Source of the DNA: Mobula hypostoma
Taxonomy: Eukaryota
Length of the DNA stretch: 64,000 nt
NCBI RefSeq assembly: GCF_963921235.1
Contig: NC_086097.1
Coordinates: 40,984,001-41,048,000 of the forward strand
Direction: 5' to 3'
Below the pieces are notes generated by a model, which saw only the letters and a program-made list of their open reading frames with translations, was not told where the DNA came from and did no database searches. The translations under genes were made by a program, and so were the position numbers. Below are positions 1 through 64,000 of this stretch, piece after piece (positions within the stretch are counted from its first letter, which is position 1; every line of letters begins with the position of its first letter).

Positions 1-59
1 AAAATATATCCAGGGCAGTGTTTCGCCATCAGACAGCAATGCGTAAAAAATAAATGTTC

Positions 60-1213
60 TTCTACCTACTGAACAGAGCTTACTCCCATTTGGATAAGCA
101 GGGCAGCGCTGTGAAGATCCGTGTTTTTTTGATTTCTCAAGTGCCATCATTACTGTACAGCCCTCACTGCAGGGGGAAAAGTCCCATTCAATGCAGATTG
201 GTTTTTCCATTGTATCCTGGATAATGGACAACCTGACTGGCACCACAGTCTGTGCAGCTTCAGAGCTGTGTGTCAGACATGGCTATAAGCAGCACTGTTG
301 CCCCATAGGGAACTGTATTGGCTCCTTTCCTGTTTATCCTGTACACCTTGGACTTCAGATACAACGCAGAATCATGTCATCTGCAGAAAGTCTCTGATGA
401 CTCAGCAATAGCTGTGTGTTTAAAGGGAGGACGGGAGGATGAATACAGGGCCCTGGTGGAGGACTTTCTCAAATAGTGAAAGCTAAATCATCTGCAGCTC
501 AACATTAGTGAGACAAAGGATATGAAGATGGACCTTAGGAAAACTAAGTTTGCACTGCTCCCTGTTACTATTGATGGTGAATACCTACAAGTACATGGAG
601 TGCACCTGGATGACAGACATGAGTGGAGCACCAACACAGAGGCTGTGTACAAGAAGGGCCAGAGTTGCCTCTACTTCATAAGAAGACCGAGGTCCTTTGG
701 AGTATACAGGCCTCTCCTTCACATGTTCTACCAGTCTGTTGTCACCCGTACAGTCTTCTGTGTGGTGGTGTGCTGGGGCAATGGCATCAACATGGGTGAT
801 GCCAACAGATTCAATAAACTGATTAGAAAGATGGGTTCTGTTATAAGAGTCAAACTGGACACACTGGAGGATGTGGTAGAACAAAGGACCCTACAGAAAT
901 TCCTGACAATTCTGGAGAATGCTTTTCACCCTCTGCATGCCAAATTGGCTGGACAGATTAGCATCTTTTAATAATGGACTAAGACAACTGCACTGTGCCA
1001 AAGAGCGCTATATAAGGTCATGCTTACCCTCGGCCATTAGGCTCTATAATACGTTAATCTATAGATGGGAAGTGATAACCCCTCCTGTTAGACTGTTTGT
1101 GGTAACTTATTTTTTATTCTTTCTACTTCTCTACTAATATTTATATCTGCGCACTTGTAATGCTACTGTGTCACTGTAATTTCCTTTGGGATCAATAAAG
1201 TATCTATCTATCT
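60..1213 (+). mobile_element. Rex1/Babar-type LINE, decayed 3' portion (RT, C-terminal domain, tail)
   Basis: Broken frames read RAYSHLDK..FFDFSSA, GTVLAPFLF.LYT, an xSDD-type RT motif near 385-400 and HLQLNIS. ORF 522-971 has KKGQSCLYFIRR..MFYQSVV..WG. Ends with GGGATCAATAAAG(TATC)n. Confidence 0.8.
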
Positions 1214-1340
1214 TTCATAATTCCTTTTGTTGGGGCTTCTTGTGCATAATTTAGCTGCCACATCTCCTACATGGCTGTAATGAGTACATTTCAAAACCTG
1301 TTCCATTGGCTGAACAGCATTCAGAGGTGGCTTAAGTAAA

Positions 1341-1627
1341 TCTATTTATTCATTTATTCAGATACAATGTGGAATATGCCCTTCCAGCCCTTCGAGCCAT
1401 GCCACCTGGCAAATCCCCCCGTTTAATCCATGGGACTATTTACAGTGACCAATTAACCTTTCAACCGGTACGTCTTTAGACTGTGGGAGGAAACCAGAGC
1501 AGCCTGAGGAAACCCATGTGGTCACGAGGAGAACATGCAAACTCCTTACAGGCAGTGGCGGGAATTGAACCTGGGTTGCTGGTACTGTAAAGTGTTGAGC
1601 TAGCCACTAGTCTACTGTGCCACCCCA
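1341..1627 (-). mobile_element. tRNA-derived V-SINE (HE1-like)
   Basis: Reverse strand has a tRNA-like head with B box GGTTCAATTCC, a V-domain-type core (GGGTTTCCTC..GCTCTGGTTTCCTCCCACAGTC), a CR1-like 3' end and an A-rich tail. Confidence 0.8.
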
Positions 1628-3054
1628 CAATATGAAACAAAAGGCTCTACCAAATCTAAATCTTTCTATTTGTCCTGATAAAAAAAAGCACAATATAAAT
1701 ACTGCAATACTGCTTGTGCAATGAAAATTAAATATCTTAGTGTACTAATTTTGTTTCATTTGGCTTTAATTCTATAAAAGGCAAATATTGAAGATCTCAT
1801 TATTTTCTATTAAGAGTTAGCTTCCAGTTAAAAATGTCTAAGTACTGATTGAAGGGTTATTCTCCTCAAAGGTGGATTTCACTCATTTGCAGATTTCTCT
1901 CTTCCTTAAAAACACCGTGGCATCAACAACGCAGATTTATTTACCATCTGCAAAGTGACTCAGTGATCCACAAGTAAAGCATTCTTATTGACCTGTCATT
2001 TATCCACTTAGTTATGCATTGGGGAATAGATCAGATTGTGTTTATGGTGAACATGGCAGGATAGATGAGAAATACCCAGTGCTTTTTTTTTCTAACCTGT
2101 GTTCAACTCACGACTGTATTCATTTTATTAATCAGCTTGTCCATTTCATAAAAATGGGACTGAAGAGAGGCTTATTGTTGTGTGACAAATTATGTGTTAT
2201 AATCTGCTCTTGATTGTGGGGAATAAATTGTGAGGGTATTCACTATAAACCTATTATTATGGCTTTCATGGTATCGGTTACTCATCTGGGTTTCAGATTT
2301 CATTGATTCAAAGGAAGGTCCCACCACTATAATTTAGTTTAAAAATTGCAGCATTCCACAACGACCAGCATTGCAGCTCCTCAAACCTGCTCCAGCTGTC
2401 AGCTTTACACTTCGACTTGCAATTTAGAAAAAAAACATCTGCACCCAGAAGTCATTTTGCCTTCCAAATTTAATTTGTAGTTCAGTCTGTGAAGTTGTGC
2501 TTGCAGTAGAATAAATAATATGGCAAATTGGATTAACGTATAATTACATCTTTTGTTTTGATAGTCAAATTAACATTTAAAAATACAGAACCCTTAGTGT
2601 TATGAATTCAATATTTGAGTTAAAAAATTACCTGCAACCACTCGGCCAGGCCGCAGAGAAAATGATTTGGCAATTAAACACAAGTTTACAAACCTTTATA
2701 ATATTATATAATATTGCAAGGATTTTAATCTGAATATTACTTTTTGTTATTTGTTCTATAAAATTAGATCCTGATTGGATGGTTCTGAGAATGAGATACT
2801 CTGATTTCACAGTTTAATATTTTACTGATTTCTGAGCATTTTTCTATTTTAGAATGACAGCAACATAACTGTTCTAATTCTAACAGTCCTCAAGTGATAA
2901 CGAGGTGAGGGGGAAACAAAAAACAAAATTAAAAGATTTTATTTTACAACAGAAGTTTTAGTTTTAAGTTTTATTTTTATTGGATGTAATTGAATTGGTT
3001 AGAGGATTTTGAACTAGAATTTTGGATATCACCTGAAATATAATTGTTAACTGT

Positions 3055-3228
3055 TGTGTACATACATCTATTGATGCTTCTGGACACATCTTTAGTGATG
3101 TTCCTGGAATCATCGGGTGTTTCGGGTCTTTCAACATCATACAACCTCCTCCAGGTGACCAAGCCGGGGCTGATCAGACCCCAGCTTGTGTCCAGATGGC
3201 TAGCTACTTATGACTCCATGGCTCCCCT
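3055..3228 (-). repeat. 3' copy of the 174-bp terminal direct repeat (last codons plus 3' UTR)
   Basis: Aligns without gaps to 6692-6865; 6 mismatches by hand count. Confidence 0.95.
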
Positions 3229-6200
3229 CTTTTGAGCCACAGCCATCTTGAGGCCCTCTCTGCCGCATCAGTGGTACTGCGGATGGCTCTCCTCTTGCTC
3301 TCTCCCTCGATGCCCAAAATGCTGAAGGCTCTAACTAAAGAACGGGCTACGAATCCCTACAACCAACCTCCACTGGGAGACACCTCGCTCTCCATCCAGC
3401 CTGCTGACAGTTGCTGACCAGTCCTGCGTACTTGGAGAGCTTCCTTTCAAAGGCCTCTTCCAAGCTATCTTCCCATGGGACTGTCAGCTCCAGCAACACC
3501 ACTTGCTTAGTAGACTCAGACACTAGGACAATGTCTGATCACAGGGTGGTGGCTGTGATATGGCTGGGGAACTTCAGCTGCCGTTCGAGGTCCACCAACA
3601 GCTGCCAGTCCCTTGCAGAGGTCAGAATGCCTGCAGATGTTCTTTTGGCGGGTATTGGCTGCTCCCCAGCTCTGACAAAGGCAATGGTCTGCTTGGAGGG
3701 TCGGGACCACTTCACCCACTCAACTCCTGCGCTGACGGCTTCAGCGATGGTCTTCAGGACCCGATCATGCCTCCACCTGTACCGTCCCTCACCAAGTGCC
3801 CTTGCACAGCCGCTGAGGATGTGCTCAAGGGTTCCTCTCTTGGAGCACAGTGGGCGCACAGGTGACTCTGCCTTGCCCCATGTGTGCAGGTTTGATGGGC
3901 TTGGAAGCACATCGTACACTGCCTGGATGAGAAATTGGATGCGGTGTGGTTCGGCTTTCCAAAGATCAGCCCAGGTCACTTTCCTCTCAACCGCATTCTC
4001 CCATCTTGTCCAAGCTCCCTGTTGCTTCATTCCCACCGCCTTGCAGGCTCTCATCGCCTCCACTACTGCTCGCACCTCCTCCTGAACTAGACGACGCCTT
4101 TCCTTCCCTCTGGTGTCCATTTGGGGAGTTGGAAAGGATCCTAGCCCAGCTCGGCCTTGTGTGACCACTCCCACCAGCCTCCTGTGATGCAGCCTCGCCT
4201 CTGCCTCCTGAATAGCTTCCTCTGCCCTCCACTTCCTGCCAGTACTTACTTGGATCCCTGCTCTAGCCACCTTCGGGACATTTGAGTCCCTATACTGTAG
4301 CACTTCTCTGGCTCTTGTTACCTTGAATTCTTCCTCCAAGGATTTGAAGGACAGTTGCAGTTTGTTGTGGTGTCCATAGAGTGCGATGCTGCTCAGGCTC
4401 TTTGGCAGCCCCAGCCATCTCCTGAGGTGGTTGCTAACCCTCCTCTCTAAGGTTTCGACTGTCGAGATCGGAACTGCATAGACGAGGAGGGGCCACAGGA
4501 TTCTGGGAAGAATGCCAAGCTGATACACCCAGGCTTTAAACTTCCCAGGTAGGCCAGACTTGTCCATAGATTTCAGCCAGCTATCCAACTCGGTGCAGGT
4601 TGCCTGAATGGATGTTGTGTCCCTTAAAGAGCTGTCAAAAACTTTGCCTAAGCTCTTGACTGGCTTTTCTGTGATGGTTGGGATGGCTGTGCCTGCGATG
4701 CTGAACCGGAACTTGTTCTCCACATTCCCTTTCCGCAGCACCATCGATCTTGATTTGGCAGGTTTGAAACGCATCCGGGCCCACTCCACCAGCTTTTTGA
4801 GCCCTTGCAGAATCCTCCGGCAGCCTGGGACTGATTCTGTGGTGACTGTGAGGTCATTCATGAATGCCCTGATAGGTGGTTGCCGTTGAGCGGAATTCAT
4901 TCTGGGCCCTCTGGACTCTGGTTCAGCAGACTTAGTGAGCATGTTCATGGCTAGGGAGAACAGTGTCACTGAGATAGTGCACCCTGTAATGATGCCGACC
5001 TCCACCTTGTGCCAGGTTGAAGTAATTGCTCCTGAAGAGACCCTCATCCTGAAGTTGCTGTAATAATCAGTGATAGGGTCTCTGATTCTGCTGGGGGGCA
5101 TGATATTTGGTCAGTGTGAGCTGCACCAGCTTGTGCGGAATGGAGCCATATGCATTTGACAGGTCGAGCCACAATACTGACAGGTTGCCCTTGTTCTCTC
5201 TGGCCTCCTTGATGAGCTGTGTTACCACACCGATGTGCTCCAGACAGCCCGGCATCCCTGATATGCCACCCTTCTGGACTGATGTATCAATATAGGTGTT
5301 CTGTGCTAGGTAGGTGCACAGCCGGTTGGAAACTGCACTGAAGAAGATCTTCGCCTTGACACACAGCAGGGAGATGATGCGAAACTGATCTATCTGGGTG
5401 GCATTTTCCTCCTTCGGGATCCACACCCCTTCAGCCACTCTCCACTGTTCTGGGATCTTCCCCCTTCTCCAGAAGATTCTCAGGATCTTCCACAGACGCA
5501 GCAGGAGTTTGGGGCAGTTCTTGTACACTTTGTACAAGGTGTTGCTTGGTCCTGGAGCCGAGCTTGCCCTTGCTTTGCGGACGACCTCTCTGACTTCCTT
5601 TAGTTGCAGCTCTGACACGTCGAACTGCACATCCGGTTCAGGTGGGTCTATTAGGATGTCGCACTCTCCCATCTCCTGCTCTCTTTCAGGATCAATGTAC
5701 ATCTTCTTCAGATGTTGGTCTATGTCTTCCTGCGAACAGGCCAGTTTCCCACTGCGCTTCTCCCCCAGCAACTCCTTGGTGAACTTGAAGGGGTTGGCGA
5801 TAAAGGCAGCACATTTTCGGGCCCTTTCACGACGCTGCCTCCGATGCCACTCTGCCCGGCAGAGGACCCTGATCTTCTTTCGTAGTATGCACATCAGCTG
5901 GGCCAAGCCCACGTGCTCCTCTTCTCCTGCCTCCTTGTGTTGGGACTTCAGCGCTTTCATCTCCTGCCTGATGTTGTGGATCCTCAGTGCTGTTTGGTTC
6001 TTCGAGTAAGATGTTTTGGAGCCTTCCTTCTCCTCTTCTCCGAACCGTTCAGCTGCGATACTAACATTAATTGTTGTCATAACTTGAAGCTTCCTATCAA
6101 CCCCTCCCTTTGCCGTTGCCTCCAGAATTTGGTTAACATCTTCATCAAACTGCTTCCACAGTGAAGTCATGTTAGCTGCAGGCCATTTGATCCACCTCCT

Positions 6201-6704
6201 GTTAGACTTCATGTTCGAGGGATTAGTTTGCAACACTTGGAGGTTCTGGGCACTATGGGGTGACTCTGGGCCTGGCCCCTCCTTCGTCTCACCAGGTTGG
6301 ACACCTGCGCGTTGTGCTGCTCCTGCTCCCGCCAAACACTTCATCCTCGCTTGGTGGATCTTCAAGCCGCGATCGTTCTTGCAGATTTTGCCACATGCAC
6401 ACTGGTTCCTCATCGTCGTTTGTTCATTGCCTGGGTCTGATGTCGTTGTGTCCATCTGACTGGGGTACTCATCCTCCCCCCTTCTCGGGCACCCCTGGGG
6501 GTATCTTTTCCTTAGATTTTTTGTGGCTTTTGTGGGGGTCCTCCTCTCAGAGGACGCAGATTGGGTTGCCAGCCCGTTCTGCCCTGGTTGCCGTCTCTCC
6601 GGGCTGTCACTGACTCTCCAGTCGTCACCACTCTTTTCGTGGTTGTCACCCAGTCTTTCCTGGTTGTCACTGATTAACTCAGGGTGTAAGCTGTGTACAT
6701 ACAT
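3204..6704 (-). pseudogene. Disrupted single ORF (ZnF-RT-RLE) of the HERO-like element
   Basis: ORFs 5067-6704 and 3539-5101 join through an extra base in the G6 run at 5093-5098. Premature TGA at 3539-3541. One-base deletion near 3355. The frame ends ..ERASRWLWLKRGEPWSHK* at 3204. Confidence 0.85.
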
Positions 6705-6865
6705 CTATTGATGCTTCTGGACACATCTTCAGTGATGTTCCTGGAATCATTGGGTATTTTGGGTCTTTCAACATCATACAACCTCCTCCAGGTGACCGGG
6801 CCGGGGCTGATCAGACCCCAGCTTGTGTCCAGATGGCTAGCTACTTATGACTCCATGGCTCCCCT
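6692..6865 (-). repeat. 5' copy of the 174-bp terminal direct repeat
   Basis: Aligns without gaps to 3055-3228. Confidence 0.95.
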
Positions 6866-6939
6866 AACACTCACCCTTTCCACTTATCAGTTATTTGATC
6901 TCAGACTGTGATTTCTTAAGGTGCTGAGGTTTTTTTAAG

Positions 6940-7480
6940 GAACAGGAGTAGGCCATTCAGACCTTTTTGACTCCATTACCAGTTAGATACAATTCATATC
7001 TCTGACCATGGTCTCAAACCCACTTTTCTCTCTGCTGCCCAGACTCCTTATTTCCCAATAGTTCAAAAGTACATCCCACTTAACTGTGATCCGTGCTTCA
7101 GAACTGTGGTAGAGAATTCTTAGGATGCAAAATCCCAAGACAAGAAAGACATCCGCAGCTCCCTCATCCCCCACATTCTAAAACTGCTTATTCAGCTTCC
7201 TTGTTTGAGATAGCCTCATTAACTCAAAGAGGGGCGTCATCCTCTCAGCATCCATCCAGCCAATCCTACTCAGAGCCTTATTTTTCAAAAGATTACCTCT
7301 CCTCCTTCTATTCAGGCCTGACCTGTTCCCAAAACAACCCTCTCATTCTAGGAATCAACAGTGTGAATCTTCTCAAAACTATCTCTAATGCATGTAAATT
7401 CATAAATAAACATGGTGAATCTGTATGTAGTGGCCCAATGCCTTTTGTAGTTGTAGCAAAACTTCCCCTTTAAAGACCGT
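6940..7480 (-). mobile_element. Old CR1-type LINE 3' fragment
   Basis: Begins GGAACAGGAGTAGGCCATTCAG, as do other CR1 3' ends in the window; heavily decayed. Confidence 0.5.
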
Positions 7481-8574
7481 TGGTTTATCCTTTTATCTAT
7501 TAGTGAATCCGTCTATACTCATGACTGCTGAAATTCCTTTGATAAAGGTGCACCCGCTATACTGTTGGAAAGGGAATTCCAGAATTTTGATCCAGCAATA
7601 ACAGAGGAATAGGGATATATTGTAAGGTGAGTGTGATGTGCAAATTGGAAGGTGGCAAGGGTAAGTGGTGGTGCTTCTGTACATCTGCAGCCCTTGCAAT
7701 TGGAGATAGAGGTTTTGAGTTTGAGAAGTACTATCAGAATAGCCCGGGTAAATAACTAGAGTGCATTTTCTAAATACTGCAGCTCTGTGCAATGGTGATC
7801 TTCAAAGGCCTACTAAACTTTGTCAAACACTTTTTTTTCCTTTCATACAGCCACGTTTAATCCATTTAGAATGATGTACTAACTCTTCTGTTACTTCTTC
7901 AGCGATGAATTTCAACATTTTCCCAAAAGCATGATGACCAGGTTAACCAAAGTTAACTGAGTGTACTCCTGTGTTCTTGTAAAATTATTATTTTTAGAAG
8001 TTATCACTAACAAGGAACAGAGACAATGACAAAACATTGTTGTGGAGTATTTTGTTACTCTGATGCTACTGCTGTAATATTTTAGTGTGGTATGTTTCAT
8101 TAGTGTGTCAGTCAGAAGGTATTCCAGGTAGTTTATGTGGCCTACTTGCCCATCTAATTAAATCAGCAAGAACAGAAGCAGAGGCTTTGAAAGTAAGTGA
8201 ACTTTTCAAGTTTAAAAGGACCCAAGATGCATGAAGTCTAGCAAAATAATGCCATGTTACCCCAGATCTGTCCTCTCCAGCTGCTTACCCAATGGATCAC
8301 CCAGTTAACCTCCCCTCAGTCTTCTGCTCCAGAGTTGTAATTTCCATTGGAGTCTCATTCACGCTAATTCAGTCTGACAATTAAAATGATTTACTCTTGA
8401 ACCTGGGTAGATCCCAGAGCATAGTACATACCAAAACTCAGCCGTTTCACAAATCAACCTCAGCTTGTATTCTCCATTTTCAAACCACAGGTGGTAAGTG
8501 AGCTGAGAAATATTGCAGCAAAGTTCAATCCTAGTGTATGGTTTTAATTAAAGATGGTGAGGGAAGGAGTTGAA

Positions 8575-8786
8575 TATAAAATATTGCAGTTTCTGCATAA
8601 AGTGAAAGGAAAATAAATAACTTTCAGCACATCAAACAGCCTTGGTGGAGAGAAATACATAGGATTAATGCTTCAAGCCAAGGACTCTGGATCAGAACAG
8701 TCAATTGGTCATCAACTTGAAGCATTAAGTCCATCTTTCTCTCTGGAAAATACCCTAAACTGCTCACTGTTTGCAATATTTTTATA
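8575..8786. repeat. ~210-bp foldback (imperfect palindrome), probably an old Penelope-terminus derivative
   Basis: AAAATATTGCA (8578-8588) pairs with TGCAATATTTT (8772-8782); TTAATGCTTCAAG (8665-8677) pairs with CTTGAAGCATTAA (8716-8728). Confidence 0.7.
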
Positions 8787-9867
8787 TAAGATGAGCAATC
8801 CTAATCATCAGCCACCCTTGAACTTCAGCTGAATTCGGATAATTACTTGTGTTACCTTTTGCTGTTCAAAATATTAAAAAAGTGCATGTTTATTTTCTTA
8901 AAATCAATACAACTGATGAGCTTTATCAACATTATATTAACTCTTTGCAATGCATGCTGTTAAGATGAAATTTTAAAATAAAGTTCAATTTGAATATAAC
9001 TAGAAAAATTGACAGCATGCAATTCATGTGTAATGCTCTTGTGTCTTAAAATTATGTCCTCTTAAATGTTGTTTTGTTTACAATTTACATGTAAAATCCA
9101 TTTATAAATGTTAGACTAGGCATGCAATCATTTTTGGGTCGACTGGGAAAATTGGCCGGGGTATATCACTTTCACACATCTGATAACTGCTTGATGCAAG
9201 ATGCATATCTAATGACATCATTCAGTGCAAATGGACTTTTCCATATTTATGAAGAGAAATTGACTGTTGAAGATGTGGGATATTAATAGATGCAAATTAA
9301 AGACCATGGACACTAGATTTATTTTTTTCAGTACTCCACTTTTGTCCAGAAGCATCACTGACAGTGATGGCAGTGTGTCTATATTGTACAAGGTTCTGTG
9401 ATCACTGGCCCCCTTTATGAGCTCGTAGCTCAAAGTGGCTTGTGTCTATTTGCTGCAGGGGAATGAATCAGGTCACAACACAGTGGAAGACCATGTGAAC
9501 CCCCTTCACTACGTTTTCCCTCAGCAACTTGGCAAACGTTTATGCTGCTTTACTCTGAGTTCTGACTCATTTCCCAAGGGTTCATGTGACAGTGATATTA
9601 GATTAGATTATGAGGACACGCAGTCCTCTTTGTTATCGTCTTTGAACTGCAGAAGAAGCTGCTACCAGGAAAGTGGCTGAAAGATGGGGAAAAAGCTGAG
9701 TAAGGTTTTTGTGCTTATTTCAGGATGAAACAACTACAATTATTTTTAACCTTATTTTCATTAATTATGCTTTTTCTTGCGGGATTTCAGATTGAATAGT
9801 TTAGAGTCCAAAAAGCAGTGAACTTGTTGCTTGTGCCTGCTACATGTACAAATGAAATGATGCACTT

Positions 9868-10150
9868 AGAACTAGAGGTCCTCGAGGTTAAGGGTTAAAG
9901 GTGAAGTGTTTAGGGGAATATGGGGGGGATCTTCCTCAGTCAGCGGGTGGCGAGAATGTGTAACAAGCTGTCAATGGAAGTGGTGGATGCGGGCTAGATT
10001 TCAGCACTAAAGAGAAATTTGGATAGGCACATGGATAGGAGGGGTATGGAGGGCTCTAGGCAGGGCTCTGTGACTAGGCAGAATGATAGTTCGGCATGGG
10101 CTAGATGGACTGAAGGGTCTGTTTGTACACTCGTATTCTATGACTCTATT
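9868..10150 (+). mobile_element. CR1 LINE 3' end fragment
   Basis: Similar to the RTRGH..FFTQRVV..WN.L C-terminus and 3' UTR of other CR1 copies here; ends TATTCTATGACTCTAT. Confidence 0.7.
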
Positions 10151-10412
10151 TACTTGTGCATATGACAAGTTTGACTTTTCTTTCTAAGCATTACATTCTT
10201 TTTGAAATGTAAAATGTGATCAGTTGAAGAATATGATTTACATTCACACAGTAAAGGTTTGATATTATTGGATATTACTTAAACCCTTTCCATCTCAAAA
10301 CCTGACTTAATGGCTTTGATTATTGCACTTTAACCAATACTGATTTCCATTATGCTTTTAGACAACTTTTACAATCAGCTGATTTGAAATCAATGTTTGC
10401 TTTTTTAAACAG

Positions 10413-10545
10413 GGCGAAATAAAGATTCTGAAACTGAAGAACCTTCGGCCCAAGGATTATGCAAATTACAGTTGCATCGCATCAGTGAGAAATGTTTGTA
10501 ACATCCCCGACAAGATGGTCTCATTCAAGCTTAGCAATGCGACAG
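10413..10545 (+). CDS. MDGA2: MDGA2 internal exon, C-terminal half of an Ig domain (Ig2), 133 nt, phase 0 to 1
   Basis: Acceptor ttttttaaacAG, donor GTAGGT. Translates GEIKILKLKNLRPKDYANYSCIASVRNVCNIPDKMVSFKLSNAT, recognised as MDGA2-like with a D.A.Y.C Ig motif. Phase matches the next exon (G+CT=Ala). Confidence 0.93.
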
Positions 10546-10906
10546 GTAGGTCGTGTTATCAGTTCGTGTAGAAAGACGATGCCTGTCCGGTCACAGACTT
10601 AGTTCTCTTGATCCTCATTCTGCATCGACCAAGCTTTTTTTTAGATTTATTGTACTGCAGAAAGAACTCTGCAACTTCTCAGTGTGCAGGACTACACAAG
10701 TATAAAGTGATAGGCTTCTAAAAGGAACTAATGATCGATGTAAACGTTTGGAATGGGTATAGGCTCATTATCAGTCTCCAGCATGCCATCCACGCTGTGT
10801 CAAACTAGTGTCTTGGTTGTATCAGTGCACTGCACAGAGCAGGCAGTTTCATTTTTAATGCTGACAAAAGAGATTGCAAGTGTTGGAATCTGGAACAAAA
10901 TCATAC

Positions 10907-11195
10907 TGCCAGAATAGCGTAGTGGTCAGCACAAGGCTTTACAGTGCATGCAGCCCAAGTTCAATTCCCGCCACTGCCTGTAAGCAGTTTGTACGTTCTC
11001 CCCGTGGCCGCATGGGTTTCCTCCAGGTACTCCGGTTTCCTCCCACAGTCCGGAGACATTCTGGCTGGTAGGTTAATTGGTCATTGCAACTTGACCCATG
11101 TTAGGCTAGGATTGAATCAGGCGATTGCTGGGCTAAGTGGATCAAAGGGCCGATGGGGTCTGTTCCACACTGCAGCTCAACAAACAAATAAACAA
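10907..11195 (+). mobile_element. tRNA-derived V-SINE
   Basis: A box TAGCGTAGTGG (10915-10925), B box GTTCAATTCC (10959-10968), V-domain core, (ACAA)n-like tail. Confidence 0.8.
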
Positions 11196-11199
11196 AACT

Positions 11200-11535
11200 G
11201 CACAGTCTGTGGCGGCAGTGGGGTTAAGCTGATGTTCTAGACCGAGATTCTGCATCTGGATTCAGAGAGGAGCATTAACATTGCCAGCATATAGCAGGAG
11301 GATGGAAGGGTCGGACAGAGTTGGTAGGTCGAACAAAATGAGGGATGGGGTAGGAAATGGGTAAGTGGAACCAGATGAGGGAGAGGATGGGAAAGGTGAA
11401 CAAATTGAGAAGGCAACTAGGTGGGTAGGTGAGTGTGCATAGGAGGAGAGCGCCGGGGTGGGTGGGGGAGAGGAGGAGGAGAACGAGGGGTGTGGGTTAA
11501 CTGAAACTGGAAAATTCACTGTTTTTAACCTTGGA
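11200..11535 (-). mobile_element. Decayed Penelope pseudo-LTR fragment
   Basis: Purine-rich tract resembling 58540-58930 and 48490-48810. Confidence 0.5.
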
Positions 11536-11537
11536 AG

Positions 11538-12037
11538 CAGAATCAGAATCAGAATCAGGTTTATAACCACTAACAGATGTATGTCATGAAATTTGTTGTT
11601 TATTGGCAGGAATACAGTACAATAAAGAAAATATACTATAAATTACAGTAATAAGTAATACTATAAAAAGTTTTGTAAAAACAGAGCAAAAATAGCAAGC
11701 TAGTGTTCATGGATCCATGGACTGTTTAGAAATCTGATGACAGAGGGGAGAAAGCTATTCTTAAAATATTGAGTGTGTTAAATCAGGCTTCTGTACCTCC
11801 TCTCTGATGGTGGTAATGAGAAGAGGGCATATCCTGGGTTGTGGATGCCGCCTTCTTGAAGCATAACTTTTTGATCATGTCCTCACTGCTAGGAGGCTAG
11901 TGGCTGTGATGGGGCAGGCTAGGTTTACAACCCTCTGTAGCTTTGTCCAGTCCTGTACAATGGCTCCTCGATACTAAATGGTGATGCAACCAGCAAGAAT
12001 GTTCTCTGTGCTATATCTGTAGAAATTTGCTAAAGTC
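11538..12037 (-). mobile_element. Rex1/Babar-type LINE 3' fragment
   Basis: (AGAATC)3 tail at the left end; reverse-complement similarity to 15870-16425. Confidence 0.7.
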
Positions 12038-12572
12038 TTAGTGACACGATTTTAAGCTTGGGTGGACTCCTGTGCATTGCAATTGGATTCTCAACTTCCT
12101 AACCGGAAGACCACAATCTGTGCAGATTGGTAATAACATCTCCACTTCACCGACAATAATAATGGCACACATCAGGGATGTGTGCTTAGCCCACTGCTCT
12201 ACTCTCTCTACACCCTGACTCTGTCTGGCTAGGCATAGCTCAAATGCCATCTATAAATTTGCTGATGATACAACTATTGTTGGCAGGATCTCAGAGGGCG
12301 TACAGGAGCGTGATATACCACCTGGTTGAGTGGTGTTGCAGCAACAACCTTGCACTCAGTGTCAGTAAGACCAAAGAACTGACTGAGGACTTCGGAAAGG
12401 GTAGGTAGAGGGAAATCAAACTAATCCTCATGGAGGGATCAGAAGTGGAGAGAGTGAGCAGTTTCAAGTTCCTGGATGTCAAGATCTCTGAGAATCTAAC
12501 CTGGTCTCAAAATATTGATGCAGCTATAAAGAAGGCAAGACAGTGGCTGTACTTCATTAGGAATTTGAAGAG

Positions 12573-15500
12573 AGTCTGGCACAGAGTCCGGCCCTGTAGC
12601 TCAGAAGGGTAGGGAAAGGAAGAGGATGGCAGCAGTGATAGGGGACTATAGTTAGGGTGTCAGACAGGTGATTCTGTGGACGCAGGAAAGAATCTCGGAT
12701 GGTAGTTTGCCTCCCAGGTGCCAGGGTCCGGGATGTTTCTGATCACGTCCACAATATCCTGAAGTGGGAAGGTGAACAGCCAGAGGTCGTGGTACATATT
12801 GGTACCAATGACATAGGTAGGAAAAGGGAGGAGGTCCTGAAAATAGACTACAGGGAGTTAGGAAGGAAGTTGAGAAGCAGGACTTCTAAGGTAGTAATCT
12901 TGGGATTACTGTCTGTGCCACGTGGCAGTGAGTATAGGAATAGAGTGATGCGGAAGATAAATGCGTGGCTGAGGGATTGGAGCAGGGGGCAGGGATTCAG
13001 ATTTCTGGATCATTGGGACCTCTGTTGGGGCAGGTGTGACCTATCAAAAAGAATCTGAGGGGGACCAATATCCTGGCAGAGGGGTTTGCTGAGGCTATTG
13101 GGGAGAACTTAAACTAGAATTGCTGGGGGGTGGGAACCAAACTGAAGAGACAGAGGAAGGGACGGTTGGCTCACAAATAGAGAAAGCTTGGAGACAGTGT
13201 GAGAGGGAGGATAGGCAGGTGATAGAGAAGGGATGCGCTCAGACTGATGGTTTGAGATGTGTCTATTTTAATGCAAGGAGTATCGTGAACAAAGCAGATG
13301 AGCTTAGAGTGTGGATCATTACTTGGAGCTATGATGTTGTGGTTATTACAGAGTCTTGGATGGCTCAGGGACAGGAATGGCTACTAAGAATGTCAGGCTT
13401 TAGATGTTTCAGAAAGAGAGAGGGAGACAAAAGAGGTGGGGGCGTGGCACTGCTGATCAGAGGTAGTGTCACGGCTGCAGAAAAGGAGGAAGTCATGGAG
13501 GGATTGTCTACTGAGTCTCTGTGGGTGGAAGTTAGGAACAGGAAGGGGTCAATAAATCTACTGGGTGTTTTTTAATAGACCACCCAATAGTAAAAGGGAC
13601 ATTGAGGAGCAGATAGGGAGACAGATTCTGGAAAGATGAAATAATAACAGGGTTGTCGTGGTGGGAGATTTTAATTTCCCCAATATTGATTGGCGGCTCC
13701 CTAGAGCGAGGGGTTTAGATGAGGTAAAGTTTGTGAGGTGTGTTCAGGAAGGTTTCCTGACACAATATGTAGATATGCCTGCAAAAGGAGAGGCTGTACT
13801 TGATCTGGTTTTGGGAAATGAACCTGGTCAGGTGTCAGGTCTCAGAGGGAGAGCATTTTGGAGCTAGTGATCACAATTCTATCTCTTTTCCCATAGCATT
13901 GGAAAAGGATAGGAACAGAGAAGTTGGGAAAGTGTTTAATTGGAGTAAGGGGAAATATGAAGCTATCAGACAGGAACTTGGTAGCATAAATTGGGAACAG
14001 ATGTTCTCAGGAAAATGTACGGCAGAAATGTGGCAAATGTTCAGGGGATATTTGTGTGGCGTTCTGCAGAGTTATGTTTCAATGAGACAGGGAAAGGATG
14101 GTAGGGTATAGGAACCATGTGTATAAGGGCTGTTGAAAATCTAGTCAAGAAGAAAAGAAAAGCTTACAAAAGGTTCAAAAAACTAGGTAATGATGTAATG
14201 TATATGGATAAGGCATTTGATGAGGTACCCCATGCAAGGCTTAATGAGAAAGTAAGAAGGCATGGGATCCAAAGGGACCTTGCTTTGTGGATCCAGAATT
14301 GGCTTGCACACAGAAAGCCAAGAGTGGTTGTAGACGGGTCATATTCTGCATGGAGGTCGGTGACCAGTGGTGTGCTTCAGGGATCTGTTCTGGGACTCCT
14401 TCTCTTCATGGTTTTTATAAATGACCTGGATGAGGAAGTGGAGGTATGGGTTAGTAAATTTGCTGATGACGCAAAGGTTGGTGGTGTTGTGGATAGTGTG
14501 GAGGGCTTTCAGAGGTTATAGCAAGACATCAGTAGGATGCAAAACTGAACTGAGAAGTGGTAGATTAGTGTGAGATGGTTCATTTTTGTAAGTCAAATAT
14601 GATGGCAGAATATAGTATTAATGGTAACACTCTGGGCATTGTTGAGGATCTGAGGGATCTTGGGGTCCGAGTCCAAAGGACTGTATGGTTAAGAAGGCAT
14701 ACGGTGCATTGGTCTTCATCAACCATGGGATTGAGTTCAAGAGCCGAGAGGTAATGTTGCAGCAATATAGGACCCTGGTCAGACCCACTTGGAGTACTGT
14801 GCTCAGTTCCGATCACCTCACTACAGGAAGGATGTGGAAACTATAGAAAGGGTGCAGAGGAGATTTACAAGGATGTTACCTGGATTGAGAAGCATGCCTT
14901 ATGAGAATAGGTTGAGTCAACTTGGAGCGACGGAGGATGAGAGGTGACCTGATAGATGTGTATAAGATGATGAGAGGCATTGATCATGTGGATGGTCAGA
15001 GGTTTTTTCCCAGGGCTGAAATGGCTAGCACAAGAAGGCATAGTTTTAAGGTGCTTGGAACTAGGTACAGAGGAGATGTCAGGGATAAATTTTTTCACGC
15101 AGAGAGTGGTGAGTGCGTGGAATGGGCTGCCAGCGATGGTGATGGAGGCGGATACGATAGGGTCTTTTAAGAGACTCCTGGATAGGTACATGGAGCTTAG
15201 AAAAATAGAGGTCTATGAGTAATTTCTAAAGTAAGTACATATAACCATATAACAATTACAGCATGGAAACAGGCCATCTCGGCCCTTCTAGTCCGTGCCG
15301 AACTCTTACTCTCACCTAGTCCCACCGACCTGCACTCAGCCCATAACCCTCCATTCCTTTCCTGTCCATGTAGCTGCCACTTTAACTTTAAACGACAACA
15401 TCGAACCTGCCTCAACCACTTCTGCTGGAAGCTCTTTCCACACAGCCACCACTCTTTGAGTAAAGAAGTTCTCCCTCACGTTACCCCTAAACTTTTGCCC

Positions 15501-15845
15501 TTTAACTCTCAACTCATGTTCTCTTGTTTGAATCTCCCCCACTCTCAATGGAAAAAGCCTATCCACGTCAACTCTATCTATCTCTCTCATAATTTTAAAT
15601 ACCTCTATCAAGTCCCCCCCTCAACCTTCTACGTTCCAAAGAATAAAGACCCAACTTGTTCAACCTTTCTCTGTACCTTAGGTGATGAAACCCAGGTAAC
15701 ATTCTAGTAACACACATCAAAGCCGCCGGTGAACGCAGCAGGCCAGGCAGCACTTCCAGGAAGAGGCAGAGCCGACTCCCACATGTTTGGCACAGCTTTG
15801 TGGGCCGAAAGGCCTGTGTTGTGCTGTAGGTTTTCTATATTTCTA
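12573..15845 (+). mobile_element. CR1 LINE with SGNH-esterase ORF1 remnant and APE-RT ORF2 remnant, internally deleted
   Basis: ORF1: CLPGARV..VVVHIGTND..DHWD. APE: YFNARSI..ITESW..GGGVALL, GDFNFP, LDLVL, SDHN. RT: KAFD.VPH, SGVLQGSVLG, KFADD. The 3' UTR resumes at 15781. Confidence 0.9.
15241..15780 (-). mobile_element. CR1 3' fragment (15241-~15705) fused to a Penelope terminal piece (~15706-15780)
   Basis: ORF 15336-15611 (IEVFKIM..FFTQRVVAVWKELP). 15709-15778 matches 58472-58540. The whole insert is flanked by ACAT (15237-15240, 15781-15784). Confidence 0.8.
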
Positions 15846-18800
15846 GATTCTGTTTGACACCTAAAGCACTCGAAAACTTCTACAGATGTATTATGGAGAG
15901 TATTCTGACTGGCTGCATCACCGTCTATTATGGTGAGGGTGGGGGAGGGGCTACTGCACAGGATCAAGGGAAGCCTCAGAGTTGTAAAATTAGTCAGGTT
16001 CCTTATGGAATACCAGCTCCCTCGAATCCAAGATGTTGAATGTGTTCAAATAGTCAAGGAGCGGTGCCTGAGAATGGTGGTGCCCATCATTAAGGACCCC
16101 CACCACCCAGGACATGCCCTCTTCTCATTGTTGCCATCAGGAAGGAGGTGCAGAAGCCTGAAAGTACACACTCAGTGATTCAGGAACAGCTTCTTCCTCT
16201 CTGCTATCCGATTCCTAAATGGACATTGAACCCAAGAACACTCTCTCACTACTTTTTATTTCTGATTTTGTAGTACTTGTTTAATGTAACTATTTAGTAT
16301 ACGTATCTATAAATACTGTAAATCAGTTTTTTTCCTCTATTTTTATCATGTATTGTACTGTTGCCTCAAAATTAACAAATTTCATGACATTTGCTGGTGA
16401 TATTAAACCTGATTCTGATTCTGACTGACTTTGCAGGAAAGTTACCAAATGAAATTTGACACCAAGCTGACAATAGCGATGTTAGAGCAGGTCATAGTGT
16501 CCTAAAGAGTCTAAGGTGCATACAGCATGGAACTAGGTCCTTCAATCAACCAAATCAACATTAACAACCATTTACATTAATCTTATACAAATCTCACTTT
16601 ATTCTCCCTTATTCAAATCTACACTTCTGCATCCTCCACTACGGCTTTGTAAAAGATGCGAGTTTCAAAGGGGAAATCAGGGAGAAAGGTACAAATGTTG
16701 GGTGGTTTGGGAAAGGAATTCTAGTTTTTGATCAAGGCACTTGGTGAAGAGATAAAATCAGGAATGACTAGGAGACAAGAATTGGAGGAGTGACGGATCT
16801 TATCAGCTTATAGAGCTAGAGGAAGTTGTATAGTGATAGGAGGAAGAAGCAACAGAGGGATTTGTAGATAAGGATAAGAAAATTTCATTTGAATAGAAGG
16901 CAGACTGAGAAGGAGCATAGTCCAGTAGTACAGATCCTGCCGTACATGTGGACTTGCGTTCTAATTTTGGGGAAATCTGCATCTGGGGTTGCTCTAACCT
17001 GCTAACTGTGAATATTATTTACTACAGATTTAATCCTCTACAAAGCCAGATTCAGACTAGTGGGTAGACATGGAGTGATTGAAATAGATTTTGTGATTTT
17101 ACGATACAACAACCTATCTCCAGCATGTAGGCAAGATTCTACCGCTGCACTATCCTACCACTGAACTATTTGCTTAGCCAAATGGTGAAAGTGTTGTATT
17201 GGTATTAAAGAGAGATTTTGCCTGATGTGTCTGCCACATTGGGAGCAATTTGCCATAGAATCTACAGTGTAACAAGGACTTCCATTCCTGTCACAGTACC
17301 GTGGTTTTCTGTGTCCCAAACAGAGCATCATAATAATGCAATCATTGGCCATGATAACCTTACAAACCCAATTCCTATCAGTAGGATCGATGTATCTTAT
17401 CGGGGCACGCTTTCCATTTCTTACGCACATAACGATTATCTTCTTGAGGCTGATAACATCGTGTCTGTAAGCCATTCACTAAACTAATAGCCTTGCTCAT
17501 ATAATTGAAATCAACCTCGTAGTTCTAATGTCCATCATTGATTATTACCTCAAACTCCAGCATATATCGTTCTGTCTTGCAGATCAATTGTATTTCCTAG
17601 ATAGATGTGTTAGTGTGATGGGGTTTGAAATATAACTATGTTTTTCCCAGGCACTGCAATTTTATGAGTATTGTTGATATTATTCAATACGAGTTGTCAG
17701 AGGATGTAGGTTCAAGGTCATGGTTCTGCAGTTTGGAGCCTCACAGGGATGAGCTGTAAAACAATAAAACAACACAATGAATTTGTTTATAATGGCAACA
17801 TTGGGACAATTTGCAGTTGCGTTTTGTAGATAGGTAGTTTTCAAATGTTTCTACTAGTCAAACTCACTGATATATTGCACTTCTAATGGGAAATGGTCAC
17901 TGTGGGTTTTATGAATGTGAATATGAACTGTTTGAGTGCTAATCTTTAAGGTAGCTTTCAGAATAGAGTTGATTTTCCTGGTAATGTAATATTGAAATAT
18001 TGACACATAATGGAAATTATACTTCAGAGCATTTGGAGTTCAAATAGATTTTAAATGCTTTCCCTGGTTTCCACTGCAATTTAGCAAACTGGAACACTTT
18101 TTAATTGAACTGTACCATCCGATACTTTTCTAATAGAATCGATTAACTAGGTGGAATATAATCTTTTTACGAACACCATTTTTAAAATATGCTTTAAAAG
18201 TCAAACTCAGACTCAACTGGGCCAGACAGATCAACGATCAGAATAAATATTATGCCCTTCGATTGAACTCTGGGATATTTATCTGCGAAGGCTTTGTCAT
18301 TGAAGATGTCTGTCCCTGCGTCATTTGAAGTATCACTCACTCTCTGTTCGTTCAGCTGCGGCTGTAAAACAAGCAATTTTGAGATCACATGCTTCCGCCA
18401 TTCCTTCATAGTTTTGGAGCTTGTGGAAGGTCAAGGCAATCTAGTGTGAGAAGGGATATAAGCCAGTGGCAATTGGAAACACTCATTCTGTGACCACCTT
18501 CCAAGAAAAGCAATGCATGCTGATGACTGGAAGAGCAACTCAGATTGCTGAGTTGATTACTACATGCGTGAAGCTTACAAGCATAGTGAGCATCAGTTCA
18601 ATAATATGTCTGTGCAAGGACAATGGTCACCATTGTCCTTGAAAGATGTTTAAATATACCCAGTTCGGCAAGACTGCAATGATTTGTGTAATAATTAACT
18701 GTCTTCTGGTCATAAGCAAAGGAAGCAGTGTTTAGCTCTCAAAATTCTATTGCTGTGGTTGATTCGGGATCATCCCACTGCATTCGAGTGGCTTTCCATG

Positions 18801-21429
18801 TCCCGCTTAGCTTTATGATCGTCAGTAGCGATAGATATAATGGCATTAAATAACAACAAGTGCTAACTGCTCCCATGGATTGTAGGGGTATGCTCATACA
18901 AGTTTGTTAAATCAACTAATTTCATTTTGTCAAAGTTAAGACAGGAAGCCCAAAGGGGAAAAACCCTTCTCTTGGACACCCTAGATGGACAGAAAAACAC
19001 ACCCAGACAATAACAAAAGTTGTGCTTTTCTCTGAGCCTCAACTGAAAAACTATGCATTTGAAGATGTGGGAACTCATTAAAAATGAAAATCATCCCACC
19101 TTCAGAAGGATGTCAGTTGAGGTACTCACATAACCCAGCTGCCTTTAAAGATAAAAGGTACTTTTGTACTTTTTTCCCATTATCTGCTTTGTGTCTTTCT
19201 AAATGAGCTGTTTCATTGAATGGCTCTGACTTTCAATTAACCAGACTAATATATTTTTGTATTATTAGTAATCACTGTTACTTTGAGAGTTGAAGTAGGA
19301 TTTAATTCTGAAATAGCTGCCAAACCTTTAAACTATGTGTTGGTTTATATCCTATTTACAAAGCAAACTGAAATATTCCAATATTCATTTCATGGTACAT
19401 CACTTTGTATCCTTTTAGTACGTAATGTACTGCATCACTAGCCATATGGCAGAAGTTTTGGCAGAAATATCCTTCTATAAATTATGTACCCAGTGCTTGT
19501 CTGAAATAAAAACATGAACAGCTGATTTACACAGCAGGCCTTTCAGCCACTGTGAAGGAAAAACACAGGTTATTATATTTGCCAGTTCTTGCATTACTAC
19601 CAATACACAACTTTTTATTTGACAGCATAAAAGAGCATCCCATTATACAAACTCTGGGATAATTTTAATGAATGCCCAAATACGATTGTAAAATATTAGG
19701 TGTTTATAATTATGCATCATTCTTAATATTTGATATTGACAGATTATATTTAAAAGAGGCAAGAATTTTGCAACTTTGGTAAATATACAGCTGTGGTTAA
19801 ATGGCTTGTTTAAGTTATTGGGAGAAGGCAGGAGAAATGAGAGGAACAATAGAACAGTCATAGCAGAATGGACTAGATGGGCCAAATAGCTTAATTCTGC
19901 TCGCATTTTCTTATGCTCAGATTGAAGAGACCCTTGGTCAGAACTTTGTCAGATAGGTCTTTGACCTGAACCTTTAACTCTGACTCTTTGTCCATGGTTG
20001 TGACTGACAGTGTATTTCCTTCATTGGCCCAACTAGTCCTTTATGACATAAAAAACAAAGACAATTGTGCAACCATCTCAAACAACAAGTTCTATAACTT
20101 TATTATGCTCGTTGATAGTGAGAGCGTATCCCTTTATGAACTGTACCATGTGACCATCCAGCCTCAGTAGGACAAAGTGAGATTTAGACAGACTGGAACC
20201 AGTTGCTTGGCATGGCACACTGAAAATGGAATGCCTTGTTTTTTGTTTGTAAGTTATTTAGTTTAATAAGGTACTTCATTATTTTAACATACTAAAGATC
20301 CTCTGGTATCGTTGAATATGATACTGATAAAACTATTATATAATGCCCATAAAGGATCAGAAAGATGATCTTTCTGGAGACAAGTGGAAACAAGTTAGTA
20401 TCAAATCACAGGATGAGTAGGGAGAAGGGAATATCTCTGTAAGTCTGAGAGTAAAGAAAACATGAGGTCATCTTGTCAGTGGGTGCATGGGGATAATGGA
20501 CAGTGGAGAAAATATTTATTTTGTCACAAAAGCAATGAAATGAGGGAAGTTAGAGAATGGGAATACAAAGGAATGCAAAAGCTGTGAAATGCAGAGCCAC
20601 AGGACATGCCCAGTGTGTCAGGCCGTGTTAATAGAGAGAGGAGAAACTGAACCAATATCATAGTGTGATACTAACAGAGAACATTCAGTGACCTGAACTT
20701 GCAGAATATGTTGAGTTTAAAAGGCTGCATTATGCCTAGATGGGAGATCAATGCTGTTCCCCGAATTTATGTTTGGCTTTTTTAAAACAAATGTAGGAAG
20801 CGACATTACATTGTAACAGTAGATGGAGAATTAAAGTGACGGGCAGGTGGCAGTGAATGCTCCTTTCTGTGGACTGTGGGCTGAGCATCTGTATTCTGCA
20901 AGCACTCAACTGAATTTGTGGTTCGTCTCACCACTAAGAAGTTGACCATGTTGTGAACCCCAAATGCAATACACCAGTTTGCAAAAATTGCGAATGAATT
21001 GTTGCTTTGCCTGGAAGTAATATTTTGGTTGCCGAAGGGTGGAAAGGAACAAGATAAAAGGAAAGGTGTTTCATTTCCTGTGCAACTGTACGAGAAATGA
21101 GGTACTCAAATTATAATGGAACTAGATTATGTAGACTTTTCCAACAGCAAATATGTCTAAAATTAGACGGCATAGGTGTAATAAAATTGGAAAGAAGTTT
21201 CAAAAGTATGTGGGCAGATTTCCTTTTCATCCAGATCATTGTTGGAATTATGTACCTCAGTGCTCATGCTGTTGCATAGGACAGAGTTGGACTGGTCTGA
21301 CTTCGAGCTGAAATAAGTTCAAGTGGAACAAAGTGCCTCTTCTGAATTGGATGATTCTGTGATTACACTTCAGATGGTTGAATTTAACCACCTTATGTCC
21401 CAGTACTTGGAGAAGGTAGGGTATATAAA

Positions 21430-21800
21430 TCGTAGAATATTCTGTAGAACAGTATACCACAGTCCAGGCCCTTCGGCCCACAATGTTGTGCTGACCTTTT
21501 AACCCACTCCAAGAGTGATCAATCTCTTAAATATCCCTAATGTATCGGCCTCCTCCACCATCCCTGGCCATGTGTTCCATGTAACCACTCTATTATATAT
21601 AAAAAAAACCTCTGATATCATTGTCTTTATACTTTCCTCCAGTTAGCTTAAAAGTATGTCTTCTCTTATTAGGCATTGCCACTCTGGGAAAAATGTGCTG
21701 GCTGTTCACTCTATCTATGCCTCTAATCATCATAGATACCTTGATTAAGTCTGCTCTCATTTTCGTCATCCCAAAGAGCAAAGCTCTAGCTTGCTTAATT
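21430..21800 (-). mobile_element. CR1 3' fragment
   Basis: ORF 21593-21898 has KMRADLIKV..RGIDRV..FPR; GGCCCTTCGGCCCAC 3' UTR motif. Confidence 0.75.
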
Positions 21801-22139
21801 GGCTCAGAGGAATGAAAAACACAAATGATAGAAAGAAGAATTTTAGAAGAGTTTAAGCAATGAAGTGAGAGAAAAAATATGCAAAGTGACAGGGGCACAC
21901 TTCAATTTGTTTAGCACTTTCAAGGGCACCCTGTTTCAAATCTAAAACACTGGCCGAGCTTGTGTGTGTCTGTGTCGGTGAGGCACAGTGAGCGCAAGGT
22001 GAGAGAAGCCACTGTTATCCAGAGTGCCTGGTTAAACACTGTGATTTCCAAGCAGCTGCTGATGATACCTTGTTGAAGGATTTTTGGGGTTCATCTGCAC
22101 AATTTTAGCACTGTGTGCTGGCTGCAGAGGCAGCCGATG

Positions 22140-22790
22140 CATTAGAGGTGAACTTCCAAAATTCACCAGGTTCTGGAACACTGTGAGAGTGCTAGGTAAT
22201 TAACTCAACACTCCTTTTCAAGAGAGCAGGAAAAAGAAAAAATAGAGAACTTAGCCTGAGATCAGTTCTTAGAAATAATTTGAATTCACTAATTAACAGG
22301 GCACTTAAAATCATGGTATCATTAAACAGAGTCCATTAGTTTTATGAAAAGGACATTTTTGATAGATTTAAGCCTTTTGAAGAGGTAACTAACAGGGTAA
22401 ATAAGTAGGAAGAGGTTGATGTAGTGTCTTTGGAGTTTCAGAAAGCATCGATAAGGTACTGCACTGAAATTTTATTTCCTAAATTAAGGATTCATGAGGT
22501 TTGGTGCAGCTTTTAAGTCTAAGCGAAGGTTCAGTTAAAAGACAGAATTTTAAAAAATGAACTAAAATGTAACTAGTGGAGAGCTATCTCTCAGCTACTG
22601 TGTTATTCAAAATTCATTGTAATCACTTCGAAGCAAACAAAATGTATCATCCCAGATCTGCTGATGAAAGAAGAATGGGGAAATGGAGCTGTCAGAAGGG
22701 TTGAAAATTCAGAAGAATGAGTAGAAAAACAAAATATTTTTAAATGCTATGAGCCAATTAAATTTTGGCCTATACAGGGACCTTGGTCTT
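22140..22790 (+). mobile_element. Very decayed CR1 RT fragment
   Basis: FEEVT.RV..DVV..EFQKA.DKV remnants near 22375-22460. Confidence 0.55.
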
Positions 22791-23021
22791 ATTCTTTAAC
22801 ATCTCGGCTACAATCCCATTTATGCCCCTTAATTTTTCTTTTTGCTGCCTATTCCGAAGAGCTTCCTAAGTGCTTAACCTGCTCACAAGTGATAAAGATT
22901 CCCTGTAGAGAGCATCACTCTGGAGAATTCGGCACCGGATCATTAGAGATATCGATTGGCCAGCTGGAAAGTTACCGAGCAAACTATACATAAAATGAGC
23001 AAGGCCAATCTATTGCCAGTC

Positions 23022-23217
23022 ATAAGCACAAGAGATTCTACACAGGAAATCTAGAAAAACAGACACAAAATGGTAGAGGGAATCAGCAGGTCAGACTGCA
23101 CCTATGCAGGGGAATAAACAGATGACGTTTCGGACTAGACCTTTCATTGAGATTCTTCATTCTCCTCCATAGCTGCTGACTGACTTGCTGACTTCCTTCA
23201 GCATTTTGTGTGTGTTC
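23022..23217. mobile_element. Short palindromic Penelope-terminus derivative
   Basis: ACACAAAATG..CAGCAGGTCAG on the left arm and CTGACTTGCTG..CATTTTGTGT on the right. Contains a hammerhead remnant (GACGTTTCGG..CTTTCAT). Confidence 0.7.
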
Positions 23218-24999
23218 AATGCCATTGTTGACAAATTAGATTGTGCAACTCTTTTAGAAGTTCAAGAAGTGTTTGATTAAAAAATTATTTATCAATTCAA
23301 ATGCTTTGCCTTCTGGCTTGGCCAATATTTCATTAAAAAATTATCAAGACTGCAGTTCAAGGATAATCCTGTTTATATATTTTTGTACCAATATTATGGT
23401 AATTGTGTTACATCTGCTGCAGAATCAGAATTACAAAGGAGAAACATTAATGTGGTTGGATTTTATTACAATGAAAGTTAATTCTCTTTCATAGTGTCAT
23501 CTTGTTTTTGGCTTCACCCTTGCCTATCTATTCATGGATGAATAATGTGAAATGAGATAGTTCAGATGTTGATTTGTCCTCTTTCATATGTATGCCAAAG
23601 TTTTTAAGCTAAACATTGTTTTTAAACTGAACATCCCTCTTGATATTTTGATGTAATTGTTACCTCACAGGTTGACAATAATTCCCCAAAACAGATGCCA
23701 AGCAACACCCAATGATGAATGATCCTAAAGGAATTAATGAGTCATATTAGTTGCTCATGGTGAAAGATGTGCATTGAATTATAAGCAATAATTACCAAAG
23801 GTTTCTAGCATTAGAAAGTGATATCAAGCAGCCAATTTATTATATTTCTTTCAGCTTTTTGTTTCTCTGTCATAAATGATGTCCACCTATTCTGTTGATT
23901 GATGTGACCCTTCCAATTGCATGCAGGGTCATTTACCTGAAGCTGGAGACCCCCAAAGCTTTGCAGTTGGAGCTTGCTGAGCTAAATTGACACAACTGTA
24001 TTTTCATTAGCCTCAATAACCTCACTCAGCACCCAGCTACATATGTTAATGATCTGTCCAAGACTGCCATAGTAACAAAGTGGCTCTTTCAGTTTTTATT
24101 GTACAGTAAAAGCACTGTGAGCCAGCCATATGATGGGAGCTTTTTATTAGACCTGACTCCAGTGAATACCACTTTTGCACTGGCCTTGTGCAATGAGAAT
24201 TCCCAATAGTTTGAATATGAATGTGATGGAAAAGTACTGCATTGTATTTTTCCCAAGTTGGCTACCAGGCTGTGGATTTGTGTCATTACTTGAAGTGGTG
24301 TACAAATCTTGACAAAACAATAGACATTCCTCATCCCAAAGAGCAAAGAAATGTTTTTTTTTCTCATTCCAGTCCCATCATAATGGCTCACTGCTGTTAC
24401 TCGTCCCTCACTTTCTAGACTTTTGTACATCACACTTCCCTATGGGCTAGGCTGGATAATTAAGCAGAAAGAAACTATCCGGAGGTTATTGTGAGAAACA
24501 CAAGAAGCCTGAGGTGCTGTGGAATAAACGATTAAATGAAGAATTTCTAGCACTTTGAAGCAGAACTTGAGGGAATCTGTCATATTGCTGTTTAGCAGTG
24601 AAGATGAGTTTATGGTAGAAGACACCTAATGAAAATATTTCACCTGATCGATGACCTGCTTTGAAACCAGAAGGGATAGAAGTTTATAACATATATTGAA
24701 TGTTGAACACATTGAAATCAATGGAACCATATTTTGGTGTTTAGTTTACAACTTACTGCAATGTCTGTTTAGTGCTTTCAACAATGTATGAATTTCTGAC
24801 CCCCCCCCATAAAATACCCTTCACCTGGTTGAGATCATTCAAACCCATGGACGTCTGAAATGTCAATATCTTCAGGTTAAGAAAATCGTGTCAGTCCTTT
24901 AGAGGTTTCATTTCAGTGAAAAGTTACACTGCAGTCCCACCTTTTTGACTGTGTTGGGCTTTAAGCTGAGTGTGGATAATAGGCTGTTTTCCCTGTGGG

Positions 25000-25220
25000 C
25001 GCAGCATAGTGCCATCAGAGAGGAGGTACAGGAGCCTGAAGACACATGCTCAATGCTTTAGGAATAGCTTCGTCCCCTCCACTGCAAGATCTCTGAACGG
25101 GCAATGAACACTGTATCTCATTATTTTTTGCTTTCTTTTTGCACTATTTATTCATATTTTATACCGTATACGGTATTTCTTGTAATCGATGGTATATTTT
25201 ATATATTGCACTGTTCTACC
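25000..25220 (+). mobile_element. Rex1/Babar-type 3' fragment
   Basis: Matches 16130-16360 (PSGRRYRSLK..RNSF region). Confidence 0.65.
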
Positions 25221-26756
25221 TCTTCACCCTGCAGAACCTGCGTAACAGTTAAAAGGCAGAGCCAAGTTTAAGTGACTATGGAAGGCCAAGATGAGTTACT
25301 TGCAAATAATCTCTCTCTCTGACGCTCTCTGTGGCAGCATTATTAGTAAGAAAACAGGCTGATGCTTCAGGCAGGATGACCATCATATACCACAATGCAC
25401 CAGCCACCCTGATTATTACCAACGGGGAAGATAAATAATGACATTCACTCCCTGCAGGCCAGATCACCCCACCGAGGAATCAGTGCTAAAAATAGACCAG
25501 AGATGATCAGCTTCGTATCAGCTCTTTCCCGGGGACTTCCAATGAGCAAGGCCATTTATTGCTTTTCCTAAAAATCAATATTGAACAGTACCAATGGTGT
25601 AACAGAAAACTAATAACACTTCACTGAAATTATTTGAAGATGTTCAGTAGATTAAAAAGGAACGCAGGGTGTCTATTGACTCTTATTGGTTGCTATTGTA
25701 TAAATGTATAGCGTTCATAAATATATGGGTACAGCTTTAAAAATATCGCAAAGGGGATAGTAGTTAAAATAAAGACCAAGCCAATGTGTAAAACACATTT
25801 ACCTGAGACAGGGTAAAGATCCTATTCTAAGTTTTTTCCCACTTTGCATCTTATTCTGATGATCTATACCATGTGTCTATACCTGTCTAAAGATGGTTAC
25901 TGACCCTACAGGAGCAAGTGCATTAGTGAATGGTTTACTGAAATCTGTTTGAGGCTTGGACTTTCCATCTTCAGTATCAGTGATTTTTCAATACTGCTGC
26001 GCAAAGAGATTTTGAAATGGGAACAATTTCAACACAGGAATAAATTTGGCCCATCGGGAACTGTTTCATCTGTTTTCATAACTACCTTGCAAGAAATAAC
26101 TTTGCACTGCAGCCCACTGACACACACCCTGATTAGTATATTTTTAACAAATGACCATGAAATGATATCACGGAACTTATTTTGATCAGCAAGCATGCAC
26201 GTGTATGAACTTGCAGCAACCACTGGTGCCCAACCTGCTCTTGCTCTCAAAGTGGAAGTCAGGGTCATGTTCTCATTTAGAAACTTCGCCTCAGGAACTT
26301 TGCAGGTTGTCTTTGCTGGTAAGTGCCAGCCTTGACACTGATTCAAAGTTAAAGTCAGGAAGGAAACAGCCCTTTCAACCCAAATTGTCCTTACCGACTA
26401 TGATGCTTGTCTGTGCTAATCCTATTTACATCCATCAGTCTGTATCCCAGTACTCATTTCCTGTCCAAGTACCTGAACAAATGTCTCCTTAACATCATAA
26501 TTGTTACTGCCTCTGCAACTTCCTCTCCAGGTCCATGGCCACCTTATACAAGCTATTTGATTCATTTGGATAAGATGTACAACAAAGAAACAATGCAACG
26601 GTTCATGCATTCCTTGTACTCAAAAAACCCATCTTCATCAATAACTAGGTTTAATTTGTGTAGAAACATGTTCAAATTGGTTAACAATACATTACTGTAT
26701 TTTTGTCTAGAGTCATAGTTATAGAACACTACAGCACAGAAATAGACATTTTGGCC

Positions 26757-27099
26757 TTCCTCGTCGTTAGGTCGCATCTGGAATTTCCAGTTGGCGGACG
26801 ATTTCCCTCCATGCCGCTCTGTCCCGACACTTGTCCACAACATCCCTAGTCTTGTCCAGCTTGGTCCAATCCTTGATGCTATCAGGCCACGGTGTTCTTT
26901 ACTGCCTTCTTCCTTTCTTTCTCTCCACCTCTCCATATAGCCTGACAAGATGTTATCTCCCCACATAATGTGTCCACAATAAGCAACCTTTAACTTCATA
27001 ATCTTCTCCAGCAGTATCTGTGGTCTATCAACTTCAGACAAAACCCTCTCATTTGAAACTTTCTCTATGCAGGTGATCTTCAACATCTGTCGATAGACT
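26757..27099 (-). mobile_element. RTE-clade LINE 3' fragment
   Basis: RQMLKITCIEKVSNERVL..KLKVAYCGHIM followed by a G.R..G-type RTE C-terminus; interrupts the CR1 3' UTR. Confidence 0.75.
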
Positions 27100-27825
27100 T
27101 TCTAGTTTGTGCAAATCTATTCATCTGGCTGGTCCCATTGACCTGCGTCTGGATCATAGCCCTCCAAACCTCTCCGATTCATGTATCTATCCAAATTTCT
27201 CTTATATCTTAAATCTTGAAGTTGAACCTGCATCCACAACTTGCGCTGGAAGCTCTTTCCACACTCTTACGACCCTCTGAGTGAAGTTCCCCCTCATGTT
27301 CCCCTTTCACCTTTCACCCTTAACCCATTACCTCTAGTTCTAGTCTCACCCAACCTCAGTGGAAATAGCCTGCTTGAATTTATCCTGTCTATAATTTTGT
27401 ACCCTTCGATTAAATCTCCCCTACATTCTTCTACTCTCTGGGGAATAAAATCCTAACCTATTCAGCCTTTCCTTATAACTCAGGTCATCTAGTCCTGGCA
27501 TTCTCTACACTCTTTCAATCTTCATGACATCTTTCCTGCAGGTAGGTGACCAACACTGCACATAGTACTCCGAATCAGGTCTTACCAATGTCTCAAGCAA
27601 CTTCAACATAACATCCCAACTACTGTACTCAAAACTTTGACTTATGAAGGCCAATATGCCAAAAGCTTTCCTTATGACTCTATCTACCTGTGATGCACTT
27701 TCAAGGAATTATGGATCTGTATACCCAGTTCCCTATGTTCTATCACACTCCTCAGTGACTAAATACTCACCATGTAAACCCTACCCTAGTTTGTCCTTCC
27801 AAAGTGCACCACCTCTCACTTGTCT

Positions 27826-28522
27826 GTATTATACTTTATTGTCGCCAAACAATTGATACTAGAACGTACAATCATCACAGCGATATTTGATTCTGTGCTT
27901 CCCGCTCCCTGGATTACAAATCGATAGTAAATATTAAAAATTTAAATTATAAATCATAAATAGAAAATAGAAAAATGGAAAGTAAGGTAGTGGAAAAAAA
28001 CTGAGAGGCAGGTCTGCATACTTGGAAGGTACAGCCCAGATCCAGGTCAGGATCCGTTCGGCAGTCTTATCACAGTTGGAAAGAAGCTGTTCCCAAATCT
28101 GGCAGTACGAGTCTTCAAGCTCCTGAGCCTTCTCCCGGAGGGAAGAGGGAAGAAAAGTGTGTTGGCTGGGTGGGTTGTGTCCTTGATTATCCTGGCAGCA
28201 CTGCTCCGACAGCGTGCGGTGTAAAGTGAGTCCAAGGACAGAAGATTGGTTTGTGTGATGCGCTGCACCGTGTTCACGATCTTCTGCAGCTTCTTCTGGT
28301 CTTGGACAGGACAACTTCCATACCAGGTTATGATGCACCCTAGAAGAATGCTTTCTACAGTGCATCTATAAAAATTAGTGAGGGTTTTAGGGGACAGGCC
28401 AAATTTCTTTAGTTTTCTCAGGAAGTAAAGGTGCTGGTGGGCCTTCTTGGCAGTGAACTCTGCTTGGTTGGACCAAGTCAAGTCATTTGTGATATTGACC
28501 CCAAGGAACTTAAAGCTTTTGA
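27826..28522 (-). mobile_element. Rex1/Babar-type 3' fragment, well preserved
   Basis: Open ORF 28047-28481 (KKAHQHLYFLRKLKKFGLSPKTLTNFYRCTVESIL..PSGRRLRS..NSFFP); AATAAAG tail. Confidence 0.85.
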
Positions 28523-30245
28523 TCTGTTTTTCAGCCTATTTTTCCAGCTGGTCCAGATCCTGCTGCAAGATTTGATGGTCTTCCTCACTGTCCACACCCA
28601 CTACACCCCCAGTCTTGTTGTCATCTGCAAATTTGTTGACCTGGTTTGCCACATTATCATCCAGATCATTGATATAGATGACAAACAATGGATCCAGCAC
28701 CGATCCCTGTGGCACTCCACTAGTTACAGTCCTCGAGTCAGCAAGGCAACCATCTACTACCACTTGTTGGCTTCTCCCTTGAAGCCAATTTCTAATCCAA
28801 CTTAATACCTCATCTAGAATGCCAAGTGTTTGAACCTTTTTGACTAACCCCTCATGTGGGACCTTATCAAAGGCCTTGCTAAGGTCCTTGTAGACAACAT
28901 TCACTACCTTGTCTTCATCAACTTTTCTGGAAACTTCCTTGAAAAGCTCTATAAAATCAGTTAGACACTAGACACAACCTACCACACGTAAAGCCATATT
29001 GACTCTCTCTAATTTGTCTACCCAAATACATATATATCTGCACCCTCGGAATACCTACCAATAATCTACCTACTACTGATGTCAGGTGCACCGGCCTATA
29101 ATTTCCTGGTTTAGTTTCAGTGACTTTGTTGAACAACGGAAAAACATTAGGTATTTTCCATTCTTCTGGCAACTCACACGTGGCTAAAGATATTTAAAAT
29201 ATCTCTGCTAGGACCCCTGCAGTTTCCGCACTAGCCTCCCAGAGGATCCAAGGGAACACCTTGTCAGGCTCTGGGAACTTATCCACCCTAATTTTCCTCA
29301 AGACATCAAATACCTCCTGCTATTCTGTATATGGTCCTTTGCCTTACTTTTGTAGACTCTGTCCATCTCCCAATTAAATACAGATGCAAAAAATCAGTTT
29401 AAGACCCCCAACATCTCACTCGCGGCTACAATGACCTAATTCAACGCGCTGATCCATGCCCTAAGCTCATCTGTCTTCTGAGCCACAGAGCCCAACACAA
29501 TGTCAAAGACCTGACAGCTGTGGCTTTCCTCTACTAAGTCATTCCCCCCACCAGTATCCAAAGTGGTATACCTTTTGTAGAGCGGAACGGCCACAGGGGT
29601 ACTCAGCACTTACTGCATACCTCCTTTCCTCCTCTTTGTAGTCACTCAGTTACCTGTGTCCCACACCGTAGAAGTAACTTCTTCCCTATATGTCTTATTG
29701 ATCAACCTCTCAAGCCTCCCAAATGATCCAATCAAAAATTCAACATAAGAAAATCTGGCCTTTCAAAAGGAAATTTTTAAAATAAAACTATGCTGGAAAT
29801 AAAAGCTAGAAAACACTGCAGAGACAATGCAGGTAGGTCAGGCAGCTCTGTGGAAAGGGAAACAGAATTAACATTTTGGGTTGAGGACCCGTCAGAGCTG
29901 AAATGTTAAGAGTTTCCCTATCCATGGATGCTGCCTGACCTGATGAGGATTTCCTACATTGTGTGTTTCTCTTTCAAGAGGAAATTGGATAGCGAACTGA
30001 GGAAAAGTAAGTCGTGGTTGCTTTGAAAGAGCTAAACAATGGAGCTGATCAATTACTCCAAGGAGAGGAATCATGGGCTCGGGTCTTTTTCTCTTTTCGG
30101 TGATTCTTTTAACAACTGGTTGTTTGTAGAGCTTCCTCTCAGCACACTAAGCGTTCAGTTTTGATACAAGGTGTGTTCATTACAGTCAGGATGAAGGAGC
30201 ATGTACTTACATTCAGGTTTCTTTCTCTGCTTTTGTATCTCACAG

Positions 30246-30515
30246 CTTCCCCTTCCATCAAGCTGTTGATTCCTGAGCAGATAGTCGTGAACCCTGGAGA
30301 TTCGGTCTCAATGGTATGTGTCACAACCGGAGGGGATCCCCCTCCTACTCTCACCTGGATTAAAGCTATTGGATCTCTTCCTGAGACGAGCGTTCTGAAG
30401 GGAGGGACTTTAACCCTGCACTCGATCAATGCCGAGGAGGCCGGGGCATACAGTTGCCTTGCTAACAACAACGTGGGCAACCCTGCTAAAAAGTCCAGTA
30501 CAATCACTGTAAGAG
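30246..30515 (+). CDS. MDGA2: MDGA2 internal exon, complete Ig domain (Ig3), 270 nt, phase 1 to 1
   Basis: Polypyrimidine tract plus cacAG, donor GTACGT. Translates (A)SPSIKLLIPEQIVVNPGDSVSMVCVTTGGDPPPTLTWIK..GGTLTL..EEAGAYSCLANNNVGNPAKKSSTITVR, with the Ig C..W..YxC pattern. Confidence 0.95.
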
Positions 30516-33369
30516 GTACGTCAACTTGTCAGTTTAAACTAATTCAGTTGAGAACAATACCTCATCATCCGACTGGCTCTTGAGCTTCAGATGGGATGAA
30601 TTGTAAACACAAGAAAATATGCAGATGCTGGAAATCCAAAACTCATGCACGCAAAATGCCGGAGGAACTCAGTGGGCCTGGCAGCACCTGCTGAGTTCCT
30701 CCAGCATTTAATATATGTTGCTTGGGATGGATTGTGACTGGTTTTGGTGCCCATGATCCAGGGAGGGTCATGTTGGTTAAAGGCTGTGTTCCTAGTTGTT
30801 GCCTAACGGCTCCTGCTAAACAAGTCACTGTTTGGGCAAGCAGAGAGAATGGGGGCAGATCCAAATAATGAACATCAAGGTTCGCAAGAATGACCACGTA
30901 ATATGGTGCCCCAGCAGAGCGACTAAGAATAGGGGTGAGAGGGAAAAGTGTGGAGGAGACAGTAGTTCTGTGGGAAGGACATGAAAGCATCTTCTTATAT
31001 CTTTACTCAGGATTAGTCTCCAACATATCATCATGATGCCTCTTGTTTTGAGAAGCAAAATTTCTAGATTTTCAAACAATATCCAATAGGATTAAAATTT
31101 TAACTGATATTCTTGTGCATGTGCATCTCGGTACAGAATTTTCAGTAAAGAAGAGCAGTTTGTAAATGAACCATTTCAAAAAAGGAGATAAGATACAACC
31201 TGTTATACAGACAACCCAATGTAATACACTACTATGACTCTAGCTCCCATCCTTCCCAATCAAAGTGGAATCCATTGTGTGTCCTGTGTTCAGAGTACGG
31301 GCCCTCATATAGACAAGCATTGGCTCAATGCTTTCTATGCAATGACATTGAATATACCGAGGTCTACAAACTGGAAGGCTAGTACGGTGGAAGGTACATG
31401 AAATCTGCAGTCTAGGGAATTGGCATTTCAGAACCTAATGGGATGTATGGAGAGTGGAAAGGCAGCATTTTATGTACAAATGGCCACTCCTGTGGTACCG
31501 GTTAGACTGATGACCCAGCAACTAACATGAAGGCTCCTTTGTAAAATAAAGACACACTGACAGCTTCCACTTGAAGAAGCAGTGTGCAAGTTCCAAAAAC
31601 TTGTTCATTAGGGTGCCCGCTACTTAAGCACCAGATACAGAACAGATGCAATAAGGGAAGCAGGGCACTTCCAGCATTTTCTGTTTTTGACCCAGGATAC
31701 TGGATTGTAAGACAGAATGAACTCAAAGTGTGCTCTCTGTTATAGGTTTTTATTTTTGGCACAAGGTGAAGATGAATCCTGCAATAAACACTGGTGATCT
31801 AAAATCTCCAATAGGTACCCACCTCTGCCTCATTCCTACCAGTAGATTGTGTACAGTATTTACTGTGGGCTGTGCTGTATTGCATTTCTTTGATTTCATG
31901 GAGGGTGTTTTCATGTATTTGTATATTTTCTTAATTGTCAGTTGCAATACTGTCATTTTAATACAGTTTACTTTGACTTATTTGCATGTAATAAATACTG
32001 GTATACTTGTGGAATGTATGGAGGAGCTGCTTGAGGCCCCCACAGCAGCCTCTCACTAGGACTGACTGCAGGCTGCATCATTACTGTCTCAGGTAGTTCT
32101 GTGAGCTATAAGGCACAAAGACAGAAGCAGAAACAGGAGTAGACTGTTTAGCCCTTCTGCACTGCTCTACCCTTCAATAAAATCATGGGAGACCTTTGAC
32201 CTCGTGCCATTTCCTTGCACTAATCCCATACTTCTTAACAATCAGTGATCATTTTGAATGTACAGAAGCTCTACAGTTGCCTTCAGTGGAGAATTCTGAG
32301 AATTCCAACAAATCCCAAACCCCTGGGTGAAGAATTGTCTTTTCATCTCGGTCCTGATTGGTGGATTCGCTTTGATTTTGGAAATCCCAGGCAGGAGAAG
32401 TATGTACAATACCCTGGCAAGCGATTGAAGAATTTGTACGTTTTGATGAGATCACCTCCTATCCAGCTAATCTCTTGAGAGCTAGGCTCACACTGTTTAA
32501 TCTCTCCACAGAACACAAACACCCCTACCTTAGGAATAAACCTATCCAAGAATTAATCTGTCAATTAGAATACTCTTTGCCTAGTCCTTGGTCAACCATC
32601 ACAATCTGCAAATGTGGATGACTAAAGAATCGTTCATTGAAATTAGTTGTGCATTAATAAGCAAAGAAATTGTATTAAAAGGACAAAGTCAGGCAGATCT
32701 GCATTTATATAGTGCTTTCCATAGCCTCAGAATATCCCAAAGAATTTTATATTTACAGCCAATTAAATATTTATTGAAGTGTATGTGCAGGATGCAGAGC
32801 TGTTAACACAGGTAAGCAAGCGGAGATATGATCATAACTGCATCATCTGTTTCCGTCAATGATGCTAGTTGAGGGATAAATACTTGGCCAGAACAATGAG
32901 GAAAACGTCCACATGCTCTTTTTCAGAATAGTGTTGTGGGATGTTTTATGCTTATCTAGCCAAAGCAGGTAGTTTAAAATCTCATTTGAAAGACAAATTC
33001 TAAGAATGCAGATGGGTTTCTGCCTACAGGTTTGTTGCCAGCTCCCAGCGCAAAGTTAGAATCCAAGGGACTCAAGCACAGGAATAACACTGTTGGCATG
33101 AGAGCTACAAGCGGCTTAGATAAATACTGTCACCTGGAAGCACAGGGATCATAAATAATAACTAAACTCAAAGGTTTTGGTTGCTTTTTCATTCATGTAC
33201 CTGTCAGTCAACTCAAAAGTCACTTCAGAAACCTTCACATCATTCTCAAAGGGGCTTGACAGTATCTCTGAAATTTGGGTAATACTGGCAAATCTGTCAG
33301 AAAATTGTGTGGCAGAACTGAAAAGTAATGGTTACAATGCCAGCAATCACTGGTTTCAGTTCCACAGCT

Positions 33370-33615
33370 AGCTGCAAGGAATCTGTATGTTCTGTCTGTG
33401 ACCACAGGGGGTTTCCTATGGTTGCACCAATTTCCTTCCACATTCCAAAGATGTATGGTTAGGGTTAGTAAGCTGTGGTCATGTTGTGTTGGAGTTAGAA
33501 GTGTGACAACACTTCTGGGCTACCTCCAACTCAATCCTCTCTGACTTGATGTGACGCAATTGACGCATGTCACTGCTAGTTTCAATGTACATGTGACAAA
33601 TAAAGCTAATCTTTA
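33370..33615 (+). mobile_element. V-SINE-related fragment with a different tail
   Basis: V-domain-like core (GTATGTTCT..GGTTTCC..TTTCCTTCCACATTCCAAAGA); ends GTGACAAATAAAGCTAATCTTT. Confidence 0.6.
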
Positions 33616-33839
33616 AAATAAAATCCTCAAAACAATTTGGGCCTGCACTGAATTAACGGTGTCCAATGACAGAAAGACAGAGACTTAAAGTGTCTGACAA
33701 AAGACTAAAGACAATGCGAGGAATAGATTTTCACACAGTTTGTGGCTATGATTTGAAATCCACTTCCTGAGAGACTGTTGGGTATTGATTTGACTGAAGC
33801 CTTTAAAAGGAATTTAGGTTATTATTTGCAGGAAATTAG

Positions 33840-35445
33840 ATTAGTATATGACAAAGACTGAAGTACAAGGACTGGCTGGTACAAGGTCAATGGTATATAT
33901 TGTCAAGACTCTCAAAGAATATAAAAGAAACAGAAAAGAACTTAAACAACTAATCAGAAGGGATGGAAGTTCCATGTAATATTCTTGGCAAGTAGGATAA
34001 AGGAAAACCCAAAGCATTTTGTAAATGTATTGAAAGCTAGAGGTTAGCAAGGGGAATATTAGCTCCATTCAATGATGAAGCTGGTGCTTTATGACTGGAG
34101 CCAAAGGGAATAAGTAAGATCCTAAATTATTACTTTTGCATCAATGTTCACAAGGGGGATGAATGATAATGAGATCAAGAAGGAGAATGTTGATATTTTA
34201 GTGCATGTGATACTAAGAAGAGGTGTTGGGAATCTTATAAGTCTGCAGAATCTGACAGGATTCATCCTAGGATACTGAGATAGTCACGGCAGGAAATGAC
34301 TGAATCTGTAATCAAGATCATTGTATCCTCTTTAGCCATAGGCATTATCTCAGAAGATTGGAGAATAGCCACTGTTACTTCTTTGTGTCAGAAAGTCAAT
34401 CATGATAACTCAGCAACGTAGGCAAATGAGTCGTACAATGGTGATAGGTAGCAGTGCAAACATTCGTGTCAAGTATGATGTTCTCCTAAGGGCTCTTCTG
34501 GAGGCAGATCCAGCATCCACATATCCTGGAGCAGTATGGGCATGAGTAACAGTGGCTGTGGTTAGTAGTTGGGTGGCTTGGTTGTTCAGTCTGTCTTTTT
34601 GCACCTGTGGAAGACATAATATTGACAGTGGTAGGCGTATTAGGAATAGTCAGCATGGTGTTGTTTATGATATGGTAAGTTTAGCTTATGGTTTGGTAAG
34701 TCTGTAGATGACACAAAAATTGGCAGTGATATCAACAATGATGAGGAAGGTTGTCAAAGGAGACAGCAGAATGTAGATCAGTTGTAAACTTGGGCAGAAA
34801 AAAGGCAGATGAATTTTAATCTGGAGAAAACTGGGGTATTGCACTTTAGGAGGTCAAGTTCAAGAGTATACAGTGAATGGCAGGACTTGCAGCTACATAA
34901 TCTTTGATTAGGCCATGTTGAGAGTACTGTGTGGAGTTCTGGTGGCAACATTGCAGAAATGATGCAGAGGCTTTGCAGAGGGCGCAGAAGTGATTCACTA
35001 GGACCACCCAGACTGGAGTTCACTTCTTATAAGGAGAGGTTTGACAAATTGAATTTTTTTTCTTTAGAATGTCAGAACTTAAGAAGCAACCTTGTAGAAC
35101 AATGTAAAATTTTGCAAGCTGTAGATAGAGGAGGTAGTTAGAGTCATTTTCCCTAGGAAGGAAATGACAAATACTGAGGGATTTAGCTTTAAGGTGAGAG
35201 GGGGAAAAGTTTAAAGGAGATCTACAATGTCAGATGATTTACACAGAGAATGGCAGATGCCTGGAATACACTGCCAGGGGAACTGGTGGGAGCAGATACA
35301 ACATAAAAGTTCAAGGATATTTAGACAGGCACTTGAACAGGTAGGGAACGGAGAGACATCGACCACACACGGGCAGATGATCACACATCACCACAGGCTG
35401 AAGTAAGGTTCCATGTTGTCTGTGCTGTAAGGTTCTATGTTCTCT
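33840..35445 (+). mobile_element. Old CR1 ORF2 and 3' fragment
   Basis: KENPKAF, EDWRIA, xDDTKI remnants; CR1-type 3' end TGTGCTGTAAGGTTCTATGTTCT. Confidence 0.7.
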
Positions 35446-37040
35446 CCCATGCTATTCCAAAACTCAGATGTAAGAGTGACAAAAGGAAAGAGTGGCATGT
35501 GAAAGCAAGTATGAAGTGAAGGGATTATGCAGAGGTTCTGAGAACAGCAGACCAGGAAGGCAGCAAAAGACAAAAGAAAAATAACAAAATCAAACATCAC
35601 TTTAATTATATCCTTCCAACTCATTAACTGTATTTCGGAGATTCGGCCTTTATTATAAAACATTCTGCACTGGGATTTTATTGGTTGTTACTCTAGTTAC
35701 GGGTGTAGATCATATGTTTGGGAAACAGGAATTGGGTGGACACTATCACATCAGATCTTGTGAATCTATAATGCAGTGAACTTAATATTTAAATGATTAA
35801 ATACTGTACTAGAGTATATTCAACTGGATTTGAATGTCATACAGGATCATTTCCATCTGTTCAATATGGAATTGTTATGTTCACTGGCCTGGATTGGTTT
35901 AATGAAGGTTCACATATAGTAGAAATTAGAAAGGTGAGTGATGAAAGCTAAGCAACAGGATTTGTATTTTTAAGTTTAGAGTGCATTTTGTTCATTTTAA
36001 TTTGTCTCTTCTCTTTTTTTTGTTCTGTGTGTGAGAATTGGAGAGGATATTTATGTTGGCAGTTTCTGGAGAGCTGAACTGAACAATTTGTCAGACTCTA
36101 GCACCACCGTAATATTGAGGTGACATGGGAACTATGAAAACTGATATGTTTAATTTCCTAATACAGTGCCTTCTATTTAATGAACAGATTTTTCACACAA
36201 AGGTTTGTTAACATTCTTTAGAAAACATTATTCTCTTGCATTGTATTATCTAGTGAAAAATCCAGATGAAAATGGTTCCAGTGATCATTAGAAGTTGACT
36301 TCTTCAGTCAATACATGATGAATAGTGTGAAATAGAGAAGCATAATGCTTACAGTAGCTTAACTCAGTGTTAGAACTCCCACCCACCAGTGACCAGCTTC
36401 CTCACTGCACCACTGGAAGTTCAGAATCCTCTGGCCTATCTCTTTGTGGGATATATCAAAAAGTTGAGTTCCATTGTACTCACATATCTGCCCAGTATAT
36501 TGATAATGTACTGGTGCCATTTCTTACTTCTGTGTGGAACATAACAATTCCATCACTTTTTCTACAAACGTCCATCCTTCTACCACTTTCAAATGGTTCA
36601 TCTCTGAATCCTCCTTCCCCAGACTTCTCCCTCCATCTTGGGGGATGGATTTGTGACCAATAACATTACAAGCCCATAGCTACCTTGAGTATTCCTGCTC
36701 CCTGTACACACAGTTTCTCCATTTCTGTTGTACCTGTCTAGTGTTGGTACCCTGCGCAGCTTCCGAGACATTTCTTAATGGCGGTTTCTTCTGTGCCATG
36801 ATTTAAAAGATTTTCACCCACACCCGTTCCATTTCCTACCCTTTCCCTTCAACCCAGAATAAGGATGGCTCTCCTCTTGTCTTCATCCTTCACCCTATCA
36901 CTTTTACAATCAAAAGACTATCCTCCATAATTTCTATTAGATTCAGTATGATGCTACCACCAGGCATATGTTCCCCTGTTTTCCATAAGACCAGAAGACA
37001 AAAGAGCAGAATTAGTCTGCTCTTCTAATCTATCATGGCT

Positions 37041-37075
37041 GATCCTGGATCCCGGATCCCGGATCCCAGATCCCG
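37041..37075. repeat. 7-bp tandem repeat, GATCCCG-like, 5 copies
   Basis: gatcctg gatcccg gatcccg gatccca gatcccg. Confidence 0.9.
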
Positions 37076-37901
37076 CTCAACCCTACACACCTGCCTTCTC
37101 CACATATACTTTGATGCCCTGACCAATCAGGAAACGATCAATGGAAGTCTTAAATATGCCCATAGACTTGGTCTTTACTGCAGTCTGTGGCAGAGCATTC
37201 CACAGATTCACCACTCTCTGGCTAAAACAGTTCCTCCTTATCTCTAAAAGTCTCATCTCAATTTTGAGGCTGTGCCATCTAGTTCTGGATATCCCCATCA
37301 CAGGAAACATCCTCTCCACATCCATCCTATCTAGTCCTTTCAACATTCGGTAAGTTTCAATGGGATCTCCCCACATTCTTCTAAATTCCAGTAAGTATGG
37401 GCCTAAAGCTGCCAAATCCTCCTCATATGTTAACCCCTTCATTCCCCAGAATCATCCTCGTGATCCTCCACTGGACTCTGAACAATGTCAACACATCCTT
37501 TCTGAGATATGGGACCAAAAACTGTTGACAGTACTCCAAGTGCAGCCTGACTAGTCTCTTATAAAGGGTCAGCATTATTTCCTTGCTTTTATGTTCTATT
37601 ACCCTTGAAATAAATCCCAACATTGCATTTGCCTTCTTTACCACAGACTCAACCTGTAAATTAACCTTTTGGGAGTCTTGCATGAGGACTCCCAAGTCCC
37701 TCTGCAGTTCTGATGTTTGAACCTTCTCCCCTTTTAGATAGTAGTCCACGCGATTGTTCCTTTTACCAAAATTCATTATCATACATTTCCCAACACTGTA
37801 TTGCATCTGCCACTATTTTGCCCATTCTTCCAACTTGTCTAAGTCCTGTTGCACTCACATTGCTTCCTCAGCACTACCTGCCCCTCCACCTATCTTCGTA
37901 T

Positions 37902-38380
37902 TGAAACACCCTGGTTTCCTTGACTGCATAAGTCTAGGGAAGACACTCTCAAGTCCCACCAAACGCAAGAGATTGTGACGGCTTGTCCCACCCCAAACAC
38001 CTGTTTGTGTGGATGCTGTGTAATTTGCTACCCCGTTAAGATTAAAGGAATTAAATTTATGAATCTTAACTAAAGGGTTAGTAAAGAAAAACAAAAAGAA
38101 TAGGGCCCATTTTAATTAAACAGTCAAATATGCACAAGTTGTAGCTCATCTGGAACTTCTCTGTCACTCACACACCGGACCCTCGGTCAGTGTGAAACCA
38201 CGCACCACTTTCTGCACGTCGTTCGCAATCCATCTCGAACAAACGGGTCTCCCACTGGGTCGTGCCCTATGATCAGTGTCATCCTTCTTCATCTCCAGCT
38301 AAACTCAAGCCTAAGCGCAACTGAGCTGGCAGATGAAACACCTACAGCATAACAGTACAGCTGTGAAGCAGGGCATTGCA
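37902..38380 (-). repeat. Gypsy 3' LTR (TG..CA, 479 bp)
   Basis: TGAAAC..GGGCATTGCA, adjacent to a C-rich tract at 38381-38399 that is the polypurine tract on the - strand; similar to 43963-44283. Confidence 0.85.
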
Positions 38381-40354
38381 CTCCCCCCCCCCCCCGCCCA
38401 CCACGAATAGTCATGTCCTCATGACTTTGAAATAATTTGTCATCCCGTCATTAATAACACTGTTTTCAAAGGAATTGTGTGATGTCAGAACCTCTAATCC
38501 ATTTGTAAATGGCAGTGACATATCTCACTAGGGGGTTAGTTGCAATCCTCTGCTCCCCTGGTGCTACGTAGGCCAGCCCATCTGGAGGTCTCCTGACTCT
38601 TTGAGACCTCCTTATCCCATCATCTGTGTCTTCAGTTTCAGATACTCCTTGGGATACATCTGGTCTACCTGGCGAGGCCACCCCCATCTATTACTCGTGC
38701 CTTCCAGCAACTCAGATCCCTCTGCCACTTGGCTGAACTCAGCTTCAGCTTACTCTAGAGCCCAGCTCCCCTTCGTGGTCCAGCTGCAAACCTGCCTGTC
38801 CTCTGATAGTTCCCCCCCCCCACCACCCCCGATTTCACCTGCCTGAGTTTGAGAAGGGTTGGGAATCTCTTCCTCAATTAGTGGGGAGTCACCAAAAGGT
38901 AGCATATACCACATCCTAATTTCCTCATCCTCTGAATCTGTATCCCATTCAGGGGTGGGGCCAGGTCTAATTTTTCCTGCTGTTGGTCCTTCAGTCTCTC
39001 CATGTTGCCGCAGAGTCCTTTTACTGGGTGTAGGCTCCAGGTTGGGCTCTGGGTCAACCCGCACCTCTTGTCCCAGAGGCAGAAGGTGGTTTGATGGAGA
39101 ATCTTGACAGGACCATTCCCATCCTCTGGTTTCACCCAGAAAACTGTTATATTTGACATCTGACTCTCTTCTGCATAGGGCGGAGCTGCCCAGTGGTCAG
39201 CCAACTCCTGCTTCCCAGGTAGTCCCAAATTCTTTGAGGACTCGGTCTCCAGGCATGAGTTGGGAGAAACTAACCTTTTGATCATACCTCCTCTTACTTC
39301 CTTGATTCTACGTGGTAACCAAGACCTCAGCTAATTCATAAGCCTTTTTCAGATCCCTTCTCATATCAGAAACATACTTCAGATAAGTCTTCTGTGATAG
39401 ATCTTCCTCACCAGTCACAAAACAGAGGTCAACAGGCAACTTCGCCTCGTACCCAAACCTCAGATGATAAGGTGAATACCCGGTAGCTTCATTCTGTACA
39501 CAGTTGAAGCAGTGGACCAGATGTTGACTCCACTTGTTCTCTTTGCTGATCTCCAAGGTTCTGAGCATGTCCAGCAAGGTCCGATTGAACGTCCCGAACT
39601 GGAGATCACCCTGTGGGTGATAAGACGTAGTCCTTGACTTCTTGACTCCAAGCATGCTCGGTAACCCACGTATGAGCCTACTCTCGAAATCCCGTCAGTG
39701 ATCACTATGTATTTGCCTAGGGAGGCCATAATAAATGAAATACTTCTCCCATAACACTTTGGCCACTGTGGATGCCCTCTGATCCTTGGTAGGGAAGGCT
39801 TGCGCATACCTGGTGTAGTGATCAGTGATAACCAAGACATTCTCCACGTTGCTGGCATCTGGCTCTGTTGACAGGAAATCCATACACCAGAGGGGCTCCA
39901 CACTCTGCAAGTGGGACAATGGTGCGGCCCTTGTAGGCAGCATCCTCCTCTGTGTGCATCAAATGCACGACTTGCAGTACTCTACAACCTCTGGCTTCAT
40001 TCGGGGCCAGTAGAACCGGTCTCTGAGCAATCCATAGGTCTTGTCAACCCCCAGATGGCCAGAATCATCATGAAGCGACTTCAACACATTCCTCCGATAC
40101 TTCTCAGGCAGAACCAGCTGGGAGTGCGAAGGCTGGACCAAAGGCAATGTGACCCGGTATAGGATCTGGTTCCTCAACCCCAATCTGGGCCATTCTCTCA
40201 GTAGTAGAGACATCGCAAAGTGTTTCATCTTGTCTGCTTGGGTCATGTCCCCTTTTGCAACTGCTTTGTCTTCAGAGCAGTCAGTTTGCAGTAAGCTTCT
40301 GGAATGGCACCATCAAAAGCTCCCAATTGATCTTCCGCTCGATTCTACCCTTTC

Positions 40355-40527
40355 CTTTCCTCTGCCTTCCCAGTGATGGAAAACTGGCACATGTCTTTCA
40401 CTCCAAGGGCGGGAAAGAAAGAAAGAAAACTGGTCTCCCACTCTTTCCTCTGCCTTCCCAGTGATGGAAAACTGGCACATGGCTTTCACTCCAAGGGCGG
40501 GAAAGAAAGAAAGAACTGGTCTCTCAC
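40355..40527. repeat. 88-bp tandem duplication inside Gypsy pol
   Basis: CTTTCCTCTGCCTTCCCAGTGATGGAAAACTGGCACATG.. starts at both 40355 and 40443. Confidence 0.95.
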
Positions 40528-43500
40528 ACTTCGTCCCTGTCCAGCCCTTCATGCACACATTGGGACAAAGCATTAGCATCAATGTTCCTACTTTCCGGCC
40601 TGTACTTCAGGCTGAAATCACAGGCAGACAACGCCGCCAACCACCGATGGCCTGTGGCATCCAATTTTGCCGAGATCAGGATATAAGTTAGGGGATTGTT
40701 GTCCATCCTCACCTCAAACTTGGCACCATAGAGGTAGTAACTCAGTTTATCCACCACAACCCACTTCAATGCCATAAACTCCAACTTGTGCGTGGGATAA
40801 TATTTTCAGAGGGAGACAGACTCTGGCTGACAAACGCGACAGATCTCAACCCTGTGCCCTGATCCTGATACACCACTAAACCCTTTCTGCTGGCATCTGT
40901 ATGCAATAAATACACCACCAGGGGTCTGCAAAAGCCAGCAACTCTTTCAGCAACTGAAAGGCCTCTTCACATTTTGCATCCCATCTCACTCCAAAAGGCT
41001 CCGAAGGACTAAGATAATCTTTACTATCCTCTCTTTTTGTCCTCCCATTCTTCCCCAAGGGAAGGTAACCACACAGACGCTGATTTAAAGGGTGACTCAC
41101 TTCAGAGTAGTCCTTCCTGAACACCCAGTAGTACCCACAGAATCTAAGGAATGAGCGCAGAGCACTCACAGTCTGGAGCCTTGGCAATCAGGTTACCACC
41201 TCTATCTTAGGCGGATCTGTAACTACTCCATGCCGTGAGACTATGTGCCCAACAGCTTGCAAAACTGGTATTTGTCCAGGGAAGGTTTTAACCCTTCAGA
41301 TTTCAAGCGGCCCAGTACCTTCAGTAGGCTCGCTTCATGTTCTTCCAAGGTGGACCCGATCATCCAGATACACCCATACCTCCGGCATGTTTATACCCCC
41401 CACCATTTTCTCCATGACATGCTGGAAAGTTGCAAGGGCTGCTGATACATCATGGGGCATCCTGTCGAACTGGAAGAATGCCAGTGGACGTATGAATGCT
41501 GCCTTCCCTTTATCAGCCTCACTTATGGGGATCTGGTAATACCCACTCCTCAAGTCCAGCATACTGAACCACTTCACACCATTCAGGCAGTCCAGCACGT
41601 CCTCGATTCTCGGGACTGTATAAGGGTCGGGGACTGTATGTATGTTCAGAGTCCGATAGTCCACGTACATCCGTACCTTCCCATTTTTCTTCCTGGCCAC
41701 CAATATCCACCAATATTGGAGACGTATAAAAGCTTCTGGACTCAGTGATGATCCCAGCTTCTTTTACTTCTGCAGATGCTGCCAAAAGTTCTCCACCTCT
41801 GCACTGACCTTTCTCTGAGCAGGTGCCCTCTGTCACCTGGATAGTGTGGCAAGTACTCTTGGAACAACCCATGTCAAACTCGTCCATGGAAAAGACATCT
41901 TCCAGCTTCAATTCTCTATTAACCTCTTCTTCCAACCTCCAGGTACCAAATTTGAATGACTCAGCAGTCAACTTTCCTCTTTTCGGAGAGAGTTTCTCCC
42001 CGGCTTGACTCACAGGGACACTAGAGATTACCCGTCACCAGAAGGGGTGCGTCATTGGTATCCCCTGCCTGAGGGTGACTTCCCGCTGTGAAGTATTCCT
42101 GACATTCATTGTCATCCTGTTCACCTGTACAACCGAGGGCTTCTGCAGTTCAGGTCTCACCAGTACCCCAGCATGTAAACAGGACTCCTATTCATGGTCT
42201 TCCGGAGCATCCACCAACAGGGCCTCAGCGTCAGGCATTCTGGGAAATTTGGGGTTTCCCGTCACTCTCGCTATTTCCCTAGGCTGTATCCCGATTGGTT
42301 TAGACTTGGTGAACCACACTGTCCCTCATTTATGCTCATCGTCCAGCCCAATGCAGCCATGTACTTCCTCAAAAGCAGCTTAGAACACAGGGTGAATGGA
42401 CAATGTTTTCAGAAAGCTGTCTCCAATTTTCACCTTACAGGCTCCTACTAGCCTCCTCACAATAGGAAAATCCATCTCCACAAGAACTGAAGCTTTGTCC
42501 TTCTCAGCCGGGTCTGAACAAACCAACACTAATGCATCACGGACCTCAGCTACTCTCACATCTGCCTCTGAAAACTCCAGCTTCAATGACACGTAACCAT
42601 CGTACCGATAGTCATCCGTACTAAGGCCCCAGATCTCTAGTGCACTGAGTTACGTCAATGATAAATGCGTCAAATACCGGTTGTAAAACCAACGGTACAG
42701 CAGAGTAACCTGAGAGCCGGTGTCAAGTATGGCTCTGGCATAAATACCCTCGATCTGTAGTGATACACTGGAGCTTGGCCCCACTGAGCCTTCAGGACTA
42801 GGGTGTTTTGCTTTAGGGTGTTCCTTAATATATTGCTGGGAACGTGCTCCCCTCAAGACGCCAGGCCATTTCCTCACTGGGTCTCACCGCTTAGGTACCC
42901 GGGGGATCACTCTCTGGGGGAATTTACCATCCTTCACACTCCCGCCCGATGTGTCCCGCTTCACCACAATTATAACAGACAATACGGGTAGCAGCTCCCC
43001 TTCTTGCGGGACCCTGTTCGCTTGCAGCCTCTGCTTAGTGCATCCCCTCAGGGAGTCTGACTCCCTGTCAGCTTTATTATGTGGGGCGGGGGGGGGGGGT
43101 CACATCCACTGATAGCTACTGGGACATCTCAGTCCTAAACTTTGCCACAAGCTCCTTTATCCTTTACCACTCCCCAGGGTGGGTTATCAGTGGTCACTTC
43201 AGCCAAGGGGACTACTACCGAGGACTGTACCCTGCTGACCAAGGCCTCCCACGCCCCCATCACATTCTCCTCCTCTCTTACTTCTCTGATCAGCTCGAAA
43301 AATGAAGGAGGGGGGGCACATCTTACAAGACATTTGGAGACCCTAAGTGATCAGGTCCAGTGACTGGGCACCTTTCGCCACTTGGTCCATCCGAACTCAT
43401 TCACCTCAGCTGTTTGAATGCCCCCCCTCCTTACTCCGCAAGCCACTCAGCTGCCTCTCTAGCCGAAAAATGTAGGTGGAAAGTTTCTCCCCCTTTTCCT

Positions 43501-43962
43501 GGAACATGTTCTGAAACCCCATCATAAGCTCCAATGGGCTTCCCTTCACACTAAACACATTTTCTAGTGCTTGCATGTAGCCTGCAGAGGTAGCAAAGGG
43601 GTTCTGTGTCTTTAAGGATCTCATTATATCAGCAGTTGGTCCCATCAAACGTTCAACCAATCGCTATCTTTTTATGGCATCAGAGCACTGCCACTCATCC
43701 AGCATCTGAGAGGTCTGCTCTGTCCAAGTCCCATACTCCTCTTTCCCCTAGGGGCTGAGCTTCACCCCTGAGAACATTCTCAGCTTTTGATAGCTAGGAC
43801 CCTCCGACTGTGCACTGGGCCATTGATTCACCAGAGAGGTAAGAGCTAATACTAACTCACTCCTCGCTGAGGGAGTCATTAGACATTTCAAATCAGACCA
43901 CTCCTTCTCCTCGCTCCACAGAAACGAGATCAACTTGTCTTTGAAGTCTCTGCCCCCAGCTA

Positions 43963-44283
43963 TGGTCTGCGTGAAAGCACACAGCACTTTCAGCATGTCG
44001 CTCACGTCCATCTTGAACAAAAGGGTCTCCCACCGGGTTGTGTCCTATGACCGGTTCTCCCCAGCGTCTTCTCTCTTCAACTCCAGCCAATCTCAAGCCC
44101 AAGCCCAACCTTATTTTCCCTCACCGAGGAAAACCTTCCGCTAATTGGATGGCACACATTCCACATTATCCCTTATCTTCAACAATAACCCAAACAGGCT
44201 GAAAGCAGAACAAATGGCTCCCACAGAGCTGCCAGATGAAACACCTACAGCATAACAATAAAGATGTAGACCAGGGCATTTCT
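43963..44283 (-). repeat. Gypsy 5' LTR, truncated
   Basis: Shares CAGATGAAACACCTACAGCATAACA and GGGTCTCCCAC blocks with 38185-38380; abuts gag with no PBS visible. Confidence 0.8.
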
Positions 44284-45904
44284 CTATCGTCTACAAACTC
44301 TGCCACAAAGCTATCAATTTCATTATCGAAATTATTGACAAACAATGTGAAAAGTAGCAGTCCCAACACTGACCCCTGAGGAACACCACTAGTCACTGAC
44401 ATCCAACCAGAAAAGTCCTCCTTTATTCCCACTCGCTGCCTCCTGCCTGTCAGCCATTGCTCTATCCATGCCAGTGTCTTTCCAGTAACACCATAGGGTT
44501 TTATATTGTTAAGCAGCCTCATATGTCTGGCACCTTAGCAAATACCTACTGAAAATCCAAGTAAATGACATGAACTGCCTCTCCTTTGTTCACCCTGCTT
44601 GTTAATTTTCCAAAAAACTCTAACAGATTTGTCAGGCAAGATTCCCTTCACAGAAACCATGCTGCCTTTGACTTACTTTATCATTAGTTTCCAAGTAGCC
44701 CGAAACCTCATCCTTAATAATAGACTCCAACACGTTCCCAACCACTGTGGTTAGGCTAACTGGCCTATAATTTCTTTTCTTTTGCCTTCCTCCTTTCCTA
44801 AGGGGTGGAGTGACATTTGCAGTCTTCCAGTCCTCTGGCACCATGCAGAATCAAGTGATTTTTGAAAGATCATGACCAATGTATCCATTATCTCTCCAGC
44901 AATCTCTCTCAGGACTCTGGAATGTAGTCTATTTGGTCCAGGTGACTTATCCACCTTAAGACCTTTGAGCTTGCCTAGCACTCACTCCTTCTCCCTGACA
45001 CCTGCGGACCTCTGGCACACTGCTAGAGTCTTCCACAGTGAAGACTAATGCAAGATACCCATTAAGTTCATCTGCCATTTCTTTGGCCCCCCATTACATC
45101 CTCACCAGCATCATTTTCCAGTAGTCCAATGTCAACTCTCACCTCCCTTTTACTCTTTATATAACTGAAAAAACTTTTGGTATTGTACTTTATATCATTG
45201 GCTAGTCTGCTCCTTATTTAATCTTTTCCCTTCTTGTCTCTTTTTAGTTGCCTTTTGTAGAATTTTAAAAGCTTCCTAATCATCCAACTTCCTACTCTCT
45301 TTTGCTGCCTTGTATGCCCTTTCCTTGGCTTTTATGCAGTCCTTAACTTCCCTTGTCAGCCACTGTTGCCAAGCCTGCCATTTGAGAGCTGCTACGTCTG
45401 TAGAACATGTCTATCCTGTACCTTATAAAGTATTCCCAGAAACTTTAACCATCTCGGCTCTGCTGTCATCCCCACCAGTATCCCTCTCCAATCCACCTGG
45501 GCAAGCTCTTTTCTCGATCCTCTGTAATTCCCTTTATTCCATTGCAATACTGATACATTGGGAGTTATGCTTGCCACTCTCAAATTGCATTATGCATTCA
45601 GTCATATTATGATCACTGCCTCCTAAGGGTTTCTTTTCATTAAGTGCCCCAATAAGATCTGGTTTAATACCCCTCTTTTATAGAGACTGTTTTTTTAAAG
45701 CTCTTCACTAGACCTGTGAGGGCACGCTTCTGTTGTGTCTGCACAGTAATACAATCAAGAGCGCTGGTTCATTCTTCCATCTCCAACAATAAGCCTTCAT
45801 CTTCTTATATTATTTTCCCATGCAACAATAAGAATTACAACATCCTTCCTTTTATCGCTTCCGTTCTCACCACCTTGGACCCAAAGATACATGCACGTCT
45901 AGAT

Positions 45905-46600
45905 TACCACACGCAAAATGCATGAGGAATTCAGCATGTCAGACAATACCTCTGGAGGAGAATAAACATTTGACATTTCAGGCCAGGACTAGAAAGGAAG
46001 GGGACAGAAGCCAGAATAAGAAGGTGGGGGAGGAGAACAAGCTGGCAGGTGATAAGTGAGATCCTTCCCTGAAGACTGTTACCTTGTCATGGTGGAGAGG
46101 CTTGTGAGTTGCTGACATCCAGAGAGTGATGCCATCTGGAGATTAGCTCCTGGTAGGGTCATCCATAACAGTAAGGTAAATGGGGGTAGGGGTATTCCAG
46201 GCAAAGAGTGATCCAACAAAGACTTCAACGTGGAGCTGGCGGAAGATAATACATCACGATGGCAGTGAAGCTGAAGGAAGACTGCAGCAGTGAAGGATCC
46301 CATGTCGTCTTGAACTCCATCCCACTGGACCCTGATGTCAATTTGTCAAAGACAAAGCTTCAGCCTCTCCACATTGAAAAATGTCACACCGAGGCATTCT
46401 CCATTAAGGGCAAGCCCTTAGGAAAACATCATACTCGACTTGAATGATTGTATTACTACTACTACTACTACTAAGTAGTTCTTCCTTCGTCTGCCCCTTT
46501 CCTTTCTAGTCCTGATGAAGAATCTCAGCCTGAATTGTTGACTGTTTATTCTCCCTCATAGATGCTGGCTGACTTTGAATTCCTCCAGTATTTTGTGTCT
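45905..46600. mobile_element. Palindromic Penelope-terminus derivative with an internal insert
   Basis: Left arm 45905-46055 is inverted relative to the right arm 46480-46600 (GACTAGAAAGGAAGGGG / CCCCTTCCTTTCTAGTC). Decayed CTGATGA hammerhead at ~46512. Confidence 0.7.
46058..46472 (+). mobile_element. Short non-autonomous RTE-related element (RTE-like 5' UTR plus (ACT)n tail)
   Basis: CCTTGTCATGGTGGAGAGGCTTG..GATGCC..GGTAGGGTCATCCA..GGT resembles RTE/Rex3/BovB 5' ends as recalled. (ACT)6 tail. Possible TAAGT duplication at 46053 and 46472. Confidence 0.5.
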
Positions 46601-48325
46601 TCACTGGTACTGAAATATCATTGGTTTGGAAAAGTTAGCATAAAAATAAAGTTTGCAATGAAATTTAGCCAAGAACAGGAGCCGTATGTTTTATACATCA
46701 ACCAATATTACAGACTGGAGATTATTTTCTAAATTAGATTAATGATGTAGAGAAATATAATAAGCACAAATTGATTTCAGTTGAGATATTTAATATGAGC
46801 ATTGGTAACAGTCTTGCAATTAAATTTGGTGTTAGAGAAAGCTAAAGCCATAAATCTTTTATTCCTTTGACTGAATATGACACTGGAGCTTATAACAGAG
46901 ATGTGTCTTTCCATTCAAAAAATAACCAATGACTTTTGCTAATGTTGAGATGAATTAAAAAGGTCGACCTTATTGATTGTTTGCTGCATTAATTTGAGAG
47001 AAATATTAGAACCATATTGACGTGATCTCCATTGGTTCCACTGCTATTTTTCACATGGTTTGAGATAACCTGTCCTCACCTATGGAAAATAAGAATCAGA
47101 AAGATACTCCTCATGTTATAATTACTCTAGTTTTCCTCCTTTCTCCTTTCTTTGGAATCATTATTTCCACTTCTATTTTGATTTATTGCAACATAGTCTT
47201 GGGAGTCTTGGAGGATGACAAAGTGCTGAATTTATTTCTTTTATAAATAAACATTTATACAGATTAGCACCCTGGCAACTACAACTCCAGATCAACAACA
47301 ATCACAGATTTAATTGCTCCCTGCAGATTGAAAAATGGTAACAGACCCAAAAAGTCTACAGGAATGCAACTTATGTCTGAAGGTACACTATATGGGGGGG
47401 GGGGGGGGGGAAGGGGTGCCTGGTCTTACTTTGCTGCCAGTGCTCCAGAGTTGCATGTGGTTGCAATAGATGGATCTCTACAAGACAAATGTGATGATGG
47501 ACAGGTAAGGGGAATGAGGAAGACACTCTATCCCTTGACCAGCTGATGTGTGATCACAGGTAGTAGACTGTATGCAATCGGTCACGGTGCTGTTGAAGAC
47601 GAGGAGCTTCTGCTATCTTAATCAATACTGAGGCATCTTTAGTAGAGCCCAGGAGAGACATAGAACCAACTGAAACCATCTTGGGAGTCACTTTAGGAGG
47701 TGATGTGACACGGCAGGCAGGAGAGGTGATCAGGAATCCAAGACAAAACAGAAACTGAAGAGGCCAATGAGACAGCCACCTGCCCATACTCAGTGTCACC
47801 AAATCATTAAAGACTACCTGAGTATTATCAATCCTTCTCCAAAAGCACAGCCGTCCCTCCAGCCTGTTCATTATACTCAGATGGTGAACACTGTCACAAA
47901 ATCAATGAACTACTGAAAACCACAAGCTGGTATATAATGACTTTTTTTTCAAAATTCATGTTTGTGGAGCTCCAGAATTAAAAATGATCTTTGTGCAAAA
48001 CCCCTGCTACCTGTTTTCTGTGCTGAGTATCATGTTCCATTGTTTTAACGAACTTCTTCCCCTGTGGCAACAGCTTAGGTGGTAGGAAAGATTCAAATTT
48101 CTGCCGAGAGCGGCTGAGATTCCTCCAGTAGTTTCCCTTGGGCTTAGATGATCTGGTTACAAACTGATGATCTGATGGAGATTGAGTTGGTGTGGCTGAT
48201 TGGAGCCACCAACTGTGTGGGAGGCTGGGGAATTGCGTAGCATTGTCCTGCCATAGCATCTCAGCATGGACAGTGCCCTCCCTAGATTAGGGTCAGGAGT
48301 AAAATGGCACAATTCGTCCAAAAAT

Positions 48326-49822
48326 TGGGCACCACAGGAGCATCGGGGTTAGCATGATGCCATTGCAGCTTGGGACGTTCCAGGCACAGACACGAGGAAA
48401 TCTGCTGAGGCTGGAAATCCAAGAAACACAAACAAAAAACTGGAGGAACTCAGCAGGCCAGACAGCATCTATGGAAAAGATTAAACTGTTGATGTTTCAG
48501 GCTGAGACCCTTCATCAGGACTGGAAAAAACGATGAGAAGTCAGAGTAAGAAAGTAGGGGGAGGGAGAAGCGAAACCAGGAGAGGGGGAAGGGGTGAAGT
48601 AAAGAGCTGGGAAGTTGATTGATGAAAGAGATAAAGGGCTGGAGAAGGGGGAATCTGACGGGAGACGATAGAAGACCATGGAAGAAAGGGAAGGAGGGAG
48701 AAGCACCAGAGGGAGGTGATGGGCAGGCAAGGAGGCAAGGATATAGTGTGAGAGAGGGGAATGGGAATGGTGAAGGATAGTCGGGGGGGGGGTAATTACT
48801 GGAGTTTGAGAAATTGAGACAGCAGAAGTTAAGAAGAATGATGTGCTAGACACGGAGGCTGGTGGAGAGGTAGGTGAGGACAAGAGGAATCTGATCCCTG
48901 GTACCTACTGTATCCGGTGCTGCTGGAGTGGCCTCCTGTATATTGGTGAGACCTGATGTACATTTGGGAGACCACTTTGCTTAGCACCTACGCTCTGTCA
49001 GCCATAAGAAGCAAGATCTCCCAGTATCCATCCATTTCAATTCTACTTCCTAATCCGACATGTCAGTCCATGGCCTTCTCTACTGCTGTGATGAGGTCAC
49101 ACTCAAGTTGGAGGAGCAACACTATTTATTCTGTCTGGGTAACCTCCAACCTGATGGCATGAGCATCAATTTCTAGAACTTTCCGTAAATGCCACCACCC
49201 CCCACCCCACCATTCCCCATTCCCATTTCCCTCTCAACTTGTATCTTTACCTCTCCATTACCTCCCCCTCCTGCACCTCGCCCTCTCCTCCTCCTCCCCT
49301 TCCCATTCTTCCATGGTCTTCTATCCTCTCCCATCAGATTCCCCTTTCTCCAGCACTTTACCTCTTCCACCAGTTAACTTCCCAGCTCTTTACTTCACCC
49401 CTCCTACTTTCCAGGTTTCACCCATCACCTACTACTTTGTTCTTTTCTCTCGCCTCCCCCACCTTCTTACTCTGACTTCTCTTTCTTTCCAGTCCTGATG
49501 AAGGGTCTCGGCCCAAAGCGTCGACAGTTTATTCATTCCGATAGACATAGCCTGGCCTGCTGAATTCAACCAGCATTTTGTGTGGGACGTTCCAGAGTTC
49601 AGATTTCAATTCATGTGCCTTCTGTAAGGGGTTTGTATGTCTCCCTGTGAGTATGTGGATTTCCTCCGGTACTCCAGTTTCCTCCCACTTGAAAGACATA
49701 ACAGTTAGTAGGTCATTGTAAATTGTCCTGTGATTAGACTAGTTTTAAATAGGCGTGTTGCTGGGGTTGGTGCAGCTCGCTGGGCTGCAAAGGCCTATTC
49801 CCCCTGTATCTCTAAATAAAAT
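48326..49822 (+). mobile_element. V-SINE interrupted between its A and B boxes by a Penelope derivative
   Basis: Head at 48326-48383; body resumes at 49596 with TTCAATTC, the V domain and an AAATAAAA tail. Confidence 0.75.
48384..49582. mobile_element. Penelope-like derivative with inverted pseudo-LTRs and a GIY-YIG remnant, 13-bp TSD
   Basis: TSD TGGGACGTTCCAG at 48371-48383 and 49583-49595. YCIRCCWSGLLYIGET at ~48906-48953. Decayed hammerheads at 48487-48522 (-) and 49491-49526 (+). Confidence 0.88.
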
Positions 49823-50744
49823 CCATATTTCACTTCTTCCTTTGAATGCTGGATCATTGGAAAAAGCAGTGTGAACTTCCAGTGAAACTATTAAAGGTGT
49901 GACCTGTGTCTGTCATTCTGTGGGCCATTGTGCAGTGTCTGTTGAGCCAAACACGCAGTCTACATTTGACTGAAATATTCCTGTGCTCCATGTGAATACC
50001 TCCATGTGCCAGCCTGTCGTGTACACTGACATACATGACCACCGCCAGGCCTTCAGAAATTCTTTTTTAAGAGCTTGAGACTCTAAAAAGAGCACTCAAC
50101 CCATTCTGCAGGAGGGGATTAAATCAGCTCTTTACCAAGCCTACTGTGGGGGTCCTAACCATTTGACTCAAGATCCTGAGGATTGTGTTGAGGATTTCCA
50201 ACTGAGCTTTTGAATGGCGTGGGGTGGCAATTTATGAACTGGTGTTTCAGTGCTGACATGTACTCAGTAGGGCTGTTTTTCTTATCTTCAACTAGACCCT
50301 GGATCTGTGAGGGCAGCTAGCAAAGGAAGGTGGGGACAAAGATTAACGGCTAATAGCCAAGGGAGCACAGAGAGCTGCAAAGCAGCTGGGACATGCCAAA
50401 GTTGTGTTCTTCAAAGTGGGTTTTGGAAGAGATGGCGCTGAGATGAGATGAGGTGAGGTAACTAGGCAATGGATGGCTTGGGGAATTGCATTTCTCATAT
50501 TTGAAAGACAGCAGAGGATGACAAAGTCAGCAGAGTGATTTTGAAGCAAGATATACCAGTTGTCAGAGACAACAGCTGACTGCAGTGAGATGGGGGAAAG
50601 TGGAGCAGAGTGCTCAAAGTCAGAAAATGTGTGGGAGCAATGGATTGTGCGTAGCTAAGAAAAAGCAAGAGCTAAAAGCAGGGATCTTCAGTTTAAGAGT
50701 GGGGACCTGAAATCATTCAAATCATTCCTGTTGTTCTATTATAT

Positions 50745-51012
50745 ATTTATTTATTGAGATCCCTTACAATCCTATGAGCTGCACCGCCCCAAAATCCCCC
50801 TGATTTAATCTGAGCCTGATCACAGGACAATTTACAATGACCAATTAACCTACCAACCAGTACTTCTGTGGACTGTGGGCTGAAACCAGAAAACCCAGAG
50901 GAAACCCATGTTGTCATGGGCAGAATGTACAAACTCCTTACAGGCAGCGGTGGGAATTGAACCTGCGTCGCCTGTACTGTAAACCGTTAAGCTAACCACT
51001 ATGCTACCACAC
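50745..51012 (-). mobile_element. tRNA-derived V-SINE
   Basis: Reverse strand: TAGCATAGTGG A box, GGTTCAATTCC B box, V domain; same family as 1341-1627. Confidence 0.8.
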
Positions 51013-53724
51013 GGGACCTCCAAAGAAGCCATTTGTGAATTTTACAGTCAGCTAATTCCTACTTCTTTAAAATTAGTAATAATTGGAGGATCTGATATAA
51101 GAAACCATAATGTGCAGTTGTAACCGTATTAGAAGCTTTCAAATGTATTCCTCAACATTAATTACATAATTAAGAGGTGGTAAATACCTCAGAAGACCAT
51201 CCACAACCAAATTAGTCATTAGATTTTCCTGTGCTTCTATCTGGTTGTTAGAAATTCTATTTAGATCCTGTAGAAAGTATTTGCATTGTACAGAGGAGTG
51301 ATTGATTTTCTGCATCTCTGGCTACAGTATACTCGCACAACAGTTAAATGCTAGAATGTAGGTTTCTTAGTTGGCATTACCTTAATGTTGGTGGTACCAT
51401 AGCTATTTTAAATGGGTTGAAAACTTTAAGCTATGTTCTCACAAGATATAAGAGGTATCATTGACAGCAAAACATTATTACTGTGCAAACTTTGCTTTGA
51501 TCCGGTATATTCCACTCTGCATTCCTGAAAATTGGACATGAGTCCAACATGGATTCCTTGGGGCAATATTAATTCTACACAATTGCCAATGAATCCTCCA
51601 GTTTCAGCAAGGAGAATCTGAAGTGCTTCAAAATGTGTTGATGGAACTGAAAGGCCATAATCTAATTTGCTGGGCCACTGAACAAATTGAAAAATTTCCT
51701 CTTTGATTGAAATAGCTTGTTACAAAAGTGACAGTTTAACAAGTGGAGTATTAACTGTAGATTTCCCCAAATCAACAATCACATTTAAAAATAGGAATAA
51801 CTTGTTATCCTGCATCATTTTTGTAATAATATATTTCTATTTATAGCTTTATAAACTATTCTCAATATATGTAGAACTTTCAGATTCTGAAATTTAGTTT
51901 CAGTTATTATTAAATACATTTGTAAATTAAATTGAGAATCTATACTGAGAAATAGAGAATGTATGAATATACTCTGAAAGAAAGCTAATTACCTTCATGA
52001 TGTAATGAATGTAGTTTTTACCACTATCAGACAATTTGTATATTGAGAGGCACGATTAAGTGGTTTGACTGCAGCTTTAGATGCTCTTTATTTAGAATAC
52101 TCATAATTAATCTGCTCATTTATGGTGGACAGATAAAACATTGAACATTAGTTGTGCACTGAAGCTTGTAGAACCTGCCATTGAAATGTGAAATGTGACA
52201 TTGACAGTGCAAGGTAACATGGAGATTATGGGTTTGGTCATAGGTTTGAGTAGATGCTTCAATATGATTTGAAGTTATTGAATGCAGAATCCTAGCAGGA
52301 CTTCTCTTCAGTTTGGTTGTTATCTCACTTTGGGGTTAATAATGGCATTGGAGAGTTTGTCTTTTGCGGAGAGCTGGGGACTTGCATCTACTTACCATGG
52401 TTGAAAATAGTCTCCCAAAATGGATTTACCCAAAGACATCTGATTCCACCAGAGAAAATGTTAATGTCAGCAGTAGGTGGATGTGTAACTGAATTCATAG
52501 GGAGGGCATAAGTCAAAGTTAACAGCATGTGACCAGAACATTGATTGTTATGGTGAACTTAAATCTGTTGGAAATTAATTAAGAGGATAGTAGTGACAGA
52601 AGGAAAGATGTTTACATTCTGCACATAGCAATGGATTGTTTGATAATCCAGTGGTCAAGGAAGGAATGGAGAATCTGGTTCTAGATCCACTGTTCAAGTT
52701 GCCTCGTTCCATACATTTCAGGTCAATGGAATGTAACTGTCCATTGCATTGGATGAAACATGGATCATGATTACACCCTATAGATTGATAAGTGAAAAGT
52801 TAACAGCTCCTCTTGGCATTGTTTGGTGATTCATAGATATGGACATTGTGAGGAGGGAACATTTTGTCTTCTCTGAGCTACCTCTAAATTCAGAGGACTG
52901 AGTGACCATTTTTAGGGACAGTTAGGAGTAGCCACAGTGAAGCGTTGGAGCATATATAAGTTGAATTAGGATGTCACATTTCCTTTCCTGAAGGCCATTG
53001 GTAAAATAGCTGGATTCCTATAAAAATCTGGACATTTCTTTGTCACCAGATCTGAAATCAGCCAGATTTATTTAATTAATTAAATTTAAATAATCTACAA
53101 TAAGATCAGTTTTTTTAAAGGGGGTAATGTGATATCCCAAAAGTTCAGCTCTTCTGAATAGCAAGTTATAAACTCATATTAATAATCTAGGCTACACATG
53201 CTACTTCAGTAACTTAATACCTGTGCTATTGTACCTCTTAACAACAGGTTGCCAGAAAATAATATAGGACTCTTTGGTCTCACTAATTAAGGAGTAATGT
53301 CCTATACCTATCTCCATTGAAACCATAATTGATCCTTTAATAAATGTTCATGGGTAATTTACTTGTGTCTGGGAAGGTAGAAGTTCCAGATTTGAGTATT
53401 TGCTTATGTTTTATTTATTGTCAGTAATTGGAGATTCAATGATTTAAATAACCACCAAATCTCCCCACTTGCTCTGATGAAGGAATACAATAAGGTTACT
53501 TTCTGCATGACAAAAGATATAGATTCTGAAATAAATATATGGAATAATTATAGGATGAAACTACAACAAGAATTTTACCAGAGAACAATGCATTTTGATT
53601 CTATTATAGATTTTAGTCTAAGTCTGCGTAGGCATCAATTAATTTCATTCTGCCACGTCCACATTTTAAACATATTGGTTGGACTTAGTCACCTGTTTTA
53701 TTATATCTTATACCTTCTCAGAAT

Positions 53725-55595
53725 TAGCTTTAATACCACCGGCATATGTCATGAAATATGTTGTTTTGCGGCACGAGTACATTGCCACACATAATAGAAT
53801 ACTATAAATTACACCAAAATGTATAAATATTTCTATATAAAGTTAATTAAATATGTAATCCAAAAGAGAAAGCAAAAGAAAAAGTGAGATAGTGTTCATG
53901 GGTTCGTTGTCCATTCAGGAATCTGATGGTGGAGGGGAAGAAGCTGTTTCTGAAATGTTGAGTGTGTGCCTTCAGGCTTCTGTATCTCCTCCTTGATGGT
54001 AACAATGAGAAGAGGGCATATCCTGGGTGATGGTGTCCTCAATGATTTATGACACCTTTTTGAGGCTTCACCTTTTAAAGGTGTCCCCAATGGTTGGGAG
54101 GCTAGTGCCCATGATGGAGTTGGCCGAGTTTACTACTTTCTGCAGCTTTATCCAATCCAACCAATTAGAATGCTCTCCACGGTAGGTGTGTGTTCCCTCA
54201 CCTTCCCCATCCTGAAGTCCACAATGAATTCCTTGGTCTTACGTTGAGTGCAAGGTTGCTGCGACACCACTCAACCAGCTGATTTGTCTCACTCCAGTAA
54301 ACCTCCTCATCATCATCTGAAATTCTGCCAATAATCGACGTGTCATCTGCAAACTTACAGATGGCATTTGAGCCATGGCTGGCCACATAGTCGTGGGTGT
54401 AGAGAGAGTAGAACAGTGGGCTATGCATGCATCTTTGAAGTGCACTGGTGTTGATCGTCAGTGAGGAGATACTATTTCAGATCCGTACTGATTGTGGTCT
54501 CTCAGTGAGGAAGTCAAGGGTCCGGTTGCAAACGGAGATACAGAGGCCCAGGTCTTGGAGCTTCTTGATCAGAACTGAGGGTATGGTTGTGTTGAAAGCT
54601 GATGACTTGAAACACTTTTGAATCTCTGTCTGTAGCAGTGAGAATTGAAGACATCTTTGAACACCCCCCTGGTTGGCACAGGTTTTTAATGCCCTCTCAG
54701 GTGTACCATCAGAGGCCTGACTCCATGTGAGGGTTCACCTTCTTGAAGGATGTTCTGAAATTGGCCTTGGAGACAGAAATCACATGGTCACCAGATGCTG
54801 CAGGGATTGATACAGGTGTACTTTTAGTCTCCCTTTCAAAATGTGCATAAAAAGCATTGAGCTTATCTGGGAGTGAGACATCACAGCCATTCATGATGGT
54901 AGGTTTCACTCTGCGGGAAGTAATGGCCTGCAAACACTGCTAGAGCTGACGTGCATCGGATTCTGTCTCTAACTTCAATCGGAGTTGTTTTTTCACTCTT
55001 AAAATAGCCTTCTGTAGGTCGTACCTGGATTTTTTGTATAGTTCTGGATCATCGGTCTTGAATACCATAGACCTATCCTTCAGTACACCATGAATTTCCT
55101 GGTTTATCCGCGGCTTTAGACTTGGCTATGTCTGGTATGTTCTCAAAGGCACACACTCATCCACACTGGTCTTGATGAAGGAAGTCAGTTGACAATTGTG
55201 CCATATTAATTCAGATTCAAAGATGAGACTGACTCAAAGTAATCCCATAAGCACTCCTCCACCTCCTTTGACCATACCGTCGTGTTCTTCACCACTCATG
55301 TTACAGTCTTCAGTCTCTGCCTGTACAGCAAGGTTATTGGACTTCCCAAAGTGTGAGATGGCATGGTACGCATTTCTGGTGGTGGTGTAACTGTGGTTAA
55401 GTGTGTTGGCTCCTCTGGTTCTGCAGGTAACATGTTGATGGTAGTCTTTCAGAGACTTCTTCAGACTGATCCCCTACAATGCCAGCGGGTGCACTGTTTT
55501 TGTGACCGCTGATCAAAGTGCTCAGCTCCCCCAGTACCTGGCAACATTGGCCTGAGGTGGAATGTACACTGCTACCAGCTTTGGAACCTGCAGTG
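53725..55595 (-). mobile_element. Rex1/Babar-type LINE, decayed and internally deleted
   Basis: SPLFYSLYTHDY..KFADDTSIIGRIS (54198-54428) and LPDKLNAFYAHFE (54709-54933); 3' end resembles 11560-12037. Confidence 0.8.
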
Positions 55596-57166
55596 CATCT
55601 GTTTTTCTATCATTACATTCTGGAAGTAGATTGTCTTGTGAATAAAGGGAATTTCTTTATTTGCAGTTTCTATATTCTTAACTCCTGGTTTGGTATCCAG
55701 CCAGTGATCAAATTCAAGCTACAATATTTGATAGGGTTCAAAATGTGTTGAGAAGCCACATGACATAGAAATTAATATTACTTACTGCCCCATGACATTT
55801 TGAATGGGAGAGGGTTATTTATGAAAATGGGAGGCATAATTGATTCACTGATTGTTTTACAGTGTGGTTCCCCAAGTGGTAACTATCTGGAGATTCAAGA
55901 TCACAATTGGTCTTCCAATGGAGGGGATTAATCAGTGAGATATTTTGTCCAATATGTCACCTGATTTATCAGAAGGCTTTCCTGTATTTCAATTCAAAAG
56001 GTGAACATAAACAAACTGCCCCAGCAGTGAGATACAAAGAAGCAGACAAGACTAAAATGCGTCAGTAAAAATGATCACTGCTGTGCATTTGTAAATTACT
56101 GCTTTGCAGCAAAATATTTCCATCAAAATGACTGGTTATTTGATGCGAGAAGAATCTTCTGTTGAAGAATGAGGGTTGCTGTAGAGATAATGCACAATAA
56201 CAGAGGGGAGCTCTCGATATGTTTGCTGTTTAAACTCATCATCTGTCAAAGCGTTGTCAAACTGGGTAAAGACTCAAAAAATCAAACTCTTATTATGTTT
56301 TTCTTTATTGAGCTCTGTCTTAGGAGAAGGGGAAATAACTGGCTCAGTAATTTAACATCATTTGGTAAAGAACAGAAAGCAACATTTCCAGAATTAGCAC
56401 GAATAATAGACAAAATAATGACATGTTAAATTGCCAGAAATGGAGATTTCTCATTCCTCCATGTAATGCATGAAGACCAAATCTGGAATGTGACAAAATA
56501 CGTGCATAAATGAGTGTAAATCCAAGACCACTCAAGAAACTGAACCAATCAGGACAAAACAGTTGGGCGATTGGCACTCCACCTCCACCTCCCTAAACAA
56601 GCACTCCCTCTACCACACTGGCGGCAGAGTTTCACCATCTACAAAGTGAATTGTTGTTACTCAAAAAACACCTTCCAAACCTGTGACCACTATCACCAAG
56701 AAGGACAAGAGCAGCGGGTTGCACGTGGGAGCACCCCCACCTCCAACTCAATGTCAATCAGATTTGAAATGTCTTTTACTGTCACTGGTATAAGCCCCAG
56801 CGCTTTTTATTCATGCTCAATCTGAGAATAGGACTGCAGTAGTTCAAGAGAATAGATTTTCACCACTATCTTGTTAAGTTACAACCACACAGTCGGAGAC
56901 CATCTGGCCCATCAGATTCATAGCAGCTCCCAACAGAATAATCTTATCAGTCCCATTTCCACCTCCTTATTTTCAGGTAAATGCAATAGGTAGAAATGGA
57001 TGAGAAGCAATCTCTGTGACATATTCATTCAAAGCAGTGTTTCTCACTTTGAAATCTGAACAACTCTTCAAAGTAACAGCTTCTTATGGCTCTTGCCATT
57101 CTGATTCCAAACAACTTGTTTGAAAGAATTTGTCCATTCATGGGTTCTAGTAATGCATCCTTTTTT

Positions 57167-57370
57167 AAAACACAAGATACTCGACAGATGTTGGAAATCT
57201 TGAGCAACACACACAAGATGCGGGAGGGACTCTGCAGGTCAGGCAGCATCTAAAGAGGTGAATAAACAGTTGATATTTCGGACCTAGACCTTTCATCAGG
57301 ACAGGAAAGGAAAGGATAAAAGGCCAGAAGAAGAAGGTGGGGGGCTCCCCCAGCATTTTGTGTGTGTTGT
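57167..57370. mobile_element. Short Penelope-terminus derivative with inverted end
   Basis: CAACACACACAAGATGC on the left and GCATTTTGTGTGTGTTG on the right; hammerhead remnant CTGATGA..GAAA on the - strand at 57267-57302. Confidence 0.75.
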
Positions 57371-58532
57371 ATCCCTCTTTATGTTGTATCTTTTCCTTCT
57401 TGTATCTTTCTCAGCCAGTTTCTCTCTTTTCTGCCTCTTAACTCTGTGGCTTCAAGCTGGGATACATTATTCAGATCTTGTCTCTCATCTGTGACCCAAA
57501 TGGTGAATATTAGCATGGAGCTGGGAGAGTAGATTATGAGGACACTCAGTCCTCGTTTATTGTCATTTAGAAATGCATGCATTGAAAAAATGATACAATG
57601 TTCCTTCAGAAATATATCACAAGAAAACACAGGACAAACCTGTGATAAAGAATGATAGCTGAGTGTGACAGAATCACCATGGATTTCAACATTCTTAGGA
57701 TCAGGAACCAGAATACTTGCCCATTGTCCTTTCAGCCACATGGTGTTACTGAATCAAGACATCTGTAAGGCAATACTGCTGGCTGGCATATCCTAAGCTG
57801 CAGAAGTACCTGTTGTGGGATGCACTGAAACTTGGTGCAGGCAATCAAAAGACTCTGTGGTGTAGGATCACGCAGTCGAGGATCAGTCAGCTGTGGGACA
57901 TAGAGTGGGGAGGTTGAGTTTGGTGGCAAGCTTCTCAGACTGAAAGGATGTATGTCACTAGAGGACTGCACGAGTGGCTACTGAATGTATTGACCACATC
58001 TCACTAACACTGGAAAGAGTCTTGCTCTGCTTATGAATGAAGTTTATTTTTGTATTAAAGACATCTTATTAAAGCATACAAGACTGAGAGGGATGAACAG
58101 GGAAGATATTATTTCCATTAGCTGTAGAATTTAGGGGTGTAGTGGCAGAATAAAGGACTGTAAATTTGGATTAAAGTGAGGAATACTCTATGCAGAATTT
58201 TATAAATCTTTTTAGTACTGATTCATTGAGTATGCTGAAAGGAAATTAATAGTCTTTTGGCATTAAGAGTCAGGGAATATGGTGAGTGGGGGTGGTGGAG
58301 AAATGGCCTGGATGCATTGCATAAGTCTGGTAGAACAAGCTCAAATGCTTCCACTTTTAAGAACATTACAATTAATTGCCCTCTCCTATGGCTACAAAGG
58401 AATTTTCAATGGTAGAGATGAACCTCACTTACACAAACATGAGGAAATCTGCAGATGCTAGAAATTCAAGCAACACACACAAAAAATGCTGGTGAACGCA
58501 GCAGGCCAGACAGCATCTCTAGGAAGAGGTAC

Positions 58533-58568
58533 AGTCGACGTTTCGGACCGAGACCCTTCATCAGGACT
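58533..58568 (-). ncRNA. Minimal type I hammerhead ribozyme in the Penelope pseudo-LTR
   Basis: AGUC-CUGAUGA-A-GGGUCUCGGUCC-GAAA-CG-UC-GACU: stem I AGUC/GACU, intact core, short stem II, palindromic ACGU stem III. Confidence 0.85.
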
Positions 58569-60827
58569 AACCGAAAGAAGAGATGGTAAGAGATTTGAAA
58601 GTGGGAGGGGGAGGTGGAGATCCGAAATGATAGGAGAAGACAGGAGGGGGAGGGATGGAGCCAAGAGCTGGACAGGTGATTGGCAAAAGGGATACAAGGC
58701 TGGAGAAGGGAGAGGATCATGGGACGGGAGGCCTAGGGAGAAAGAAAGCGGGAGGGGAGCCCAGAGAATGGAGAGCAGGCAAGGAGTTATAGTCAGAGGG
58801 ACAGAGGAAGAAAAGAGAGAGAGAGAGAGAGAAAAAAAAACAGAAATAAATAAATAAATAAGGGATGGGGTACGAAGGGGAGGAGGGGCATTAACAAAAG
58901 TTAGAGGTCAATGTTCATGCCATCAGGTTGGAGGCTACCCAGACAGAATATAAGGTGTTGTTCCTCCAACCTGAGTGTAGCTTCATCTTGACAGTACAGG
59001 AGGCCATGGGTAGACATATCAGAATGGGAATGGGACGTGGAATTAAAATGTGACGCCACTGGGAGATCCTGCTTTCGCTGGCGGACAGAGCGTAGATGTT
59101 CAGCGAAACGGTCTCCCAGCTTGTGTCGAGTCTCGCCAATATATAGAAGGCCGCATCGGGAGCACCGGACGCAGTATATCACCCCAGCCGACCCACAGGT
59201 GAAGTGTCGCCTCACCTGGAAGGACTTTCTGGGGCCCTGAATGGTGGTGAGGGAGGAAGTGTAAGGGCATGTGTAGCACTTGTTCCGCTTACAAGGATAA
59301 GTGCTGGGAGGGAGATCAGTGGGGAGGGATGTGGGGAACGAATGGACAAGGGGGTTGTGTAGGGAGCGATCCCTGCGGAAAGCAGAGGGTGGGGGGAAGA
59401 TGTGCTTGGTGGTGGGATCCCTTTGGAGATAGCAGAAGTTACGGAGAATTATATGTTGGACCCGGAGGCTGGTGGGGTGGTAGGTGAAGACAAGAGGAAA
59501 CCTATTCCTAGTGGGGTGGCGAGAGGATGGGGTGAGAGCAGATGTGCGTGAAATGGGAGAGATGCATTTGAGAGGAGAGTTGATGGTGGAGGAAGGGAAG
59601 CCCCTTTCTTTAAAAAAGGAAGACACCTCCTTTGTCCTGGAATGAAAAGCCTCATCCTGAGAGCAGATGCGGCGGAGACGGAGGAATTATGAGAAGGGGA
59701 TAGTATTTTTGCAAGAGACAGGGTGGGAAGAGGAATAGTCCAGGTATCTGTGAGAGTCCGTAGGCTTATAGTAGACATCAGTAGATAATTGTCTCCAGAG
59801 ATAGAGACAGAAAGATCAAGAAAGGGGAGGGAGGTGTCAGAAATGGACCTGGCAAACTTGAGGGCAGGGTGAAAGTTGGAGGCAAGGTTAATGAGGTCGA
59901 CGAGCTCAGCATGCGTGCGGGAAGCAGCGCCAATGCAGTCGTCGATGTAGCAAAGGAAAAGTGGGGGACAGATACCAGTATAGGCTTGGAACATGGATTG
60001 TTCCACAAAGCTAACAAAAAGGCAGGCATAGCTGGGACCCATACGGGTGCCTATGGCTACACCTTTAGTTTGGAGGAAGTGGGAAGAGCCAAAGGAGAAA
60101 TTATTAAGAGTAAGGACTAATTCCATTAGACGGAAGATAATGGTGGTAGAGGCGAACTGGTTGGGTCTGGAATCCAAAAAGAAGTGGAGAGCTTTGAGAC
60201 CTTCCTGGTGGGCGATAGAGGTATATAGGGACTGGACATCTATGGTGAAAATAAAGCGGTGGGGGCCAGGGAACTTAAAATCATTGAAAAAATTCAGAGT
60301 GTGAGAAGTGTCACGAACATAGGTGGGAAGGGATTAACAAGGGGTGATAAAACAGTGTCGAGGTATGCAGAAATGGGTTTGGTGCAGCAGGAGCAAGCTG
60401 AGACAATAGGTCTACCTGGACAGGCAGGTTTGTGGATCTTGGGTAGGAGGTAGAAGCAGGAAGTGTGGGGTGTGGGAACTGTAAGGTTGGTAGGAGTGGA
60501 TGGGAGATCCCCTGAGCTGATAAAGTTGGTGATGGCATCCCTTATTTATTTATCCCCCCTCCCCATTTTTTTTCCTCTCTCTTTTTCCTTCCTCTGTTCC
60601 TCTCACTATAACTCCTTGCCTGCTCTCCATCCCTTGGGCTCCCCTCCCCTTTTCTTTCTCCCTAGGCCTCCCATCCCATGATCCTCTCCTTTCTCCAGCC
60701 TCATATCCCCTTTTGCCAATCAACTTTCCAGCTCTTAGCTCCATCCCTCCCCCTCCTGTCTTCTATCATTTCGGATCTCCCCCTCCCCCTCCCACTTGCA
60801 AATCTCTTACTATCTCTTCTTTCAGTT

Positions 60828-60863
60828 ACTCCTGACGAAGGGTCTCGGCCCGAAATGTCAACT
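60828..60863 (+). ncRNA. Decayed minimal hammerhead in the inverted pseudo-LTR
   Basis: CUGACGA-A-GGGUCUCGGCCC-GAAA-UG-UC. Core is intact, but stem I and the palindrome are mutated. Confidence 0.6.
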
Positions 60864-61631
60864 GTACCTCTTCTTATAGATGCTGCCTGGCCTGCTGCAT
60901 TCACCAGCATTTTTTGTGTGTATTGCTCATTTGAAGGTAGATTGACGTGGTTGTGGTGATTAATTATCTCTGTTCTTTAAGTACTAGGACGTCACATAGA
61001 AACATAGAAAACAGTGCAAATCACTGTTGGAGTTCCTCAGTACTAAGAACAATAATCTTCATCCATTTCATCAGAAGATCTGGTGGGAGGAGGATTGGGT
61101 TGTTGTTCAGCAATGATTGCACAATGTCTAGTTACGTATACAACTCCTCAGTGGTTGCATGTAACAACACCCTAACAGCAGTCTGGCACATCGGTGGGAA
61201 GTAGCTTTTGTAGCACAGATGTGCCAGATAATGACCATCTCCAGCTTAGGAGAGGATAACCAGCATGATGTTTAGTGGCCTTATTATTGCACCCCCCAAT
61301 CAAAATCTTGGGGATCACTATTGACCTTCTCAATTGGATCAACTACATAAATACTGGCAATTGGGAGCCTGTGGTGGGAGACTCACTTCCCGCTGTCCAC
61401 AGCACTTCAGCCATTAGGGGTATGATGGAATATACTCGAAGAACCTGGATGACTGTAGTTCAACAACACACGAAAAGCTTGATGCAATTTAGGACAAATC
61501 AGCCACATAATTGTTACTGCATCACTCTGACAATTCATTCTCTCCACCACTTTCACCCAGAGTGTACCAATTACAAAATAAGCTACACTTACTCACTTAG
61601 GATACAGTTGCAACACCTCCTGAACCTGTAA

Positions 61632-62390
61632 TAATAGACAATAAACCACAGGTGCAGGAGTAGGCCTTTCAGCCCTTCGAGCCAGCACCACCATTCACTG
61701 TGATCATGGCTGATCATCCATAATCAGTACCCTGTACCTGCCTTCTCCCCATATCCCTTGACTCCGCTATCTTTAAGAGCTTTATCTAACTCTTTCTTGA
61801 AAGAATCCAGAGAATTGGCCTCCACTGCCTTCTGAGGCAGAGCATTCCACAGATCCACAACCCTCTGTGTGAAAAAGTTTTTCTTCAACTCCGTTCTAAA
61901 TGGCCTACCCCTTATTCTTAGACTGTGGCCTCTGGTTCTGGACTCACCCAACATCGGGAACATATTTCCTGCCTCTAGCATGTCCAATCCCTTAATAATC
62001 TTTTATGTTTCGATCAGATCCCCTCTCATCCTTCTAAATTCCAGTGTATACAAGCCCAGTCACTCCAATCTTTCAATCTATGACATTCCCACCATCCCTG
62101 GAATTAACCCAGTGAACCTACGCTGCACTCCCTCAATAGCATGAATGTCCTTCCTCAAATTTGGAGACCAAAACTTCACACAATACTCCAGATGGGGTCT
62201 CACCAGGGCCTTGTACAGCTGCAGAAGGACCTCTTTGCTCCTATACTCAACTCCCCTTGTTATGAAGGCCAACATGCCATTAGCTTTCTTCACTGCCTGC
62301 TGTACCTGTATGCTTACTTTCAGTGACTGATGAACAAGGACACCCAGATCTCGTTGTACTTCCCCTTTTCCTAACTTGACACCATTCAGA
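61632..62390 (-). mobile_element. CR1 3' fragment, well preserved
   Basis: ORF 62078-62425 (RDLGVLVH..LYKALVRPHLEYC) and ORF 61724-61987 (SRTRGHSLRI..FFTQRVVDLWNALP). Confidence 0.9.
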
Positions 62391-64000
62391 TTTAATGTAA
62401 CCTCTAACATTAAGGACAAAGGCAACAGGTAAGTGGTGACACCACCAATTGCAGGTCCTCAGTGCACAGTGTCGGGACTTGGAAATGTATCCTGTTCATT
62501 CTTTAGTTCTAGATCTGAAGCAATGAATGTTCTCCTCAGCACAGGACATTGCCGTACAGTCAGCATGTCATACAGGATGGAAAATGGTCTTCGACCCAGT
62601 GGGTCCTCACATCAAGCATCCAGTTCACACTGATCCTTTTGACAGTATACAGTACTTTCACCAAGGACAGCTTACCACAACATTCTTAAGGGACACTAGG
62701 AATGGATGATAAATGCTGACAATCAAAAGTAAATTGAGGAATATATCAATAAAGCCAAGAAGTTATTTTCCTAATCTTTGCCTCCTCTGCTAAACTGGGG
62801 TGCAGTTTTTTTGGGGAAAAATAATGGGAGAAGCTGGAGAATTTCTACATCCATCACAACAGACACCCAAACACCAGTGTAAGCCTATAACTCAGCCTCT
62901 GTTTCTTCTTCCTTCGGGTTGCTGATAGTAAGTCGAGCATCTTGGAATTGGTCCTTTTGGAATTTGCTTTGGGGTATCACAGTGCATCAAAATGAAGTCC
63001 TAGTTTCTCAAATATTGGGGTGAATTTTCAGATGTGAAAGATAATCCATTCCATCCTTGGAGTTGGAAGTAAGAAACTGAAGTCCAAGTAGATTAAGCAT
63101 GTGTAAGATTGCATAACTATTGCCTTTTCAATCGAACCATCTAAGCAGCATAAGACAGCAATCTATTTGACATGTTTCTGTAATTCTCCTGGAGCTCAAA
63201 CACCGGTCAGAGGGCTTTGATATCACTGGAGAATGTGCTCCTGGATGTTTTTGTTTCCGGTTGGTCAGCTTTGCTCACTAACTTATTTTTTGGAATAAGT
63301 TGATGTTACATTTTATCTGTGACTCAAGTATCGTGTCAAAGTCTTTTCAAGGATCCTTGGGCCAGTGAAGAGTAGAAAAAAAGGGAGGATTAGTCTTACA
63401 TCACTAGGCCCATCGTCACCTTGACAAAGCAAGCAACCAGTCGTGTTCCCATCCCACCAGGTACTTCCATTCAAATCAGCAGATGAAATGATTGTGTGAA
63501 GGGAAGGACACTGATGGTCCCTTGCACCCATGCACCCTTTTAATGGTGGAAGCTAGTGCTGACTTCTATCTTCAGTATCTATTTTTTATCATGCCTTTCC
63601 AGCCGCCGTTCATCTCGACAATGTAACTGCAGAATATTTAGTTCTGTTTTGACCTCCTAAATGACAAGTAGTAAATATATTTGCTCTGAGCACGGGCACT
63701 TTCGTAGCAGAATTAGTATCCGTTGGTCTTCACAGTCTTGGCTGTTGCATGCATTTTGTAGGATATAAAGCAGGTACTAATTATCTTCAAGTACTGAACG
63801 TATAATACCTGACCTAGAGTGTAGCAGGCACAAACAAGAAAATTGTGGTTTTGATTTGCATAAGTGTAAAGCTCAATGTGGTAAGTTGTGCAGTTATATA
63901 GTTTATAGGCAAATCACGAATTGATTATCTAGACCATCCAGAATGCTTGAAATCTTAAAACATTTACCTGTGACCAAAATTTATCAAGTTACATTTCAAA

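What the first reader, a model, noticed from the sequence alone, without database searches (positions are those of the whole stretch)
3079..3196. Candidate undescribed ribozyme-like RNA in the HERO-like terminal repeat: kink-turn plus non-standardly permuted hammerhead core
Seen on the - strand RNA, starting 7 nt after the stop codon and repeated at 6716-6833. (1) A perfect 10-bp closing stem UCUGGACACA/UGUGUCCAGA. (2) A hairpin GGGGUCUGAUCAGCCCC. (3) A canonical kink-turn: strand ACACCC-[GAU]-GA-UUCCAGG (3103-3120) against CCUGGAG-GA-GGUUGU (3141-3155), i.e. 3-nt bulge, tandem G.A pairs and flanking helices. (4) UGAUGUU/AACAUCA (7 bp) and GGUC/GACC (or GGGUCU/AGACCC), which cross the other helices and make pseudoknots. 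The hammerhead core strings lie in exact register: GUA then stem I; the stem I partner directly before CUGAAGA; GAAAC pairing back to GUA as stem III. Their linear order (NUH, GAAA, CUGAnGA) matches none of hammerhead types I-III, and the K-turn could route the backbone to allow it. Caveats: this copy has CUAAAGA and the other has AAAAU, so only the two-copy consensus has a full core; stem II is ambiguous; steric feasibility is unproven. Inference: a self-cleaving/ligating RNA, or a structured element recognised by the RT.
Basis: partly seen in the sequence, partly recalled or inferred. Interest (0 to 1): 0.85.

Follow-up and report, generated by a model that had tools for sequence, protein, structure and literature searches.

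The report
Rearranged hammerhead ribozyme in a retrotransposon
The 118-base RNA just after the stop codon of this fish retrotransposon carries every conserved part of a hammerhead self-cutting RNA, wired together in an order not described before, and it is conserved in related elements, although actual cutting still has to be shown at the bench.

Summary

**What is there.** The 118 nt at 3079-3196 (- strand), repeated at 6716-6833, lie in the 3'UTR of an R2-like non-LTR retrotransposon (zinc finger, RT, CCHC, restriction-like endonuclease).

**Evidence from relatives.**
- A covariance model found 45 copies. 43 are in 37 of 79 related metagenome loci and two are in the window.
- All lie on the ORF strand, either right after the ORF or as a partial unit upstream of it.
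- All six helices covary, both pseudoknots included.
- The hammerhead core is kept: CUGAnGA 44 of 45, GAAA 39 of 45, G10.1 39 of 44, C11.1 44 of 45. In the A15.1-U16.1 pair, 42 of the 43 rows with letters are U-A. H17 is never G.

**Relation to known forms.**
- The block order (site, GAAA, CUGAnGA) is that of the "type SGC" permuted hammerheads (Eckert et al. 2023). Those were known only from metatranscriptomes.
- Here the chain is opened between A9 and G10.1. A closing stem and a hairpin bridge the gap as a four-way junction.
- A kink-turn joins stem III to the helix that links stems I and II.
- Rfam matches nothing.

**Limits.**
- Both window copies are decayed.
- Cleavage is inferred, not shown. 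Genomic copy ends show no pile-up at the predicted site.

**Verdict.** New variant of a known kind, of high interest.

The parts
3079..3196 (-). Permuted hammerhead motif, terminal (3'UTR) copy. It is damaged: G5->A and U at 10.1.
   Evidence: Sequence. Covariance model R1 matches 3075-3200 at 136.5 bits, but this copy was in the seed. Helices and core as listed in the other parts.
6716..6833 (-). Same motif in the partial unit upstream of the element's 5' end. It is damaged: G12->A, C15.2->U and C at 10.1. Every part lies at the terminal-copy coordinate + 3637.
   Evidence: R1 match 6712-6837, 129.3 bits; also in the seed.
3187..3196 (-). Closing stem P0, 5' strand. It pairs with 3079-3088.
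   Evidence: 10 of 10 pairs have changes on both sides among relatives.
3079..3088 (-). Closing stem P0, 3' strand. It starts directly after A9 of CUGAnGA.
3162..3186 (-). Hairpin B: stem 3186-3179 with 3169-3162, loop 3178-3170. The loop holds the palindrome UGAUCA (3176-3171).
   Evidence: 8 of 8 pairs covary on A4. A loop palindrome (UGAUCA, UGGCCA or UGUACA) is present in 29 of the 42 rows that include the loop.
3157..3161 (-). Stem II, 5' strand (10.1-10.5). It follows hairpin B with no spacer. G10.1 is U in this copy.
   Evidence: Counted from the core outward, 84% paired against 62% in shuffles (0 of 1000). G10.1 in 39 of 44 rows.
3124..3128 (-). Stem II, 3' strand (11.5-11.1), directly before GAAA.
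   Evidence: C11.1 in 44 of 45 rows. 3 of 5 pairs have changes on both sides on A3.
3150..3155 (-). Bridging (NC) helix, 5' strand. It is separated from stem II by one nucleotide, A3156.
   Evidence: 6 of 6 pairs covary.
3103..3108 (-). Bridging (NC) helix, 3' strand. It leads into the 3' strand of stem I.
3147..3148 (-). Kink-turn, G-A of the strand without the bulge.
   Evidence: N-G-A at this place in 34 of 45 rows.
3110..3114 (-). Kink-turn, 3-nt bulge (GAU, 3114-3112) followed by G-A (3111-3110).
   Evidence: Pattern NNN-GA-N in 36 of 45 rows.
3141..3146 (-). Stem III, 5' strand, ending in U16.1 (3141).
   Evidence: 5 of 6 pairs covary. The sixth, U16.1-A15.1, is U-A in 42 of the 43 rows with letters.
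3140..3140 (-). H17, here A. Predicted cleavage is between 3140 and 3139 (6777/6776 in the other copy).
   Evidence: H17 is A 16, C 14, U 15 and G 0 in 45 rows. The cleavage itself is inferred.
3133..3139 (-). Stem I, 5' strand.
   Evidence: Counted from the core outward, 92.6% paired against 49.8% in shuffles (0 of 1000), with 3-5 pair types per position.
3096..3102 (-). Stem I, 3' strand, directly before CUGAnGA.
3115..3123 (-). G12 A13 A14 (3123-3121), then stem III 3' strand starting with A15.1 (3120-3115).
   Evidence: GAAA in 39 of 45 rows. Five of the six exceptions read AAAA after a C, a CpG-type change; the sixth (L107) is an alignment gap, the sequence reading GAA-A.
3089..3095 (-). 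CUGAnGA box (C3-A9). It reads CUAAAGA in this copy and CUGAAGA at 6726-6732.
   Evidence: CUGAnGA in 44 of 45 rows. N7 is A 9, U 25, C 11.
3055..3078 (-). 3' tail: small hairpin CAUC (3076-3073) with GAUG (3068-3065), then GUAUGUACACA, the 3' end of inserted copies.
   Evidence: 3' ends of the copies. The hairpin changes on both sides in relatives, by eye on the alignment.
3055..6691 (-). One unit of the retrotransposon (3637 bp): structured 5'UTR, ORF (frameshifted here) with zinc finger, RT, CCHC and endonuclease motifs, and 3'UTR.

Best explanation
**What it is.** The element is a hammerhead ribozyme whose strands are joined in a non-circularly permuted, pseudoknotted order.

**Fold.**
- Reading 5' to 3': closing stem P0, hairpin B, stem II 5' strand, bridging helix, kink-turn, stem III 5' strand, H17, stem I 5' strand.
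- Then a short linker, stem II 3' strand, GAAA, stem III 3' strand, kink-turn bulge, bridging helix and stem I 3' strand.
- Last come CUGAnGA and the P0 3' strand.
- Stems I, II and III surround the usual core.
- A9 and G10.1 are not bonded to each other. They meet at a four-way junction (core, P0, B, II) that has no unpaired nucleotides.
- The far ends of stems I and II meet the bridging helix at a second junction. A kink-turn folds that helix back onto stem III.

**Chemistry (inferred).** Attack of the 2'-OH of H17 (A3140) cuts between 3140 and 3139. This leaves a 2',3'-cyclic phosphate and a 5'-OH.

**Role (inferred).**
- Full-length copies sit as partial head-to-tail tandems, so one ribozyme lies about 260 nt upstream of the likely start codon.
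- Cutting there would trim upstream read-through RNA and define the 5' end of the element's RNA. HDV-like ribozymes do this in R2, as I recall it (checked in no call here), and twister variants do it in Perere-3 (abstract read).
- The same fold at the 3' end probably also serves as the structured 3'UTR that the RT recognises.

**Shown or inferred.** Shown: the helices, their covariation, core conservation, position and strand. Inferred: cleavage, its site, and the biological role.
For: **Distribution**
- nhmmer with a profile of this genome's copies found the motif directly after the ORF end in 15 divergent metagenome loci.
- A covariance model of the nested helices then found 45 matches at E <= 1 in 364,634 bases. 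All are on the ORF strand.
- Of 35 loci with a recognisable ORF end and at least 140 nt downstream, 27 have the motif within -40 to +400 nt. L110's match starts 54 nt before my estimated ORF end. L081 has a variant seen by eye.

**Covariation**
- Alignment not fitted to structure: 90.3% paired against 75.5% in shuffles, 29 of 42 pairs changed on both sides, and every helix has compensatory pairs.
- 45-row alignment, fitted to the model: 94.0% against 62.2%, and 29 of 30 pairs changed on both sides. The one pair without such changes is A15.1-U16.1.
- Stems counted outward from the core, free of alignment gaps: stem I 92.6% against 49.8%; stem II 84% against 62%; 0 of 1000 shuffles reach either.

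**Core**
- CUGAnGA 44 of 45, with N7 varying.
- GAAA 39 of 45.
- U16.1 43 of 45.
- H17 is A, C or U and never G.
- G10.1 39 of 44. C11.1 44 of 45.

**Precedent**
- Type-SGC hammerheads have the same block order, the same short link from stem I to stem II and the same bridging helix. They cleave in vitro at the predicted site (PMC10085705, sections 13 and 18).

**Position in the element**
- 26 of 29 copies that reach the 5' end carry an upstream partial unit.
- Upstream copies also occur in other lineages: L062, L064, L073, L077, L084, L095, L120 and others.
- In this genome, upstream units mostly keep G5 (17 G, 3 A). Terminal units mostly have G5->A (6 G, 22 A). Fisher p = 2e-5.
Against: - No cleavage assay exists. 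No run on record as RNA was available, and contigs cannot show RNA ends.
- Genomic footprints do not show cutting. Of 26 upstream partial units, only one (L039) ends within 2 nt of the predicted site, and 21 reach that site or extend beyond it.
- 0 of 30 copies sampled with the 85-nt 3' product begin at the site.
- So the RNAs that were copied into DNA were mostly uncut.
- A subfamily with G5->A in the terminal unit has multiplied (25 of 49 sampled copies). An active ribozyme at the 3' end is therefore not needed for copying.
- A break between A9 and G10.1 has no tested precedent. The authors of the permutation scheme assumed that block cannot be interrupted.
- The upstream/terminal contrast comes from two searches seeded with this window's own element. 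The copies are related, and one row (L029:1501) was misfiled by my rule.
- The 45-row alignment is fitted to the model's nested helices.
Confidence: 0.7

Rival explanations
1. It is a structured 3'UTR that the element's RT binds to start target-primed reverse transcription. It has a hammerhead-like shape but no catalytic role, either as a relic ribozyme or as a mimic.
For: - The motif sits where R2-type elements carry their RT-binding 3'UTR RNA (established knowledge, recalled).
- Copies were made mostly from uncut RNA.
- A G5->A subfamily multiplied.
- The fold has parts no ribozyme needs: a kink-turn, a palindromic loop and a tail hairpin.
Against: - A binding role alone does not explain why unpaired catalytic nucleotides stay fixed (C3, U4, G5, A6, G8, A9, G12-A14) while N7 floats.
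- It also does not explain why H17 takes all three allowed letters but never G.
- The two roles are not exclusive.
Confidence: 0.15
2. It is a retrozyme-like cycle. The ribozymes at both unit borders cut a longer-than-unit transcript. The ends, held together by five helices, are ligated to a circular RNA. That circle is copied by rolling-circle reverse transcription, which yields the partial tandems.
For: - Both cleavage products would stay paired through P0, II, the bridging helix, III and I (structure).
- The unit junction ACACA|GCUUAC is uniform.
- Upstream units vary in length.
- 3' ends often run on with G, GC or GCU, the first letters of the 5' end: 25, 15 and 9 of 30.
Against: - Elements with both units sampled often differ between them. 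The window, L007 and L029 have G upstream and A at the end. A circle or a jump to another RNA's 3' end would make the two units alike.
- No joint was seen in the contigs, but contigs are not a fair test.
- The G/GC/GCU run-on can also be a ragged true 3' end, ...ACACAGCU.
Confidence: 0.1
3. It is a member of an already catalogued RNA family: hammerhead type I, II or III, an HDV-like ribozyme, twister or another.
For: Ribozymes of those classes are known at the ends of other retroelements (PMC4209133, listing only; PMC8501958, abstract).
Against: - Rfam 15 at E <= 10 gives no ribozyme match in window 1-12000 or in 3030-3260.
- It gives none in eight loci with intact motifs.
- The block order cannot be drawn as a three-way junction.
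- I could not fit an HDV-like fold by hand, either on the motif or on the 5' end. That attempt was by eye and weak.
Confidence: 0.02
4. It is chance pattern matching, or conservation caused by an overlapping reading frame.
For: - Some annotated fish proteins read through the first half of the motif (P0015, P0016, P0025).
- Short motifs such as GAAA are common.
Against: - Compensatory changes occur in all six helices.
- The motif follows a stop codon in this family.
- It also occurs upstream of ORFs.
Confidence: 0.01

Closest known systems
Type-SGC hammerhead ribozymes (HRIMA-1 motif and variants), Eckert, Friedrich, Weinberg and Weinberg, NAR 2023 (PMC10085705)
   Same: - Block order: site, then GAAA, then CUGAnGA.
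- Stems I, II and III with two pseudoknots in the core.
- A short linker from the 5' strand of stem I to the 3' strand of stem II.
- A helix joining the other sides of stems I and II, whose far end lies next to the far end of stem III.
- All core nucleotides conserved.
   Different: - Here CUGAnGA is followed by a closing stem, not by stem II. The stem II 5' strand lies upstream of the cleavage-site block, after an extra hairpin. Block C is therefore split, and the gap is bridged by a four-way junction.
- The ends of the type-SGC chain are joined here by a kink-turn.
- This motif is encoded in animal genomes, inside a retrotransposon. Type SGC was found only in metatranscriptomes; the paper says no such RNA was found in genomes of known organisms, apart from one GCS candidate.
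- Type SGC is validated by cleavage assays. This motif is not.
Hammerheads in the pseudo-LTRs of Penelope-like elements (PMC4209133, listing only; PMC11167929, passages read)
   Same: - A hammerhead in the repeated stretch between units of a retroelement that inserts as partial tandems.
- In the Anolis element, uncut RNA was the main substrate for insertion, and no RNA-seq reads ended at the cut site. That matches the lack of footprints here.
   Different: - The Anolis PLE hammerhead is described with the canonical stems (passages read). That PLE hammerheads are minimal type-I forms, some acting as dimers, is recalled.
- The PLE endonuclease is GIY-YIG.
- This element has an R2-like RT with CCHC and restriction-like endonuclease motifs.
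HDV-like ribozymes at the 5' end of R2 and other non-LTR elements (recalled), and twister variants at the 5' end of Perere-3 (PMC8501958, abstract read)
   Same: A self-cleaving RNA upstream of the ORF of a non-LTR retrotransposon. It frees the element's RNA from an upstream co-transcript and allows translation.
   Different: - A different ribozyme class.
- There the ribozyme is part of the 5' end only. Here it is the 3'UTR, and it comes to lie upstream only through the tandem arrangement.
- In Perere-3, target-site duplications abut the cleavage site. Here copy ends do not.
R2 3'UTR RNA bound by the R2 protein (PMC12222951, start of abstract in the search listing only; otherwise recalled)
   Same: A pseudoknotted, conserved 3'UTR right after the ORF of an R2-type element, close to where reverse transcription starts.
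   Different: The R2 3'UTR has no hammerhead core. Binding of this RNA by its RT has not been tested.
Kink-turn (Kt-7 type), recalled consensus
   Same: - A 3-nt bulge.
- Tandem G-A/A-G.
- A Watson-Crick helix on one side (stem III) and a second helix on the other.
- Both helices covary.
   Different: Only the sequence pattern was tested. Six rows replace it with a 5-8-nt bulge on the other strand.

Membership tests
Hammerhead ribozyme (catalytic core) | C3 U4 G5 A6 N7 G8 A9, placed directly 3' of stem I | tested here: met
   44 of 45 rows. N7 is A 9, U 25, C 11. The window's 3' copy is the exception (CUAAAGA).
Hammerhead ribozyme (catalytic core) | G12 A13 A14 between stem II and stem III | tested here: met
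   GAAA (including A15.1) in 39 of 45 rows. Five of the six exceptions read AAAA after a C; the sixth (L107) is an alignment gap.
Hammerhead ribozyme (catalytic core) | A15.1-U16.1 pair followed by H17, which is not G | tested here: met
   U-A in 42 of the 43 rows with letters. H17 is A 16, C 14, U 15, G 0.
Hammerhead ribozyme (catalytic core) | G10.1-C11.1 at the base of stem II | tested here: met
   G in 39 of 44 rows and C in 44 of 45. In this motif G10.1 is not bonded to A9.
Hammerhead ribozyme (catalytic core) | Stems I, II and III supported by covariation | tested here: met
Hammerhead ribozyme (catalytic core) | Site-specific self-cleavage 3' of H17 | not testable with these tools
   No RNA reads were available. 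DNA copy ends show no pile-up at the site.
Hammerhead types I, II, III (Rfam models) | An unknotted three-way junction, and a match to a family model | tested here: not met
   No hammerhead match at E <= 10. Stems I and II cross the other helices.
Type-SGC hammerhead (Eckert et al. 2023) | Block order S, G, C | tested here: met
   Order seen in all 45 rows.
Type-SGC hammerhead (Eckert et al. 2023) | A short linker from stem I to stem II, and a helix joining their other sides | tested here: met
   The linker is about 1-5 nt in the strings printed. All 6 pairs of the bridging helix covary.
Type-SGC hammerhead (Eckert et al. 2023) | Block C uninterrupted: CUGAnGA directly followed by the stem II strand | tested here: not met
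   CUGAnGA is followed by the P0 3' strand. The stem II 5' strand follows hairpin B, upstream of block S.
Kink-turn | A 3-nt bulge, then tandem G-A/A-G, between two helices | tested here: met
   N-G-A in 34 of 45 rows and NNN-GA-N in 36 of 45. Both helices covary.
Kink-turn | Kinked geometry, or binding by an L7Ae-type protein | not testable with these tools
   No RNA 3D tool or assay was available.
HERO clade of non-LTR retrotransposons | Placement of the RT with Repbase HERO references | not tested
   No reference sequences were at hand. The host range of the protein hits (teleosts, amphioxus, bivalves) resembles that of named HERO elements listed in PMC7650587 (passages read).
R2-like (restriction-like endonuclease) non-LTR retrotransposons | N-terminal zinc finger, RT, CCHC motif and a PD...E.K-type endonuclease after the RT, with no AP endonuclease | tested here: inconclusive
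   - RVT_1 scores 28.4 and 25.4 bits, just under the 29.6 cut-off, because a frameshift splits the domain.
- The CCHC and RPD...ELTVPWE motifs were read by eye.
- One homologue is named R2 by its source.

The most novel reading that the evidence does not exclude
This would be a further hammerhead topology, one the published six-permutation scheme excluded by assumption.

- The CUGAnGA block is split from stem II and bridged by a four-way junction.
- A kink-turn closes the chain on the other side.

It would also be the first non-circularly permuted ribozyme encoded in animal genomes. A first-look protein search gave 12,747 candidate places for this protein domain in this genome, at least 150 of them scoring at E <= 1e-78.

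In this reading it works as one multi-purpose RNA module at the unit border of an R2-like retrotransposon:
- a ribozyme that trims the 5' end;
- a fold recognised by the RT;
- in most lineages, a palindromic kissing loop that pairs two RNAs.
Probability: 0.55. Interest if true: 0.88.

Novelty: new variant of a known kind. Interest (0 to 1): 0.82.

Why it matters
- Non-circular permutation of an RNA fold has been shown only once, for hammerheads of virus-like circular RNAs in metatranscriptomes.
- This motif would extend it to cellular genomes, and to a connectivity that breaks one of the three blocks thought to be indivisible. That says the hammerhead core tolerates a strand exchange next to A9/G10.1.
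- It offers an answer to a puzzle raised in that paper: how the far end of stem III can sit next to the helix that ties stems I and II. Here a kink-turn makes the bend.
- It adds hammerheads to the ribozyme classes used by non-LTR retrotransposons, and it links them to partial tandem insertion.
- The ribozyme, the kink-turn and the loop palindrome can each be tested with short transcripts.
- Pattern searches for permuted ribozymes that assume intact blocks would miss this family.

Tried and rejected
**Searches that found nothing**
- Rfam at E <= 10 on the window and on eight intact relatives: no ribozyme family.
- Earlier findings of this scan: none.

**Structures rejected**
- An HDV-like fold on the motif and on the 5' end of the unit. 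I could not fit it by eye. There is no room for P4 and J4/2, and no partner for a P1 starting at GCUUACA.
- The idea that the ORF starts at the AUG in the tail of the upstream unit (6704). It is in frame, but intact relatives start 192-328 nt after the motif. The likely start is the AUG at 6455.

**RNA evidence**
- No RNA holder was listed. All 22 runs are kept as contigs, and none is on record as RNA.
- Laying four of the 22 runs gave no joints and no places where molecules begin or end.
- A fall in summed contig depth near 6776 in two runs is not usable, because depth is one figure per contig.

**Footprints of cleavage in DNA copies**
- No pile-up of 5' ends at 3139.

**Limits of the tools**
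- A protein search with a distant relative returned only the same family, at 51-55% identity. Other lineages in this genome were therefore not examined.
- Supplementary figures S6-S8 and S18 of PMC10085705 were not opened. They show the type-SGC consensus and the 3D compatibility, and they may bear on how close the two architectures are.
Full report
**1. The observation**

On the - strand, the ORF of a retrotransposon ends with TAG at 3206-3204. Seven nucleotides later the 118-nt stretch 3196-3079 begins. The stretch is repeated at 6833-6716, inside a 174-nt direct repeat, 3055-3228 and 6692-6865, 97% identical and 3637 nt apart.

The 118 nt fold at -48.8 kcal/mol with z = -4.09; 0 of 200 shuffles fold as well. 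The opposite strand gives z = -2.88. The borders were chosen by a stem, so these figures alone prove little.

**2. The surroundings**

The unit 6691-3055 encodes an N-terminal zinc finger, a reverse transcriptase, a CCHC motif and an RPD...ELTVPWE endonuclease motif.
- Pfam RVT_1 scores 28.4 and 25.4 bits, split by a frameshift.
- The CCHC and endonuclease motifs were read by eye.
- This is the layout of R2-like non-LTR elements. The label HERO was not tested.

Protein relatives are common:
- teleosts: 82-83% identity in Conger, a pipefish and a cardinalfish;
- amphioxus: 62%;
- bivalves: 47-53%.

In the window's own genome (3.48 Gb) a protein search gave 12,747 first-look candidates, with open frames up to 1166 aa.

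Copies with the 174-nt unit are 95-100% identical to the query. Most copies are cut short at the 5' end, and all end at ...GUACACA.

Of 29 other copies that reach the 5' end, 26 carry an upstream partial unit and 3 start at 6689-6691. The upstream units vary in length; their ends correspond to 3087-3681. The 'terminal repeat' is therefore a partial head-to-tail tandem, not an LTR.

**3. Relatives of the RNA**

An alignment of 22 homologous proteins was used to fetch 79 metagenome loci. Their proteins matched the query protein P0001 at 36-89% identity, best segment.
- A profile of this genome's copies found the motif directly after the ORF end in 15 loci.
- A covariance model of the four nested helices, R1, found 45 matches at E <= 1 in 364,634 bases. 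All are on the ORF strand.
- Of 35 loci with an ORF end and at least 140 nt downstream, 27 have the motif there. L110's match overlaps my estimated ORF end. L081 has a variant that the model missed.
- The remaining misses, L097, L112, L125, L139, L101 and L102, are among the most distant proteins.
- Upstream partial or full copies occur in L062, L064, L073, L077, L084, L095, L120 and others. The tandem layout is therefore a family trait.

**4. Structure**

On a MAFFT alignment of 17 sequences (A3, not fitted to a structure), the six-helix structure with both pseudoknots gives:

| Measure | Observed | Shuffled |
|---|---|---|
| Cells paired | 90.3% | 75.5 +/- 1.0% (0 of 500 reach it) |
| Pairs changed on both sides | 29 of 42 | 14.8 |
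| Covariation score | 0.406 | 0.160 |
| Cells paired with partners slid 1-3 columns | 32-44% | - |

On the 45-row model-fitted alignment, the nested helices are 94.0% paired against 62.2%, and 29 of 30 pairs have changes on both sides.

Counted outward from the core, which avoids gaps:
- stem I is 92.6% paired against 49.8% (0 of 1000 shuffles reach it);
- stem II is 84% paired against 62% (0 of 1000). Its forms include GGGUC/GACCC, GGCGC/GCGCC, GACCC/GGGUC, GACUC/GAGUC, GCUCC/GGAGC and GCCCC/GGGGC.

**5. The core**

| Feature | Count |
|---|---|
| CUGAnGA | 44 of 45 (N7: A 9, U 25, C 11) |
| GAAA | 39 of 45 (five exceptions AAAA after C, CpG decay; L107 an alignment gap) |
| U16.1 | 43 of 45 |
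| A15.1-U16.1 | U-A in 42 of the 43 rows with letters; the only pair without changes on both sides |
| H17 | A 16, C 14, U 15, G 0 |
| G10.1 | 39 of 44 |
| C11.1 | 44 of 45 |

This is the full signature of a hammerhead active site, including the unpaired positions.

**6. Connectivity**

Along the RNA the order is:
1. P0 5' strand, hairpin B, stem II 5' strand, one A.
2. Bridging helix 5' strand, G-GA, stem III 5' strand, H17, stem I 5' strand.
3. A 1-5-nt linker, stem II 3' strand, GAAA, stem III 3' strand.
4. A 3-nt bulge, GA, bridging helix 3' strand, stem I 3' strand.
5. CUGAnGA, P0 3' strand.

Stems I and II cross the other helices.

No nucleotide is left unpaired between P0 and B, between B and stem II, between stem II and G12, or between A9 and P0. 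The core, P0, B and stem II therefore meet at a perfect four-way junction, and G10.1 faces A9 without being bonded to it.

At their far ends, stems I and II and the bridging helix form a second junction.

Between the bridging helix and stem III lies the kink-turn pattern: N-G-A in 34 of 45 rows and NNN-GA-N in 36 of 45. Six rows have instead a 5-8-nt bulge on the other strand.

**7. What is known**

Rfam has no match.

Eckert et al. 2023 (PMC10085705; abstract, sections 13 and 15, part 1 of section 18, and passages read) divided the hammerhead into three blocks:
- G: GAAA with the near sides of stems II and III;
- C: CUGAnGA with the near sides of stems I and II.

They assumed the blocks cannot be interrupted. 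They found and validated type SGC in metatranscriptomes, and they state that no such RNA was found in genomes of known organisms, apart from one GCS candidate.

Type SGC has the same short link from stem I to stem II and the same bridging helix as this motif. The authors noted as a puzzle that the helix's far end is joined to the far end of stem III by as few as 0 nt.

The present motif has the order S, G, C, but block C is split. In effect it is the type-SGC chain closed by a kink-turn at its former ends and reopened between A9 and G10.1, with P0 and hairpin B added there.

Searches found no paper on such a motif in retrotransposons:
- 'type-SGC', 'non-circular permutation' and 'HRIMA';
- hammerhead with non-LTR, HERO, kink-turn or four-way junction.

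The library lacks most subscription journals.

**8. Function**

Evidence for a role upstream of the ORF:
- Nearly all full-length copies carry an upstream unit.
- Intact relatives start their ORF 192-328 nt after the motif.
- In this genome, upstream units mostly keep G5 (17 G, 3 A), while terminal units mostly carry G5->A (6 G, 22 A; Fisher p = 2e-5).
- That count has weaknesses. One row was misfiled, both samples were seeded from this window's element, and the copies are related.

This fits the way HDV-like ribozymes (recalled) and twister variants (PMC8501958, abstract) free the 5' end of other non-LTR elements.

Evidence against a simple version of that role:
- 21 of 26 upstream units reach or run past the predicted cut, and only one ends within 2 nt of it.
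- 0 of 30 copies sampled with the 85-nt 3' product start there.

So the RNAs copied into DNA were mostly uncut. The same was reported for a Penelope-like element (PMC11167929, passages read).

Three elements have G upstream and A at the end (window, L007, L029). That argues against rolling-circle copying of a circular RNA, and against a jump onto another RNA's 3' end, as the usual source of the upstream unit.

No RNA data could be used.

**9. The window's copies**

Both are decayed:
- the 3' copy has CUAAAGA and U at 10.1;
- the 5' copy has CCAAAAU in place of CCGAAAC, and C at 10.1.

Contigs of other organisms carry the intact letters at those places of the upstream copy. 16 of 49 sampled copies in this genome keep the whole core.

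**10. Verdict**

- The permuted-hammerhead and kink-turn reading is supported by covariation and core conservation.
- Catalysis and role remain inferred.
- It is a new variant of a known kind.

Noticed in passing
window 3171-3176 (and 6808-6813), - strand; loci of alignment A4: The loop of hairpin B holds a 6-nt palindrome in 29 of the 42 rows that include the loop. The centre changes on both sides: UGAUCA 20, UGGCCA 8, UGUACA 1. This suggests a kissing-loop contact between two RNAs, like a retroviral dimer initiation site (recalled).
   Followed up: partly
window about 6565-6684, - strand: The 5'UTR just after the unit junction is an array of about five small hairpins separated by UGAC, for example CCAGG-AAAGA-CUGG. 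It is conserved, with changes on both sides of the stems, in L062, L064, L073, L077, L084, L095, L106, L120 and L133. It may be a second RNA element bound by the element's protein.
   Followed up: partly
window 3055-3078, - strand: After the ribozyme comes a small hairpin (CAUC/GAUG; CACC/GGUG or CUUCC/GGAAG in relatives), followed by GUAU... up to the 3' end. It is probably part of the site where reverse transcription starts.
   Followed up: partly
3' junctions of 30 terminal units in L001-L060: The flank after ...GUACACA begins with G in 25, GC in 15 and GCU in 9 of 30. These are the first letters of the unit's 5' end (GCUUAC). Either the true 3' end is ...ACACAGCU and ragged, or the templates ran on into a next unit.
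   Followed up: partly
L006, L007, L008, L029, L053, L059, L060: Seven copies join the 5' part (ending between about 5961 and 6135 in window coordinates) to the last 290-360 nt (starting between about 3338 and 3416). Each has a different breakpoint. These are recurrent internal deletions, not one spliced form.
   Followed up: no
alignment A1, window position 3093: G5 of the hammerhead box is polymorphic in this genome. It is A in 25 and G in 23 of 49 sampled copies. The state goes with the unit's position, upstream or terminal.
   Followed up: yes
proteins P0015, P0016, P0025: Annotated proteins of three teleosts run about 20 residues past the usual C-terminus (PLGHK...LGRPSEG). In another frame the window's motif reads PSGHKLGSDQPRLGHLEEVV. 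Gene models there seem to read through the first half of the ribozyme.
   Followed up: partly
window 6704, - strand: An AUG in the tail of the upstream unit is in frame with the 545-aa ORF. Relatives start at the equivalent of the AUG at 6455, so the longer frame is probably accidental.
   Followed up: yes
window 1429-1622 and 10907-11100: An inverted repeat with 194-nt arms, 79% complementary and 9284 nt apart, brackets the retrotransposon.
   Followed up: no
one search hit list: The protein is 82-83% identical in an eel, a pipefish and a cardinalfish, but 61-67% identical in many other teleosts. This patchy pattern could reflect horizontal transfer or several old lineages.
   Followed up: no

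Follow-up and report, generated by a model that had tools for sequence, protein, structure and literature searches.

The insertion at positions 3055..6865 of the window, by which we mean the whole 64,000-nt stretch of Mobula hypostoma DNA analysed here, is a decayed RLE retrotransposon of the HERO/Zebulon clade, and the end of its 3'UTR is repeated directly upstream of its 5'UTR. This 3'UTR-to-5'UTR junction is a feature of the family rather than a one-off event, and the repeated segment carries an RNA that is conserved, shows covariation and has all parts of a hammerhead core. We propose, with a probability of roughly 0.55, that two such ribozymes cut out a unit-length RNA, whose ends are joined again, in all likelihood to form a circle, and which then serves as template for more than a single round of copying.

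The element and its terminal repeat

All features described here lie on the minus strand. Repeat search and pairwise blastn reproduced what an earlier note on this DNA had described: a 3637-nt unit preceded by a redundant 174-nt segment of its own 3' end, with 6 mismatches, and neither poly(A) nor TSD. The direct repeat (3055-3228 and 6692-6865) is ungapped, all its mismatches are transitions, and its start-to-start period is 3637 nt. Its copies match each other with E ~5e-79, and the next-longest direct repeat in positions 1-12000 of the window does not exceed 29 nt; like the note, we do not ascribe the redundancy to chance. Both the upstream, pseudo-LTR-like copy (6692..6865) and the terminal one (3055..3228) comprise the last codons and the 3'UTR and stop at the same final base, while the flanks of the insertion have in common only two off-register 5-mers. 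The identity of an LTR retrotransposon was considered and rejected, as the upstream segment is variable in length, no TSD was found, and Pfam revealed no integrase family.

The open reading frame of this now inactive element is broken into three parts. The first (5094..6509) encodes an N-terminal zinc-finger-like C/H motif (from 6401) and the first half of the RT, and ends in a frameshift at about 5094. The second (3356..5095), which extends to another frameshift at about 3356, encodes the rest of the RT, the thumb, a zinc knuckle and the RLE; here the first catalytic Asp of the RT and the first Cys of the zinc knuckle are altered, and an in-frame stop interrupts the RLE at about 3538. The third (3213..3356) contains the C-terminus and the stop codon (3215-3213). 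The broken frame is co-linear with intact homologues of 1100 aa, in which a single ORF encodes the RT and, C-terminal to it, an RLE of the PD-(D/E)XK type. Pfam found RVT_1 in both ORF halves, each time under the curated cut-off, and no other family; the best PDB matches are R2 proteins (E 2e-47), and R2 and L1 proteins are the closest structural relatives. The predicted protein is 66% identical over 519 aa to the Tetraodon polyprotein AAN12398.1 / Q7T1J8, and a quick RT tree, built with no R2/NeSL/R4 outgroup, unites the element with this protein and Takifugu BAC82598.1 in one clade of 13 rows (SH-aLRT 100). We take these accessions to be Zebulon, HEROTn and HEROFr. The assignment to RLE non-LTR elements made in the earlier note was thus borne out by the RT, the C-terminal RLE and the place among pufferfish HERO proteins. 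In the 5'UTR, short hairpins whose loops are rich in purines form a conserved array (6578..6684), which starts about 20 nt past the junction.

The junction in other copies and organisms

Among the 72 loci analyzed, the end of the ORF continues into an ORF start in 10, and where a 5'UTR anchor is present (17 loci), the ribozyme core lies upstream of it in 12 and is missing there in the other five; in L042 the redundancy amounts to only ~24-31 nt. As to the question of the earlier note whether full-length copies routinely carry an upstream 3' segment, one that includes the core is found in the majority of the anchored loci. Wrap-around in short-read contigs of multi-copy families proves the junction, not full tandems at single insertions.

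The upstream boundary of the repeat was recovered in organism A (X1 record 8, 6838-7300, 0 differences) and in organism B (X5 record 24, 6839-7300), both contigs passing from the repeat into the same flank, with 28 and 27 nt in the repeat, respectively; these lengths are below our 31-nt bridging rule, and X1 is possibly the window's own sample. Two contigs bridge the junction 6691|6692, namely X5 record 22 (6586-6724), which has 12 differences and 2 gaps relative to the window and therefore represents another copy, and X9 record 31 (6593-6782). One more contig, guessed to be RNA (X11 record 14), also extends across the junction, but as it has no more than 26 nt on one side, it was left out of the counts. 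In total, organisms A and B show the boundary, and organisms B and C the junction. No single contig among those listed spans the whole stretch; nevertheless, these occurrences, together with the 6 differences between the repeat copies, answer the concern of the earlier note about an assembly artefact and leave it a negligible probability. Organism B has the same insertion, and no empty site was seen. The summed depth of X1 contigs is ~4e5 over the repeat and 18 in the flank, values that we do not take as a copy number.

Loose 3' ends of the family are spread over 6687-6692 with a mode at 6691. The shared junction that the note asked about is bridged in other copies, but the family ends are not confined to one base, and the junction seen in the window is therefore merely the end point of this copy. 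The HERO clade is known to lack target-site specificity (PMC3636483), and the low agreement of flanks at the loose ends 6688-6692 (0.36-0.53) fits this.

These data bear on the possibility of a one-off event, be it an R2-type end-to-end template jump or the insertion of a second, 5'-truncated copy precisely next to the 5' end of the first. Jumps from one template end to another are a property of R2-type RTs, and truncated 3'UTR copies with many different flanks are present in the genome, both of which would favor such an origin. However, contigs from other copies and organisms span this same junction, many divergent families have it with similar spacing, and the 3.4% difference between the repeats is about that expected for decay from identical copies. 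We consider the one-off origin to be largely refuted and its residual probability to be very small. The plain jump from a 5' end to a 3' end, listed in the note, is unlikely also because many families have inherited the junction and because the RNA is predicted to end at the cut site rather than at the junction.

A hammerhead core with a split stem II

As judged from the sequence, HERO 3'UTRs contain a complete hammerhead core in the non-circular S-G-C order. The motif begins (5' to 3') with a strand of helix X, hairpin H with its palindromic loop, the stem II 5' strand (with G10.1) and helix A; these are followed by the stem III 3' strand, the NUH cut site and stem I, a short linker, and the stem II 3' strand with GAAA; the stem III 5' strand, A', stem I' with CUGAnGA, and X' complete it. 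The stem II 5' strand is thus separated from CUGAnGA, and two additional helices, one of them with the palindromic loop, keep it in position. Directly after CUGAnGA only 0-2 nt are paired in 37 of the 39 motif places (4 in L029/L030); the partner strand is found ~21-27 nt upstream of the predicted cut, instead of being joined directly within 0-2 nt.

In the window, the upstream motif occupies 6713..6835, with the predicted cut at 6777/6776, and the 3' copy occupies 3076..3198, with the predicted cut at 3140/3139, i.e., 85 nt from the 3' end. Both are mutated at core positions, just as the ORF is broken: G12 (6760) and G10.1 (6798) of the former differ from the family majority, and G5 (3093) and G10.1 (3161) of the latter are altered. 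The 6-nt palindromic loop of hairpin H, a candidate kissing loop, lies at 6808..6813 in the upstream copy and at 3171..3176 in the 3' copy. The earlier note rightly supposed that the upstream segment (6692-6865) holds the whole structured RNA, although it missed that this RNA appears to be a hammerhead-type ribozyme. Its remark that the extra copy is just long enough is correct for this copy but not for the family, considering the five anchored loci without an upstream core and L042.

The search pattern for the S-G-C core gave 41 raw matches, two of which were inside ORFs and were dropped; the remaining 39 places are located in 36 of the 72 loci, on the sense strand only, and five dinucleotide shuffles of 272,143 nt contained none. 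By pattern or covariance model, the motif follows 36 of the 41 evaluable ORF ends (L043, L070 and L071 had it by neither), and it is kept in elements whose proteins share no more than 35-40% identity with the query. The covariation alignment comprised 25 of the 39 places and the two window copies, near-duplicates, cut-off sequences and the most divergent motifs being excluded. Its 34 pairs in six helices are 89.2% paired, compared to 63.0 +/- 1.0% in shuffled and 38-43% in slid controls, and 29 of these pairs exhibit changes on both sides, including those in helices X, H, II and A, on which the pattern did not select; helix A is 90.9% paired. Stems I and III and two core words are part of the pattern, and their conservation is therefore partly circular.

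Conservation was counted over 31 clusters below 80% identity (mean 49%). U4, G5, A6, A9, G12, A13, A14 and A15.1 are invariant in all 30 clusters with letters at these positions, whereas N7 varies; H17 is A in 9, C in 12, U in 10 and never G; G10.1 is retained in 27/31 and C11.1 in 28/30. CUGAnGA, GAAA, A15.1-U16.1 and NUH make up the family-wide core. In L040/L041/L042, C3-G8 is replaced by U3-A8, a natural and active hammerhead variant (PMC3088659, PMC4209133).

Rfam gave no hammerhead match in positions 2900-7000 of the window (E<=5) and no match to any family in eight loci (E<=2), anything else it listed being at the level of chance, and the motif did not emerge from folding of single sequences (z -0.99 and -2.61). 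Inspection by eye also suggested a twister or a minimal PLE-type hammerhead; both readings were dropped when the S-G-C pairing proved to covary. As for viral contigs, the motif pattern occurs there in 10 loci, nine with a stem I of <=2 bp and one (L076) of the contiguous SGC type, with a direct stem II of 5 bp under the same test, in contrast to the interrupted block C of HERO; the HERO covariance model matched none of the 10, and protein scans of the viral contigs gave no matches. Such wiring would escape structure-based searches that assume unbroken core blocks.

Our literature search, whose scope did not extend to subscription papers, Repbase reports and the 2003/2004 originals, revealed no ribozyme or mechanism for the HERO tandem structure, no description of the split-stem-II wiring, and no paper combining hammerhead, Hero, non-LTR and ribozyme. 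Within these limits, the new part would be the content of the duplicated segment, namely a hammerhead of apparently undescribed topology.

Proposed replication cycle

Site-specific self-cleavage of the HERO motif is highly probable. In this case, if a copy with the whole motif at both ends were transcribed through, cleavage at both motifs should release an RNA of unit length, in the present case 3637 nt, whose ends are a 5'-OH and a 2',3'-cyclic phosphate. Helices X and A could clamp both sides of the cut, and the ends would be re-joined, most simply into a circle; we rate ligation of this kind as somewhat better than an even chance. The protein would then nick AT-rich DNA non-specifically and prime reverse transcription internally, ~85 nt 3' of the cut, and the RT would go round the template and beyond its start. 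Copying past the start would account for the near-fixed 3' end, the lack of poly(A) and the variable length of the upstream 3' segment. Propagation is to be expected only from copies whose extra segment covers the whole motif (~145 nt or more). Of the routes offered by the earlier note, more than one round of reverse transcription on a circular RNA thus appears plausible.

The cut site poses a constraint on any such scheme. It is intact in genomic copies (X1 records 6 and 7 and X5 record 23 bridge 6776|6777), and the copied RNA was therefore either uncut or re-joined there. If the 3' ribozyme were efficient, the final 85 nt, which all insertions retain, would be lost; hence, re-joining or repression must be assumed. 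Repression is what distinguishes a linear version of the cycle, which we find rather unlikely: the upstream motif would set the 5' end, like the HDV ribozyme of R2, while protein or folding keeps the 3' motif uncut, resulting in an RNA with an 85-nt terminal redundancy akin to the R region of LTR elements. On arriving at the 5' end, the RT would switch, guided by homology, to a 3'UTR, either that of the same RNA or that of a second one paired via the palindromic loop, and rebuild the whole upstream motif. The DNA product would be identical to that of the circle; 5' processing by ribozymes is established for R2 and L1Tc (PMC6765202); the hairpin-H loop is palindromic in 25 of 32 motifs, with five different palindromes and a background of 0.16; and in L012 the 3'UTR of one element is followed by the ORF of a different one with just 68% identity, though nested insertion or faulty assembly may account for this. 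On the other hand, two identical motifs would have to behave differently, and no loose ends pile up at the cut (6776/6777) among the rows listed.

Against cleavage speaks the replacement of the covalent A9-G10.1 link by the two-helix insertion. The motif might then be a non-cleaving, hammerhead-derived fold, bound by the protein for template choice, with partial tandems arising by read-through of tandem masters and subsequent 5' truncation. The intact cut sites agree with this, and tandem masters are consistent with the wrap-around contigs. However, a catalytic RNA would be expected to show just what is retained across these highly divergent elements, namely invariant catalytic bases, an H17 that is never G, and the U3-A8 swap, which makes the non-cleaving fold improbable.

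Returning to the excised and re-joined unit RNA, we may extend it, tentatively and at less than even odds, to a viroid-like cycle of autonomous LINEs. A non-circularly permuted hammerhead of a seventh topology, its core opened at A9/G10.1, would cut unit-length RNA; the resulting circle would be translated without cap or tail via the 5'UTR hairpin array, RNAs would pair by the palindromic kissing loop, and the RT would start internally and go round the template more than once. If so, a non-circularly permuted ribozyme exists at high copy in animal genomes, and the long-known partial tandems are explained. If the circle holds, internal priming on a circular RNA is within the abilities of an R2-group RT, a point of relevance to LINE biology as well as to gene-insertion tools of the R2 group. 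Host transcripts could be cut by high-copy 3'UTR fragments.

Comparison with known systems

A tandem structure of the pufferfish element Zebulon was reportedly described by Bouneau and co-workers in 2003, and the earlier note missed that such a structure had reportedly been published for this group. The pufferfish HERO/Zebulon elements resemble ours in the single ORF with RT and RLE, the lack of target specificity and, by that account, the tandem structure; a partial tandem of the Zebulon type, with the 3' segment directly upstream of the 5'UTR, recurs in many of the copies analyzed here. The proposed cycle offers a directly testable cause for this structure, i.e., why one LINE clade needs more than unit length.

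The type-SGC (HRIMA-1) hammerheads are non-circularly permuted and cleave experimentally, their A9-G10.1 covalent link was assumed to be uninterruptible, and none was reported in genomes of known organisms (PMC10085705). The HERO motif shares with them the S-G-C order, all core bases, pseudoknotted stems, a short linker between stems I and II, and an extra helix joining the other sides of these stems (HERO helix A). Unlike them, it has an interrupted block C, with the stem II 5' strand upstream of block S and tied by helix X and hairpin H, and it is genomic, residing within a protein-coding LINE. Non-circular permutations are thereby moved from metatranscriptome RNAs into animal chromosomes.

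Penelope-like elements and retrozymes (PMC4209133; bioRxiv 10.64898/2026.07.22.740005) also possess an upstream copy of the 3' end, and each of their repeats holds a hammerhead; for Penelope elements, a circle model like ours has been put forward (PMC4209133), and circular RNA with more-than-unit reverse transcription would be common to both systems. Their own hammerheads, however, are of type I or minimal, and they rely on a telomerase-like RT with a GIY-YIG nuclease or encode no protein, whereas HERO has an R2-group RT, the RLE and a non-circular hammerhead topology; neither Pfam nor the structural comparison indicated a telomerase-like RT or a GIY-YIG nuclease in our element. As to the 5' HDV-like ribozymes of R2 and L1Tc (PMC6765202, PMC13708176), the RT is related and the ribozyme likewise frees RNA from a read-through transcript. 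Their ribozyme has the HDV fold and lies in the 5'UTR, so that unit copies are complete, while the predicted hammerhead of HERO lies in the 3'UTR and could act at the 5' end only if duplicated.

The terminal redundancy and its junction

The element in the window begins and ends with a direct repeat of 174 nt (3055-3228 and 6692-6865), ungapped and with 6 mismatches, all of them transitions, the period between the two copies being 3637 nt; on the minus strand, each copy comprises the final codons with the stop and the entire 3'UTR. The claim of the earlier note that the 3' end of a 3637-nt unit recurs upstream of its 5' end is thus confirmed, as is its observation on the insertion, at which neither poly(A) nor a target duplication was found. 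Further copies of the element were sought within the window, and none was detected. The dispersed, diverged repeats of the window (1429-1622, 10907-11121, 50799-51007, also 48385-49584 and 58432-60927; 68-87% alike) are probably SINE or LINE fragments. At 3051-3058, the four flank bases adjoining the 3' end repeat, at an offset of three, the four template bases that surround the junction, a match that may possibly reflect microhomology priming with slippage, or chance.

In two organisms, contigs that include 27-28 nt of the upstream repeat continue into the identical flank, and contigs from two other organisms bridge the 3'UTR-to-5'UTR junction (6691|6692). That the redundancy is an assembly artefact is therefore a negligible prospect, and it fits worse than the copying of a circular or a linear RNA. 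The earlier note had also asked whether copies elsewhere carry an upstream 3' segment, and many do: the 3'UTR core lies upstream in 12 of the 17 loci with a conserved 5'UTR anchor and is absent there from 5. Among the 72 homologous loci fetched, 10 lead from an ORF end to an ORF start on one strand, and in further ones the 3'UTR is repeated ahead of the ORF (in L042 the redundancy is only about 24-31 nt); being collapsed short-read contigs, these are proof of the junction, though not of full tandem arrays. The junction is family-wide across HERO loci, and a one-off jump, which fits worse than either RNA-copying route, is very improbable. The tandem structure of HERO is already known, and the pufferfish Zebulon study reportedly described a partial-tandem structure. 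In four runs over 6200-7300, loose ends with unrelated flanks gather, among the matches listed, at 6687-6692; therefore, the 3' end is nearly fixed, the targets are non-specific and the length of the upstream segment is variable. Locus L012 (88-7266) holds two HERO elements, 68% identical and head to tail, the ribozyme and tail of the first leading into the 5'UTR and ORF of the second, which could represent inter-family strand transfer, nested insertion or mis-assembly.

Family assignment

The ORF of the window copy has two frameshifts, a stop within the nuclease motif, altered RT aspartates and an altered zinc knuckle, so that this copy is dead. Its N-terminal part retrieved 215 longer proteins at E<=1e-20 (up to 83% identity), whose named sources are mostly fish and marine invertebrates and which include Tetraodon AAN12398.1/BAC82599.1 and Takifugu BAC82598.1, in our assumption Zebulon, HEROTn and HEROFr. 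With AAN12398.1 the C-terminal part shares 66% identity, and in a quick tree of 65 rows the element and both pufferfish proteins form a 13-row clade with a support of 100. Among relatives of solved structure the best are R2 proteins, and an excerpt of PMC3636483 places Hero as a clade within the R2 group, without site specificity.

Two assemblies of bacterial isolates have HERO fragments on short contigs (L068:2-808 and L069:3-503; 65% and 54% identity), probably contaminating animal DNA. In L051, two different HERO elements (1-3027 and 3931-7311) lie in opposite orientation, head to head, ~0.9 kb apart. The predicted N-terminus of the database protein P0018 (residues 6-35) resembles a translated upstream 3'UTR copy (pairwise E 1e-5); gene callers therefore run into the redundancy.

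A hammerhead motif in the 3'UTR

All hammerhead core elements are present in the 3'UTR, in an unusual order. A pattern that required stems I and III besides NUH, GAAA and CUGAnGA in this (S-G-C) order matched 41 times, in 37 of the 72 loci and always on the sense strand; two of these matches, within ORFs, were dropped. Five shuffles of 272,143 nt contained no match. Of 46 ORF ends assessed, 5 were left out for too little sequence, and 31 of the 41 evaluable have a strict match within 600 nt. The covariance model adds L005, L041, L042 and L048, which, together with L039 (1.6 kb from the ORF end), brings the ORF ends followed by the motif to 36 of 41. As to the others, L038 has the motif upstream only, L007 is cut short, and L043, L070 and L071 lack it by pattern or covariance model; L043, on a contig that stops early, is the sister of the long-UTR lineage, while L070 and L071 are long branches in the tree. 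The divergent lineage with a 3'UTR of ~1.6 kb retains the ribozyme motif (L038:533-647, ahead of the ORF, and L039:4989-5103).

When 27 motifs are aligned by MAFFT, six helices with 34 pairs in all show 89.2% pairing, vs 63.0% in shuffles (0/500 as high) and 38-43% when slid, and both sides change in 29 of the pairs; the search pattern had selected for stems I and III, but not for helices X, H, II and A. Across 31 clusters (<80% identity), eight bases of the core never change (30/30 with letters there), N7 varies and H17 is never G. In one lineage U3-A8 replaces C3-G8, a swap natural and active according to excerpts of PMC3088659 and PMC4209133. A non-cleaving, protein-binding fold would be a doubtful account of this motif, fitting worse than the circular or the linear RNA. 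By every sequence test the motif behaves as a hammerhead, but this putative ribozyme belongs to none of the six described permutations, and Rfam gave no match to it.

In 25 of 32 motifs, related and hence not independent sequences, hairpin H has a palindromic loop of six bases (five different palindromes; background 0.16), which suggests, by analogy with the retroviral dimer signal, a kissing loop. The 5'UTR begins with an array of short hairpins, in which both sides change in 8 of 13 predicted pairs; we would guess at a role in cap-independent translation.

In the window, cuts are predicted on the minus strand at 6777/6776 (upstream motif) and 3140/3139 (3' motif), each 85 nt from the 3' end, and the upstream repeat covers the whole motif with ~30 nt in excess. 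The upstream copy differs from the family majority at 6751, 6756, 6760 (G12), 6798 (G10.1) and 6799; in the 3' copy, G5 is lost and G10.1 is likewise not the majority base. Both motifs are presumably inactive today. Their repeats diverge by 3.4%, which fits decay from identical copies, and the shared non-majority G10.1, a single site, hints at one shared template.

Proposed mechanism and known systems

Insertions retain an intact cut site and extend 85 nt beyond it; therefore, the copied RNA was either uncut or re-joined at the cut. The simplest reading, to which we give a probability of roughly 55%, is that cuts at both motifs would release a cut-to-cut unit RNA, which would close into a circle, be primed internally and be reverse transcribed for one round and a stretch of variable length beyond it. 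Its main rival, clearly less probable though the strongest of the alternatives, is a linear RNA cut at the upstream motif only, with homology-guided strand transfer across the 85-nt redundancy; by DNA alone, circle and linear RNA are inseparable.

Literature searches, with subscription papers and Repbase outside their coverage, returned no description of the ribozyme and its topology, nor did excerpts of PMC13580325, PMC2684134, PMC5678591, PMC6765202, PMC7650587, PMC13708176, PMC6155905 and bioRxiv 10.64898/2026.07.22.740005, nor a term search of one supplement file of PMC10085705. Within the literature searched, the putative HERO ribozyme and its topology, not found there, are the new part. 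According to excerpts of PMC10085705, the non-circularly permuted type-SGC hammerheads share with the HERO motif the order, short linker and extra helix, cleave in vitro and were not found in genomes of known organisms. A viral contig of IMG/VR (L076:2001-2065, minus strand) carries an apparently contiguous type-SGC hammerhead, with a 5-bp stem II directly after the core. The PMC10085705 excerpts take CUGAnGA as joined to stem II, whereas in HERO the bases after A9 pair with the upstream strand X and the strand bearing G10.1 lies 3' of hairpin H, ~22 nt ahead of the cut, so that the core is open at A9/G10.1, at which one bulged base alone has been described (PMC4209133, excerpt). The circle cycle considered here for HERO is likened to that of Penelope elements, for which the same cycle has been proposed (PMC4209133, excerpt).
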